Source of the DNA: a virus | Taxonomy: Duplodnaviria > Caudoviricetes | Strand: one strand, 5' to 3' | Virus record (IMG/VR): IMGVR_UViG_3300028293_000008 | Coordinates: 1 to 49,793 of that record | DNA: 49,793 bases | Shown here: positions 1 to 49,793 of the stretch, one piece after another | Numbering within the stretch: the first letter of the stretch is position 1 | Layout: each line of letters starts with the position of its first letter | The notes under the pieces: model-generated | Seen by the model: only the letters and a program-made list of their open reading frames with translations | Database searches by the model: none | Told to the model about the DNA's origin: nothing | Position numbers and translations under genes: made by a program

Positions 1-492
1 AGCCTGTAAATATCATGGTGTCGCGGTTCTCGTCAACCTGGCTCTCGCGGTCCCCGGCTCTCGACCGTTTCAGCCGGCCCGTTCGCCGCCCGGTCGGCCT
101 GTTCGTTTTTCCGCTTGACAGTTTCTCTTCGTTTGTGGTTGCGCTCTGCATATCTGAACCTTCCGATTTTCTGACTTGCCATTTTCGCACTTCATTACTT
201 TCGGATAATTCCTTTTCGGACTATCACATTTTCAGACTAGCACGTTTTCGGAGTATCTCCAGATGAGTGCGGGCAAACCGTTCAGGTCAACGTCGCTTGA
301 AGGCTTTGTCGTCGGTGCTGCATCGTCGGATCCCGCGCCGCCGGCCTGGGATGGTGTCGAGCGCCGCGTCGGTCCTGCGGATCGCCGCGCCAATGCACAC
401 GACCGTCGATGGGAAGCGTGCAAAGGTCGCCGCGTCCGTCTTGCAGATCGTCGGCGAACGGCAGCGAACGCTCGATTTAGGGGAGGAACGAA

Positions 493-705
493 ATGATTGG
501 ACTGCTGATCTGCCTCATCATCGCGCTCATCATCGCGGCGGCTGTGATGGGAGTTGTGCGCGCGCTGCTCGCGCTACCTGCGTGGGCGGGATTTGCGCCG
601 TATGCCGGCGTGATCTACGCGCTGATCGTGCTGCTGATGGTGCTCATCGTCATCAGCTACTGTTTCGGCGGCGTGCCTGGTCGCGGCGACCTTCGCTTGC
701 ACTAA
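493..705 (+). CDS. small two-TM membrane protein (possible holin-like)
   Basis: 70 aa with two long hydrophobic stretches; GGAGG SD upstream. Confidence 0.55.
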   Translation: MIGLLICLIIALIIAAAVMGVVRALLALPAWAGFAPYAGVIYALIVLLMVLIVISYCFGGVPGRGDLRLH

Positions 706-1044
706 AGCATTACAAATCGCATCGATGTGGATCCCCACATAGCCGCCGAGTTCCGCGAGCGTGGCCTCGCCCATATGGACGGCCAGACATAAGCGGCGAA
801 GTTCCGCGCGCATCGTGTCTAGGTCTGTCGCAGGCATTTCAAAGCGTTCCATACCACCGCTCACGTGGCCAACACGTGACCGCACGCTCGCGAAGTGGCA
901 GCAGGTAGAACCGAATCACATACCACTTGCAGATGAGGAAGAATCCGAACCCGATCACTTCATCGGTGCCAATGCGTCGGGCCTTACAGATGAATCGGAT
1001 CGTGCCGAACCGAACCCGATACCACGGAAACACGGGCGGCATGG

Positions 1045-1386
1045 TCAGACGAGCGCATCGTCGATCGCCGTCATGATCAGCGTCTGAATGATCTCAAAGA
1101 GCTGCTGCGTGATCGCCTGCTGCGCGTCCGGATGCGTGTCGATGTAGGTGCACACCGGATTCTGCGTCTTCCCGATCGCGCGGACGATGATCGTCAGCAC
1201 GGCCTCGGCGCTCTGCTGCGCCAGCACCTGAACGACGGCCGGATTTGCCTTCGCGTAGTTCAGCACGGCGTGCCACAGCACGTCGAACGGCACCAGATCG
1301 ACGAGATGCTCGAGCGCCGAGCGCTGTTGCGGCGCCGGCAGTGCGCGCAGCGCTTCAATATGCGCGCGGCCAGGATGTGTCGTCAT
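1045..1386 (-). CDS. hypothetical protein
   Basis: 113 aa helical-looking ORF with AAGGA SD; part of a leftward run of genes. Confidence 0.65.
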   Translation of the reverse strand: MTTHPGRAHIEALRALPAPQQRSALEHLVDLVPFDVLWHAVLNYAKANPAVVQVLAQQSAEAVLTIIVRAIGKTQNPVCTYIDTHPDAQQAITQQLFEIIQTLIMTAIDDALV

Positions 1387-1534
1387 GGCGTTCGTATCCT
1401 TTCGTGGTCGTCGATCAGAATCACGGCCGATCGCTCGCAGGCCGCGCAGAAGATCTCAAACATATTACTCATGATGTGACGGACCACGTCGATCACGGCG
1501 CCGCAGAACGGGCAATGTGTCGGCGGATCGCCTC

Positions 1535-1720
1535 TCACGGCTTGTTCTCCAGCGCTTTCTTTTCCGCCTGCAGCCCGTTCTCGATGTAGGTCGCATATTC
1601 GCGCAACCGCGCGAGAATTTCCTCGACTGACAGCGACCGCTCTTTGTGCGACGTGAAGCGGACATACGCGCCGTCATCGAATGGCACGACGATGTCGAAT
1701 CGGCCGCGCACGCGTGCCAT
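1535..1720 (-). CDS. hypothetical protein
   Basis: 61 aa; start overlaps stop of 1720..2226. Confidence 0.5.
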   Translation of the reverse strand: MARVRGRFDIVVPFDDGAYVRFTSHKERSLSVEEILARLREYATYIENGLQAEKKALENKP

Positions 1721-2226
1721 CAGAGTTGCTTCAGCGAGTAGCGCCCGCCGCTTTTGTTGATCAGCTTCGCCTGATTCAGTCGGTAGATGATCGTCCGCGT
1801 CACCGTGCTGCGATCGACGCCGGCGGCAATCGCGAGTTGCGTCGTGTCCAGCTCGCGATGCGTGAGCAACGCGTCGATGCCCTTCGCGACCGTGCCGCCG
1901 AGCCGATCCTTCCAGACTTGCCAGACCGCCAGCACGCGCGGATCGATGCTCCTGCCGCTGCCGCCGGCACTCTCGTCGCTGTCCGAGCCCGCCACGCGCT
2001 CGATCTCGCCGAAGATGCCCTGCAGCGCCTTGTAGAGCGGCGTTAGTTGCCGCTGCAGGGGACGAAGGGCTGACACCGCCTCGTCGGCCTCCGCTCGCGC
2101 GCGTTTGACTTCCTGGTTGGCGATGGCCAGTTGCTGCCGCAGCTCGCGATTCTCCCGCTGCAGCGACGTGATGACGTCCGGCTCGTCACTTTCCGGCTCG
2201 ATCCGACCCTCTAGGTAGCGGGTCAT
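1720..2226 (-). CDS. coiled-coil protein with C-terminal winged-HTH
   Basis: heptad N-terminal region; C-terminal LDTTQLAIAAGVDRSTVTRTIIYRLNQAKLINKSGGRY is wHTH-like. Confidence 0.6.
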   Translation of the reverse strand: MTRYLEGRIEPESDEPDVITSLQRENRELRQQLAIANQEVKRARAEADEAVSALRPLQRQLTPLYKALQGIFGEIERVAGSDSDESAGGSGRSIDPRVLAVWQVWKDRLGGTVAKGIDALLTHRELDTTQLAIAAGVDRSTVTRTIIYRLNQAKLINKSGGRYSLKQL

Positions 2227-2858
2227 TGTGCACCAACCGCGGCGACGTGCTCGGGCAGGGCCGCGAAGCCTTTGAACGCGCGCTCGAGCAGGCTCGTCGT
2301 GCCGCAGCGCTCGATCTGCCGGATCGCTTTGATGGTCAGGCCGATCGCCGCCATGTTCCAGCGCACCTGGCTGAACTGATCGCAGGCGATCACGTAATCG
2401 AACTGCTGGCCCGACGTCTGCCGCAGCCAGCGCAGCGCGTTGTCGCGATGCCGCGTCGCGGCGCGGAACAATTCGATGTCGCCGCCGCGATCCGGATGAT
2501 GCACTTGCGCGAGCCGCTTGAATGCGTCGGTGATCTGATCCTCGGTCGGATACGGATCCTTGATCCCGAGCGCGTCCTGCCAGGTGAAGTCGTCATCGCG
2601 CGGGCGCGAGAAGTAGACGGCGACGCCGACGTCGCGCGGCTCGAGGCCGACCGTCATCGCGCCGCGCGCGTTGAGCGGCACATTGCTCGAGATGACGAAC
2701 GATCGCGCCTTCATGCGCCCGAGTTCGTCGGCGAGCTGGTCGCGATACTGCGTCGCCGTGCGTTTCCAGGCGTTCATCGCCCGCTGATCCTGCGGTCGGG
2801 TGCGCGGCCAGTCGCCCGGCCAGGCGAGCGGATGCGATTCCTTTTTTTCCGTAATCAT
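2223..2858 (-). CDS. phage J-domain (DnaJ-like) protein
   Basis: WQDALGI...ITDAFKRLAQVHHPDRGGD contains the HPD motif; N-terminal HPLAWPGDWPRT typical of this phage family. Confidence 0.8.
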   Translation of the reverse strand: MITEKKESHPLAWPGDWPRTRPQDQRAMNAWKRTATQYRDQLADELGRMKARSFVISSNVPLNARGAMTVGLEPRDVGVAVYFSRPRDDDFTWQDALGIKDPYPTEDQITDAFKRLAQVHHPDRGGDIELFRAATRHRDNALRWLRQTSGQQFDYVIACDQFSQVRWNMAAIGLTIKAIRQIERCGTTSLLERAFKGFAALPEHVAAVGAQ

Positions 2859-3055
2859 GTGGCCTCGTAGCGTTTCGCCGAGGGGTTGTAGCGCATGCTG
2901 CCGGACGAATGCCGCTGATACCGCTGCAGATCCTTCGACGCCTGCGGCATGGAGATGCCGAATTTCTTCATCAGGTGCTCGCGGTTGATGAAGCCATAGA
3001 TGTGCAGCATTTCGGCGATGAAGGCGATCCGTTGTGACTCAAACCACGCGCTCAT
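2855..3055 (-). CDS. stand-alone CapW/WYL-regulator-like winged-HTH protein
   Basis: QRIAFIAEML..YGFINREHLMKKFGISMPQASKDLQRY...YNPSAKRY resembles the N-terminal wHTH of CapW-type WYL repressors. Confidence 0.7.
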   Translation of the reverse strand: MSAWFESQRIAFIAEMLHIYGFINREHLMKKFGISMPQASKDLQRYQRHSSGSMRYNPSAKRYEAT

Positions 3056-3275
3056 CGACTGCTCCGTCGGATCGGTTTCAGGTGATGCTGCACAACCTTC
3101 GACTCGGCGACCGTCAGGCGCCGCGAGAACAGATGTTCATCGCGGCACCAGCGACACCGTTGCATGCCGACGACGACCTCATCATAGGCGTCCCACGTTT
3201 CCCTGATGATTTTCGGTTTCGGTCGGCCGCACCCGCCGCAGTGCCGCCAGGGACCGAAGACCGCGCTGCGGATCT

Positions 3276-3722
3276 TCAGAGCGTGAACCGTTTCGCTGTG
3301 CGCAGATAGCCGTCGCCGCTCTTTTTCACATAGCCGTAGCGCGTCAGCGCGCCGATGCCGACGCGGATCCGCTGAATGCCGATTCGGCGCGCGATGTCCT
3401 CGAGGGAATACGGCGTGTGGCGATCGAAGTGCTCGAGCACATGCTTTGTAAACACGCGGCCCGTCTTCAGCACGGGACCGTGCCCGTTGCCGTTCGTCGG
3501 AATCGCCGGCGGCTCGCCGATCGGCACGCCGTTCACGGTCGGCCGCGCGTCGAACATATGCGTGATAGCGACCGCCTCGCCGTTGCTCATCACGACTTGA
3601 ATCTTCGGCGCCTGGTCCGACTGCAGCACGGTCAGCGCGTGCCGTAGGGCATCGAGTTCCTGCTGACGGCGATCAATTTCTTCACTCAGCGCGGCGATGG
3701 ATGGGTTCGCCAAGGCAGTCAT
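3276..3722 (-). CDS. hypothetical protein, possible C-terminal wHTH
   Basis: 148 aa; N-terminal coiled coil, C-terminal YSLEDIARRIG...LTRYGYVKKSGDGY; AGGAAGGA SD. Confidence 0.6.
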   Translation of the reverse strand: MTALANPSIAALSEEIDRRQQELDALRHALTVLQSDQAPKIQVVMSNGEAVAITHMFDARPTVNGVPIGEPPAIPTNGNGHGPVLKTGRVFTKHVLEHFDRHTPYSLEDIARRIGIQRIRVGIGALTRYGYVKKSGDGYLRTAKRFTL

Positions 3723-3901
3723 TCAGTGTGTCCTTCCTGTGAGACGGCGACGCGTCGTGCGACGCCGTCGGCGACGGGGTTTCGGTGTGTCGCACTGTCC
3801 GCACGACGTGACGTGTCCGGCCTGTAGGCAGTGGCCGCAGACGTAGATGATCCGTCCGCACACGCACTGACACTTCCAGAGATCGCCCGAGCAGTGATGC
3901 G

Positions 3902-4093
3902 TCATTCCGGCGGTCCGGTGACGGCGCGGCCAGGTTCGCGCACCGCGTCTTCGATGATCAAGCGCAAATACGACGACTGACTGCGACGCGCAGCACGCGC
4001 GAGTGCCTCGAGCCGCTTCCGGACGCGGCGCGGCGCCCGGCAACTGATGATCACAAGCTGATCGTCGGCTTTTCCGGTGGGACGTTTGGGCAT
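3902..4093 (-). CDS. ribbon-helix-helix (CopG/Arc-like) regulator
   Basis: IISCRAPRRVRKRLEALARAARRSQSSYLRLIIEDAV has the beta-helix-helix pattern; ATG at 4093. Confidence 0.7.
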   Translation of the reverse strand: MPKRPTGKADDQLVIISCRAPRRVRKRLEALARAARRSQSSYLRLIIEDAVREPGRAVTGPPE

Positions 4094-4103
4094 CAACCGC
4101 CTA

Positions 4104-4161
4104 GTCTACAGAAGACGACAGTTGTAGACAAGTGCTGTGCAGCACTTGTAGACAAGTGCTG
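4104..4161. promoter_or_regulatory. operator-like repeat cluster between divergent genes
   Basis: TTGTAGACAAGTGCTG at 4122-4137 and 4146-4161; palindrome AGCACTTGT-AG-ACAAGTGCT at 4141-4160; inverted GTCTACA at 4104-4110. Confidence 0.65.
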
Positions 4162-4226
4162 AGCCACGGTTTACGAATTGCAGCATTGTGCTGGTTTCTG
4201 CCCTACACTGCGCGTCGGAGGGACAG

Positions 4227-4661
4227 ATGACCGAGACAGAGACGCAGGATCGGGCGGCGTATGTGGCCGCGGTGCTCGCGCACGTCGGGTTAATCCCACG
4301 TGGAACGCGGCACGTGAAACATCAGCGGCACCGGCGCACGTCGACACGATGTTCCGGGTGTGGCCGCCCGCGCGACCGCGGACCGCAGCAGCGCTATTGC
4401 CGCCGCTGTCACGCCGAACACATGCGGGCGAAGCGGCCGAAGCACTCCGAGCTGTCGCCGGCGGCGCGCGCCCGCGCGAATTGCCGGCGCGCGACCAATA
4501 TGCTCGTCGCGCGCGGCGCCCTGGTGAAAACGGCGTGTGACTGCGGCGCGACCGACGTCACCGCGGAGCATATCGACGACTACACCGATCCCCGGGCGGT
4601 CATCTGGCGGTGTCGCGTCTGTCGTCGCGGCCCGCGGCCGGCGGTCGCCGACGCGGCCTAG
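4227..4661 (+). CDS. Zn-binding HNH-like protein (degenerate)
   Basis: CSGC...CRRC and C-terminal CDCG...AEHIDDYTDPRAVIWRCRVC resemble phage HHxDYxxPxxVxWLCxxCH proteins; GGAGG SD before 4227. Confidence 0.55.
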   Translation: MTETETQDRAAYVAAVLAHVGLIPRGTRHVKHQRHRRTSTRCSGCGRPRDRGPQQRYCRRCHAEHMRAKRPKHSELSPAARARANCRRATNMLVARGALVKTACDCGATDVTAEHIDDYTDPRAVIWRCRVCRRGPRPAVADAA

Positions 4662-4662
4662 C

Positions 4663-4884
4663 TCATTGCGAGCCGCCGCACGCGACGATGAGTTCCTTGG
4701 TGACGACGTTGACGACGGCCGCGCGCGTCACGATGGCCTGCGCGCGCGCCCGGCGCAGAATCCAGCGGCAATGGTCGACGTTGACGCGTGGCCCGCCGCG
4801 GACCTGCCCGCACGTGCGCGCGACGTCGAGATCGAGCAAGGCCTCGCACACCGTCGCGACCGCCGTCCACTGCGCGCGCGTCAC
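4663..4884 (-). CDS. hypothetical protein
   Basis: GTG start overlapping the stop of the HNH gene. Confidence 0.4.
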   Translation of the reverse strand: MTRAQWTAVATVCEALLDLDVARTCGQVRGGPRVNVDHCRWILRRARAQAIVTRAAVVNVVTKELIVACGGSQ

Positions 4885-5321
4885 GGCCTCGCGTCCATCC
4901 ACTGCCAGAAGTCCATCAGACGCAATGCCCGCTGTTGGGTCGCCTCGCGTCGTCGTCGATTGTGACGGCGCACCCAGGCGCGATACCCGCCGAGCCATCG
5001 CGGATGTGTCGGTCCGCGCCACGTCCGCGCCGGCGTGATGTGGTGCCCCTTCTGCAGCATGTCGTGAATGTTGTCGCGCTGCGTGCCGAGGAATAAGTGA
5101 TCAGGACGACAACACGGCGGCACGTCGCACCGATGCAGGACGAACATGCCAGGCGGAATCTCGCCGAACGTCAGGATCCACGCCACGCGATGCGCGCGCT
5201 GATATTTCCCGGCGTAACTCAGTTGTCCATAACCGCCGCGTCCAGTGCTTCCCGTCCAGAGCCAGCATCCGTCACCGCCCTGCACGCGACGCCAGAAATT
5301 TTCAGGCCTCGTGATCCTCAC
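4881..5321 (-). CDS. HNH homing endonuclease
   Basis: CWLWTG..GYGQ..RAHRVAW..GEIPPGMFVLHRCDVPPCCRPDHLFLGTQRDN classic HNH motif. Confidence 0.9.
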   Translation of the reverse strand: MRITRPENFWRRVQGGDGCWLWTGSTGRGGYGQLSYAGKYQRAHRVAWILTFGEIPPGMFVLHRCDVPPCCRPDHLFLGTQRDNIHDMLQKGHHITPARTWRGPTHPRWLGGYRAWVRRHNRRRREATQQRALRLMDFWQWMDARP

Positions 5322-6736
5322 GGCTTTTCGAGATAGCAGAAACCGAGCCGCGGCGTGCTGACGACACGCCAGCCGTCGCGCGGCGTCGGCGTGTAGTTGC
5401 CGTTCGCATCAACGCGTTTGGTTTGGATCTGGATTGCCCAGGACTGACCGCCGTTCGACTTCGCATAGCTGCGCGTCTCGAGCGCGTCGTCGTGCAGGAT
5501 CGGCATGTTGCCGATGCCGGCCTCGCTGCCCATGTCGCCGCGCTGATACGGCCACAGCAGCGCCTCTTTCGGCGTCCAGCCGAGCGCCCAAAAAAACGCG
5601 AGCGCACAGGCGCGCTGCGTCGGCCCGATCGGCGAGATCGAGTTGATCCCGTCGTCGCAGTGGAAGGTCGCGCCCGGCGAAAACATCTGTGAGCCGCTCG
5701 CATACCACGCGAAATGATCCGGGTTCGTATCGCGCTTGCCCGGCTGCAGCGTTTCCGAGGCGCCCATCGGCTCGTCGCCGATCCAAGGCGTCTGGTCGCT
5801 GTTGTCGCAGAGATCTTTCTGGTCTTTGCACTTGCGCGGCCAGTCGTCGCTGCGCTCACAGTGCGTCGTGCCGTAGTCGGCCGTCGCCGCCGGCGGCCAC
5901 GCGGTGTAGGCGCCGCTCGCGATCAACAGCTCGGTCGTGCCCTTCACGCTGAGCGCGAGATCGGTCGCCTCGGGATCGCCGCCCGGCAGATTCTTGAACG
6001 GTTCATTGGCGATCTCGATGAACACGTTCCACACCGGTTCGAAGCCGCCGCCGCCGGCCGCCGGATCGAGCGCGTCGAGCACGCGCGTCAGATGCCGCTG
6101 CCGATCGTCGGCGTGCGGCATGATGATCTGCGCGTCGGCGAAGACGACGAATTCGACGCGCAGGCCGTGCCCGGCGAGCCACTGCACAAACGGCCGCAGC
6201 TCGCCGTAGTAGGTCGGCTGCTCCTGCGGCCACAGATGCGCGAAGCTGTCGACCATGCCGAGCACGCGCACGACATTCACGCCCAGCTCGAGCCGTTCGC
6301 TGACGAGCGCCTCGAGCGCCGCGCTCGGGCCTTCCTGCAGCCAGCGCAGGAACAGCAAAAAGTCGGTGAACCCGCGCCACTGCCAGCAGTCGCCGACATC
6401 GTCGCGCATGGCCGGGCGATCGATCACGATCTCGCCGATCTCGTCGCCGGGCAGCGGCACCGGCGGCTCGGGGACCGGCTCCGGATCGGGCGGGCGCGCG
6501 CGCCAGGCTTCGGCCTCGGCGGTGTCGTGCAGCCAGGCCTGAATCTCGGCGCCCGTCTGCCCCTCGAGCGCCATCTGCAGCATGATCGCGCCGACCGCAT
6601 CGTCGGGCGTCGGGGAGGGCGGCGCGAAGACATCGCGGCCGATCTCGGCGAGCCCGATTTGCCGGATCGTGCCGGCGAAGCCGGTGAATTCGATCAGGCG
6701 ATCGACGGTGACATCGATCGGAAACGTCGTGCTCAT
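5318..6736 (-). CDS. putative clan GH-A glycoside hydrolase (TIM barrel)
   Basis: GVNVVRVLG, FIEIANEP (acid/base NEP motif), PWIGDEP (candidate nucleophile); Pro-rich linker after the N-terminal domain. Confidence 0.6.
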   Translation of the reverse strand: MSTTFPIDVTVDRLIEFTGFAGTIRQIGLAEIGRDVFAPPSPTPDDAVGAIMLQMALEGQTGAEIQAWLHDTAEAEAWRARPPDPEPVPEPPVPLPGDEIGEIVIDRPAMRDDVGDCWQWRGFTDFLLFLRWLQEGPSAALEALVSERLELGVNVVRVLGMVDSFAHLWPQEQPTYYGELRPFVQWLAGHGLRVEFVVFADAQIIMPHADDRQRHLTRVLDALDPAAGGGGFEPVWNVFIEIANEPFKNLPGGDPEATDLALSVKGTTELLIASGAYTAWPPAATADYGTTHCERSDDWPRKCKDQKDLCDNSDQTPWIGDEPMGASETLQPGKRDTNPDHFAWYASGSQMFSPGATFHCDDGINSISPIGPTQRACALAFFWALGWTPKEALLWPYQRGDMGSEAGIGNMPILHDDALETRSYAKSNGGQSWAIQIQTKRVDANGNYTPTPRDGWRVVSTPRLGFCYLEKP

Positions 6737-6837
6737 AGGTGCCTGCTCCGTGTGGACGGGACCGATCCGGCCTCGCCCATGCTACGCCCGGCTGTCAACT
6801 CGGCCCGGTTGTATCATCCGAAGCTGGAGGGATCCGC

Positions 6838-6981
6838 ATGCTGCTTGCGAGTCTCGTCGGCCTCGCCGCGCTCGTCGCGGTCGCGATCGTGTGGCGCCGG
6901 CGCCGCCTGCCGATCTCCGTCTCGGACGTCTCTGAACAGTGGTTCACCGATCGCATCCGCAACCGCCGGCTCGACGACTGA
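6838..6981 (+). CDS. small single-TM membrane protein
   Basis: 47 aa; TM segment followed by WRRRR...VSEQW; GGAGG SD. Confidence 0.55.
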   Translation: MLLASLVGLAALVAVAIVWRRRRLPISVSDVSEQWFTDRIRNRRLDD

Positions 6982-6984
6982 CGC

Positions 6985-7272
6985 TCACGCGAGCGTGATC
7001 GTTGAGCCGCCGCCGTAGCGGGCGTTGAGTTTGTCCTCGTAGCGCTTGACTTCGTCGCTCATCGCCTCGGTGATCGCGTCGAGATACTCGGCCTCGGTGA
7101 TGATCCCTTTCGCGATCAGCAGCTTCACCAGGCCGGCCTGATCGCTCATCGCCGCATTGACGCCGACGCGCAGATGCTTCGCGCTCGTCGGCTGGTCGGT
7201 GTGATTCATTTCCATCGCCACGCCGCTCTGCATCGCGTGCAGCTTGTCGGTGTAATCCTTCCGGTCACTCAT
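6985..7272 (-). CDS. hypothetical phage protein
   Basis: 95 aa; GGAGG SD; protein-like composition. Confidence 0.7.
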   Translation of the reverse strand: MSDRKDYTDKLHAMQSGVAMEMNHTDQPTSAKHLRVGVNAAMSDQAGLVKLLIAKGIITEAEYLDAITEAMSDEVKRYEDKLNARYGGGSTITLA

Positions 7273-7300
7273 CGTCGCCTCCAGATGTTACGGTTTCGGA

Positions 7301-7564
7301 CTATTCGTCATCGCGATAGGGCGTCCATTCGCGCGCCGGCGTCGCGCTCGCCGGCGTGACGCGGGAGAAGTCGCCGCTCGTCTGCGCGGGCACGATGAGC
7401 GGCGCGAGGGTCGTCGGCACCGGTTCGCCGGCGCACGTCGGACAGCGCAGAAACGCCCGGTGCACGCTCGCGATCCGTCGGACGAGCACGGGCTCGCCGC
7501 GGCCGATCGGTTTCCGACAATAGCCGCATGTGACGTCGCGTGTCGCGCGTTCCCAGGTGCGCAT
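7301..7564 (-). CDS. small Zn-ribbon protein
   Basis: CGYC...CPTC. Confidence 0.6.
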   Translation of the reverse strand: MRTWERATRDVTCGYCRKPIGRGEPVLVRRIASVHRAFLRCPTCAGEPVPTTLAPLIVPAQTSGDFSRVTPASATPAREWTPYRDDE

Positions 7565-7565
7565 G

Positions 7566-8798
7566 CTAGTGCTCCTGCCAGCGACGGCGATCGCCGCCTG
7601 CCGCGCGTTGCATCAATTGCAACTGCCCGCACGCCCACGTCGACGCACAGCGCGGCGTGTGGGGACACTCGAGCTGCAGGCCGCTCGCCGACGTGCGCCG
7701 CCGTCCATTCGGACCGGCGCGGGTGCGCTCGTCGCGCCACGTGATCACCTTCGCGAGATTTTTCTCGAGCAACCCGATCGGCCAGCCGCGCGAGCGGCAG
7801 AACGGATCCGGCCAGGCGAGATAGGCCTCGATGACGTCGAGCACGTCGAAGTCGACTTTGAAGTCTGCGAGCTTCCACCGGATGTTGTCCATCTTCGCGA
7901 CGTCGCTCGGCCGCTCGTCGTAGGGCAGGCCGTCGTGCTGCTGCGCCCATCCGGCGTAGAAGGCGCGCAGACAGTCGGCCGTCGTCGGGCCGTCCCCCTC
8001 AGCGATCCCTTGGTCGTCGTCGTGGACGATCCCCTTCCCCTCGTCCTGCTGTTGCTGTCGCTCTGCTGAGGACGTAGGCAAGGCTTCGCGCGCGTGTATG
8101 CGCGCGCGATCGGATGACCCTGATGCCACAACAGCAACAAGATCTACATGGATCTGGTTCCGTATAAGGAATGCAGCGTCCCCGGGGTCGCTCAGGCTTT
8201 GACCCTGAACGTCCCCGGAGTCGCTCAGGCCCTGCACGACTCCGGGGACGCTCAGGCTCGCTGCGGGGGCAGGAGCCTGAGCGTCCCCCGGGACGTGCAG
8301 GGTCGTCGCGGCGGTGAGCGGGCGCGTGCGGACCGGCCGCCCTTTGCGGGGTCGGCGCGCAGCCGCGCTCGCGGCGCGCGACGGCTCGACGCGAATCAAT
8401 TCGTAATCGTTCCCGACGACGAAGCCCGTCCCGGGTTGCCGCCGCTGCGTGCTGGTCAGCGCGCCGGCGCGGCGTAACGTGTCGATCGCGCGTTCGATGG
8501 TTTTGACCGAGCAGTGCAGATCCGCGGCGAGGCGATCGCGTTTCGGCCAGGCGACGCCGGCGCGATTCGCATAGCGCGCGTCGAGCCAGGCGTAGAGCAG
8601 AATCGCGGCGGGCTCGTTGAGCACGCGCTGCATGAGCCAGAGCGGCACGCGCGCGTAGCGGCCGGTTGTCTCAGGAAGGGTCGAGGGCGGCGAGGATGCG
8701 GGCGCGACCCGCGCGGGTGCGCGTGACGCGGGTGTCGCGGGCGTGGTCGATCGAGACGACCGCGCACGCGGAGTGCGCGGGGCACGACGTTTCGTCAT
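7566..8798 (-). CDS. replication initiator with N-terminal HTH (lambda O-like organisation)
   Basis: YARVPLWL..AILLYAWL..AWPKRDRLAADLHCSVKTIERAIDTLRRAG HTH; internal iterons. Confidence 0.75.
   Translation of the reverse strand: MTKRRAPRTPRARSSRSTTPATPASRAPARVAPASSPPSTLPETTGRYARVPLWLMQRVLNEPAAILLYAWLDARYANRAGVAWPKRDRLAADLHCSVKTIERAIDTLRRAGALTSTQRRQPGTGFVVGNDYELIRVEPSRAASAAARRPRKGRPVRTRPLTAATTLHVPGDAQAPAPAASLSVPGVVQGLSDSGDVQGQSLSDPGDAAFLIRNQIHVDLVAVVASGSSDRARIHAREALPTSSAERQQQQDEGKGIVHDDDQGIAEGDGPTTADCLRAFYAGWAQQHDGLPYDERPSDVAKMDNIRWKLADFKVDFDVLDVIEAYLAWPDPFCRSRGWPIGLLEKNLAKVITWRDERTRAGPNGRRRTSASGLQLECPHTPRCASTWACGQLQLMQRAAGGDRRRWQEH
8177..8295. repeat. four 21-bp iterons (putative replication origin)
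   Basis: CGTCCCCGGRGTCGCTCAGGC-like at 8177-8197, 8210-8230, 8237-8257 and inverted at 8275-8295; AT-richer stretch adjacent at about 8120-8172. Confidence 0.75.
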
Positions 8799-9064
8799 AG
8801 GCAGACACGCTCCGTGCGGTCAGGCAACCGTGGGGGAGTCGTGCGCGGCGCCGCGCCGGGGCTGCCTGGGATGGAGGCAACCGGGCCGGCGCGGCGTGTG
8901 GTGCGCAGTCGGGATCGACCCGACGTGTGACGGACGATACCCGCAGGGGAAGCATACGCGCAATAACGTGTTTTCGTAGAGGTAGGTGTGACCACTAGTT
9001 ATGGTGGTGAACGCGTCGGCGGCCACAATAACATAAATACATGAACTCTCACGTATGTGTCGTG

Positions 9065-9073
9065 TGGTATGCT
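9065..9073 (+). promoter_or_regulatory. extended -10 promoter, probably giving a leaderless mRNA
   Basis: TG-G-TATGCT at 9065-9073, with ATG 7 nt downstream at 9081, in an AT-rich divergent intergenic region. Confidence 0.45.
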
Positions 9074-9080
9074 TCGCGCC

Positions 9081-9290
9081 ATGCGAGATCCCAGTCTGAT
9101 CCCCGTGCAGTTCCAGTGCGATCCCGACGTCTTGCGCCGGCTCGACATCCTCGCCAATCAGCAGGCCCGCACCCGGTCGGGCATGATTCGGTGGATTGTC
9201 ATGCGCGCCGTCGAACGTGAGTTACGCCTGAGCCGCCCCGCCCGGCGGTCCCCCGCCGCCGAGCCGGTCGCCGAGGCCGCCACGGTCTGA
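9081..9290 (+). CDS. ribbon-helix-helix (CopG-like) regulator
   Basis: PVQFQCDPDVLRRLDILANQQARTRSGMIRWIVMRAV. Confidence 0.75.
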   Translation: MRDPSLIPVQFQCDPDVLRRLDILANQQARTRSGMIRWIVMRAVERELRLSRPARRSPAAEPVAEAATV

Positions 9291-9292
9291 CG

Positions 9293-9823
9293 ATGGCGAC
9301 CCCCGGTTGGCAGGGCGTGACGTTGACCGAGATCGCGCAGATGCAGCGCGCGCGCACGGTCCCGTCACGCCCGGCGCCGGCCCGCGCGCAGAAATACCGC
9401 GCCGAGCCGTGTATCGTCACCGCCGACGGCACGCTGTTCACGACAACCGAGATTCACACCGCGGAGGCGGCGACGAAGAATCCGCTCGTCGGCACGGGCA
9501 CGCTCGCCGAGCGCGCCGTGCGCTGCGGCATCGTCGGCCAGTGGTTCGCGTCGACGAAGGAAGGCAAACGCTTCCTCGAATTGCGCGCGCTCGAGCGCAG
9601 CGGCACGATCACCGAGCTGCGCCTGCAAGCGCCGTTCGATTTGACGGTCGTCTCGACGACCGATGGCCAGGCGCGCGCGATCGGGAAGTGGATCGCGGAC
9701 TTCGTCTATCGCCGCGACGGCGCGCTCGTCACCGAAGACACCAAGGGCTGCAAAACCCCGCTCTACCTGCGATCGAAAAAACATTTTCAGGCGCAATACG
9801 GCTTGCCGATTCTGGAGACGTGA
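9293..9823 (+). CDS. DUF1064-family PD-(D/E)XK endonuclease
   Basis: FASTKEGKRFLEL..LRLQAPFDL..WIADFVY..VTEDTKG.KTPLY. Confidence 0.8.
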   Translation: MATPGWQGVTLTEIAQMQRARTVPSRPAPARAQKYRAEPCIVTADGTLFTTTEIHTAEAATKNPLVGTGTLAERAVRCGIVGQWFASTKEGKRFLELRALERSGTITELRLQAPFDLTVVSTTDGQARAIGKWIADFVYRRDGALVTEDTKGCKTPLYLRSKKHFQAQYGLPILET

Positions 9824-9825
9824 TC

Positions 9826-10086
9826 ATGGCGACACCGCGCGAGGTTGTGACGCTCGCCGTGAAATACAAGCGCGGGGCGCTCCCCGTGCACGGCAGTTAC
9901 CTGCCGATCGTGCGCCACGTGAAAGGCGGCTGCCACGTGCAGGGCGCCGAGATCAGGGAAGCGGGCCGCGTGGTCGGCACCGACGGCGTCGAGCGCGAGT
10001 ATCAGATCCTGCGCATCGTCTTCGATGAGCCGCCGGCCGCCGGCGACGGCGAGCGTGCGACGCGCGACGCGGACGTCACGCCATGA
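9826..10086 (+). CDS. hypothetical protein
   Basis: GGAG SD; coupled gene chain. Confidence 0.55.
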   Translation: MATPREVVTLAVKYKRGALPVHGSYLPIVRHVKGGCHVQGAEIREAGRVVGTDGVEREYQILRIVFDEPPAAGDGERATRDADVTP

Positions 10087-10292
10087 CGCACGCCGAACTC
10101 GCGGCGACCGTGGCCGACATGCGCGCGACCGCCGTCCGGTTCGTCGAGCGGCACGCGGCGGTCTACGCGCGCGATGTCGCGCCAGACGTCGTCGCGGCGG
10201 TCTGCGACGCGCTCGGCGACATCAGCATCGACGAAGCGACGGCCGCGCTCGATCGCGAGCAGCAGCGCCTCGAGCGCGAGGGGCGCCGATGA
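10083..10292 (+). CDS. hypothetical protein
   Basis: ATGA-coupled ORF. Confidence 0.55.
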   Translation: MTHAELAATVADMRATAVRFVERHAAVYARDVAPDVVAAVCDALGDISIDEATAALDREQQRLEREGRR

Positions 10293-10486
10293 TGACGCGG
10301 CAGCAGATTCTCGACGGCCTCGATCTGGTGGTGCAGCGGCTCGCGCCGCAGCCCGCCTCCGTGACCGGCGAGCATCACGACGTGCCGCGCGAATGGACGC
10401 CGCATGAATGGGCCTACGTCTGCGGCATCGCGAGTCACGCGATTCTGCGGTTGCGCGATCAGCTCGCGAGTGGAGATCCCCGATGA
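10289..10486 (+). CDS. hypothetical protein
   Basis: ATGA-coupled ORF (MMTRQQILDG...). Confidence 0.55.
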   Translation: MMTRQQILDGLDLVVQRLAPQPASVTGEHHDVPREWTPHEWAYVCGIASHAILRLRDQLASGDPR

Positions 10487-10857
10487 CGCCGGCCTGTGAA
10501 GTCGCCACGGAGATGCGCGCCGCCGTCGCGCTGCATGCCTCGGTGCGCGCGCAGCTCGAGGCGGAAGGCCGCGAGGCGCCGCCGATCGCCGATCCGCAGT
10601 TGCTGCTCGACTGGGCCGCGGTGCTCGACGGCAGCCTCGTCGACAGTGACCGGATCATCGTCGCGGAAGTGTCGAAGACGTGGGTGGAAGGCCGGTCGAT
10701 CTGTCCCGACGATCCGCTACTCTGCCAACAGTTCGAACGCGTGATCCGGATCAACGCCGCGCGCGGCTATCGGTTGCAGACCTTCAAGCTCAATCAGGTG
10801 CTGACGTCCCCGTTGGTGTTCGTCGAAACGATCATCGCGGTGTTCGAACGCGTATGA
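10483..10857 (+). CDS. hypothetical protein
   Basis: ATGA-coupled ORF (MTPACEV...). Confidence 0.55.
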   Translation: MTPACEVATEMRAAVALHASVRAQLEAEGREAPPIADPQLLLDWAAVLDGSLVDSDRIIVAEVSKTWVEGRSICPDDPLLCQQFERVIRINAARGYRLQTFKLNQVLTSPLVFVETIIAVFERV

Positions 10858-11090
10858 CCGTCGATCCCTTCATCCTCTCGGCGGCAGCGCTCAGTGACGA
10901 TCTGCGCGTCTGGTTACGCGCGCGTGCCGAAACGCCCGAGCAGCAGGCGAGCGCCCTGGTCTACGAACTCGGCGCGCTCATCGCGAAGCACGCACCCGAC
11001 GAGCAGGCCGCCTACGAGGTGATGTATTTCTGGTTCGCCACGATGAAAGATCAAATTCGCCGGCTCGGCGTCGGCGTCGAACACCCATGA
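10854..11090 (+). CDS. hypothetical protein
   Basis: ATGA-coupled ORF (MTVDPF...). Confidence 0.55.
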   Translation: MTVDPFILSAAALSDDLRVWLRARAETPEQQASALVYELGALIAKHAPDEQAAYEVMYFWFATMKDQIRRLGVGVEHP

Positions 11091-11383
11091 CTCAGGACGA
11101 CGGCGGTTACGCGTTCCCGCTCTTGGCCGAGAAAGTCGCCGTTCGCAATCTTGGCATGACGCTGCGCGACTACTTCGCCGCGCAGGCGCTCGCGGTGATT
11201 CCTGGCGACGTGGCGGATCCGGCCGATCTCGCGCGCGATGCCTACCGCATCGCCGACGCGATGCTCGACGAGCGGCAGCGACTCGCGCGCACGACAACGC
11301 CTGACTTCGTCAGCCATGTGCCGGCGACGGCGGGCGAGCGCAGTCTCGATGAGGCGATCGAGGCCTTCACGAAAAAGCCATGA
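11087..11383 (+). CDS. conserved small phage protein (GMTLRDYFAAQAL family)
   Basis: GGYAFP...GMTLRDYFAAQAL...AYRIADAML motif, widespread in phages. Confidence 0.8.
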   Translation: MTQDDGGYAFPLLAEKVAVRNLGMTLRDYFAAQALAVIPGDVADPADLARDAYRIADAMLDERQRLARTTTPDFVSHVPATAGERSLDEAIEAFTKKP

Positions 11384-11504
11384 CGATCCGCTGGTGGTGG
11401 TATCGCGTGACGTCGCGGTTGCGGCACGGCCGGCAATGCGCCGCCTGCGACCGTCGCGTGATCTGTCACATCATCAAGGCTGGCTCGCGGCCCTGCGATC
11501 GATC

Positions 11505-11723
11505 ATGAGCGTGCGCGACGCGGCGACCGGCATGCTGGAAGCGACCATCGTCATCAACGGTCGGACGTTGACGTTCGCGGAGTCGATGACGTTACGCGTC
11601 GCGATCAGCAACTTCCTTCTGATGCTCGGCGATCAGGAATTCCGCAACGCGCTTGGTCCGATCGGCGAGCACTACGATCACCATCTCACGCAGATCGAGC
11701 AGTATCTGCGCAACAAATCATGA
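11505..11723 (+). CDS. hypothetical protein
   Basis: 72 aa, protein-like. Confidence 0.5.
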   Translation: MSVRDAATGMLEATIVINGRTLTFAESMTLRVAISNFLLMLGDQEFRNALGPIGEHYDHHLTQIEQYLRNKS

Positions 11724-11927
11724 CTGATCCCTCGAGCCCCCCAGAGGATCGCCCCCCGTGCCCCCGCAGCACGAGATTGAGATGTTTGAGATGGCCCTTC
11801 GCGCGTTCGGGATGTTCACCACGGACGAGAAGCGCTCAGCGCTCAGCGAGTTCTCGACGCTGCGCTACAAGCAAATCGAAGACAGACTGATTGAAGCCGT
11901 GCATCGTGTCATCGCAGGAGTTAAACC

Positions 11928-12605
11928 ATGAAGGCCGTGCCCCCACCGGAGCACCGAGAGGCACCGCCCTTAGCTGAAGAATGGCAGTGTCGGCACGTCT
12001 TCACCGACAAGCGATGCTGTGTGCTGCCGAAAGACCACACGGGCAATCACAAGCCAGCATCAGAAAATGAACCGAGCGAGATTCTGGCATGGCTGAATCT
12101 TGAGCAGAAACGCGCGGAGCGGTGGTTTCGGGCCGCAAGTGGTGTCAATCGGTTCGCGTTGAGCGCTCCTGAATTGATGCGCATTCGGCATTCTCTTGAA
12201 ATTGCCTCCTCGCCTGCGGCGCACGCGGAGCGACCGGACATCGAATCACTGCGCGCGTTGCTGCGAGAGGTATACGAGTGGCAACGCGGCGTCCAAGAAC
12301 TGCTACCGGACGGACTTGACGAGCGCTTGCGGGCTGCGCTCTCGGAGCGAGCCCCTGAGCCTCCACGAGAGCCGCTGAGGACGCATCTAGGCTGGTTGTT
12401 GGCTAAGGTTATGAAGGATGCAAATTATCCAGAAGCGCGCGCAATATGGGAGCAATGGTCTGATTACGTCGACTCGCTTGGGCCGAAACAGTGTGAAGAC
12501 AGAACTGGCGGCGGGCGTTATCGGTGCCTGATGGTGGCTGGTCATGATGCTCCGCATCGGAACGGCAATACGACATGGCCATCACAAGAGGAGCCTCAGA
12601 AGTAG
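11928..12605 (+). CDS. hypothetical protein with two C-x-H-type metal motifs
   Basis: CCVLPKDHTGNH and CLMVAGHDAPH repeats; AGGAG SD. Confidence 0.6.
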   Translation: MKAVPPPEHREAPPLAEEWQCRHVFTDKRCCVLPKDHTGNHKPASENEPSEILAWLNLEQKRAERWFRAASGVNRFALSAPELMRIRHSLEIASSPAAHAERPDIESLRALLREVYEWQRGVQELLPDGLDERLRAALSERAPEPPREPLRTHLGWLLAKVMKDANYPEARAIWEQWSDYVDSLGPKQCEDRTGGGRYRCLMVAGHDAPHRNGNTTWPSQEEPQK

Positions 12606-12631
12606 GGGCGCTGGCCGAACAGGAAGGACAC

Positions 12632-12928
12632 ATGAGCGACGACCTGAAACTTCGCAACGCTACAGACTCGGTCGGTTGGCTGAATAGCGAGGGACCGCTG
12701 GCTACGTCGCCGATATTCAGCGAGCGGAAGATGTTCAGTCCGCGCGAGTTGGACGCAGCGGTCAAGCAATCGCAAGCTCCAACCGTCAAGGAAGCGTTCA
12801 AGGCCGGTTACCACTGCCAGTGGATTCGCGCCGAGAAGCGCTACATCTTCGACTCGGCAATGACGCCTGGAGATCCGGACGGCGCATTCGCGGCATGGCG
12901 GGCTGCGCTCTCGGAGCCTCGATCATGA
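12632..12928 (+). CDS. hypothetical protein
   Basis: AGGAAGGA SD; stop overlaps the terminase start. Confidence 0.55.
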   Translation: MSDDLKLRNATDSVGWLNSEGPLATSPIFSERKMFSPRELDAAVKQSQAPTVKEAFKAGYHCQWIRAEKRYIFDSAMTPGDPDGAFAAWRAALSEPRS

Positions 12929-14499
12929 GCACCGACGGATGGGTGCCGACGTTCCGGTGCTGCTGGTGCGGCGCCGAATTCATCACGCGCGAGATCGACC
13001 GCGTCGTTGCCTGGATCTGCCCGACCGAGGAATGCGCCGAGCGCCAGATCGCCAAGCGCATGCTCGACACGACCAACAAGCTGTTCTACTTGCCGCTGCC
13101 GAAAGGCGTCGAGCTGGAAGACGCGATCGAGTCACAAAATTACGGCGCGATCTGCATCGGCGGGCACCGCAACAGTGCGAAGTCGCACATGCTGCGGATG
13201 ATCGTCTACAAACTCTGTCGACGGTTCGCCGAATTCTCCGTCCTGTTCCTGCGGCGCTCGATGCCCGAATTGCGCTTGAATCACATGCGCTTCGCGATCC
13301 GCGAAACCAAACGCATCGGCGCGAAATACATGACCAACTCGGTGCAGTGGGACAACGACAGCGAGCTGATTTGGGGCTCGGTGTTCGATACCGACGATTA
13401 CAAAAACTACATCGGCGGCGACGTCGACCTGATCGTGTTCGATCAGCTCGAGGAATTCGAGGCGATTCAGTTCACCGAGATTCTGCCGTCGACGGGCCGC
13501 ACGCGCAAACGGCCCGACTGGCGCGGCCTGGCGCTCGCCGGCGAAAACCCCGGCGGCCCGCTGTCGGCGTTCGTCGAAGAAATGTTCATCGACAAGACGC
13601 TCGACCCGGTCAAGTTTCCCGACTACGACCCGACGCAGTTCCACTTCATCAGCGCGCAGCTCGAGGACAATCCCTATGCGGATCCGCGCTATGTGAACAA
13701 TCTCGCCGGCCTCTCGCCCGAGCGCCGCGCGATGTTCCGGTTCGGCCGGCGTGACGTCTTCCCGCGGCAATACTTCAAGACCTTTTTGCGGCACGATCGC
13801 GTGCAACATCTGGACGTGCCGCGCGACGTGCCGCGCCTCTGCGGCCTGCATTGGGCGTTTTTCAAGCAAGGGATGTTTCTGTGGGCGGCGGTCCTGCCCG
13901 ACGGGCGGCTCTACATCGAACGCGAATTCGAATTCTCCGAGATGGTCGCGAGCGATGTGGCGAAGGCCATCGTCGCGCTCAACACGCGGCACCGCATCAC
14001 CATGAGCCAGGTGTGGGGCAACCCGCCGAGCGATCTACCGAGCGACGACGAAGGCGAGCACACGTTCGAAACGCTCTATCTGCACGGCCTGCCGGTGATC
14101 CGCTCGGCGCACGATCCGATCAACGGCTGGCAGCGCCTGCAGCACTGGTTCGAACCGATCGTGAGGCGCGACGGCGAGCGGCCGGCGCTGATCGTCAGTC
14201 CCGAGTGCGGCGTGCTGATCCACACGCTGCCGCAGCTCCTGCAGGACGGAACCGATCCCGAAGACGTCGACGACAGCGGCTCCGTGCACGCCGCGAAGGC
14301 CCTGCGCTACATCGTGATGTCGCGGCCCGAGCCGCCGGGTGTGGCGCCGACGCCGACCGGCCGCGATCTGAGCAAGCTCGAGCCGCGCGTGCGCGCCGAG
14401 ATCGAATATCTGCGCTCGGTGGAACGCGCCGAGGCCGAACCGGTCGGCCGTTACAGCCTCGGCGAATTTTGGGGCAGCGACTCAGGCGAGCCGCGCTGA
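12925..14499 (+). CDS. terL: terminase large subunit with atypical catalytic motifs
   Basis: Walker A-like GGHRNSAKS, Walker B-like LIVFDQLEE, NPGG motif, LEDNPY, C-terminal RNase H-like region ending HAAKALRY. Confidence 0.85.
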   Translation: MSTDGWVPTFRCCWCGAEFITREIDRVVAWICPTEECAERQIAKRMLDTTNKLFYLPLPKGVELEDAIESQNYGAICIGGHRNSAKSHMLRMIVYKLCRRFAEFSVLFLRRSMPELRLNHMRFAIRETKRIGAKYMTNSVQWDNDSELIWGSVFDTDDYKNYIGGDVDLIVFDQLEEFEAIQFTEILPSTGRTRKRPDWRGLALAGENPGGPLSAFVEEMFIDKTLDPVKFPDYDPTQFHFISAQLEDNPYADPRYVNNLAGLSPERRAMFRFGRRDVFPRQYFKTFLRHDRVQHLDVPRDVPRLCGLHWAFFKQGMFLWAAVLPDGRLYIEREFEFSEMVASDVAKAIVALNTRHRITMSQVWGNPPSDLPSDDEGEHTFETLYLHGLPVIRSAHDPINGWQRLQHWFEPIVRRDGERPALIVSPECGVLIHTLPQLLQDGTDPEDVDDSGSVHAAKALRYIVMSRPEPPGVAPTPTGRDLSKLEPRVRAEIEYLRSVERAEAEPVGRYSLGEFWGSDSGEPR

Positions 14500-14699
14500 T
14501 GCCGTTCATCGAGATCGAACGGCCGCTCGGCGTCTGGACGCGGCGCCACGTCACGCACACCGAGCGGCGCGAGTTGCTCCAGCAGCACGATGTGCGGCAG
14601 CGGTTCGTCGACGATACCGGCGTCGTCTGGCTCGCGCATCCGGACAATCCGATTTGCTTCAGCGACGGCATGCCGCCGACGAAGCGGCAAATAGAGTGA
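14499..14699 (+). CDS. hypothetical protein
   Basis: TGATG coupling with the terminase stop. Confidence 0.45.
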   Translation: MPFIEIERPLGVWTRRHVTHTERRELLQQHDVRQRFVDDTGVVWLAHPDNPICFSDGMPPTKRQIE

Positions 14700-14705
14700 G
14701 ATCAG

Positions 14706-14945
14706 ATGACGCACACGCGCCAGATGGCCGACGACGAGGGGATGTTCCTCAACTGGTGGCGCGAGGCGGAAGGACACCCTGGTTGTCGACGACTCGTCAC
14801 GGACGAGACGATGCCGGGTGCGGTGCGGCTGTGCGGCGCCGTGGTGCAGTATCGCGTGTGGGAGTCGAACGACGGCGGCTACGAGGATTATCAATTCCGC
14901 TGTGCCAACGGACACACCTGGTGGATCGACGGGATCGACTCGTGA
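14706..14945 (+). CDS. small Zn-ribbon-like protein
   Basis: YRVWESNDGGYEDYQFRCANGHTWWIDG. Confidence 0.65.
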   Translation: MTHTRQMADDEGMFLNWWREAEGHPGCRRLVTDETMPGAVRLCGAVVQYRVWESNDGGYEDYQFRCANGHTWWIDGIDS

Positions 14946-15559
14946 CGATCGCCGAGCTGAAGGCGCTGTGCGACACGTATCCGGATGACTCATTCGTTCA
15001 CATCCGGATCTGGACGCCATCGGGCACGCACGTGCAGGCGACCGTCGACAAAAGCAAGTGCGGCGTCGATGGCAGTCTGCTGTTGATTGGCGCGTCGACG
15101 AAGGGAGACGAGCGAATGAGCGACTGGCCTGAACCGATCCCGCCGCCCGATCACGTGCAGCAGATCGCCGACAGTGTCGGCGGCACCATCGACGAGTGCG
15201 CGCTGCTGCCCGATGGCAGCGGCTTCGCGACGATGTCGATGCCCTTGCCGGCGAATCACTGGCTGCACGCGCCCGGCGACAACGTGCCGCCGATGCCGTT
15301 CCGCATGGGCCAAGGTGAACACGCGACGATCGTCACCTTTCCGAATAGGGGCTATCCGGATCGGTCGAGGCGGATGACGCGTCAGGAATTCGCCGAGCAC
15401 ATCAGGGCAGCGGCCCGCTACGCGTTGCGCGCCTCGACGATGAACGGTCGCGAACCGGATTACGATCCCGATGCCGTGCTGCAGAATCTCGTCGTCGGCT
15501 TGCTCGGCTATTGGACCGCGACCGGGCTCAGCAACGATCCGGAGGCCAACCCGACATGA
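14942..15559 (+). CDS. hypothetical protein (internal start at 15116 likely)
   Basis: GTGA coupling; in-frame AAGGGAG SD and ATG at 15116. Confidence 0.5.
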   Translation: MTIAELKALCDTYPDDSFVHIRIWTPSGTHVQATVDKSKCGVDGSLLLIGASTKGDERMSDWPEPIPPPDHVQQIADSVGGTIDECALLPDGSGFATMSMPLPANHWLHAPGDNVPPMPFRMGQGEHATIVTFPNRGYPDRSRRMTRQEFAEHIRAAARYALRASTMNGREPDYDPDAVLQNLVVGLLGYWTATGLSNDPEANPT

Positions 15560-15840
15560 CCGGCCAGGACGATCCGTCGATCACGCGCACGCCGCCGACG
15601 CGCTGTCCCGCGTGCGGTTGGCCGCTCGATGCGACCTCGACGAGTGACGGCAGCAGCGCGACACCTGGGCCGGGCGATCTCACGTGCTGTCTCCGCTGCG
15701 CCGAACCGCTGCGGTTCACGGACACGATGGATGTGCGCCGCCTGACCAAGCTGGAACTCGCCGAGTTGCCACTGGCGCAGTATCGCGAGATCCTGCGGGT
15801 GCGCAACTTCGCGCGGCTGATGTCCGCGCGCACCAACTGA
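15556..15840 (+). CDS. Zn-finger hypothetical protein
   Basis: CPACG...P.PGDLTCCLRC. Confidence 0.65.
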   Translation: MTGQDDPSITRTPPTRCPACGWPLDATSTSDGSSATPGPGDLTCCLRCAEPLRFTDTMDVRRLTKLELAELPLAQYREILRVRNFARLMSARTN

Positions 15841-15853
15841 AGGGACGCCGATC

Positions 15854-17170
15854 ATGGCCGAGGATCCCGCTGCCCTGCTCGACGACGCGATTGCCCGCTT
15901 GCAGCACGTCCGCGATCTCATGGCGGCGGCGGCCGTGCCGGCGGCGATCACGACGCCCGACGCGCTCGATCGCGCGCTCGCCGCGCGCCAGGCGGTCATC
16001 CTGCTCGATCCGTCGCTCGTCTACGCGGCGCCGCTGACCCTGCGCGCGCCCGTGCAGCTCGTCGTCGCCGATGCCGGCGCCGCCACGACGCCGGTGCGGA
16101 TGACGGCCGACCGCCTGCTGCCGCGGTTTCAGGGCGGGATCGCCGTGCCCGCCGACGACGTCACGCTGCTCGGCCTCGAGGTGCGCGGCCCGGTGGCGGG
16201 CACGCTCGTCGATCTCGGCGGCGCGCGCATCACGTGTGATCGGTTGCGCGTGCTCGGCGATCCGGTGCACGGCGTGCGCCGCGGCATCGTCGCCAACGGC
16301 AACGGCGACTTGCTGATCACGCGCTCGATCGTCGATGACTGTTTCGGCCCGTATCCGCAAACGGACAATCACGATCAGCAGGCGATCATCGCCTGGGACA
16401 TGGCGCCCGGTCTGCGCATCATCGACAACCTGCTGCGCGCCGGCACCGAAACGATCATGCTCGGCGGCGACGACAGCGCGAGCCTCGAGCGCATGCCTGC
16501 CGACGTGCTGATCCAGGACAACGACATCACCAAGCGGCCCGAGTGGCAGACGCAGGCGATCTCCGTCAAAAACGTGTTTGAGATCAAGGCCGCGCGCCGC
16601 GTGAAGGTCTACACCAACCGGATCGCGCGATCGTGGGGCGGGCACGGCCAGGACGGCTACCTGATCATGCTGACCGTGCGCAACCAGGGCGGGAAGGCGC
16701 CGTGGTCGACGATCGCCGACGTCGTCATCGCCAACAACGATTGCGCGTCCGGCGCCGCGGCGATCAACGTGCTCGGCCGCGATGACCGCCCGCCGAAGAC
16801 GCACCCGGATGGCAGCGTGACGACCTACACCAGCGTGCCGCTGACGCGCGTCTCGATCACCACCAACCGGTTCAGCGATCTGAGCCCGTCGCAATACACC
16901 GGCTCGCCGAAGCTGATCCAAATCGGATGGGGGCCGGACGCGTTGACGATCGACAGCAACACGTTCAGCGGCAGCGGCCTGACGTCACAGGTGTATTTCC
17001 AGGGACCGGCGACGCCGCCATGCACCAACCTGATGATTACCAACAATCAGTGGATGAAGACGCCGTATGGCATCTTCGCGAGCGGCGTCGCCAACGATCA
17101 ACAAGCCGCCTGGGCGAAATACGTCGCCTCGGGCTCGCGCGACGGCAACGTCGTGACGCCGTTCTCATGA
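15854..17170 (+). CDS. right-handed beta-helix (pectin-lyase-like) protein
   Basis: repeating I-x-x-N beta-helix strands, VKNVFEIKAARRV motif. Confidence 0.75.
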   Translation: MAEDPAALLDDAIARLQHVRDLMAAAAVPAAITTPDALDRALAARQAVILLDPSLVYAAPLTLRAPVQLVVADAGAATTPVRMTADRLLPRFQGGIAVPADDVTLLGLEVRGPVAGTLVDLGGARITCDRLRVLGDPVHGVRRGIVANGNGDLLITRSIVDDCFGPYPQTDNHDQQAIIAWDMAPGLRIIDNLLRAGTETIMLGGDDSASLERMPADVLIQDNDITKRPEWQTQAISVKNVFEIKAARRVKVYTNRIARSWGGHGQDGYLIMLTVRNQGGKAPWSTIADVVIANNDCASGAAAINVLGRDDRPPKTHPDGSVTTYTSVPLTRVSITTNRFSDLSPSQYTGSPKLIQIGWGPDALTIDSNTFSGSGLTSQVYFQGPATPPCTNLMITNNQWMKTPYGIFASGVANDQQAAWAKYVASGSRDGNVVTPFS

Positions 17171-17958
17171 GCGCGTCGCCGTTCGATGCCACGCTCGCCG
17201 AGGCGCGCACCCGCCTGATCGCGCAGGCGCTGCGGCGGTATCCCTTCCGCGGCATCAATCCCGATGAAACGATCGACGCCTACGTGAATGCGGTGATCGA
17301 TCACGTCGACCGGCACGATCTGGCGTGCGGGTTCGAAATTCGGCTCGGGCGCGAGCAGGCGGCCTGGACGCCCGACGACGTGCAGCGGTTTCAGGCGTGG
17401 ATGCTCACGACGGCGCGGCCGTCGCCGACCGCGGCGCCGCCCGGTGTGCCGTTCGACGTCGGCGCGCTCCAATCCGGGGGCCGCTGGCCCGTCACCGACG
17501 CGGCGATGTCGACGCTGCTCGACGAGCTGATGACGACCCTGCTCGAGCTGCGCAGCGCGACGCCGCAGGGGCGGATCCCGGCCATCATCGCCGTGCTGTT
17601 GCTCGACGGCGAGATGGTGTTCATGTCGGTCAGTCTGCGTGATCGGATCGCGGTGCTCAAACATCTGGCGCAGCGCGGCCCGGTCTACGGCTACGCGTTT
17701 GCGGGCGACGCGTTCGTCCATGAAATTCGCGAGCGGCAGCAGGCGGCGCGCACGGCCTGCATCCTCGGGCACCTGGGCACGCGCACGACGCGGATCGTCC
17801 GGCGCTTTCCCTATCGGTTCGTCGAGGGCACCGGAATCGTTCGCGAGCCGATCCCGCCCGACCTCGATCCGCGCAGCACCGAGGCCGGCGCCGGCAGCGA
17901 GGATCCGTATGCCGAGATCTTCGTCTCAGTGCCGACCCCGACGGGCCGGCCGTCGTAA
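17167..17958 (+). CDS. hypothetical protein
   Basis: ATGA-coupled 263-aa ORF. Confidence 0.6.
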   Translation: MSASPFDATLAEARTRLIAQALRRYPFRGINPDETIDAYVNAVIDHVDRHDLACGFEIRLGREQAAWTPDDVQRFQAWMLTTARPSPTAAPPGVPFDVGALQSGGRWPVTDAAMSTLLDELMTTLLELRSATPQGRIPAIIAVLLLDGEMVFMSVSLRDRIAVLKHLAQRGPVYGYAFAGDAFVHEIRERQQAARTACILGHLGTRTTRIVRRFPYRFVEGTGIVREPIPPDLDPRSTEAGAGSEDPYAEIFVSVPTPTGRPS

Positions 17959-18021
17959 GGGGAACCATTTGTACAGATCAGGCGACGTGGCGCACACTCT
18001 CGGATCGCGGGAGTGTGTGCA

Positions 18022-18504
18022 ATGTCCGACACGGCATGGCAGTCGCTCTTTACCAACATGCCGGCGATCCTCGCGTCGCTGGCCGCGCTGATCACCGCGA
18101 CCTTCACCGGCATCCAGGCGTGGCGCAACGGGCGCAAGACGGATCAGGCCGGGGCGAAGGCCGACCTCGCAGCGGCCAAGGCCGACGTCGCTGCGGCGAA
18201 CACCGAGATCGCGCTCGCGAAGACGAACGAGATTCACGAGCAGACCAAAGCGATCAGCGATCAGGCGAAGGCCATCGCCGAGCAGACCGACGGGCAGCTC
18301 TCGAAACTGATCGAAGAAAATCAGCGCATCAATGAGGCCTTTGCGACCGTGCAGGCGATTCTGAGCGCGCGCGAGGGACGCGTGAACGCGGTCCGGCGCG
18401 ATGATGTCGTGAACGGCGGGCACGTCGATCTGAGCGACTCCGTGCAGGATGATCCGCCGGGGATGGAACGGCGCCAGGTGGAACGGCGCAAGCGGCACCA
18501 ATAG
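18022..18504 (+). CDS. N-terminal TM plus coiled-coil protein (possible lysis accessory)
   Basis: MPAILASLAALITATFTGIQAW TM followed by a coiled coil. Confidence 0.55.
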   Translation: MSDTAWQSLFTNMPAILASLAALITATFTGIQAWRNGRKTDQAGAKADLAAAKADVAAANTEIALAKTNEIHEQTKAISDQAKAIAEQTDGQLSKLIEENQRINEAFATVQAILSAREGRVNAVRRDDVVNGGHVDLSDSVQDDPPGMERRQVERRKRHQ

Positions 18505-18506
18505 CC

Positions 18507-19106
18507 ATGAGCGATTACGTCGCCCTGCTGGCCGAGGCGAAGCGCCGCGTGCGCGCGAGCGTCTTGTGGAAGCGTTTCATTGAGCACACGCCGCTCGAGA
18601 ACGACATCGCGGTGTGGATGGCCGACTTCGCCGCCGAAGCCATCGACGCGAGCGCCGGGAAATTAGCCGCCGCCCTGTGTGTCGCACGGGAAGCGACGAA
18701 CGGATGGGCGTGCTTCGCTACGCGGAAGGCCGAGCACGTCGACATCGCGCGCTTACATCACCAGATCGATGCGCTCGCGGAGCAGGCGGCCGTGATCGGG
18801 CCGGACGCTGACGATCCGCGCGATCGACCCGGCTGTCGGTTCAGCACCTACGGCCGCGGCGATTGTGAGCACGCGGTCGGCCTGCCCGCGGTGCTGAATC
18901 GCGAGACGACCGACGCCTACGGCAAACCGCACGGCTGGTGCTGGTGGTGCTGGCACCTGGAGCAACTCAGCGCGTTGCGGTTGGTGCTCGCGGCTGCGCG
19001 CGCGCCGATCCCGCAGGAGTTATTACCGGAAGAGGCGGCCAAGGTGCTGCGCGATCACCACTGGAAATTGATTAGCGACGAGCCGCCAGCAAAGTCTTCC
19101 AAGTGA
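18507..19106 (+). CDS. hypothetical protein
   Basis: 199-aa ORF in the chain. Confidence 0.55.
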   Translation: MSDYVALLAEAKRRVRASVLWKRFIEHTPLENDIAVWMADFAAEAIDASAGKLAAALCVAREATNGWACFATRKAEHVDIARLHHQIDALAEQAAVIGPDADDPRDRPGCRFSTYGRGDCEHAVGLPAVLNRETTDAYGKPHGWCWWCWHLEQLSALRLVLAAARAPIPQELLPEEAAKVLRDHHWKLISDEPPAKSSK

Positions 19107-19148
19107 CTCCAAATTTTTGCGAAGTGCCCTAGACCGGTCGGTGCTACG

Positions 19149-19538
19149 ATGCCCCGCATGTGGGGCTTTTGGCGACGCCTGCATGTCGAGCTTGGGACCG
19201 AACGCGGCCGGCGCGAGGAACTCACGCGGCGCGTCGAGTCGCAACAGACCACGATCGCCTTCCTCTGCCAACGGGTGAATCAGCTCGAAACCGAGCGCGC
19301 CCTGCTGTTCCGCCAGCTCACCAACATCAACCTGCCCGTGCCGACGCTTACCGTGACGCCGACCGCGCAGGCGACCCAGGCACCGGCCAACGCGGCGAGC
19401 GCGACGCTCGACGCCGTCGCCAGCCTCGGGATCTTCGACGACGACGCGCGCCACGCGCCCGCGGGCTGGCACGAGGACGGCTCGGTCAACTACGGCACGC
19501 TGCCGGCTCCTGGCCCGGCGATCGGACGCGCGTTCTGA
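19149..19538 (+). CDS. coiled-coil hypothetical protein upstream of the portal
   Basis: LCQRVNQLETERALLF coiled coil. Confidence 0.6.
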   Translation: MPRMWGFWRRLHVELGTERGRREELTRRVESQQTTIAFLCQRVNQLETERALLFRQLTNINLPVPTLTVTPTAQATQAPANAASATLDAVASLGIFDDDARHAPAGWHEDGSVNYGTLPAPGPAIGRAF

Positions 19539-19756
19539 TGGGCGCCGACGACGTGCCGACCTTCGGTGCACTCGCGGTCGGCGACTTTTTCGAGTGGCGC
19601 GACACCGTCGACATCAAGAGCGGCCCGCCCGGTCCCGAGCCCCTGCAGAAAACATCCTCGACGCGGTATGAGTGGTCGCGCGGGTTCGGCACCGCGGAGC
19701 CGCACTACCCGGTGCGCCGCCTCGCCCCTGGCATCGCCGTGAGCCCTGAGCGCTGA
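19538..19756 (+). CDS. hypothetical protein
   Basis: TFGALAVGDFFEW (small SH3-like pattern); TGATG coupling. Confidence 0.5.
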   Translation: MGADDVPTFGALAVGDFFEWRDTVDIKSGPPGPEPLQKTSSTRYEWSRGFGTAEPHYPVRRLAPGIAVSPER

Positions 19757-19757
19757 C

Positions 19758-22184
19758 ATGGCGACCGTGCTCGAGCGGCCCGCCGCCTTCGCCAACAAAG
19801 CGCCAGCCGTCGTCACACCGGGCGGCGCGAAGGATCCCGACAAGGCGCTGCTCGAGGGCTACGACCGCGCCAAACGCGAATGCTTCGCCGACCGCTGGCG
19901 CTATGAACGCGTGTGGACGAAGGCGCTGCACTACGTGAACATGCGGCAGTGGCTCGGCACCTACGATCGCTCGCGCGGCTGGATGGATGCACGCGTCGCG
20001 CAGGGCGTGCCGCGGCCGGTCACGTCCAAACCCAAAGAGGGCGTGCAGGCGATCCGCGCGATGTTCACCGCGGCGACGCTCGGCGTCGACGTGCGCCCGC
20101 TCACCAACGACGTGAAGTCGGTGACGACCGCGACGACCGCCGACAAACTCGCGCCGGTGCTCTACACCGCGAACGAGATGGATCTGGTCCTGCAGGAAGG
20201 CGATTTCTGGTTCATCGTCTGCGGCAACGTGATCTATCACGTCAGTTACGACGACGACGGCCGCTACATCAAGGTGCCGTTCAACGTCTGCGCCGCGTGC
20301 GGCTACGAGACGACCGTCGACGAGATCGCGAAAGCGAAACAGCTCTGTCCGCAGTGCGGGAAGCCAGGACCGTTCACGCCGGCGCTGAAGGAGGACAACA
20401 CGCCGAAGCTGGACGTGCGCCCGCAGGGGCACACGGTGACGACGCCGCTCTCGCCACTCGAGGTGGCGTTTCCGTTCATGCGTCCGCGATGGCGCGACGT
20501 CGATCGCCTGATCCGCATGCGCTGGCGCACCAAGGCCTACTATGAATCGCATCCGGCGCTGCAGGAGTATGTGAGCCGGATCCGGTTCGCGAAAAATTCG
20601 AACGAGCGCTCGCTGCAGATCTTTCAATCGCTGCCGTTCCAGACCGAGCTGAATCCGAATATCGGCAGCGGCGGCACCGGCAGCGGCGACGAGGAAGGCG
20701 TCGCCGAATACGAGCTGTGGGAGAAACCGACACCCGCGCATCCGGACGGGTTCGTCCTGCGCGTCGCCGGCGACAGCAACCCCGTCGTGCTGCACCTCGA
20801 GGACGCCGAAGGCCTGCCCGGTCCCCTGCCGTATCACGACGCGAAAGGCGATCCGCTGTGGACGTTCCATCACGCGGCGTATGAACACGTCGGCGGGCGC
20901 GTGCTCGGCTCGGGCGCGCTCGAGCCCGCGATGGGCAAATTCGATCAGCTCAATCGCCTCGACTCGCTCGTCGAAATGATGATGACGCGCATGGCGATCC
21001 CGCAGATCCTGAAACCGAAGGGCCAGGAAATTCACTGGCTCGGCGATTCACCCGCCATGCCGGGGCTGATCGCGGAATACTCGCCGGCGCCCGGTGGCGG
21101 CAAACCGGAGCAGTGGCCCGGTCAGGATCCGCCGCGCGCGTGGGTGCTCCTGCGCGAACAGTTCGTCGAAGAAATTGATGCTGCGCTCGGCACCAACGAT
21201 ATTTTGCGCGGACGCAAACCGCCCAACGTCGAAGCGTTCAGCGCGATGCAATTGCTCGTCGAAGCCGGCGAGGCGCGGTTCGCTGGCGCGTTCAAAGCGC
21301 GCGCGCTCGCGTTCCGCGATGTCAGTAAGTCACAGATCGAGATCGAACGCGAATTCGGTCCCGACACGCGCGTGCAGGCAATCGTCACGCCGGCGCGCGG
21401 CTACAGCTTCGCGACCTTTGCGAAGGCCGACCTCGATGGCGAAGTCACGTTCGCGGTCGCCGATGGATCGACGAAGCCGAAGACGCAGCTCGCCGAGCGC
21501 GCGTCGATCGAACACCTGAAACAGTTCGGCGGCGTCGACATGAACGACCCCGACACGAAATACGCGGTGTATCAAAAACTCGGTCAGACGGACTTGATCC
21601 CGGCGACGGACAATCAGCATCAGTGCGCGCTGCAAAATCAGGAACAGTTCATGACCTGGGTGACGTCGCCAGCGGCAAAAGCCTTTCTGCCGCCTATGGC
21701 GCCGCCGGCGCCGGCGGCTGCGGGGGGGATGGCCCCGCCGCCGCCGCCGCCGGATCCAAGCACCGATCCGACCTATCCGTTCAACCTGCAGCCGTGGTAT
21801 GACGTGCGCATTCACCGCGTCGAGTTGGTGAAGTGGTCGGTGTCCGACGAAGCGATCGATCTGTTCAAACGCTTCCCGCCGGCGCGCTATTTCGTCGGCA
21901 AGTATCTCGGCGAACTCGATAGCAAACTCGCGCAGGCCGCGGCGCCGCCGCCCGAACAGCCGAAGGTGAGCTACAGCTTCGGCGCCGAAGACATGGCCGC
22001 CGATCCCGCGGTGCGCGACGTGTTCCTGCAGGCGCAGAATCTGCCGCTGCCGACGCCGGCCGCCGCGGGCGCCGGCACGCCGCCGCAAGGCGCCGCGCTC
22101 GCCATGCACAACAGCAATCAGAATTCCGCGCCGGTCGGCAACACGCCGCAACCGGGCTCGCCGGCGATCACCGCCGGCCGCTGA
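19758..22184 (+). CDS. portal protein (P22-like) with Zn-ribbon insertion
   Basis: 808 aa; YVNMRQW, QLNRLDSL, GRKPPNVEAFSAMQLLVE motifs; precedes scaffold and capsid. Confidence 0.8.
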   Translation: MATVLERPAAFANKAPAVVTPGGAKDPDKALLEGYDRAKRECFADRWRYERVWTKALHYVNMRQWLGTYDRSRGWMDARVAQGVPRPVTSKPKEGVQAIRAMFTAATLGVDVRPLTNDVKSVTTATTADKLAPVLYTANEMDLVLQEGDFWFIVCGNVIYHVSYDDDGRYIKVPFNVCAACGYETTVDEIAKAKQLCPQCGKPGPFTPALKEDNTPKLDVRPQGHTVTTPLSPLEVAFPFMRPRWRDVDRLIRMRWRTKAYYESHPALQEYVSRIRFAKNSNERSLQIFQSLPFQTELNPNIGSGGTGSGDEEGVAEYELWEKPTPAHPDGFVLRVAGDSNPVVLHLEDAEGLPGPLPYHDAKGDPLWTFHHAAYEHVGGRVLGSGALEPAMGKFDQLNRLDSLVEMMMTRMAIPQILKPKGQEIHWLGDSPAMPGLIAEYSPAPGGGKPEQWPGQDPPRAWVLLREQFVEEIDAALGTNDILRGRKPPNVEAFSAMQLLVEAGEARFAGAFKARALAFRDVSKSQIEIEREFGPDTRVQAIVTPARGYSFATFAKADLDGEVTFAVADGSTKPKTQLAERASIEHLKQFGGVDMNDPDTKYAVYQKLGQTDLIPATDNQHQCALQNQEQFMTWVTSPAAKAFLPPMAPPAPAAAGGMAPPPPPPDPSTDPTYPFNLQPWYDVRIHRVELVKWSVSDEAIDLFKRFPPARYFVGKYLGELDSKLAQAAAPPPEQPKVSYSFGAEDMAADPAVRDVFLQAQNLPLPTPAAAGAGTPPQGAALAMHNSNQNSAPVGNTPQPGSPAITAGR

Positions 22185-22708
22185 CATGCTCGACGATGAT
22201 CCGCTCGACGGCGTGCGTCTGCAGGCGCAGCTCCGCGATCTGTGCGACGACGACGACGTCGCGCGGCTCGCCGCGGCCTGCAGTCTGACCGGCACGGCCT
22301 CGGCGGATCCGCGGCCCGTCGCGCGCGCGCCGCGCGCCTACACGCCGCGCGTGCTGCCGGCGGTCCTGCTGCCCAACGTGCGCGCCGTGCTCTGCGGCCG
22401 ACGGATGCGCGGCGTGTCGTCGGCGCTATGGTGGAGTGACCTCGAGGACGACGTGCGCGAGCGCATTCTCGATTACGTGCGCTTCGATGTCGCCGCACAG
22501 TGGAGCGATCCGCGCGAGCAGCTCGGACTGTTGCCGTATGGGTCTGCGCGTTGAGTATCCGTGCGGGTGCGTCCGCGAGGCCGACGCGATGTGCTACTGC
22601 CCGACGCACGCGCAGATGCACGAGGCCGAGGCGTCCGCGCCGTGGTGGACGATCGTCGTGCTGGTGCTGCTGATCGTGTGGGAGATCACCTTGCTGACGC
22701 GGTGAGCC

Positions 22709-22903
22709 ATGCCGAAATTTCTCGAGTCGAAACTGAAAGACGAATACGGCGCCGACAGCGCGGTCCCCTTTAAGGTCATGAACCGGCTCGGTTTGATGCA
22801 CGGCAACAAAGAGACGCCGAAAGGCGCCGCGCTCGACGCCAAGCACGCGCAGCAGGGCGGCGGCGGATCGATGGCGGCCCTGCGTCGGAAGACACGCCGA
22901 TGA
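22709..22903 (+). CDS. small basic phage protein
   Basis: MPKFLESKLKDEYG...MNRLGLMHGNKETPKG. Confidence 0.65.
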   Translation: MPKFLESKLKDEYGADSAVPFKVMNRLGLMHGNKETPKGAALDAKHAQQGGGGSMAALRRKTRR

Positions 22904-23412
22904 CCGACGATCAGGCGCGCTTCGATGGATGGGCCATCGTCGAAGTGTTCGGCCATCAGCGCTATGCCGGTTACGTCACGACGCAGGCCTTCGGCCAAGC
23001 GGTGATGTTCCGCGTCGATGTGCCGCCGCTCGACGAGCGCGAGCGCATCACGAAACATTTCGAATACGTCGACGGCGTCAGCGTGCCGCCCGGCAGCACG
23101 GTCAAGGAAAACGCCGTGCCGGGCTACACGAAGCTGTTCGGCGTCGGCGCGATCTACGGCCTGACGCCGTGCACGCAGGAAGCCGCCGTGCTCGCGGTCG
23201 CCGGCATGCAGGCGCGTCGCCTGCAAGTCGTCTCGCTCGCACCGGAACGCGGCCTTGCGGCCGACCGGTTCGATGACGCGCGGCTCGCGGATGAGGCCGA
23301 TCAGGACGACGAGGTTCTCATCGACGAGGACACGGACGACGACGAGGACGGCACGGATGAGGCTGAGGACGAGGCGCAGCACGACCGGTCGGACATGCCG
23401 TCCCCAAAATGA
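22900..23412 (+). CDS. conserved hypothetical phage protein with acidic tail
   Basis: WAIVEVFGHQRYAGYVT..F.RVDVP..TKLFGVGAIYGLTPC. Confidence 0.75.
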   Translation: MTDDQARFDGWAIVEVFGHQRYAGYVTTQAFGQAVMFRVDVPPLDERERITKHFEYVDGVSVPPGSTVKENAVPGYTKLFGVGAIYGLTPCTQEAAVLAVAGMQARRLQVVSLAPERGLAADRFDDARLADEADQDDEVLIDEDTDDDEDGTDEAEDEAQHDRSDMPSPK

Positions 23413-23452
23413 CCATTGGGGGACTGCCCCGGCCGGGTGTAGACTCCCCGTT

Positions 23453-23557
23453 CGTAAGACTCGGCGCGTAAGACCCACGCTGCGGTTCCATCCCAACCGC
23501 ACGCAGACCGCGTAAGACCTGAGCCCTGGGTTCGCGTAAGACCTCGGCGCGTAACAC
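23453..23557 (+). repeat. five CGTAA(G/C)AC boxes upstream of the scaffold-capsid genes
   Basis: copies at 23453, 23467, 23511, 23535 and 23550. Confidence 0.75.
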
Positions 23558-23582
23558 CATTTTCCGAAGGGTAGGCGTCCAC

Positions 23583-24512
23583 ATGCACCGATCCGTGATC
23601 GCGCGATTCTTCACGTCCGGCCTCGATCCGATCTTCGCCGCCGCCGGCGACGGGAGCGGTGCTGGGAGCGCTGCGGCAGGCACCGGCGGCGGGGCAGCAG
23701 CGGGCACCGGCGGCAGCGGCGCGGCGGCCTCCCTTGGTGCCGATCCCGCGGCTGCGGCCGGTGCCGCTGGTGCGGCCGGGGCCGCGGCGGCCGAGAAGAC
23801 CTACACGTTCAAGGAAGATCGGTCGACCTGGGTAGACCCCGATCGTGTCAAGAAAGCCGAAGCGGCGATCAATCGCACGACGACCGAACTCGAGCGCGCG
23901 CGCGCCGTCATCGCCGATCAGGACCGGCGCATCAAAGCGCTCGCCGGCGTCGCGCCGGTCGATCCGGATGCGGCCGAGGCGCAGAAAATTGCGGATGCGT
24001 TTTTCGCGCTACCGCAGTTCGCGCACCTGAAAACCCTCACGCCAGAGATGCTGCAGCGCGTCGAGGCCTTGATCGCTGAAGGCGGCAGCATCGCCGAGGC
24101 GCGCGATCACATCTGGAACGCCCACACCGACAATTTCCTGCAGCGGCTCGATGTGGCGTTCGCCGATCGGATCGGCGCCGACACGCTCACGCCAGGGCAG
24201 CAGAAAAAACTGCACGCGGCCTTCGGCGCGATGATTCCCGACGAGCGCGACGCCGAGGCCTTCGCCGCCTTCCGCAAACGTTTCGAAGCCGGCGATGAAT
24301 CGCTCATCACCGACTTCGTCAAAGAATACGATTCCGATCTCTTCGAACCCGTGCGCCGCCAGGCGACCATTCCCACGCTGCGGCGCCCGGTGCCGCGCAG
24401 TGGGCCGGCCGCCCCGGTCGTCACGCAAGCTAAAAAACCGGATTATTCGCAGATGACCGTGGAGCAGATGCTCGAGCACGGCGAGAAGGAAGCCGAAGCG
24501 CTCGGCCGCTGA
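23583..24512 (+). CDS. capsid scaffolding protein
   Basis: Gly/Ala-rich N-terminus, helical charged body; directly upstream of the major capsid gene. Confidence 0.7.
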   Translation: MHRSVIARFFTSGLDPIFAAAGDGSGAGSAAAGTGGGAAAGTGGSGAAASLGADPAAAAGAAGAAGAAAAEKTYTFKEDRSTWVDPDRVKKAEAAINRTTTELERARAVIADQDRRIKALAGVAPVDPDAAEAQKIADAFFALPQFAHLKTLTPEMLQRVEALIAEGGSIAEARDHIWNAHTDNFLQRLDVAFADRIGADTLTPGQQKKLHAAFGAMIPDERDAEAFAAFRKRFEAGDESLITDFVKEYDSDLFEPVRRQATIPTLRRPVPRSGPAAPVVTQAKKPDYSQMTVEQMLEHGEKEAEALGR

Positions 24513-24560
24513 CGACGAGCCCCGACTCTACGCGCTGCGCTCGCGGAGGTAGTGGTCGCC

Positions 24561-25967
24561 ATGACGAATTTTTATCCCACGGGACTGCGCCACATCGGCG
24601 CACTCCTGGCCTTCCTGACGCAGTCGCCCGACGGCTATCTGTGGGCTGGTCCCGGCAGTGACGCGGCGACCGAAGACGGCCTGCTCAAAAACACCTACGA
24701 GGACATCATCGCCGAGGGCGTGCTGAAAAAGTTTCAGTTGCGCGACGCCTTCAAGCTGAAAGATTCGCCCTGGGACGGCGGGCGCGGCAAAGAGTGGAGC
24801 GCGCACGTCGAGCGCAACAACTCGCCGATGGCCGTCGGCTCCGACTCGGCGATCCCCGTCGCCGACAATCAGAAATACATCACGGGTTTCATCACGCAGA
24901 AAAAGATCATGGCGCGGTGGCGCGTCACCAACGAGCAGCTCGAGGACACGCAGTCGAAGGAAGGCGCGTATCGCTCCACACGTTCAGAAAATATGGAGCG
25001 GCTGATCGACGACATCAGCTACAGAGAAGAATTTTACCTTGGCTCGGATGGCCGCGGCGTCTTCGCGATCGTCGATGCGACGTCGTCGGGCGCGACCCTC
25101 GAGCTGAACTCACCGGGCAACGTCTCCTCGACGGGCGTCGCGATCACGTCGGCGTTCGGCAATCGGTTCATCAAAAAAGGTATGGCGCTCGCGGCGGTCA
25201 ATCCCGCGAACGGCCAGATCCGGACGAACACGCCGAAAGTCACCGCCGTCAACACCGACGGCACCGACGTCACGCTCGCCGCGGCGCCATCGTGGACGAC
25301 CGGCGACTACGTCGTGCAGGCGGCGAACAACGCCGTCACCGACACGCTCGACACCGCCTACGAAAAAGCGCCGTGGGGGCTCACCGCGCTGTTCGACGAC
25401 GGCACGTATCGTCAGAACTATTTCGGGATCGATCGCTTCCTCTACCCGAATTACGCCTCGTATGTGTCGGCGTCGACGGGCGCGCTCTCGTTCGATCTCC
25501 TGCAGCGCGTCAGCGACATCGTCAATCAGCGCCTGGACGGCGAGATCGATGCGATCTGGTCGCATCACTCGGTGCGCCGCGTCTACATCCTGTTGACGCA
25601 GGCGGATCGGCGCTACGCCGACGAGTCGAGCCGGCGCAATCCGGACGGCGGCACCGCGGCGTTCACGCAGGGCGATCTGACGATGGGCTCGGTCGCCTAC
25701 AAAGCGATCCGCACGCTGCCCCTGCGCACCATGTTCCTCGTCGACACCAAGGGCGCCGACCTGGTGCGCTACACATCGGAAAAAGGCAAGTGGGTCAGCG
25801 GCACCAGCGGCGAGATCCTCGTGCGCGACGGCACCGGCACCAACGCCCGCCACGCGTGGGAGGCCTGGTATTACAAGCGCTATCAGTTGTTCGCGCGCAA
25901 CCCTGGCAAGTGTGCTCGGCTCGACGGGCTCACCGGCATGACCTTCGTCGTCGTGCGCGGCGAGTAA
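24561..25967 (+). CDS. major capsid protein
   Basis: about 468 aa; DGLLKNTYED, C-terminal RNPGKCARLDGL; strong GGAGG SD; position after the scaffold. Confidence 0.85.
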   Translation: MTNFYPTGLRHIGALLAFLTQSPDGYLWAGPGSDAATEDGLLKNTYEDIIAEGVLKKFQLRDAFKLKDSPWDGGRGKEWSAHVERNNSPMAVGSDSAIPVADNQKYITGFITQKKIMARWRVTNEQLEDTQSKEGAYRSTRSENMERLIDDISYREEFYLGSDGRGVFAIVDATSSGATLELNSPGNVSSTGVAITSAFGNRFIKKGMALAAVNPANGQIRTNTPKVTAVNTDGTDVTLAAAPSWTTGDYVVQAANNAVTDTLDTAYEKAPWGLTALFDDGTYRQNYFGIDRFLYPNYASYVSASTGALSFDLLQRVSDIVNQRLDGEIDAIWSHHSVRRVYILLTQADRRYADESSRRNPDGGTAAFTQGDLTMGSVAYKAIRTLPLRTMFLVDTKGADLVRYTSEKGKWVSGTSGEILVRDGTGTNARHAWEAWYYKRYQLFARNPGKCARLDGLTGMTFVVVRGE

Positions 25968-26091
25968 CGACCGATTAACAGCAGGGCGCACTCGGCGAAA
26001 GCCGGAGGGTGTAGAAAAAGGCGGAATCGTCCGGAACCGGGGCACGTGGCAACGTATCCGCTGGCGCCCACACGTTTCGCAGCGAGGGATC

Positions 26092-26493
26092 ATGAGTCAG
26101 TTCGGCGACAACGTCACGCTCGTCAATCGCACGTCGAAACCGCTCGACGCACAGTGGGACGGCGCGCACCATCACTTCGATCCGGGCAAGACGACGAACG
26201 TCCCGATTCAGATCGCTATTGCGGCCGTGCGGCAGAATCCGCAGCACGGCAGCGAGGATCCGCTCGGCGATCCGAATCTGTTCACGTCGCTGTTCGGCAT
26301 CGAAGGCGCCAAGCATCAGTTCGGCGACTGCACGCCGCTCGAGCAGAGCGACGCCGGCGAGCGCATCGATCGGAAAAAGATCGAGGGACCGGCGAAGCGC
26401 GCCGCGCGCCTCAACGCCGGCGCCCCGACACACTTCGATGCGCGCCGCGGCGTCGAGGGCGTCAACCTGCAGGATGACGCGGAAACCCGCTGA
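26092..26493 (+). CDS. hypothetical virion-module protein
   Basis: 133 aa; GAGGG SD. Confidence 0.65.
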   Translation: MSQFGDNVTLVNRTSKPLDAQWDGAHHHFDPGKTTNVPIQIAIAAVRQNPQHGSEDPLGDPNLFTSLFGIEGAKHQFGDCTPLEQSDAGERIDRKKIEGPAKRAARLNAGAPTHFDARRGVEGVNLQDDAETR

Positions 26494-27059
26494 TGCTCGG
26501 CGAGATCTACATCGCGGATCAGAATCCCTTCAGCCTGATCGCGCCGCCGCTGTGGTGGCAACAAGGGCTGTGGGCGTTCGATCCGGACTTGCGGATTCTG
26601 CCGAGCCGCACGCGCCCGGTGCACTGGCTCGGCCGCGTGCAGCGGTTGAGCCGCGGGCTCACCGGCGCGGCGATCGTCGACGATCAGAACGATACCGCGA
26701 TGTTCGTCCAGCATGAGCTGATCAACGTGACGTGGATCGGCTCGACCGAAGGCTGGACGGAAGGGTTCCTGCAGTATGTCGTCGGCGAGCTGATCGCGCG
26801 CGACACCTGGGCCGTTGAAGGCGGCCCGCTCACCGCGCAGCGCTTGCGCGCGGCGATGTTCGAAGGCGGATCGAAATACGGGCGGCTGCTCGACGAGCGC
26901 GATGCCGCCGACCGCCGCAAGATCGATCGCGAGGTGCGCGACGACGTGTATCACGCGACGGGGGACGCATGGCGAAGTCTACAGGCACGCACCGGCGAAC
27001 GCGTGCTCAACGCCGGCCCCGCAAGCCGGCCGTCCGACACGGAGGCGCCCACACCATGA
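26493..27059 (+). CDS. hypothetical virion-module protein
   Basis: 188 aa; TGATG-coupled. Confidence 0.65.
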   Translation: MLGEIYIADQNPFSLIAPPLWWQQGLWAFDPDLRILPSRTRPVHWLGRVQRLSRGLTGAAIVDDQNDTAMFVQHELINVTWIGSTEGWTEGFLQYVVGELIARDTWAVEGGPLTAQRLRAAMFEGGSKYGRLLDERDAADRRKIDREVRDDVYHATGDAWRSLQARTGERVLNAGPASRPSDTEAPTP

Positions 27060-27496
27060 CGACACCGAAAAGCACCAGCAGCACCGACGGCACCGACGGC
27101 CGCGACGAGCGCGCCGCAGCAAAAGCCGCGCGTGAGGAACAGCCCGCGCCGGATGCCACCCTGAGCATCAGCAACGGACCGGAACAATCGCCAGTCCTGA
27201 TCACCGGCAAGGGCTTCGGCGACAAACAGGGCACGGTCTGGTTCAACGACGTCGCCGGGCCGGTCGGCTCGTGGACCGATCGCTCGGTCCTGACCTCGGT
27301 GCCCTACGGCGCGACGACCGGCCCGATCACGCTGCGCGCCGCCGACGGCCGCACGTTCATCGCCGGCCAGTTCACCGTCGATCCCGGCGTCTGGTCGGAG
27401 ACGGATGTCACCGATCAAGTCGGCGAGCGACGGGGCGGCACGGCGCCGCCGCAGACCGGACCGGGCAAGGCCGGCGAACCGCCGGTCGGATCGTAG
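27056..27496 (+). CDS. IPT/TIG (Ig-like) domain protein
   Basis: GP..SPVLITGKGFGDKQGTVWFN..SWTDRSV..VPYGATTGPI. Confidence 0.75.
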   Translation: MTTPKSTSSTDGTDGRDERAAAKAAREEQPAPDATLSISNGPEQSPVLITGKGFGDKQGTVWFNDVAGPVGSWTDRSVLTSVPYGATTGPITLRAADGRTFIAGQFTVDPGVWSETDVTDQVGERRGGTAPPQTGPGKAGEPPVGS

Positions 27497-27590
27497 TTCG
27501 GCGCGTTCGACCGGGCGCTGCGCATTCGCAAAGCGGCGCCGGCAACCTCGAGACAACGCGTGACGGCCGCGCAGCCGTCGGAGGCCTTCG

Positions 27591-28181
27591 ATGCGAAAGT
27601 TGATCCCGTCCCAATTCAGTCAGTCGCCTGACGGGTATCTGTGGGCGAACCAGGCCGCCGCGGCGGCGACCGAAGCGGAAAATGCGCTGTGGCAGCGCGT
27701 CGACATGGCGCTGGCCGGCGCGACGCCCGGCGCGCAGATGGCCTTCTACGCGCTGAAGCGCTGGATGGCGCAGCAACTGCAGGCGCCGCTCGCGCGGTTC
27801 ACGCCGCTCAACAACAATTCGACGACCGGCCTGATCACCGCCTCGACGGGCGGCCTCTACGGCCTCGTGGCGACGCGCCTCTACGGGATTTACATCCGGA
27901 AGACGGCGGTCGCGGGCTCGTCGACCGCGAGCTATCTGAAGCTGTTCGACGACGGCACCGACGTGGCCATCAGCGGCCTGACCGCCGCGAGCCGCCTGGT
28001 GATTCCGCTCGGCGCCGTCTCGAGCGGCGCCCCGGGCACGCTGCTCGAGGGGATCTATCTCTCGCCGAACGGCTTCCCGCTGGCGAACGGCATCCGGTTC
28101 TCGCTGGTCACGCTCGCCGACACGTTCACGATTTCGAGCGTGACCGACGGCGGCGACGGGTTCTGTATCACCGCGCCGTAA
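27591..28181 (+). CDS. putative minor capsid or structural protein sharing an N-terminal motif with the MCP
   Basis: QSPDGYLWA identical to the MCP N-terminal region; beta-rich C-terminus. Confidence 0.65.
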   Translation: MRKLIPSQFSQSPDGYLWANQAAAAATEAENALWQRVDMALAGATPGAQMAFYALKRWMAQQLQAPLARFTPLNNNSTTGLITASTGGLYGLVATRLYGIYIRKTAVAGSSTASYLKLFDDGTDVAISGLTAASRLVIPLGAVSSGAPGTLLEGIYLSPNGFPLANGIRFSLVTLADTFTISSVTDGGDGFCITAP

Positions 28182-28193
28182 GGGGAGACGACG

Positions 28194-28679
28194 ATGCCTG
28201 ATCATTACATTCAGCGCGGGTCGTCGTCGGGCGGCCCGCCGGCGAATTTCATCAACTTGCCGCAAGCGACGGCGATGTATGTCGATGGCGCAACCGACGA
28301 ACTCGTCGTCGGCCAGGGCGCGTCGGGCACGACCGGGCAAGTCGTCGCCGGCTACGTCAGCGCGACCGAGACGGGCACGACGAGCACCACGCTACGCAAC
28401 TACGGCCTGAGCAACCTCACGCCGTCGTCGAGCGGCGCGACGAAGGGCTATAACTTGGCGGCCCCGGCCGTCAATCTACAGAAGTCGCTCGTCGTGCTGA
28501 CACCGTCGACGTCGGGCTCGGTGATCACGGTGTCGGCGCCGGCCGGCGTCACCTTCGACGGCACGAACGCGACGCTGAACTTCGCGTCGGTCGTGCGCGA
28601 CTGGGTGAACCTGCAGGGCATCAGCAGCACGCGGTGGGTCATCCTGTCGAACTCGACGGGCGTCACGCTGTCGGCCTAG
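28194..28679 (+). CDS. putative structural or decoration protein
   Basis: Ser/Thr/Gly-rich beta protein; GGGGAG SD. Confidence 0.6.
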   Translation: MPDHYIQRGSSSGGPPANFINLPQATAMYVDGATDELVVGQGASGTTGQVVAGYVSATETGTTSTTLRNYGLSNLTPSSSGATKGYNLAAPAVNLQKSLVVLTPSTSGSVITVSAPAGVTFDGTNATLNFASVVRDWVNLQGISSTRWVILSNSTGVTLSA

Positions 28680-28682
28680 CGT

Positions 28683-29366
28683 GTGAAAAAGGTCGCGCTC
28701 GTCGGATTCGGGCCGTCGCATGTCGATGCGCCGTTCACGGATCCGACGATCGAGATCTGGACGATGAACTACCACCACACCGAGGTGGCGCGGACATCGC
28801 GGATTTTCGAGCTGCATGAATGGGCCAGCGTGGTGAAGGAAGACGGCGGGATCCATCTGGCGCCGCTCGCGGCGCAGACGGTGCCCGTCTACATGCAGGA
28901 GACACATCCGGAGATCCCGGCGTCGATCGCCTATCCGCTCGCGCAGATGACCGAGGCGTTCGCGCTGCCGCACACGCCGAAACCGTATTTCACGTCGACG
29001 GTCAGCTACATGATCGCCCTGGCGATCGTCGAGCGCTTCGACGAGATTCAGCTCTACGGGATCGATCTCGCGCAGGACACCGAGTATGCGATCCAGCGGC
29101 CGTCGTGCGAATTTTTCCTTGGCATCGCCGTCGGCCGCGGCATCCGCGTGGTCCCGCATCCGCAGAGCGATGTCCTGAAAACCGCGTTCCTCTACGGCTA
29201 CGAAGACACGCCGCGCGAGTGGCTACGCGACAAAGCGAAAGCGCGGCGCGCGCATCTGCAGAAAATGCAGCAGCACTACGAAGCCGAAGTGCTGAAGAAC
29301 CGCGACGCGATGCACCAATTTCTCGGCGCCCTGCAGGAGAACGATCACCTGCTGAAAACGCTGTGA
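28683..29366 (+). CDS. MptE/Maf-like (sialyltransferase-fold-like) phage protein
   Basis: KKVALVGFGPS..IWTMN..YFTSTVSYMIALAI..FDEIQLYGIDL..EYAIQR. Confidence 0.6.
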   Translation: MKKVALVGFGPSHVDAPFTDPTIEIWTMNYHHTEVARTSRIFELHEWASVVKEDGGIHLAPLAAQTVPVYMQETHPEIPASIAYPLAQMTEAFALPHTPKPYFTSTVSYMIALAIVERFDEIQLYGIDLAQDTEYAIQRPSCEFFLGIAVGRGIRVVPHPQSDVLKTAFLYGYEDTPREWLRDKAKARRAHLQKMQQHYEAEVLKNRDAMHQFLGALQENDHLLKTL

Positions 29367-29373
29367 GCTGATC

Positions 29374-29766
29374 ATGGATGGCTATCGTCGCTATCAGGAC
29401 TTCTACGCGTCGGCAATTGCGAACCTGACCGCGTCGACGTCGGCGAGCAGCTCGACGACCGGCGGCGGCCTGCTGCCGGCGAAGACGAATCACACGCTGT
29501 TCGTCCAGCGGATCAGCGGCTCGATCACCGGCGATGATGCGTCGACGTTGACGTTCGTCGATTCATCGACGGGCGGCGCCGCGAAGACGGTCGCGAAGAC
29601 GAAGGCGAGCCCCGGCCTCGGCGCCCTGGTGCCGTGGGACTTCGGGCCGGCCGGCGTGCCGCTGACCGAAGGCGCCGGGCTCGACGTCACCGCGTCGGCC
29701 GCAGGCCTCGGCGGCACGTTCCACATCGAGGGCTACTACAAGCTGACGAAAGGTGCGCCGGCCTGA
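29374..29766 (+). CDS. putative structural protein
   Basis: 130 aa, beta-rich. Confidence 0.6.
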   Translation: MDGYRRYQDFYASAIANLTASTSASSSTTGGGLLPAKTNHTLFVQRISGSITGDDASTLTFVDSSTGGAAKTVAKTKASPGLGALVPWDFGPAGVPLTEGAGLDVTASAAGLGGTFHIEGYYKLTKGAPA

Positions 29767-30119
29767 TGAGCACCGTGTGCACGCGCTCGACGACGCTGAC
29801 CTACACGGGCGACGTCACCGCGACGCAGACCGTGGCGGCGGCGCAGAACCTCGCGAGCCCTGGCGTGATCGAGCTGAAGAACCTCGCCAGCGGCGCCAAC
29901 ACGATCACGGTGCCGTCGGGCGGCGCCGTGCCGACCGCCGTGACGATCGTGCCGCCGGCGAACAACGTCGCGACGATCCTGCTCAAAGCGCTGACCGGCG
30001 ACACCGGCGTCGGGCTCCATCCGACGGACCCGACGACGCTCGCGCTCGCCAACACGGTGACGAGTTTCGTCCTGACCGCGGGCGCCGCCATCACCGGCGT
30101 GCGCTTCATCTGGAGCTGA
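29766..30119 (+). CDS. putative structural protein
   Basis: 117 aa, Thr/Val-rich; TGATG-coupled. Confidence 0.6.
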   Translation: MSTVCTRSTTLTYTGDVTATQTVAAAQNLASPGVIELKNLASGANTITVPSGGAVPTAVTIVPPANNVATILLKALTGDTGVGLHPTDPTTLALANTVTSFVLTAGAAITGVRFIWS

Positions 30120-30128
30120 TGCGCCGTT

Positions 30129-30902
30129 GTGCCGACAGCCCTGCGCACCATCGTCAACCGGACCCGCACGACGATCCTCGCGCCGCTCGTCCAGACCGGC
30201 GCTGTCGCCCCTGATACGTTCTGGACGGACGCCGAATTTCTCGCGCACCTGGTCGCCGGGTGCACCGATCTGTGGCGGGCCATCCTCGATCTGCAGCAGG
30301 ATCATTTCGTCCGCATCAATACGACGCTCGTTCTGCCCGCTGGTGCCACGGCACTAGCCGGCGTCCCGCCCGATTGCTTTCGCATCCTGCATCTGCGCCC
30401 GCGCGACCGGACCGATAGCACCGGCCGGGCGATCAGCTTTCGGCGCGCGCGGCTCACCTCGATCGACTTCACCAACGCGCTCGACGCCGCGGCGCTCGAC
30501 GTCTCGAGCGGCGGGCGGATCTTCTACGCGCTGATCAATGCGGGCTCACCCGTCGATACGCCCGAGATTCACGTCGCGCCGTCGATCACCAGCGACCTGC
30601 CGATCCGCCTGGTCTACGTGCCGACCTTGCCGGCGCTGACGCTCGACAGCGTCAACCCGATCCCCGGCGAAAGCGACAACGCGCTGATGGCCTGGTGCGC
30701 GGCCTATGCGTTGGGGAAACAGAATCCAGACGGCACGCTGACGCCCGATCCGACCTGGCTCGGCGTCTACAGCACCGAGAAGGAAAGCATCAAGATCGTC
30801 GTCGAGCCGCGCGATACCTCGTCGCCGTCGATCATCCGCGGCGCGCTCGACGAGATCACCGGGCCGGGCCTGTCGGGCGACGGCACCGGATGGGACTGGT
30901 GA
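30129..30902 (+). CDS. putative head-tail adaptor
   Basis: FWTDAEFL..L...DLW, IRLVYVP..P.L pattern; position ahead of the tail genes. Confidence 0.55.
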   Translation: MPTALRTIVNRTRTTILAPLVQTGAVAPDTFWTDAEFLAHLVAGCTDLWRAILDLQQDHFVRINTTLVLPAGATALAGVPPDCFRILHLRPRDRTDSTGRAISFRRARLTSIDFTNALDAAALDVSSGGRIFYALINAGSPVDTPEIHVAPSITSDLPIRLVYVPTLPALTLDSVNPIPGESDNALMAWCAAYALGKQNPDGTLTPDPTWLGVYSTEKESIKIVVEPRDTSSPSIIRGALDEITGPGLSGDGTGWDW

Positions 30903-30903
30903 C

Positions 30904-31173
30904 GTGCCGCCGATCAAGGTCTACGGGTTCGGCTCGCTCGGCGTCAACACCGACACCGATCCGTTCGCGCTCGACGACCGCGAGCTGCGCAAAGCGCAAA
31001 ATGCGATCTTCGATCGCCTGCGCGGGCACGGCTTGATCAACCGGCCAGGGTTCGGCCCGGTGAATGCGGTCGCCGCGGCCGGGCCGATCATCGGCGGGAT
31101 CGGCGTGCCGCTCGCGAACCTGTCGACGACGGGCACGCGGTTTTTCTGGGTCGGGCGCGGCCCGACGTCGTGA
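30904..31173 (+). CDS. small tail protein (nozzle N-terminal-like)
   Basis: GVNTDTDPFALDDRELRKAQNAIF...LINRPG resembles the N-terminus of podovirus nozzle proteins. Confidence 0.5.
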   Translation: MPPIKVYGFGSLGVNTDTDPFALDDRELRKAQNAIFDRLRGHGLINRPGFGPVNAVAAAGPIIGGIGVPLANLSTTGTRFFWVGRGPTS

Positions 31174-31176
31174 CGC

Positions 31177-31854
31177 ATGTCCACGGCGACGCTGCAGGCG
31201 ATCTGCGTGGGGTTCACCAATTACGGCGGCACCGGGCAGACGCTCGTCGAGATCAATGAAAGCGTCGGTAACGGAAGTCTCGCGCCGACCGGCACCTTCG
31301 ATAGCGATCTCGCCGCGATCGATGGCGTGTCCGTCTCGCTGCCGAGTGGCGGCGGCTCGCTCGACTTCGCCTGGCACAACGTCGGCACGGTCCCCGTCGA
31401 TGCGACGGTCGTCTCGGTCAACGCGACCGTCACCGTCAAGTCGGCGGGCGGGACGATCGCGCAATTGGACTTCAACGTCCTCGGCGATACCGGGTTCGGA
31501 CAGGTGCCGTTCGTCGGCGCCGTCGGCAGCAGCGTCGCGGCCTTCACATCCTTTTCCACCGGCGCGCTGACGACGAATCCGGCGACGTCGGCGGCGTGGA
31601 CGCCCGCCGATCTCTTTCCGGCGACACCGGCCGGCCCCTCGATCAATGGCTTTTTCGAAGTTGGCTGCGACCTCGGCACCGGGCCGGGACACATCGACTG
31701 CGTCACCTTGCTCGTCACCTTCACCGCCGGAAGCTGGTGGTTCAATCCGACCTCGAATCACTACGTGTTCGCGGCCGAGTCGCCCGGCGACCCGTTCGTC
31801 GCCAGTAGTGCGCCGGCGCCGACGATCACCGGCGTGGATCCGCGCTTCACATGA
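31177..31854 (+). CDS. putative tail or receptor-binding protein
   Basis: beta-rich; ends with an IPT first strand APTITGVDP. Confidence 0.55.
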   Translation: MSTATLQAICVGFTNYGGTGQTLVEINESVGNGSLAPTGTFDSDLAAIDGVSVSLPSGGGSLDFAWHNVGTVPVDATVVSVNATVTVKSAGGTIAQLDFNVLGDTGFGQVPFVGAVGSSVAAFTSFSTGALTTNPATSAAWTPADLFPATPAGPSINGFFEVGCDLGTGPGHIDCVTLLVTFTAGSWWFNPTSNHYVFAAESPGDPFVASSAPAPTITGVDPRFT

Positions 31855-34172
31855 CCGTCACGCTCACGGGCTCCGGGTTCGGCGACGGCGCGACCGTCAC
31901 CTTTGGCGGCAGCGCGGCGACCAACGTCGTCGTCGTCGATCAGACGACGATCACGTGCACGCCGCCGGCGCACGCCGATGGGTTCGCGACGGTCGTCGTC
32001 ACCAATCCCGACGGCACGACTGGCACGCTGTCGAACGTCTTCGTCTATACGACGCTGTCGGTCAGTCCGACACACGGGCCGATCGCCGGCGGCACGGCGC
32101 TGACGCTGAACGTCTCGGACGGCGGCGCCGGCGTCGAATGGTTTCCGGGCAGCGGCACGTTTCAGTTTCACGTCTTCATCAATAACGTCGTCGGCACGAC
32201 GGTCGATCTCACCGATCCCGATCTGATCGTCAATGTCGGCACCGGCGACTTCGTCGTCGGCACGCGCGTCAACGCGCATTCGATGACGTGCGTCACGCCG
32301 GTCGAGCCGTGCGGCCCGACCGATGTGATCGTCGTCTCGACGAACCTGTCGGCGCCCAACGTCCTGTTCTACCTGCCGGGGGGCTACACCTATCAGCTCG
32401 CGGCGCCGGACGCGACGAGCATCACGCCGACGAGCGGGCCGGCGGTTGGCGGGACGCACGTCGGCATTGCGGGCACGTTCGCGTGCACGCCCTGCAGTGG
32501 CGGCGGCACGATGGCCGCGACCGTCGGCGGCACGCCGCTGACCTCGGTTGGGTGCTCATCGAGTTTCGTCACCGGCATCACCGGCGCGCACGCGGCCGGC
32601 GCCGTCGACGTCATCGTCACCGGGCCGGACGGGCAGACCGATACGCTCGTCGCCGCCTACACCTACGTCGATGCGCCGGTCGTCACCGCCATCACGCCGG
32701 ACGAAGGACCGTATACCGGCGGGCAGTCGGTGACGATCACCGGCCTGCACTTTGTGAATGGCGCATCGGTCCTCATCGGCGATCTACCGGCGACCGGCGT
32801 CACCGTCGTCAACGCGACGACGATCACCGCGACGACGCCGGCGCATGTGGCGGATGTCGTCGATGTCAGCGTGACGAATCCGGACGGGCAGCGCGGCACG
32901 CTCGAGCGCGGCTATGCCTATTTCGGCTGGTGGGTCTTCGATCCGACGGACGGCGAGCCGTTCACCTTCGATCCGTTCGATGACACGCTGCCGGCCTTTG
33001 ATTGGCCAATCCCGCCGCCGTTCGATCCCGCGAGCTTCACCTGGTGGACGTATGCGCCGACCGCACCGGGGCCAGGGTGGAGCACGGCGAGCCTCACGCC
33101 GCCGTCGACCAACGGCTGGTGGCTGTCGATCGCCGCGTTCGGCGGATCGGTGCTCGTCGTCGCCGACAGTCGGCCGAAGAATCCGCGGACGTGGACGCAG
33201 TTCGCCGGGTTCGCGACTGGGTCGGCCGCCATGCTCGGCGGCTCACCCGGGATCGCCGCGGTCTTCCACAACCGGCTGATCTACGCCTCAAGCGATTACG
33301 TCGGCGGGACGGACTACCCGCCGATCCGGATCTTCGATGGCAGTTTCGATCGCGAGCTGGTGCGCCTGCCGCCGACTGCGGCGAATGCCGTGCCGAAAGC
33401 GGTCGTGTCGCTGCTCGTCGCCAACGGGACGATCTACGTCGCGACCTACGACACGGGCTCATCGTCAGCCGACTGGACGGGCCGCGTCTTCTCGCTCGAG
33501 CTGACGACCGCGACGCTCACGCCGATCGGCGCCGTCTTCCCGACCGGCCATCTGCCGTATGCGCTCGCCTGGCACAACGGCATGCTGTGGTGCGGGACGC
33601 ATCGGCAGTCGTCGGCCGCGGCCGGGAAGATCTACCGCATCCGGCCTGACCTGCCCGATGCGACCTGGACCGAGGATGTCGATCTCGCCTCGGTCAGCAT
33701 GGCCGGCGTCGCGGCGCTGCGATCGTTTCAGGGGCTGCTGTTCGCGGGCACGACCGCCGCGGCCGGCACGTTCGCGAAGATCATCAAGCGTGCGACCGAT
33801 GGCACCTGGAGCACGGCCGACACCGGCAGCGGCGGCACGGCGACGGCGAACAACGGCTTTCTGTCGCTCACCGAATTCAAGGGATCGATTTACGCCGGCT
33901 ATTGGAACAATGACGCGACGAAGATCGCGAAGATCCGCAAGAGCGTGGACGGCACGACGTGGTCGACAGCCTACACCGGGGCGAGTGGCACGCTGCGGCC
34001 GTTCATCATCCTCACCGTCGACGACGGCGAGATCTTCGCGATCGGGGGCGGGCTCAGCCTGTCGGCCGCCATCGTGCGCAGCGGCGACGGCACGACCTGG
34101 ACCGATCTGACCGCCGAGCTGCCGGACACGACGGAAACCGCGGTACCGGCCGCCGGCGTCCTGGTGTTCTGA
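31851..34172 (+). CDS. tail protein with tandem IPT/TIG domains and a C-terminal beta-propeller-like region
   Basis: multiple P..GP..GG..VTI.G IPT repeats; S.DG.TW Asp-box motifs. Confidence 0.75.
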   Translation: MTVTLTGSGFGDGATVTFGGSAATNVVVVDQTTITCTPPAHADGFATVVVTNPDGTTGTLSNVFVYTTLSVSPTHGPIAGGTALTLNVSDGGAGVEWFPGSGTFQFHVFINNVVGTTVDLTDPDLIVNVGTGDFVVGTRVNAHSMTCVTPVEPCGPTDVIVVSTNLSAPNVLFYLPGGYTYQLAAPDATSITPTSGPAVGGTHVGIAGTFACTPCSGGGTMAATVGGTPLTSVGCSSSFVTGITGAHAAGAVDVIVTGPDGQTDTLVAAYTYVDAPVVTAITPDEGPYTGGQSVTITGLHFVNGASVLIGDLPATGVTVVNATTITATTPAHVADVVDVSVTNPDGQRGTLERGYAYFGWWVFDPTDGEPFTFDPFDDTLPAFDWPIPPPFDPASFTWWTYAPTAPGPGWSTASLTPPSTNGWWLSIAAFGGSVLVVADSRPKNPRTWTQFAGFATGSAAMLGGSPGIAAVFHNRLIYASSDYVGGTDYPPIRIFDGSFDRELVRLPPTAANAVPKAVVSLLVANGTIYVATYDTGSSSADWTGRVFSLELTTATLTPIGAVFPTGHLPYALAWHNGMLWCGTHRQSSAAAGKIYRIRPDLPDATWTEDVDLASVSMAGVAALRSFQGLLFAGTTAAAGTFAKIIKRATDGTWSTADTGSGGTATANNGFLSLTEFKGSIYAGYWNNDATKIAKIRKSVDGTTWSTAYTGASGTLRPFIILTVDDGEIFAIGGGLSLSAAIVRSGDGTTWTDLTAELPDTTETAVPAAGVLVF

Positions 34173-34173
34173 C

Positions 34174-35802
34174 ATGGCCTTCACCATCATCCAGGCCGGC
34201 ACGACGCTGCAGTTCGTCGACGAGGCGGGCGCGGTGACGTCGCTCACCCTACCGACGAACATCACGCTGCGGTCGGACGTGCCGCCGCGGTGGTCGGTGT
34301 ATGGCCGCTTCGTCATCCTGGTCAACACGCCGAGTCGGCCGCTGACGATCGATGCGACCGGCACCGTGCGCCCGCTGACGCCCCTGGCGCCGCGGCTCGC
34401 GCCCGTCCTGAGCGGCGTCGCCGGCGGCACGCTCAGCGGCACGTTCCGCGTGCGGAACACGAACATCATCCGCGACGACACCGGCACCATCCTCGCCGAG
34501 AGCGATTACAGTCCGTTTTCGAATGCGGTGACGATCACCAATCAGGCGCTGCAGGCGGCGAACATCGACGTCTCACCCGATGCGGCGACGAGCGCGCGGC
34601 GCCTCTACCGCACGACGACGAACGGCGCGGTCTATCTGCAGTGGATCGATCTCGACGGCAACGTCCTGCGCACCGTGCAGGATGACCTGAGCGATCAAGG
34701 GCTCGGGCTCACCGCCGGCCCGACGCTCGGCACGCCGCCGCGGCTGACGCACATTGCCGAATTCCGCGATCGGTTGTTCGGGGTCGGCGACGTCGACATC
34801 GACAGCGTCGCCTACACCGAGACGGGCCTGCCCTATGCGTGGAACCCGCTGAACACGCTCGTCGTGCCGCGCGTCGGCATGGACACCCGCGGCGTCACCG
34901 CGCTCGTCTCGAGGCGCGAGGCGCTCGGCGTCGGCCGCCTGAATCGGTTGTCGCAGATCGTCGGCACCGGTCAGCAGGACAGCGACGGGCAGAACGATCT
35001 GCGGCTCATCAAACTGAGCGATGAAACCGGATTCCTCTCGCAAGAGGCGACGGTCGTCTACCGCGATGTGGTCTATTTCCTGTGGCACGACGGCGTCTAT
35101 CAGTGGGACGACAACGGCCTGACGTGCCTGTCGGACGGCAGCGGCGGGCATAACCGTGTGCGCTCCTGGTTTGCGACCGATGATTATTTCGATCGGCGGA
35201 AGTTTCCGGTCGCCTTCGCCTCGATCGAGCCGACGCGCAACACCTATCGGCTGTTCCTCGACGATCCCGACGGCGTGCGGCACTATGTCGAATTCGATTT
35301 GATCGATCGCACCTGGTGGGGACCGCACCGTGTCGATGCGTTCACGCCGCGCAGCGCGTTCGTCCGCTCGACCGGCGATGACGTGCAGGCGCCGATGCTC
35401 GGCGCCGCGGACGGCGGCCTCTACGCCGAAACGACGCGCGCGGCTGACGTGCCGCTCAGTGGCGATCCGCGCGGCATCGCCTATGACGTCGACACCCGCG
35501 CCTTCATGGGCACATCGCCGGATCGCTTGCAGTATTTCGGCACCCTCTCGGTGCTCGGGAAGGCGCAGGCCGGCGGCACGCTGACGATCACGCCGCGTGT
35601 CGGCGGGCTCGACGCCGACGGCGGGCTCGCGCTCGCGCCGCAGGATCCGATCGCGCACGATCTCCGCAAAGGCCGCGAGCGCTTGCGGCGGCTCGGCAGC
35701 GGCGCGCTCGCGCAGTTGAACCTGACGCACGACGGGGTCGACGAACCGGTGTCGGTGCTCGCGATCGAGATCAGCGACGTGCACGAAGTGGGGCGCCGGT
35801 GA
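34174..35802 (+). CDS. tail nozzle or DNA-stabilisation protein (P22 gp10-like)
   Basis: RRLYRT, HIAEFRDRLF, VYFLWHDGVYQWD propeller motifs; podovirus gene order. Confidence 0.6.
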   Translation: MAFTIIQAGTTLQFVDEAGAVTSLTLPTNITLRSDVPPRWSVYGRFVILVNTPSRPLTIDATGTVRPLTPLAPRLAPVLSGVAGGTLSGTFRVRNTNIIRDDTGTILAESDYSPFSNAVTITNQALQAANIDVSPDAATSARRLYRTTTNGAVYLQWIDLDGNVLRTVQDDLSDQGLGLTAGPTLGTPPRLTHIAEFRDRLFGVGDVDIDSVAYTETGLPYAWNPLNTLVVPRVGMDTRGVTALVSRREALGVGRLNRLSQIVGTGQQDSDGQNDLRLIKLSDETGFLSQEATVVYRDVVYFLWHDGVYQWDDNGLTCLSDGSGGHNRVRSWFATDDYFDRRKFPVAFASIEPTRNTYRLFLDDPDGVRHYVEFDLIDRTWWGPHRVDAFTPRSAFVRSTGDDVQAPMLGAADGGLYAETTRAADVPLSGDPRGIAYDVDTRAFMGTSPDRLQYFGTLSVLGKAQAGGTLTITPRVGGLDADGGLALAPQDPIAHDLRKGRERLRRLGSGALAQLNLTHDGVDEPVSVLAIEISDVHEVGRR

Positions 35803-37058
35803 AGCCGCAACCGTATCGCGTCGCGTGGCCGCAGCAACCGGGCATCACGCCGGCGGCGAATAGCGCCCTGGGCCATCAGATGTCGAACATCGACGAGATG
35901 TTCGAAATCCTGTTCACCGAGCTGCGTAACCTGCGGCTCGGGATCGCGGGCGCCGAGGCGCACGCGCTCGTCGCCGGTCCCGTCGGCGCGACGGGCCGCG
36001 ACGGCTGCGATGGGCTCGACGGGTTCGGCTGGCCGGGGCCGCCAGGCGCCGTCGGCGCGCGCGGCCTCGCCGGCGTGCCAGGGCTCGACGGCCTCGACGG
36101 GCTCGACGGGATCGATGGGTTCCCCGGTCCGACGGGCGCGACCGGCGCGCGCGGGCTCGCCGGCATACCGGGGCTCGATGGGATCGACGGCGACGACGAC
36201 GCGGCGCGCGGGCCGGCCGGCTGGAACACCGACTCGACGGCTTTTACGGGGCGCCCGACGGCACCGACGGCCGCCGCCGGCACCAACACGACGCAGATCG
36301 CGACGACCGCCTTTGTGACGACGGCCGTGACGCCGGTCGTGCAGACGACGACGTCGACGGGCACGCAGAATGACTTCGCGCTGACGACTGGCGCGACGCT
36401 CCTGCGCTGCAATAATGCGTCACTGCTGACCATCACCGGGATGTCGGCCGGCGTCGATGGGCAGCGCGTGACGATCGAATCAGTCGGCGCCGGCCAGGTG
36501 AACTTCACGCATCAGGACACCGGCAGCAGCGCGGCGAATCGCCAGATCAACTTTGCGACGAGCGCAGCGACGCCGCTCGCGCCGGGCTCGGGCAACGCCG
36601 TCTATCAATACGACGGCACCACGCAGCGCTGGCGGCTCGTCACGCACAATCAGGGCGCGTGGATCAGTCAGGCCTACAGCGGCAGCGACTTCACCGCTGC
36701 GGGGTCGATGACGTGGACCGTCGACAGCGGCGACCTCTCGGTGTTCAAGTATTGGCTGAAGGACACGACGTTGCTCGTCTCGGTCAACATCGGCGTGTCG
36801 ACGCTCGGCGGGACCGCGTCCGCGCAAGTCAACATCAAGGTGCCGGGCGGGTTTTCCTTCGCGACGGGATCGTCGGGCCGCGCATTCGCCACCTATAACG
36901 AGTCGGCATCGGGCACCGCGCCAGGGTTCGGATATTGCGCGTTTAATCCTGCCGTCAGTGCCACCCTCTTGCGCCTGTTCAAGATCGATAGCGCGAATTT
37001 CGTCTTGGGGACCGACTCATTTTCATTGTTCACGACGATGCAGTGTGAAGTCGGCTAG
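35799..37058 (+). CDS. tail fibre with collagen-like repeats
   Basis: G-X-Y repeats (GPPGAVGARGLAGVPGLDG) and FTGRPTAPTAAAGTNTTQIATTAFV tail-fibre repeat. Confidence 0.8.
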   Translation: MKPQPYRVAWPQQPGITPAANSALGHQMSNIDEMFEILFTELRNLRLGIAGAEAHALVAGPVGATGRDGCDGLDGFGWPGPPGAVGARGLAGVPGLDGLDGLDGIDGFPGPTGATGARGLAGIPGLDGIDGDDDAARGPAGWNTDSTAFTGRPTAPTAAAGTNTTQIATTAFVTTAVTPVVQTTTSTGTQNDFALTTGATLLRCNNASLLTITGMSAGVDGQRVTIESVGAGQVNFTHQDTGSSAANRQINFATSAATPLAPGSGNAVYQYDGTTQRWRLVTHNQGAWISQAYSGSDFTAAGSMTWTVDSGDLSVFKYWLKDTTLLVSVNIGVSTLGGTASAQVNIKVPGGFSFATGSSGRAFATYNESASGTAPGFGYCAFNPAVSATLLRLFKIDSANFVLGTDSFSLFTTMQCEVG

Positions 37059-37078
37059 GCTGTGGAAAGGACCGCGCG

Positions 37079-37372
37079 ATGAGTGTAGGCCTGCCTGCCA
37101 CCAAGCAAGAGATCGACAGCCGCGCCGGCGACATCGCGCGCGCCTTTCAACGCACGTTCGCCGATGTCGTGACGCTGCAGTCGTATCTCGCGGCGACGCC
37201 CGACGGCGACCTGGTCGCGCAAGGCTACACCGCGAACGAAGTCGCGGTGCTCAAAACCGCGTTCAATGACCTGACGCAGCTCGGCACCATCTGGACCGGC
37301 AGCGCCGCGCTCGCGCAGGCGAAGGACTTCCGGACGTTTGTGCGGCAACTGTGGGGCGTCGGGGCGTTCTAA
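37079..37372 (+). CDS. hypothetical protein
   Basis: 97 aa; AAGGA SD. Confidence 0.7.
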   Translation: MSVGLPATKQEIDSRAGDIARAFQRTFADVVTLQSYLAATPDGDLVAQGYTANEVAVLKTAFNDLTQLGTIWTGSAALAQAKDFRTFVRQLWGVGAF

Positions 37373-37387
37373 CTGAGAGGTGACGAC

Positions 37388-37714
37388 ATGGCGCGTCTCG
37401 CGAAACGCATGGCCGGTCCGGCGCTCGTGACCAACGCTGCGGCCGACAAATACACGGTCGCCACGGGCCGCCGCGGCATCATCCGGCACGTGCACGTGCA
37501 GAACCCGTCGGGCTCGGCGGTCACGTTCACCATGTCGATCGGCGCCGATGCCGCCGGTGTGCGCCTCTTCGACGCCTACAGTATCGCCGCCAACACGGTG
37601 CTCGATCACTTCTGCTATTACGTGCTCGAGGCCGCCGAGAAAATTCAGGCGCTCGCCGGCACGACCAACGTGCTGACGCTGACGATCGACGGCGACGAAG
37701 AAGTGCTGTCGTAG
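37388..37714 (+). CDS. small beta-sandwich structural protein
   Basis: YTV..GRRGIIRHVHVQN...SIAANT...VLEAAEKIQALA. Confidence 0.7.
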   Translation: MARLAKRMAGPALVTNAAADKYTVATGRRGIIRHVHVQNPSGSAVTFTMSIGADAAGVRLFDAYSIAANTVLDHFCYYVLEAAEKIQALAGTTNVLTLTIDGDEEVLS

Positions 37715-37729
37715 GAAGGACACACCGGT

Positions 37730-38677
37730 ATGGCCAGTGCAGGCATTCTTCGCCAGACGACGCCGACCGCCCCGGCGCCGGCGCCCGCGGGCTATACCCG
37801 CGATCCGAACACCGGCGCGTTCGTCCCGATCGCCGGCGGCGCGGTCGATACCCTGGCACAACGCACGCGGCAGCAGGCGATCGACGACGCGGCCCGGCAG
37901 CGCGCGACCTATCTCACCGATCAGGATCGCGCCGCGCAGGCCGCCGCGGTCACGCGGGCGAACGCCGCCGCGGATGCCGCCGCGAACCGGCAGCGCTACG
38001 AAGACACGCAGCGCGACGCCCTGCGCGGCCGGTTGATCAGCATGCTCGATCGGCCGGAATATCAATCGGTGTCGTCGGGCGCGGGATACGGCGGCGGCCC
38101 CCTGCCGCCAATGGCCGACTTCAGCATGCCGAGTGGCGGCGGCGGCGGCGGCGGCGGCGGCCCCGCGGCGACGCCGGCGCCGCTGCCCTCGATCACGCCG
38201 CCCGACACGTCGGCCGCGCAGGCGAACGCGTTCGCGCGGGCGAAGGATCAGGTCGCCCTGCAGACCGCGAGCAGCCTGGCGTCCCTGCGCAGTGCGCTCG
38301 CCGGCCGCGGCATGCTCGGCGGCGGCGGCGAGGTGCGCGGCACGCAGAACGTGCTGACCGCCGGCCAGGCACAGCTCGGCGACGTCAGTCGCGAGCAGGC
38401 GATTCAGGAAGGGCAGCGGCTCACCGACTTCGCGAAAGCCGGCTACGAAGGCGCCATCACGCAGCGCGGCCAGGACATCACCGCGCGCGGGCAGGACATC
38501 CAGGCGCAGGCGCAGGCGCGCGCCGACACGCTGCACGCCGCCGAAACCGGCTATGAGGGGCAGATTCAACAGCGCGGGCAGAATGTGAGTCTGCAGGCGG
38601 AACGCGAGGCCGGCGCGCGCCAAGCGGCGGCGACGCGCAACGCCAGCGTGACGGCCCTGCTCGGGAGGCTTTACTAA
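37730..38677 (+). CDS. putative DNA ejection or internal virion protein
   Basis: Ala/Gln-rich helical protein with QRGQDITARGQDI repeats. Confidence 0.55.
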   Translation: MASAGILRQTTPTAPAPAPAGYTRDPNTGAFVPIAGGAVDTLAQRTRQQAIDDAARQRATYLTDQDRAAQAAAVTRANAAADAAANRQRYEDTQRDALRGRLISMLDRPEYQSVSSGAGYGGGPLPPMADFSMPSGGGGGGGGGPAATPAPLPSITPPDTSAAQANAFARAKDQVALQTASSLASLRSALAGRGMLGGGGEVRGTQNVLTAGQAQLGDVSREQAIQEGQRLTDFAKAGYEGAITQRGQDITARGQDIQAQAQARADTLHAAETGYEGQIQQRGQNVSLQAEREAGARQAAATRNASVTALLGRLY

Positions 38678-38678
38678 T

Positions 38679-39194
38679 ATGCCGCTCTCATCCGTGCGCT
38701 CGCTGCGGCAGCGCCTGACGACGACGCGCCCGCTCGTCTCGCCGACGACGCCCGACGGCTCGTCGAACCCGTCCGGCCTGAACCTCACCGATCCGCTCGG
38801 CGTCGACGTCCAGCAGCGCGGCATGGCGAACGCGCGCGCCGCACGGCAGGCGCTCGTGCAGCGCAGTTTCGACGAGGCCGATCCGCGCCTGGCGACCTCG
38901 GCGATCACCGGCCCGCTGCCTAATCCGCAGTGGGAAGGGTTTCTGCAGTCCCTGCACGACGCCGGCGCAACCAACATCCGCGGCGGCCCGAGCCCGGCGG
39001 GCTCGACGCAGCTCACCGGGACGCCCGTGCAGCCGACGTGGATGCCGACCGCACATCTGGCGCCGGGCGCTCTGCCGACCGGCACCGCGGGCGATGCGCT
39101 CGCCGGCGTCGCCTCGTCGCTCGCGACCGAACCGGGATCGATCGAAGCGCTGCGCCGGCAGACGCGCGCGCGCGGCAAGACGCCAGGAGGGTAG
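38679..39194 (+). CDS. hypothetical virion protein
   Basis: 171 aa in the operon. Confidence 0.5.
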   Translation: MPLSSVRSLRQRLTTTRPLVSPTTPDGSSNPSGLNLTDPLGVDVQQRGMANARAARQALVQRSFDEADPRLATSAITGPLPNPQWEGFLQSLHDAGATNIRGGPSPAGSTQLTGTPVQPTWMPTAHLAPGALPTGTAGDALAGVASSLATEPGSIEALRRQTRARGKTPGG

Positions 39195-39196
39195 CG

Positions 39197-40471
39197 ATGC
39201 CGACTCCGAGAGAAGCGGCGGCGATTCTGCGGCAGCGGTTCCGCGGGTTCTCGCCCGGCCTGGCGACCGACACCGAGCGGATCGTGTCGCCGCAGACGTC
39301 GACGCTCGCTGACATGGTCGCGCCCGACGACGCGACGATCATCGGCGACCCGACGGGCGCGCTCGAGCTGAGCGCCCTGCGCAACACGCAGAGCGACGAG
39401 CTGTCCAGACGCCTCGCGAACAATGAGTCGGCGAGTTTCATTCCGACCGAAGGCTACGCGCAGGGCGATCCGGGGCGCCGCGTCGTCAGCAACGTCGTGC
39501 CCGCGGCGAACGCGGTGAGCGACAAGCGCGCCCTGCAGCAGCTCGAGCGCGAGTCGGCCGCCGATCCGTTCACCGGCCTGGCCGAGCAGCAGCGCATCGC
39601 CGGTATCCGAGGCGAGTTGGACAAGGCCGCGCTGACACAGATGCCGGAAACCGCGAACGCCGCGAAGACGATCGCGACGCAAAACGCCTTCGGCAAATAC
39701 ATGACGGCCAAGGGCATGAAGATGGGCGAGCTGGAAGCGCTCGGCTCGCCCGCCGCGCTCGAGGCTGCGAAGGTGCCGCTCTATGCCCAAGGCAGCGACG
39801 TCGGCGAGCGGCTCGCGAAGGAAAAGCTCGAGCGCGATCAGCAACTGCGGATGTCGCCTTCGCTCGTGCCCGGCCAGATGCCGATTACCGGCGGCACGGC
39901 GACGACGGCCGATGATGCCGGCAATGTCAGCGGCGGCACGATCCCCGGCTTCACGATGCCGCCGAATTTCAAACCGCTCACCGCCGACGAAAGCCGATCG
40001 AATCAGGCGATGGGCCAGGTGGCGCCGCTCGTCGGGCAGCTCGAGACGATGCTCGATCCGACGCGCAGCGAGATCCCGAACAAGCTCGGGAACACGGCGA
40101 AATGGGCGGCCTACAAGATGGGTCTGACCGACACGCCGTTCCTGTCGTCGTCGGACCCGGACGAGAATGCGCGCAATCAGGCGCGGCTGCAATTGGCGTC
40201 GATGATCACCGTGATCGGTTCGGCGCCGTTCATCCAAGGTTCGCGCAACTACCAGCGGATCAAAGACATCGAAAAGCATCTGACCGATCCGACGGCCAGT
40301 GACGCGTTCCTCTACAACCAGATTCAGGAACTCAAAAAGATCTGGCCGGTCCTGCAGCGCGAGCTGATTCAACGCCACATCAACCCCGGCGCCCCGCTCA
40401 ACTTCGACGCGCTCACCGGCGGCGCGGCGCCCGGCGGCGACCTGACCGATCCCAACCGCGGCATGCGATAG
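39197..40471 (+). CDS. putative ejection protein
   Basis: 424 aa, helical; AGGAGG SD. Confidence 0.55.
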   Translation: MPTPREAAAILRQRFRGFSPGLATDTERIVSPQTSTLADMVAPDDATIIGDPTGALELSALRNTQSDELSRRLANNESASFIPTEGYAQGDPGRRVVSNVVPAANAVSDKRALQQLERESAADPFTGLAEQQRIAGIRGELDKAALTQMPETANAAKTIATQNAFGKYMTAKGMKMGELEALGSPAALEAAKVPLYAQGSDVGERLAKEKLERDQQLRMSPSLVPGQMPITGGTATTADDAGNVSGGTIPGFTMPPNFKPLTADESRSNQAMGQVAPLVGQLETMLDPTRSEIPNKLGNTAKWAAYKMGLTDTPFLSSSDPDENARNQARLQLASMITVIGSAPFIQGSRNYQRIKDIEKHLTDPTASDAFLYNQIQELKKIWPVLQRELIQRHINPGAPLNFDALTGGAAPGGDLTDPNRGMR

Positions 40472-40483
40472 ACGGGGGATCCG

Positions 40484-41836
40484 ATGCCTGACGTCGGCAC
40501 CATCAACAAATTCGGCGAGACGTGGGACGGCAGTCGCTGGCAGATGGCCGGCCGCACGCCGGCCGCGGGCCGCGGGAACTCGCCGCCGACCGAGTCGAAC
40601 AGCGAAGGCCTCAAGCAGATGCTGACGACGGCCGGGCTCGTCGCCGGCGGCGCGCTCGCGCCCGAGATCGAGGGGCCGGCCCTGCTCGCGCGCTACTTCC
40701 CAACCTTGCTCCGTGTCGGCGGCGCAATGGTCGGCGGCGCCGCCGGCCGCATGCTCGGCCATGCGCCAGAGGCGGCCGTCAGTGCGACCACTGGCCGGCC
40801 GAACAGCAGCACGTTTGCCGGCGACGCGATGACCGGCGCGATCGAAGGCGGCACGGCTGAGCTGTTGCCGGCCGTCACCGGGCCGGTGCTCCGCGGCAGC
40901 GGCCGGGCCTTGCGGGCGGCCGGCCGGATATTCGGCGACGTGCCCGGCTCGCCCGCCTGGCAGCGCTCGGCCGCCGCGGCAGCCCGCGGCATTACCGCGC
41001 GCGAGTTGGGCCTGCCTGGCGTGCTGCAGGGGGCGGCAGCGGGCGGTCCCGTGGCCGCCAGTGAACTCGGGCGCGGCGCCGAGGCGCTCGGCGACCGTGT
41101 CGGGAGCGGAACCCTCTCGGAGCGCGTCGAGGGGGCTATCGGCGCGCTCAGGCGGCGTCTGAGCCCCGTGGTCGAGCCGACCCGACGGGAAACCCTCGAC
41201 GCCGGCGCGGAGCGCTACGCGGGCCGGCGCATCGCCCTGGCGCAGCAGCAGGCCGCCGCGGCGCGCGGCAGTGGGCTGGCGGCCGACCTCGGCGAGCGCG
41301 TGCCGGTCCGCAGCATGACGCCGGTGCCGCAGGCCGCACCGGGCGAGGGGCTCGCCTTTCCGCCCGAGAGTCTCGAGCTGGATCGCCTGCTCAAACGGCC
41401 GACCGGCGGCGGCCCCGCGATCGATGCCCTGCGCGACCGCACGACGCCAGGCGTGCCGTCGCCGGACGCGGATCGGTTCTGGAACACCGTCAATCGCCGC
41501 GTCGATCAGGTGCTGCCGGCCGAGGTGCGACCGGTGCAGCCGGGCGTCGGCGCGGCGCGCGTGCCGGGCGGCTACGGCACGCGTCCCGTCGAGTCGGAGA
41601 TCGGCGATCTCGCGAGCGAGGCCGCGCCGACGTCGGCCGCGAGCGTCTCGAAGCTGAAGACGAAGACGGGCGCCGGGCCGAAACCCGCGGCGGCGACGGC
41701 CGGCGGCAGCGATGCGCATCTCGAGGCGGCCTATAAGCTGATGCAGGATGCGAAGTTTGCGGGGTTGCCGATCGATCCAGAACTCGCGAGCGCCGTCGAA
41801 TTCCGCAACCGCACCGGGCGATGGCCGACCGAGTAA
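40484..41836 (+). CDS. putative ejection protein
   Basis: Gly/Ala-rich GGA.VGG.AG segments; last large gene of the late operon. Confidence 0.5.
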   Translation: MPDVGTINKFGETWDGSRWQMAGRTPAAGRGNSPPTESNSEGLKQMLTTAGLVAGGALAPEIEGPALLARYFPTLLRVGGAMVGGAAGRMLGHAPEAAVSATTGRPNSSTFAGDAMTGAIEGGTAELLPAVTGPVLRGSGRALRAAGRIFGDVPGSPAWQRSAAAAARGITARELGLPGVLQGAAAGGPVAASELGRGAEALGDRVGSGTLSERVEGAIGALRRRLSPVVEPTRRETLDAGAERYAGRRIALAQQQAAAARGSGLAADLGERVPVRSMTPVPQAAPGEGLAFPPESLELDRLLKRPTGGGPAIDALRDRTTPGVPSPDADRFWNTVNRRVDQVLPAEVRPVQPGVGAARVPGGYGTRPVESEIGDLASEAAPTSAASVSKLKTKTGAGPKPAAATAGGSDAHLEAAYKLMQDAKFAGLPIDPELASAVEFRNRTGRWPTE

Positions 41837-42006
41837 CCAATTGCAAAGTCGTGTGGTGCGTCGCGCGCGCGGGGCGGTCCGGCCTCTGTCCCGCGCACGC
41901 GCAGCGCGGACGCGACTACCGGCCCGATCCCCTGCCGCGCCCGGTGACGCCGGCGGCGCCGCCGTCCCTGCCGTTTCGTCGGCGCCGGCGGCGCACCGCG
42001 GCGTGA

Positions 42007-42372
42007 TCACGCGCGGTCCGGTTGCCAGAACCGATCGCTGACCTTTGGCTCGCCGCGCAACCCGAGGATGTATTCGACGTCGACGACGGCACCCGTCTCG
42101 AGCGTGTCGAAGTGCTCGGCGATGTGCTGATGCGCGATCGGGATCGTGCGCGCCGGCGTGCGCCAGCCATACGGATCACTGGTGAACCGGCCCGGCGGCG
42201 TCGCGTCCCCGGCCAGATCCAACAGCAGCACATACTGCGCCTGCTGCGGGCCGTAGTAGCCGGCGCGCTCGAGCAGCCACTGCTCGGCGGCCGTCTGCTC
42301 GCCTTCCAGCTTGATCGCCATCATCGGGATCGTCGTGCCGCGATCGCGAATTTCGAACAGCTTGATCGTCAT
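42007..42372 (-). CDS. conserved hypothetical phage protein
   Basis: KLFEIRDRGTTIP..WLLERAGY..DPYGW..GAVVDVEYILG. Confidence 0.75.
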   Translation of the reverse strand: MTIKLFEIRDRGTTIPMMAIKLEGEQTAAEQWLLERAGYYGPQQAQYVLLLDLAGDATPPGRFTSDPYGWRTPARTIPIAHQHIAEHFDTLETGAVVDVEYILGLRGEPKVSDRFWQPDRA

Positions 42373-42578
42373 GGTTCGTCGCTCCGTGAGATCTGCGCGG
42401 GTGCGATGTCGATGTAAATCAGACTAGGGTCTTCGCGCGCAATCGCGGCGGCTTCTTCGGGCGTCAGGCCGTCGCGGCCGTCTTCGATTGGGTCGGCATA
42501 CTTGGAGAGCAGCAGATCGTGGCGCTCGGCGTATTCGATGGCGTCGGTTCCGGTCAGTCGGGCCTGTTCGCGGTTCAT
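42369..42578 (-). CDS. hypothetical protein
   Basis: LTGTDAIEYAE..LSKYADPIE..EDPSLIY; ATGA-coupled. Confidence 0.65.
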   Translation of the reverse strand: MNREQARLTGTDAIEYAERHDLLLSKYADPIEDGRDGLTPEEAAAIAREDPSLIYIDIAPAQISRSDEP

Positions 42579-42874
42579 CGCGCCGCCTTTCGCCCGCGGC
42601 GCCGCGCGCGGAACGCGGGCCGGCGCTTGGCGGGCACAACCGGCACGACGTGCACCACGGGCGCGGGCTCGGGCTCGTCCGGCGGCGCCTGCTCGTCGGG
42701 CGTCGCGCTCGGCGGGCCGTCGACGACCGGCAGCGCCTCGAGGCCGCGGTCGGCGTAGAGGCGCAGCGCGCGGACAATGATGTCCTTCACCGTCAGACGG
42801 TCGCCGACCGCCCGCGTTTTCACGGCATGCCACAGGGTGTCGTCGATATTGCGCAGCGGATATTGACCCATCAT
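42575..42874 (-). CDS. ribbon-helix-helix-like protein
   Basis: YPLRNIDDTLWHAVKTRA..RLTVKDIIVRAL. Confidence 0.65.
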   Translation of the reverse strand: MMGQYPLRNIDDTLWHAVKTRAVGDRLTVKDIIVRALRLYADRGLEALPVVDGPPSATPDEQAPPDEPEPAPVVHVVPVVPAKRRPAFRARRRGRKAAR

Positions 42875-42878
42875 CGCG

Positions 42879-43193
42879 TCAGTCCTCGTCGGGAAACAGC
42901 GCGCGATCCTCGCGCGCCCATTGATCGGCTTCCTGCGCGCGCCAGTCCCGATAGGCGCGCTCGAGCCCGGTGTCGGTCAGCTCGCGCGGATCGCGGCGGC
43001 CGGTGCGGATCGGTTCCTTCTCATACTGCGGCCAGGTGTCGGTCGTCGACAGCCAGCGGACGAACGCCTCGGCGCGCTCGTCGGCGTCGTGCCCGTCTTC
43101 CTCGGTGAAGACGGGGCCGAACGCCCAGTCGGCCGTGCTGCAGTAGAGCGCCGCCGTGCTGTGTTCGCGGTCGTGCAGAATCTGTGTGCTCAT
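42879..43193 (-). CDS. hypothetical protein
   Basis: AALYCSTADWAFGPVF; GGAG SD. Confidence 0.7.
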   Translation of the reverse strand: MSTQILHDREHSTAALYCSTADWAFGPVFTEEDGHDADERAEAFVRWLSTTDTWPQYEKEPIRTGRRDPRELTDTGLERAYRDWRAQEADQWAREDRALFPDED

Positions 43194-43765
43194 CGTCGCG
43201 CTCCGTGGACGTCTAAGGCCGAGGTTTCGAGCCGATCGACGATCGCCTGCGCGCGCGTCTGCAGATCGGTCAGCCAGGGCGTGCAGGCGTCCGCGCCCCG
43301 CGGCGTCATCTGCCGCAAGGCATGACTGAGATCGCGCAGCACGACGGCCGCCTCGAGCAGCGGCAAGACAATCGCCGACGCGCCGCGACCGTCCGCGAAG
43401 TTGTGGAAGTCGGCGCGGAGCGGGCTCGCGGGATCGTCGGGATCTTCCGGTCGGATGACGATGGTCCGGCGCAGCGCCTCGAGCAGATCGCGCACGCGCG
43501 CCCGCTGTCGGAGGCTCGCGACATCGATCGCCGCGATGGCTTCAGCCGACCGGCCGGCCGGCCGCAGCGCGTAGGCCGTCCGCGCGCACGCGAACCCCTC
43601 GATCCAGTAGAGATGGCGGCCGGCGTCGTCGGTCGTCACGCGCGCGATCGGGCCGGTGCCGAGAATGTCCTCGATCGGTAAGCGGCCCGTGCGCAGCACG
43701 TGCACGACGTCGCCGACGTGATAGCGGGCGCCAGCGAATGAGTCGCGGCCGTCGGCGCTCATCAC
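43190..43765 (-). CDS. hypothetical protein
   Basis: coupled 191-aa ORF. Confidence 0.5.
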   Translation of the reverse strand: MMSADGRDSFAGARYHVGDVVHVLRTGRLPIEDILGTGPIARVTTDDAGRHLYWIEGFACARTAYALRPAGRSAEAIAAIDVASLRQRARVRDLLEALRRTIVIRPEDPDDPASPLRADFHNFADGRGASAIVLPLLEAAVVLRDLSHALRQMTPRGADACTPWLTDLQTRAQAIVDRLETSALDVHGARR

Positions 43766-44118
43766 TTGGCCTTCCGGAGAAACGGCACGTGGCCGGAGGC
43801 TTTGCGCGTCGCCGCGGCCTGGCGCGCGCCGCGCTTGCGGATCGTGTCGCCGATCGCGTCGTGCTGCCGGACGATGGCGGCGACGACTTCGGGCGGCAGC
43901 AGGTAGCGCTGACCGCCGGCGGCGCGATCGTGGACGAGGAACACGGTTTCGTCGGCATGGTCGCCGCGCAGCGTGCGCACGATCCAGCTCTCGGTGTTGC
44001 CGTAGAAGTCCTGGCGCTCGATCACACTCTGTTTTTCGACGACGCTCGGATACGCGCGCAGCTTCCGGAGCATCGTCGAATATTCATCCTGCGGAATCGG
44101 CGTCTTGTCCTCAGTCAT
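43762..44118 (-). CDS. hypothetical protein
   Basis: MTEDKTP... with GGAG SD. Confidence 0.6.
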   Translation of the reverse strand: MTEDKTPIPQDEYSTMLRKLRAYPSVVEKQSVIERQDFYGNTESWIVRTLRGDHADETVFLVHDRAAGGQRYLLPPEVVAAIVRQHDAIGDTIRKRGARQAAATRKASGHVPFLRKAK

Positions 44119-44591
44119 GATCCGTCTCCATTCGTTCCGCGGTTCCGTCGGCGCGCGCGTGGCGTCGCGGGCGATCTCGGATCGGCGTCCGGCGCCGGCG
44201 GGCCGACCGGGGTTAGGTGTCGCAACAGCTTGCGAATGCGGGCGGCGCGCTCTGACGCGCCGTGCCCGTCCCATCGGCACGGCGTGCGCTCCAAATGGTC
44301 AAACAGAAACGTCCGCTCGGGCGGCAATCCCCAGGCGATCTGCCCGGCCGGCGTGTGAATGCAGACGACTTCGGAAAAAATCAGATAGCGCCGATCGGCC
44401 GGCTTGATGTGCGCCGGCCAGACCATCGACAGCAGCGCGACGACCAGATCGCGCTCGGCTTGATAGCGGCGTTCGCGGGCCGCTTCGGTCCGCTCGCGCG
44501 GAGTCGTCAGCTTCAGCGCGAGCGCGAGCCGCTGCTCGGCCGTCATCAGGCCTGGCGCCGGCGCCGTCGGGGCCGCGCGTTTACTGGCCAT
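44115..44591 (-). CDS. hypothetical protein
   Basis: YQAERD.VVALL..TPAGQIAW..WDGH motif. Confidence 0.65.
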   Translation of the reverse strand: MASKRAAPTAPAPGLMTAEQRLALALKLTTPRERTEAARERRYQAERDLVVALLSMVWPAHIKPADRRYLIFSEVVCIHTPAGQIAWGLPPERTFLFDHLERTPCRWDGHGASERAARIRKLLRHLTPVGPPAPDADPRSPATPRARRRNRGTNGDGS

Positions 44592-44712
44592 TGACGCACG
44601 CATCGATCAGGCGCAGCAGCAGCGCCTTGGGTGTGATGCCTTGCGCCGCGGCTTTCGCCACGAACCGCTGCCACAGGGCGTCGTCGATCCGTCTCAGTAG
44701 GAACGTTGCCAT
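44581..44712 (-). CDS. 43-aa ribbon-helix-helix protein (not in the ORF track)
   Basis: translated by hand: MATFLLRRIDDALWQRFVAKAAAQGITPKALLLRLIDACVNGQ; similar to 42575..42874. Confidence 0.65.
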   Translation of the reverse strand: MATFLLRRIDDALWQRFVAKAAAQGITPKALLLRLIDACVNGQ

Positions 44713-45095
44713 TAGGAATCACCAGCCTTTCGCGAAAGCGTGCCGGTGCCGCAGCAGCACCAGCAACTAACGGTTGTCTCTGCGGTCTTGCCCCAATCGC
44801 CGCCGAGGCGCGTCAGCACACCTGATCCGCCGCACTCGCCGCACGGCCGCGCCTGTGTCGACGCCGAGATCGCCGCCAGTCCCCGATCGCGCGCGCCGAA
44901 CACATCCGGATATGCGCGTCCGCGCTCATCGGTCAGCGCGAAATTGTGCGGCGGGTTCCAGGTGCTGAAGCCGTCGATCTTGATGTAGCCGTCATGCGGC
45001 CGGATCGCCGTCAGGCGATACCAGCCGCTGACCGCATGCACGGTGCAGAACACGTGCGAGCCGATCGCCAGGGCGCGCGTCTCAGCGGCGGTCAC
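44712..45095 (-). CDS. hypothetical protein with a C-terminal DnaJ-type Zn motif
   Basis: CGECGGSG...CWCCCGTG. Confidence 0.55.
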   Translation of the reverse strand: MTAAETRALAIGSHVFCTVHAVSGWYRLTAIRPHDGYIKIDGFSTWNPPHNFALTDERGRAYPDVFGARDRGLAAISASTQARPCGECGGSGVLTRLGGDWGKTAETTVSCWCCCGTGTLSRKAGDS

Positions 45096-45940
45096 TGCGA
45101 CACCGCCGTTGACTCGGCCGTCGTGACCGCCTCGAGAATGTCAGCCGTCGGATCCTCGAAAAAGGACACGACGCCGCGATACCACGATCCGCCGAGCCGC
45201 TCGAGCGCCGGCCGCCAGTGCGCCAGGTTGCCTGACACATTCCAGACCGGCCGCGGTTGCTTCCAGGCTTTCGCCGGCGTGGTCATCGTCGCCGTAATCG
45301 TCAGGCCGGCGCGCGCGAGCGGGCTCGCCGCCGCGGCATCGACGACCGCGGCGCCTGACGGTGTCGTCGCGGCGAGCAGTTCGGCCAGGCGTTTGCGCTC
45401 GCGCCTGATCGTGCCGCCGATGTTTTGCAGTTGATAGTCAGCGAACCCGACGCGCCCGCAAAAATCCGGCTCGAGCAGCTTCGCGGCGAGCGCCGGCGGC
45501 CACTGCAGCAGGGCGGCGAGCCGTGCGGCCTTCGTCGCCGCATCGATCCCGCGCTTGCGCACGATCAGATTGGCGAGCTTCATGTTGATGCGCTCAGCCT
45601 CGAGCGCGGCGATCTTCGCCTGCAGGCGGTCGATCGCGTCGACGTCGTCACGGTAGATCGCGCGCTCGGCCGCGCGTTCGATCGTGTCGGCGCGACTGGC
45701 CATCGCCGCGCCTTTCTGCTGATCCTCGAGCCCGCGGCGCATCGCCGCATCGGAGCGCTCGAGCACGCGCCGATGGCGCCGTTCGGAGTGATGGCCAACC
45801 AAAATTGGTTGGCCGAGAGGGATGTCTTTGATCAGGTTGTGCGCGCGCGCGAAATTGCCGGTGCTCCGCGCGGCGCGCTTTTCCGCCCATTCCCGCAACC
45901 GGCTGGCGCGCTCGAGGCGGCGCTCGCGATAGGTGCTCAT
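45092..45940 (-). CDS. DUF3560 domain protein
   Basis: MSTYRERRLERA...IPLGQPILVGHHSERRHRR signature. Confidence 0.85.
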   Translation of the reverse strand: MSTYRERRLERASRLREWAEKRAARSTGNFARAHNLIKDIPLGQPILVGHHSERRHRRVLERSDAAMRRGLEDQQKGAAMASRADTIERAAERAIYRDDVDAIDRLQAKIAALEAERINMKLANLIVRKRGIDAATKAARLAALLQWPPALAAKLLEPDFCGRVGFADYQLQNIGGTIRRERKRLAELLAATTPSGAAVVDAAAASPLARAGLTITATMTTPAKAWKQPRPVWNVSGNLAHWRPALERLGGSWYRGVVSFFEDPTADILEAVTTAESTAVSQ

Positions 45941-46245
45941 CGGACACCGCCGGCGGCCGGCTCGAGGCGGTCTTGCCCGTGGCGCGTATCGCAGACGAAC
46001 ACATAGCCGGTATCGGTCGCGCCGACGACCCATTCGCCATAGCCGTTCGGCTGATCCCATCCGAGGCGCGCGATTAATTGCTTCGCCGCCGCACGATGGT
46101 TCGCTTCGATCCCGAGCTGATCCTGGCATTCGACGATCAGGCGGCGTGTGGGTTCGCAAGGGCGCGCGGTTTCCATCACACGCGCACTGATCCGCGAACC
46201 TTTCAGATTGGTAGGGCCGATGAAACGGGTTTCGATCGCTAACAT
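45937..46245 (-). CDS. conserved early phage protein
   Basis: AIETRFIGPTNLKGSRISA..NHRAAAKQL..GYVFV; GGAGTGAATGCCAAATG leader. Confidence 0.75.
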   Translation of the reverse strand: MLAIETRFIGPTNLKGSRISARVMETARPCEPTRRLIVECQDQLGIEANHRAAAKQLIARLGWDQPNGYGEWVVGATDTGYVFVCDTRHGQDRLEPAAGGVR

Positions 46246-46296
46246 TTGGCATTCACTCCAGAACGGAGCAGCGTCATTGCTGCAGTTGAGACACTC

Positions 46297-46325
46297 ACTA
46301 TACTACTGACGGCCGATGATGTCAA
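46297..46325 (-). promoter_or_regulatory. sigma70 early promoter P3
   Basis: TTGACA-17 nt-TATAGT. Confidence 0.85.
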
Positions 46326-46484
46326 GACCCGCGCGCGATCCGATCGTTTACCAGCCGTCGCGCTGTGCGTCGTGCCAGTCCGCGTCAGCAATGGCCGCGC
46401 GCAAGGCCGAACGGCCGCCGGCGCACGATCGCGCGTTCGCGGCCGTCAGCCATTCGATCGCCCAGGCGGGCAGCTCGGCGCCGC

Positions 46485-46682
46485 TCACAAGGACCACGCG
46501 ATCGGTGCCGATGTTCTCCCGGCGATCGTTCGGCAGGTTTTCTCGAGCGCGGCCGTGCGCATCGGGCCGCGATGCAATCCCAAGGCAACCGGGCTCAGCG
46601 GCGCCGCAAACGCCGCCTCATATTTGTGCGCGGCCGTGACGATGTAATCGATCGTGTCGGTGGAAACAACGTATGCGCTCAT
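46485..46682 (-). CDS. short or possibly truncated early protein
   Basis: MSAYVVSTDTIDYIV N-terminus immediately downstream of P2; no SD. Confidence 0.4.
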   Translation of the reverse strand: MSAYVVSTDTIDYIVTAAHKYEAAFAAPLSPVALGLHRGPMRTAALEKTCRTIAGRTSAPIAWSL

Positions 46683-46707
46683 GGTCATTGCTGCAGTTGA
46701 GATACTC

Positions 46708-46736
46708 AATATACTACTGACGGCCTTTGATGTCAA
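46708..46736 (-). promoter_or_regulatory. sigma70 early promoter P2
   Basis: TTGACA-17 nt-TATATT; a 54-bp near-duplicate of P3. Confidence 0.85.
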
Positions 46737-47014
46737 GTGCCTACGCGCGCGATCCGATCCGATCCGGAATGTTTCATGCGAGCACGAGCAGCCTGATGTA
46801 ACGTGCCGGAAGATGGTCACAACGGTTCGGGAAGCGCCAGCAGTCGGCGCAGACACGCGTCCAATCGGCGCGGGACGTATCCTCTTCAAGCCAAGCCCAC
46901 GGCCAATAATTACGTAGCATCCAGATCCCCTCCGGAATGATCGGAAGTTGCCCGGTGAATCGCCGAACGAATGCGCGCGCAGTCGCTCGGCGCCAGCGAT
47001 CCTGTAAATTTCGC

Positions 47015-47069
47015 AGTGCGACGGTCGGCTCGAGCCGACCGTTTCGGCCTTCCGGCCTCGTCAGGCAAC
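47015..47069 (-). ncRNA. type I hammerhead ribozyme HH-A (stem I reduced to 3 bp)
   Basis: GUUGC CUGACGA GGCC-GGAA-GGCC GAA ACGGUCGGC-UCGA-GCCGACCGU C^GCACU. Confidence 0.75.
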
Positions 47070-47534
47070 CATTGCAAACCGCGATCGGGCGCGCGCGGAT
47101 TCACTGGCCGCAATGCTCTGCAGGATCCGCAACCGTAGGGCGCGACGCCTGACGACAGGGCTATACGGCGCCGTCGCACGGCGCCATCGATCCTGCAATG
47201 TGCGCAGCCGGCGGTAGAACTCCGGACGCGCGATCGTGAGCTGGCGTGCATCGTCGAAACACTCGGCCAGTAGCACGGCCGCGGCCGTGCGCGTGTCGGC
47301 ATGCGTGCAATCGGCGAAAAACGCCAGATCCGCATACGGCGCCGTCTTTTTGTAGTGCGCGAACAATTCGACATCGGACAGCGTCGACGTATCGACGTCG
47401 ATCGGCGCGGTCGGCTTCCGCGGCCGTTTCGGCGCCTTCAGGTGCGGCGCCAGCAGAGCGTAGGCGCGCGCGACATCGGACAGATCAACGCCAGGTAACG
47501 CGGACGCGAGCAGATCGATGATCGGATTAGACAT
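47061..47534 (-). CDS. early hypothetical protein (157 aa) ending in the HH-A core
   Basis: ATG at 47534 after the CAGGAGTGAATGCACA leader; ends VA-TGA. Confidence 0.75.
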   Translation of the reverse strand: MSNPIIDLLASALPGVDLSDVARAYALLAPHLKAPKRPRKPTAPIDVDTSTLSDVELFAHYKKTAPYADLAFFADCTHADTRTAAAVLLAECFDDARQLTIARPEFYRRLRTLQDRWRRATAPYSPVVRRRALRLRILQSIAASESARARSRFAMVA

Positions 47535-47570
47535 TGTGCATTCACTCCTGATTGAGCAGCGTTGACGAAT

Positions 47571-47625
47571 GTTGCGACGGTCGGCTCGAGCCGACCGTTT
47601 CGGCCTTCCGGCCTCGTCAGGCAAC
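47571..47625 (-). ncRNA. type I hammerhead ribozyme HH-B
   Basis: complete core CUGACGA/GAAA/GUC; stems I 5 bp, II 4 bp, III 9 bp; predicted cut 47576^47575. Confidence 0.92.
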
Positions 47626-48120
47626 CGCAGGCACGATCCCATCGGCGATCATCTGCCGTGCTTGATCGTCGGTGTAGCCTTGCGCCATGAATGTTTTCAT
47701 GGCGCGATACCACGCAAACCGTTTGAGCAGATCGGCGCGCATCCGTTCCGGCAGTGTCGCGACGAATGCGTGATCGTCGTCTTCATGCGTCCAGACGATC
47801 GACGCCAGGTGATGCAAGATCGCGTCTTCGGCCTCTTCGCGTGTCCCGCTCGAGCCGATGTAATAGTCGGTTTGCGAAAAGACATCACACCACGCGCGCC
47901 AGCCGAACGCATCCGGACTGACAATGTAAATGTGTCCGTTCCATCGGCGGATGATCGTGCCACGATCCAACCGTTCTAATGCTGCGGTCGTCTCACGTTC
48001 ACAGTTGACGATCGCGTCTGCAGCCGAAACGGCCGAAGAATAGGTGACTGGCCCGATCGTGGCGCAGTGCGATCGGACGCGTCCGCGGATGTCCTTCTGT
48101 TTAGTGATCGTCGGTTTCAT
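47617..48120 (-). CDS. early hypothetical protein (167 aa) ending in the HH-B core
   Basis: MKPTITKQ... after the leader; ends VA-TGA. Confidence 0.75.
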   Translation of the reverse strand: MKPTITKQKDIRGRVRSHCATIGPVTYSSAVSAADAIVNCERETTAALERLDRGTIIRRWNGHIYIVSPDAFGWRAWCDVFSQTDYYIGSSGTREEAEDAILHHLASIVWTHEDDDHAFVATLPERMRADLLKRFAWYRAMKTFMAQGYTDDQARQMIADGIVPAVA

Positions 48121-48157
48121 TGTGCATTCACTCCTGATTTGAGCAGCGTTGACGGAT

Positions 48158-48212
48158 GTTGCGACGGTCGGCTCGAGCCGACCGTTTCGGCCTTCCGGCC
48201 TCGTCAGGCAAC
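48158..48212 (-). ncRNA. type I hammerhead ribozyme HH-C
   Basis: same 55-nt motif as HH-B; predicted cut 48163^48162. Confidence 0.92.
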
Positions 48213-48214
48213 CG

Positions 48215-48481
48215 TTACGAGCAGCATCCGCAGCAAGGCGCATCCTCGCAACGTCCCCGCTTGTTTGTGTAGACTTCGGCGCCTGACGAAAAACGCGTAT
48301 AGCGTGAACCGTAGCGACGATCCGACCGCGGCGCCGCACTGACAAGGGCTCGAGCAGCATCCGCATTGTCGATCGGCACGTTCCAACCTTTTGCGCGACT
48401 ATCCCAACGTCCCCCAAGCGCTTTAATCTGCTCTTTAACGGGATAGGTATTGCCAGTGATCAAAACGGTGTCGGTTGCCAT
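48215..48481 (-). CDS. early protein, DUF5710-like with GRCEDAPCCGCC tail
   Basis: ITGNTYPVKEQIKALGGRWD..KGW and RGRCEDAPCCGCC. Confidence 0.75.
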   Translation of the reverse strand: MATDTVLITGNTYPVKEQIKALGGRWDSRAKGWNVPIDNADAARALVSAAPRSDRRYGSRYTRFSSGAEVYTNKRGRCEDAPCCGCCS

Positions 48482-48526
48482 TGTGCATTCACTCCTGATT
48501 GAGGCCTTCCGGCCTCGTCAGGCAAC
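48482..48526 (-). repeat. deleted (non-catalytic) hammerhead-leader copy HH-D
   Basis: GTTGCCTGACGAGGCCGGAAGGCC joined directly to TCAATCAGGAGTGAATGCACA; 46 nt including GAAA, stem III and the cleavage site are missing. Confidence 0.85.
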
Positions 48527-48917
48527 AGCACTCTAGTTTGTGGCGCCACGTCTGCAGACGTTTGCCAGCAAAACGCCAGTGCGATGCACTACGGGCCAGA
48601 TAATCAGAGGCCGTATGCGCCAGTGTCCGCAGATCTGTTTTGACCGTTTCGGGAAAGTGATCGCGGTAGACGCCTGAGATCAGAATGCCGTTTCCATCGC
48701 CGAACGCTGCAACCATGCGACCGATGGTTGCCAGGTGCATCTGATCTGTGACCCGGGCCAGCTCGAGGTATTCAAGCGATACCGCAATGTGCTGTGCTTT
48801 CGTCCAACCATCGAATTCTGGCAGACGATGAAACAATGCGGGGACGTCACAGACCGTTACCTGACGCGTCCACTTTGGGACGTTGAATCGACGATTGTAA
48901 GGATTGTCGGTTGCCAT
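48489..48917 (-). CDS. early hypothetical protein (142 aa)
   Basis: MATDNPYNRRF... after the leader; reads through the deleted repeat. Confidence 0.7.
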   Translation of the reverse strand: MATDNPYNRRFNVPKWTRQVTVCDVPALFHRLPEFDGWTKAQHIAVSLEYLELARVTDQMHLATIGRMVAAFGDGNGILISGVYRDHFPETVKTDLRTLAHTASDYLARSASHWRFAGKRLQTWRHKLECCCLTRPEGLNQE

Positions 48918-48954
48918 TTGTGCATTCACTCCTGATTGAGCAGCGTTGACGAAT

Positions 48955-49009
48955 GTTGCGACGGTCGGCTCGAGCCGACCGTTTCGGCCTTCCGGCCTCG
49001 TCAGGCAAC
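48955..49009 (-). ncRNA. type I hammerhead ribozyme HH-E
   Basis: same 55-nt motif as HH-B; predicted cut 48960^48959. Confidence 0.92.
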
Positions 49010-49447
49010 AATGACCGACAGCAAGGTCAGCTCTGAGATCTGCACATTGTCGGTGTCAATGTGCGTCCCATTCCCGTTGTAGTTGCGATCGTCTTCGGGA
49101 TAGTCCGCGGCAGCCGTAGCGTCGACAGCGATCCATTTTTCGAATTCATCGCAGAAGATCTCATACGCCGATTCAAACGATCGCGCCCTGATAACAGCAA
49201 ACGGCGGATCGAAACAATCGACGTTGAAACACGCGAACCATTGACCGTCGGTGTCATCAATGTAGTAATCGGTGGTCCGCTTGATTGAGTGTTTCGGGAA
49301 ACGCTCGAGCGTTTCTAGGTAGTCCTCTTTAACGCCAGGAGCCTGCAGAATGTAGCGATGATCGGACGAATTGCCGACGGAGAATACCAGCTCTCGAGCA
49401 GCGTTGATTGAGCCGACGTCGATCGTGGTGTCTGTGTTTTTGGCCAT
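49001..49447 (-). CDS. acidic early hypothetical protein (148 aa) ending in the HH-E core
   Basis: MAKNTDTT... after the leader; ends VA-TGA. Confidence 0.75.
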   Translation of the reverse strand: MAKNTDTTIDVGSINAARELVFSVGNSSDHRYILQAPGVKEDYLETLERFPKHSIKRTTDYYIDDTDGQWFACFNVDCFDPPFAVIRARSFESAYEIFCDEFEKWIAVDATAAADYPEDDRNYNGNGTHIDTDNVQISELTLLSVIVA

Positions 49448-49482
49448 TGTGCATTCACTCCTGAAAAGAGCAGCGTTGACGG
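49448..49482 (-). repeat. leader/RBS repeat without ribozyme
   Basis: CCGTCAACGCTGCTCTTTTCAGGAGTGAATGCACA-ATG. Confidence 0.8.
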
Positions 49483-49484
49483 TG

Positions 49485-49658
49485 CTAGTAACCGGCCTCT
49501 CGCATTTTGCGCATTGAATCGTAGAACGTTCCGACACGTTCTGCCTTGACGATCGATCCATCCTCGAGCTGGAAGTCAATGACGATCAATCCTTTCGCGG
49601 CAGTGACATCAACGCGAACGATCCGACCGTCAGGCAAACGATAGTCGTCAGTGACCAT
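49485..49658 (-). CDS. first early gene, 57 aa (not in the ORF track)
   Basis: translated by hand: MVTDDYRLPDGRIVRVDV...MREAGY; GAGGATATGCAC leader (alternative ATG at 49664). Confidence 0.6.
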   Translation of the reverse strand: MVTDDYRLPDGRIVRVDVTAAKGLIVIDFQLEDGSIVKAERVGTFYDSMRKMREAGY

Positions 49659-49700
49659 GTGCATATCCTCTGTGTGATGGTATCGGCATGTGATGGTCTA

Positions 49701-49729
49701 AAGATAGTCCAGACCGTCTGTGATGTCAA
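49701..49729 (-). promoter_or_regulatory. sigma70 early promoter P1 driving the ribozyme array
   Basis: TTGACA-17 nt-TATCTT; shares TTGACATCA with P2 and P3. Confidence 0.8.
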
Positions 49730-49793
49730 TGCCCCACTGCACAATCCTGCAATGAAAGTCAAATCTCTCGACGGGGGCTCGAACGACGAGGCG

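Follow-up and report, generated by a model that had tools for sequence, protein, structure and literature searches.

The window analysed here, a 49,793-nt stretch of a Caudoviricetes virus whose genes include a terminase, a portal and a major head protein, carries on its minus strand a soil phage gene cluster in which three intact and two damaged hammerhead copies lie between small genes (Table 1). On all sequence and structure criteria the three intact copies are type I hammerheads, for which self-cleavage is predicted. They probably cut one polycistronic, likely early, transcript into mRNAs of one or two genes. Every copy is read in the same direction as the genes, with a single copy to a junction, and the four full copies are spaced 797, 587 and 556 nt apart. 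Terminators were not in excess (4 found vs 6.1 expected), and the cassettes contained no promoter-like site.

Table 1. Features of the hammerhead array and its flanks, in order of transcription.
Feature	Position	Strand	Details
Sigma-70-type promoter-like site	49701..49729	-	TTGACA-17-TATCTT, head of cluster; 10/12 matches, predicted
g1	49485..49664	-	59 aa; no Pfam or PHROG family
Leader half of cassette	49445..49482	-	CGCTGCTC...GGAGTGAATGC, SD, ATG; ribozyme-free; repeat family D7
g2	49001..49447	-	148 aa; stop is core UGA of copy 1
Hammerhead copy 1	48955..49009	-	Type I, intact; predicted cut 48960^48959; stem I up to 6 bp; 53.7 bits
Cassette of 92 nt	48918..49009	-	Ribozyme, leader and SD, through ATG; identical to 47534-47625; repeat family D1
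g3	48489..48917	-	142 aa; runs through truncated copy, stop is TGA within leader
Truncated hammerhead copy	48503..48526	-	Predicted inactive; 19.5 bits
g4	48215..48481	-	88 aa; DUF5710-like N-terminus (under Pfam cut-off), Cys-rich C-terminus
Hammerhead copy 2	48158..48212	-	Intact; predicted cut 48163^48162; 52 bits
g5	47617..48120	-	167 aa; no family; stop is core UGA of copy 3
Hammerhead copy 3	47571..47625	-	Intact; predicted cut 47576^47575; 52 bits
g6	47061..47534	-	157 aa; no family; stop is core UGA of copy 4
Hammerhead copy 4	47015..47069	-	Full core, stems II and III; stem I only 3 bp; no U1.7; 41.1 bits
Gene remnants joined to copy 4	46923..47016	-	g6-like piece, then 3' end of a gene whole in L207
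Third promoter-like site	46243..46325	-	Same leader motif

The 55-nt element that the sequence-only reading had found repeated on the minus strand is identical letter for letter at 48955-49009, 48158-48212 and 47571-47625, as the sequence itself and a repeat search (family D1) confirmed, and both its assignment to the type I hammerheads and the promoter placed at the head of the cluster held. CUGACGA, GAAA and GUC occur in all four full copies. Every position of the core consensus given in the available text of Perreault et al. 2011 (PMC3088659), namely C3 U4 G5 A6 N7 G8 A9, G12 A13 A14 A15 and U16 H17, is unchanged, and H17 falls at 48960, 48163, 47576 and 47020, exactly where cutting had been predicted. 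Copies 1-3 have a stem I of 5-6 bp, a stem II of 4 bp and a stem III of 10 bp, paired up to the core, with stem I open and the other two closed by loops, as the type I topology demands; copy 4 is limited to 3 bp in stem I, and the truncated copy does not form the three helices. The isolated 55-mer folds as a three-stem hammerhead (MFE, -28.4 kcal/mol; z, -3.29), and copy 4 does not. Copies 1-3 also combine an unpaired U1.7 with a GGAA loop (GNRA, with A at loop position 4), a signature missing from copy 4 and shared by 79 of 105 phage hammerheads of equal stem II size. The available text of PMC11875169 describes the U1.7-loop contact as raising the cleavage rate, and copies 1-3 bear the sequence signature of a putative tertiary contact of stem I with loop II. 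A 3-bp loop II pseudoknot drawn by eye found no support beyond this contact.

A covariance model (R1) whose input was 60 unrelated type I hammerheads of IMG/VR matched positions 1-55 of the element and scored copies 1-3 at 52-54 bits, with E-values of 2e-14 to 2e-10 over the four full copies vs 0.13 for the best unrelated site. At a score of at least 12, the hammerhead descriptor gave no match in 40 Markov-shuffled windows. The Rfam search that had been proposed as a check returned no window match at the gathering threshold for any hammerhead family (clan CL00010): the best score, 24.5 bits to RF00008 against a threshold of 48.5, spanned the core and stem II only. The curated Rfam thresholds overlook this common phage subclass of type I. 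Of 120 viral loci picked by a search pattern of core and stem II alone, 116 hold a full three-stem hammerhead. Covariation counts on one alignment (A3) were set aside as support, being partly circular, because the descriptor had selected for pairing.

The array is not an assembly artefact. A second locus (L201) is 100% identical across 6342 nt and carries the same four copies. Contigs of four sequencing runs out of nine were examined. In two of them (X2 and X3) the contigs break at the repeats, and in X3 the shared 53-nt unitig has a depth of 25.7 vs about 5.5-6.5 in its flanks; in both runs, a 763-nt contig crosses the truncated copy without differences. Another run (X8) yielded short pieces only.

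The repeat proved larger than the 55 nt first given for it, extending over 92 nt through the ATG of the next gene, and at 49445-49482 and 46243-46280 its leader stands alone, with no ribozyme attached. The cut lies 26-27 nt before the SD and 41-42 nt before the start codon, which corrects the earlier estimate of about 40 nt ahead of the ribosome-binding site. On the upstream side, the core UGA doubles as the stop codon of the preceding gene in three of the four full-core copies (g2, g5 and g6); g4 ends at its own TAA, 2 nt ahead of copy 2. A ribosome sitting on the core UGA would prevent the ribozyme from folding. A title-level search of mainly open-access literature returned no title that deals with stop codons inside a hammerhead core.

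The cassette has two frames open across the cut, and g2, g5, g6 and the upstream gene of a sibling phage (L207) all enter it in the third. The sole gene to enter an open frame is g3, and g3 lies on the deleted copy; five of its seven homologues terminate earlier than it does. Among non-redundant type I sites, by mechanical ORF calls in which related phages were possibly counted more than once, an ORF crosses the cut at only 5 of the 207 with an upstream ORF, ORFs of 50 codons or more reach 59 of 276, 44 of them in the UGA frame and 8 and 7 in the other two (binomial p 1.1e-10 against 1/3), and the core UGA serves as the stop at 41 of 276. A gene that came to read across the cut site would favour loss of that ribozyme, and the position of a read-through gene on the one deleted copy is indirect evidence that points to cutting in vivo.

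The two damaged copies differ in what they have lost. At about 48503-48526, where a deletion had been noted, 46 nt are indeed absent: the stem I 5' strand, CUGACGA and stem II are kept, and GAAA, stem III, the cleavage site, the stem I 3' strand and part of the leader are gone. The weakened stem I of copy 4 was likewise borne out, since its end reads GCACU for GCAAC and leaves 3 bp. If an internal loop is allowed, stem I can be lengthened on paper there, but the probability of this pairing is at most 0.04. In L207, whose g6 homologue is 97% identical, copy 4 is intact at the same place. The identical cassette stands there behind a different gene, and the genes after g6 and after the third promoter-like site are others than in the window, so that the genes flanking the same cassette vary between the two phages. 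Next to copy 4, the window itself contains a chimera of remnants from two L207 genes (85% identity over 40 nt and 96% over 54 nt; tblastn, 100% over 17 aa). Copy 4 is therefore not regarded as a deliberately tuned weak ribozyme, given the intact L207 counterpart and the remnants on the window side; it is a rearrangement scar that lost its right side and is probably weak or inactive. Shared repeats likely double as recombination joints for swaps of cargo genes, a reading for which the support is a single L207 fragment of 2029 nt; a record from another run (X9, record 23) mirrors the L207 coordinates, is possibly the same data and was left out as independent support. The search for the motif in related phages, also proposed earlier, was answered by L207, whose copies retain the core, pairing and U1.7 despite divergence of loop II and stem III. 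Exact IMG/VR searches with the stem III sequence and with the leader gave no matches, and related-locus searches with g5 and with a g3 alignment found none, hence no full-length relative. A phage record collection gave one match, judged to be chance, and a genome collection gave three loci whose MAGs belong to three separate groups, which does not identify a host.

In the self-processing that we favour, the host RNA polymerase would start near 49694, and each ribozyme would fold as it emerges and cut after GUC, giving pieces of about 735 nt (g1 and g2), 797 nt (g3 and g4) and 587 nt (g5); with copy 4 inactive, the g6 RNA would run on. The upstream piece would keep its own stop codon and end in two hairpins and a cyclic phosphate, and the downstream piece would begin with a 5'-OH and the standard leader, the likely benefit being separate stability and translation for each cargo gene. 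The consequence of 5'-OH ends is host-dependent. Secondary-structure calculations, which ignore the core and tertiary contacts, gave copies 1 and 3 a probability of the hammerhead fold that peaks at 0.2-0.6 with 5 nt of downstream RNA and has dropped to 0.02 or less once that RNA is 15 nt long or more, since a CGUCA in the leader is able to base-pair with the core; for copy 2, it was at most 0.03 when 30-60 nt of upstream sequence were included. Gating of translation through cleavage-dependent opening of the ribosome-binding site was rejected: the opening energy shifts by about 1 kcal/mol without a common direction (8.7 to 8.1, 4.8 to 6.0 and 6.9 to 7.2 kcal/mol before and after the cut). Two of the five copies are damaged, and the cut would therefore be dispensable at some junctions.

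The same two broken copies could also be read as a sign that the cassette persists chiefly as a DNA recombination joint and portable ribosome-binding site, similar to the PeSL cassettes of T4-type phages, with the ribozyme as a passenger that cuts little in vivo. The different genes beside the identical cassette in L207, the chimeric remnants in the window and the ribozyme-free leaders fit this reading, as does the scarcity of identical copies elsewhere (2 of 74 multi-hammerhead locus strands), which suggests recent duplication or homogenisation. Recombination needs shared sequence only, yet the diverged L207 copies preserve the core, pairing and U1.7, and genes tend not to cross the cut. The shuffling itself is supported by one sibling fragment, and the two roles can coexist. 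We consider a passenger ribozyme unlikely. We find it similarly improbable that translation gates cleavage, with a ribosome terminating at the core UGA unfolding the ribozyme so that the cut occurs only if the upstream gene is untranslated. The stops within the core, the frame split at the 59 sites and the predicted transience of the active fold agree with such gating, but copy 2, identical to the others, follows a gene whose TAA lies outside the core, and only the minority of the 276 sites counted above use the core UGA. The frame bias is equally accounted for by the removal of read-through genes together with tight packing, and CGUCA is also present in the ribozyme-free leader and missing from two L207 copies.

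Excised units might instead close up into circular mRNAs, the way in which retrozymes form their circles (PMC7761336, available text): tandem identical type I hammerheads would yield monomers with 5'-OH, cyclic phosphate and complementary ends, and the identical stem I halves would rebuild a hammerhead for self-ligation or offer the ends to host RtcB. This is very unlikely, since the 5-bp stem I contributes -4.5 kcal/mol, the calculated probabilities of end re-pairing are 0, 0.0004 and 0.05, no RNA ligase or reverse transcriptase was found among 73 ORFs scanned against Pfam, and the available text of Perreault et al. 2011 (PMC3088659) reports that circular or spliced products of such arrays were sought and none found. 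Scarcely more credible is that each unit closes into a circular protein-coding mRNA with ribosome-binding site, gene and stop in the core; if true, a DNA phage would make nuclease-resistant circular early messages from exchangeable cassettes. No title on circular phage mRNAs from hammerhead arrays was returned by a title-level search of mainly open-access literature.

Early mRNA of T7 is cut by host RNase III, which leaves 5'-phosphate ends. The self-processing favoured here resembles it in that a polycistronic early transcript would be cut between genes, and differs in that a hammerhead is protein-free and leaves 5'-OH and 2',3'-cyclic phosphate; a search of mainly open-access literature returned no paper tying T7 RNase III processing to ribozymes. 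With retrozymes, as far as the available text of PMC7761336 describes them, the array shares tandem type I hammerheads that would free unit-length monomers, but retrozymes are eukaryotic and non-coding with circular intermediates. The array is not one of them, as its units differ and encode proteins, its ends re-pair weakly and its 73 ORFs include no reverse transcriptase. The PeSL cassettes, according to the available text of Arbiol 2010 (PMC2839356) and PMC4122927, are likewise repeated intergenic expression cassettes in a hypervariable block with gene gain, loss and replacement. They consist of a promoter and a stem-loop motif, whereas the cassette here joins a ribozyme to a translation leader without an internal promoter-like site, so that it does not belong to PeSL and is like it only as a repeat.

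Also close are the type I hammerheads of IMG/VR and metagenome phages, with the same core, a 4-bp stem II with tetraloop, a 5-6-bp stem I and U1.7. In uncultured phages, they often occur several per operon (as in L002, L071 and L202), with a stop codon at the 5' edge and an SD-led start at a median of 31 nt past the cut (158 of 276 sites); unlike here, copies within one phage usually differ. According to the available text of PMC6765202, what phage hammerhead arrays are for is still an open question, and the window offers a tidy test case: three identical ribozymes that differ in context (the core contains the upstream stop in two of them but not in the third), two copies with natural damage and a sibling in which copy 4 is intact. 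The novelty implied by the sequence-only reading does not stand. In its available text, Perreault et al. 2011 (PMC3088659) already described clustered prophage hammerheads, proposed the same processing, showed in vitro cleavage for three comparable arrays and found 14 of 18 consensus hammerheads active. As in those arrays, several coding-strand consensus hammerheads stand amid variable phage genes, set close enough to flank single genes or short blocks; unlike them, as there described, the copies here are letter-identical and fused to a repeated leader, SD and ATG, with three core-UGA stops, two scar copies and cleavage that is predicted. The window is thus a clean new example of a layout known since 2011, to which it would add the core-UGA stops, an out-of-frame g3 on the deleted copy and a sibling with different genes at the same cassette.

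The array at the right end of the window contains three identical 55-nt elements (copies 1-3), located where the sequence-only reading had placed them, and that reading was also accurate in describing a weakened copy (copy 4, with a 3-bp stem I) and a deleted one (the truncated copy, missing 46 nt). The isolated 55-nt element folds into a three-way junction. The proposed search with Rfam hammerhead models returned no match in the window at gathering thresholds, and the element gave a weak match to RF00008. A covariance model (R1), trained on 60 type I hammerheads (out of 77 that were eligible) from unrelated viral contigs, scored copies 1-3 at 53.7, 52, and 52 bits, copy 4 at 41.1 bits, the truncated copy at 19.5 bits, and the next site in the window at 13.5 bits. 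Forty shuffled windows yielded zero descriptor matches, which together with the R1 scores excluded a chance origin. An assembly artefact was excluded by a second assembly (L201), identical to the window over 6342 nt, and by two further runs, in both of which contigs broke at the repeats and spanned the truncated copy; in one of these, X3, repeat depth was ~4x flank depth. Near-identical DNA occurs in soil metagenome runs: six of the nine listed contained at least half of the words, and one of these may be the source.

Features of the array and its surroundings
Feature	Position	Strand	Remark
Copies 1-3	48955-49009, 48158-48212, 47571-47625	-	intact, identical
Copy 4	47015-47069	-	
Truncated copy	48503-48526	-	inside g3
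Leader motif CGCTGCTC-N-GGAGTG(A/T)ATGC	49445-49482, 48918-48950, 48121-48153, 47534-47566, 46243-46280		conserved
Promoter repeats	46684-46737, 46273-46326	-	two of 54 nt, TTGACA-17-TATATT/TATAGT, 93% identical
Chimeric gene after promoter 2	46337-46688	-	short N-terminal piece + 3' half of L207 gene
DUF3560 protein	45092-45937	-	E 1.6e-31; operon downstream of third promoter
Virion region	31851-37058	+	proteins with IPT/TIG domain and collagen repeat
SU10 adaptor-like gene	30129-30902		suggests a short-tailed virion
HNH endonuclease gene	4881-5321	-	free-standing
L202 hammerheads (other viral locus)	5378-6327	-	three, related, type I

A 92-nt repeat opens with the ribozyme, which makes up its first half, and continues with a leader, SD, and ATG. 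The SD lies 26-27 nt past the cut and the AUG 41-42 nt past it, so the spacing of about 40 nt previously assigned to the RBS applies to the start codon. Leader copies lacking a ribozyme are present upstream of g2 and downstream of the third promoter. The leader motif precedes six window genes (truncated in one case), recurs three more times in the sibling fragment L207, and had no match in IMG/VR. A short hairpin (GCAGC, 6-nt loop, GCTGC) lies 5' of the leader in the promoter-led and L207 copies, and the hairpin or motif may serve as a protein-binding site or an anti-SD element. Copies 1-3 combine a GGAA loop II with an unpaired U seven bases past the cut (U1.7). Of 105 distinct phage type I sequences whose stem II has this size, 79 show the same pair of features, which PMC11875169 (citing O'Rourke et al.) describes as a rate-enhancing Hoogsteen contact.

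The intact copies most likely cut co-transcriptionally, which would release pieces of ~735, 797, and 587 nt, and another of 556 nt if copy 4 works; each upstream piece would retain its own stop and end 3' in stems II and III. Calculations speak against such processing, with leader pairing and upstream sequence competing with the active fold and no RBS opening by cutting. Excised units giving rise to circular RNAs are a possible if tenuous alternative; Perreault et al. 2011 (PMC3088659) detected no circles from hammerhead arrays. For linear pieces released by cutting, the direction of any stability effect is host-dependent: according to PMC4191395, RNase E cleaves RNAs with 5'-OH ends poorly in its 5'-dependent mode, and E. 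coli apparently leaves such ends unphosphorylated, whereas PMC6765202 describes post-cleavage degradation of glmS products.

The C-termini of g2, g5, and g6 read Val-Ala-stop, the stop being the UGA within the CUGA core, and g4 stops 2 nt ahead of stem I. In an intact cassette, a stop precedes the cut in only one frame, and the other two remain open through it. g3 enters the truncated copy, where the catalytic half is missing, in an open frame, and the 46-nt deletion places a leader TGA in frame with it. Five of seven g3 homologues have a shorter tail past the final conserved motif. The closest homologue (P0002, 81%) bears the cassette's Val-Ala signature at its C-terminus at the protein level. 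We infer that cleavage ahead of the stop codon, by producing non-stop mRNA, may have favoured loss of the g3 ribozyme. A wider survey took in 276 non-redundant type I sites drawn from 465 loci, with the window-related loci L201, L205, L206, and L207 excluded. An upstream ORF of 40 codons was lacking at 69 of these sites; in the other 207, mechanical ORFs, among which related phages may be counted repeatedly, ended before the ribozyme (90), in its 5' strand (65), on the core UGA (41), or between core and cut (6), or crossed the cut (5), with core-reaching ORFs split 44:8:7 by frame. Under stricter flanks, 73 of 208 entered stem I and 5 crossed. Stop overlap is therefore common and read-through rare.

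L207 (2029 nt) is 97% identical to the window across g6 and its flanks and carries an identical cassette but a different upstream gene, which likewise takes the core UGA as its stop codon. The ribozyme that follows g6 in L207 has a full-length stem I, U1.7, and a 6-nt loop II, with a different leader and gene, and a third hammerhead at 681-740 (-), differing in stem III and with one additional U inserted between A9 and stem II, scored 46.8 bits (R1). In the window, copy 4 breaks off after three stem I bases and runs into a g6-like fragment and the 3' end of a gene that L207 carries complete; copy 4 is therefore a scar, and the array region is likely undergoing reshuffling at its repeats. The 3' half of the chimeric gene matches the L207 gene, which lies behind a hammerhead cassette there, at 94% over 206 nt. 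Another, third variant of g6 occurs in run X9 (38 differences over 518 nt) and likewise breaks off inside the ribozyme, at both ends.

The window is a complete contig of 49,793 nt. Matches to PHROGs (terminase large subunit, portal, major head, and internal virion protein) mark it as a tailed phage, and the SU10 adaptor-like gene suggests a short-tailed virion. The array is embedded in a block of small minus-strand genes, most of them orphans, that has reduced GC (0.52-0.65 vs 0.665) and a consensus promoter at its head; the gene layout points to early transcription. The promoter repeats are a second type of repeated expression cassette in this block.

The motif search suggested earlier for related phages, run on IMG/VR with a core-plus-stem-II pattern, found at least 120 matching loci; among the matches listed, 116 of 120 had a complete hammerhead and 18 of 120 had two or three (wide flanks for only 80), so elements of this class are widespread among phages. 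Hammerheads occurred in 8 of 80 loci encoding g4 relatives, and in L125 and L138 the g4 homologue is directly followed by a type I hammerhead whose sequence differs. Together with those in L124 and L126, these form a type I subclass adjoining g4-family genes, with a 4-5-bp stem I and a loop II GGCA that, being complementary to UGCC past the cut, probably forms a pseudoknot. The L202 hammerheads share a 6-bp stem I and lie among small genes behind a promoter-like site, the core UGA of one serving as a stop. L211 has three hammerheads ~200 nt apart, at least two of them identical; no other type I locus in the set examined, apart from the window's own, has identical copies.

Perreault et al. 2011 (PMC3088659) described the same arrangement, proposed the same processing, and reported cleavage of three arrays in vitro and of one in E. 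coli; the arrangement has thus been known since then, and the window array is a further example. What sets it apart is the identity of its copies, which in the comparison set was seen in 2 of 74 multi-hammerhead locus strands, together with the ribozyme-leader fusion and the natural damaged copies.
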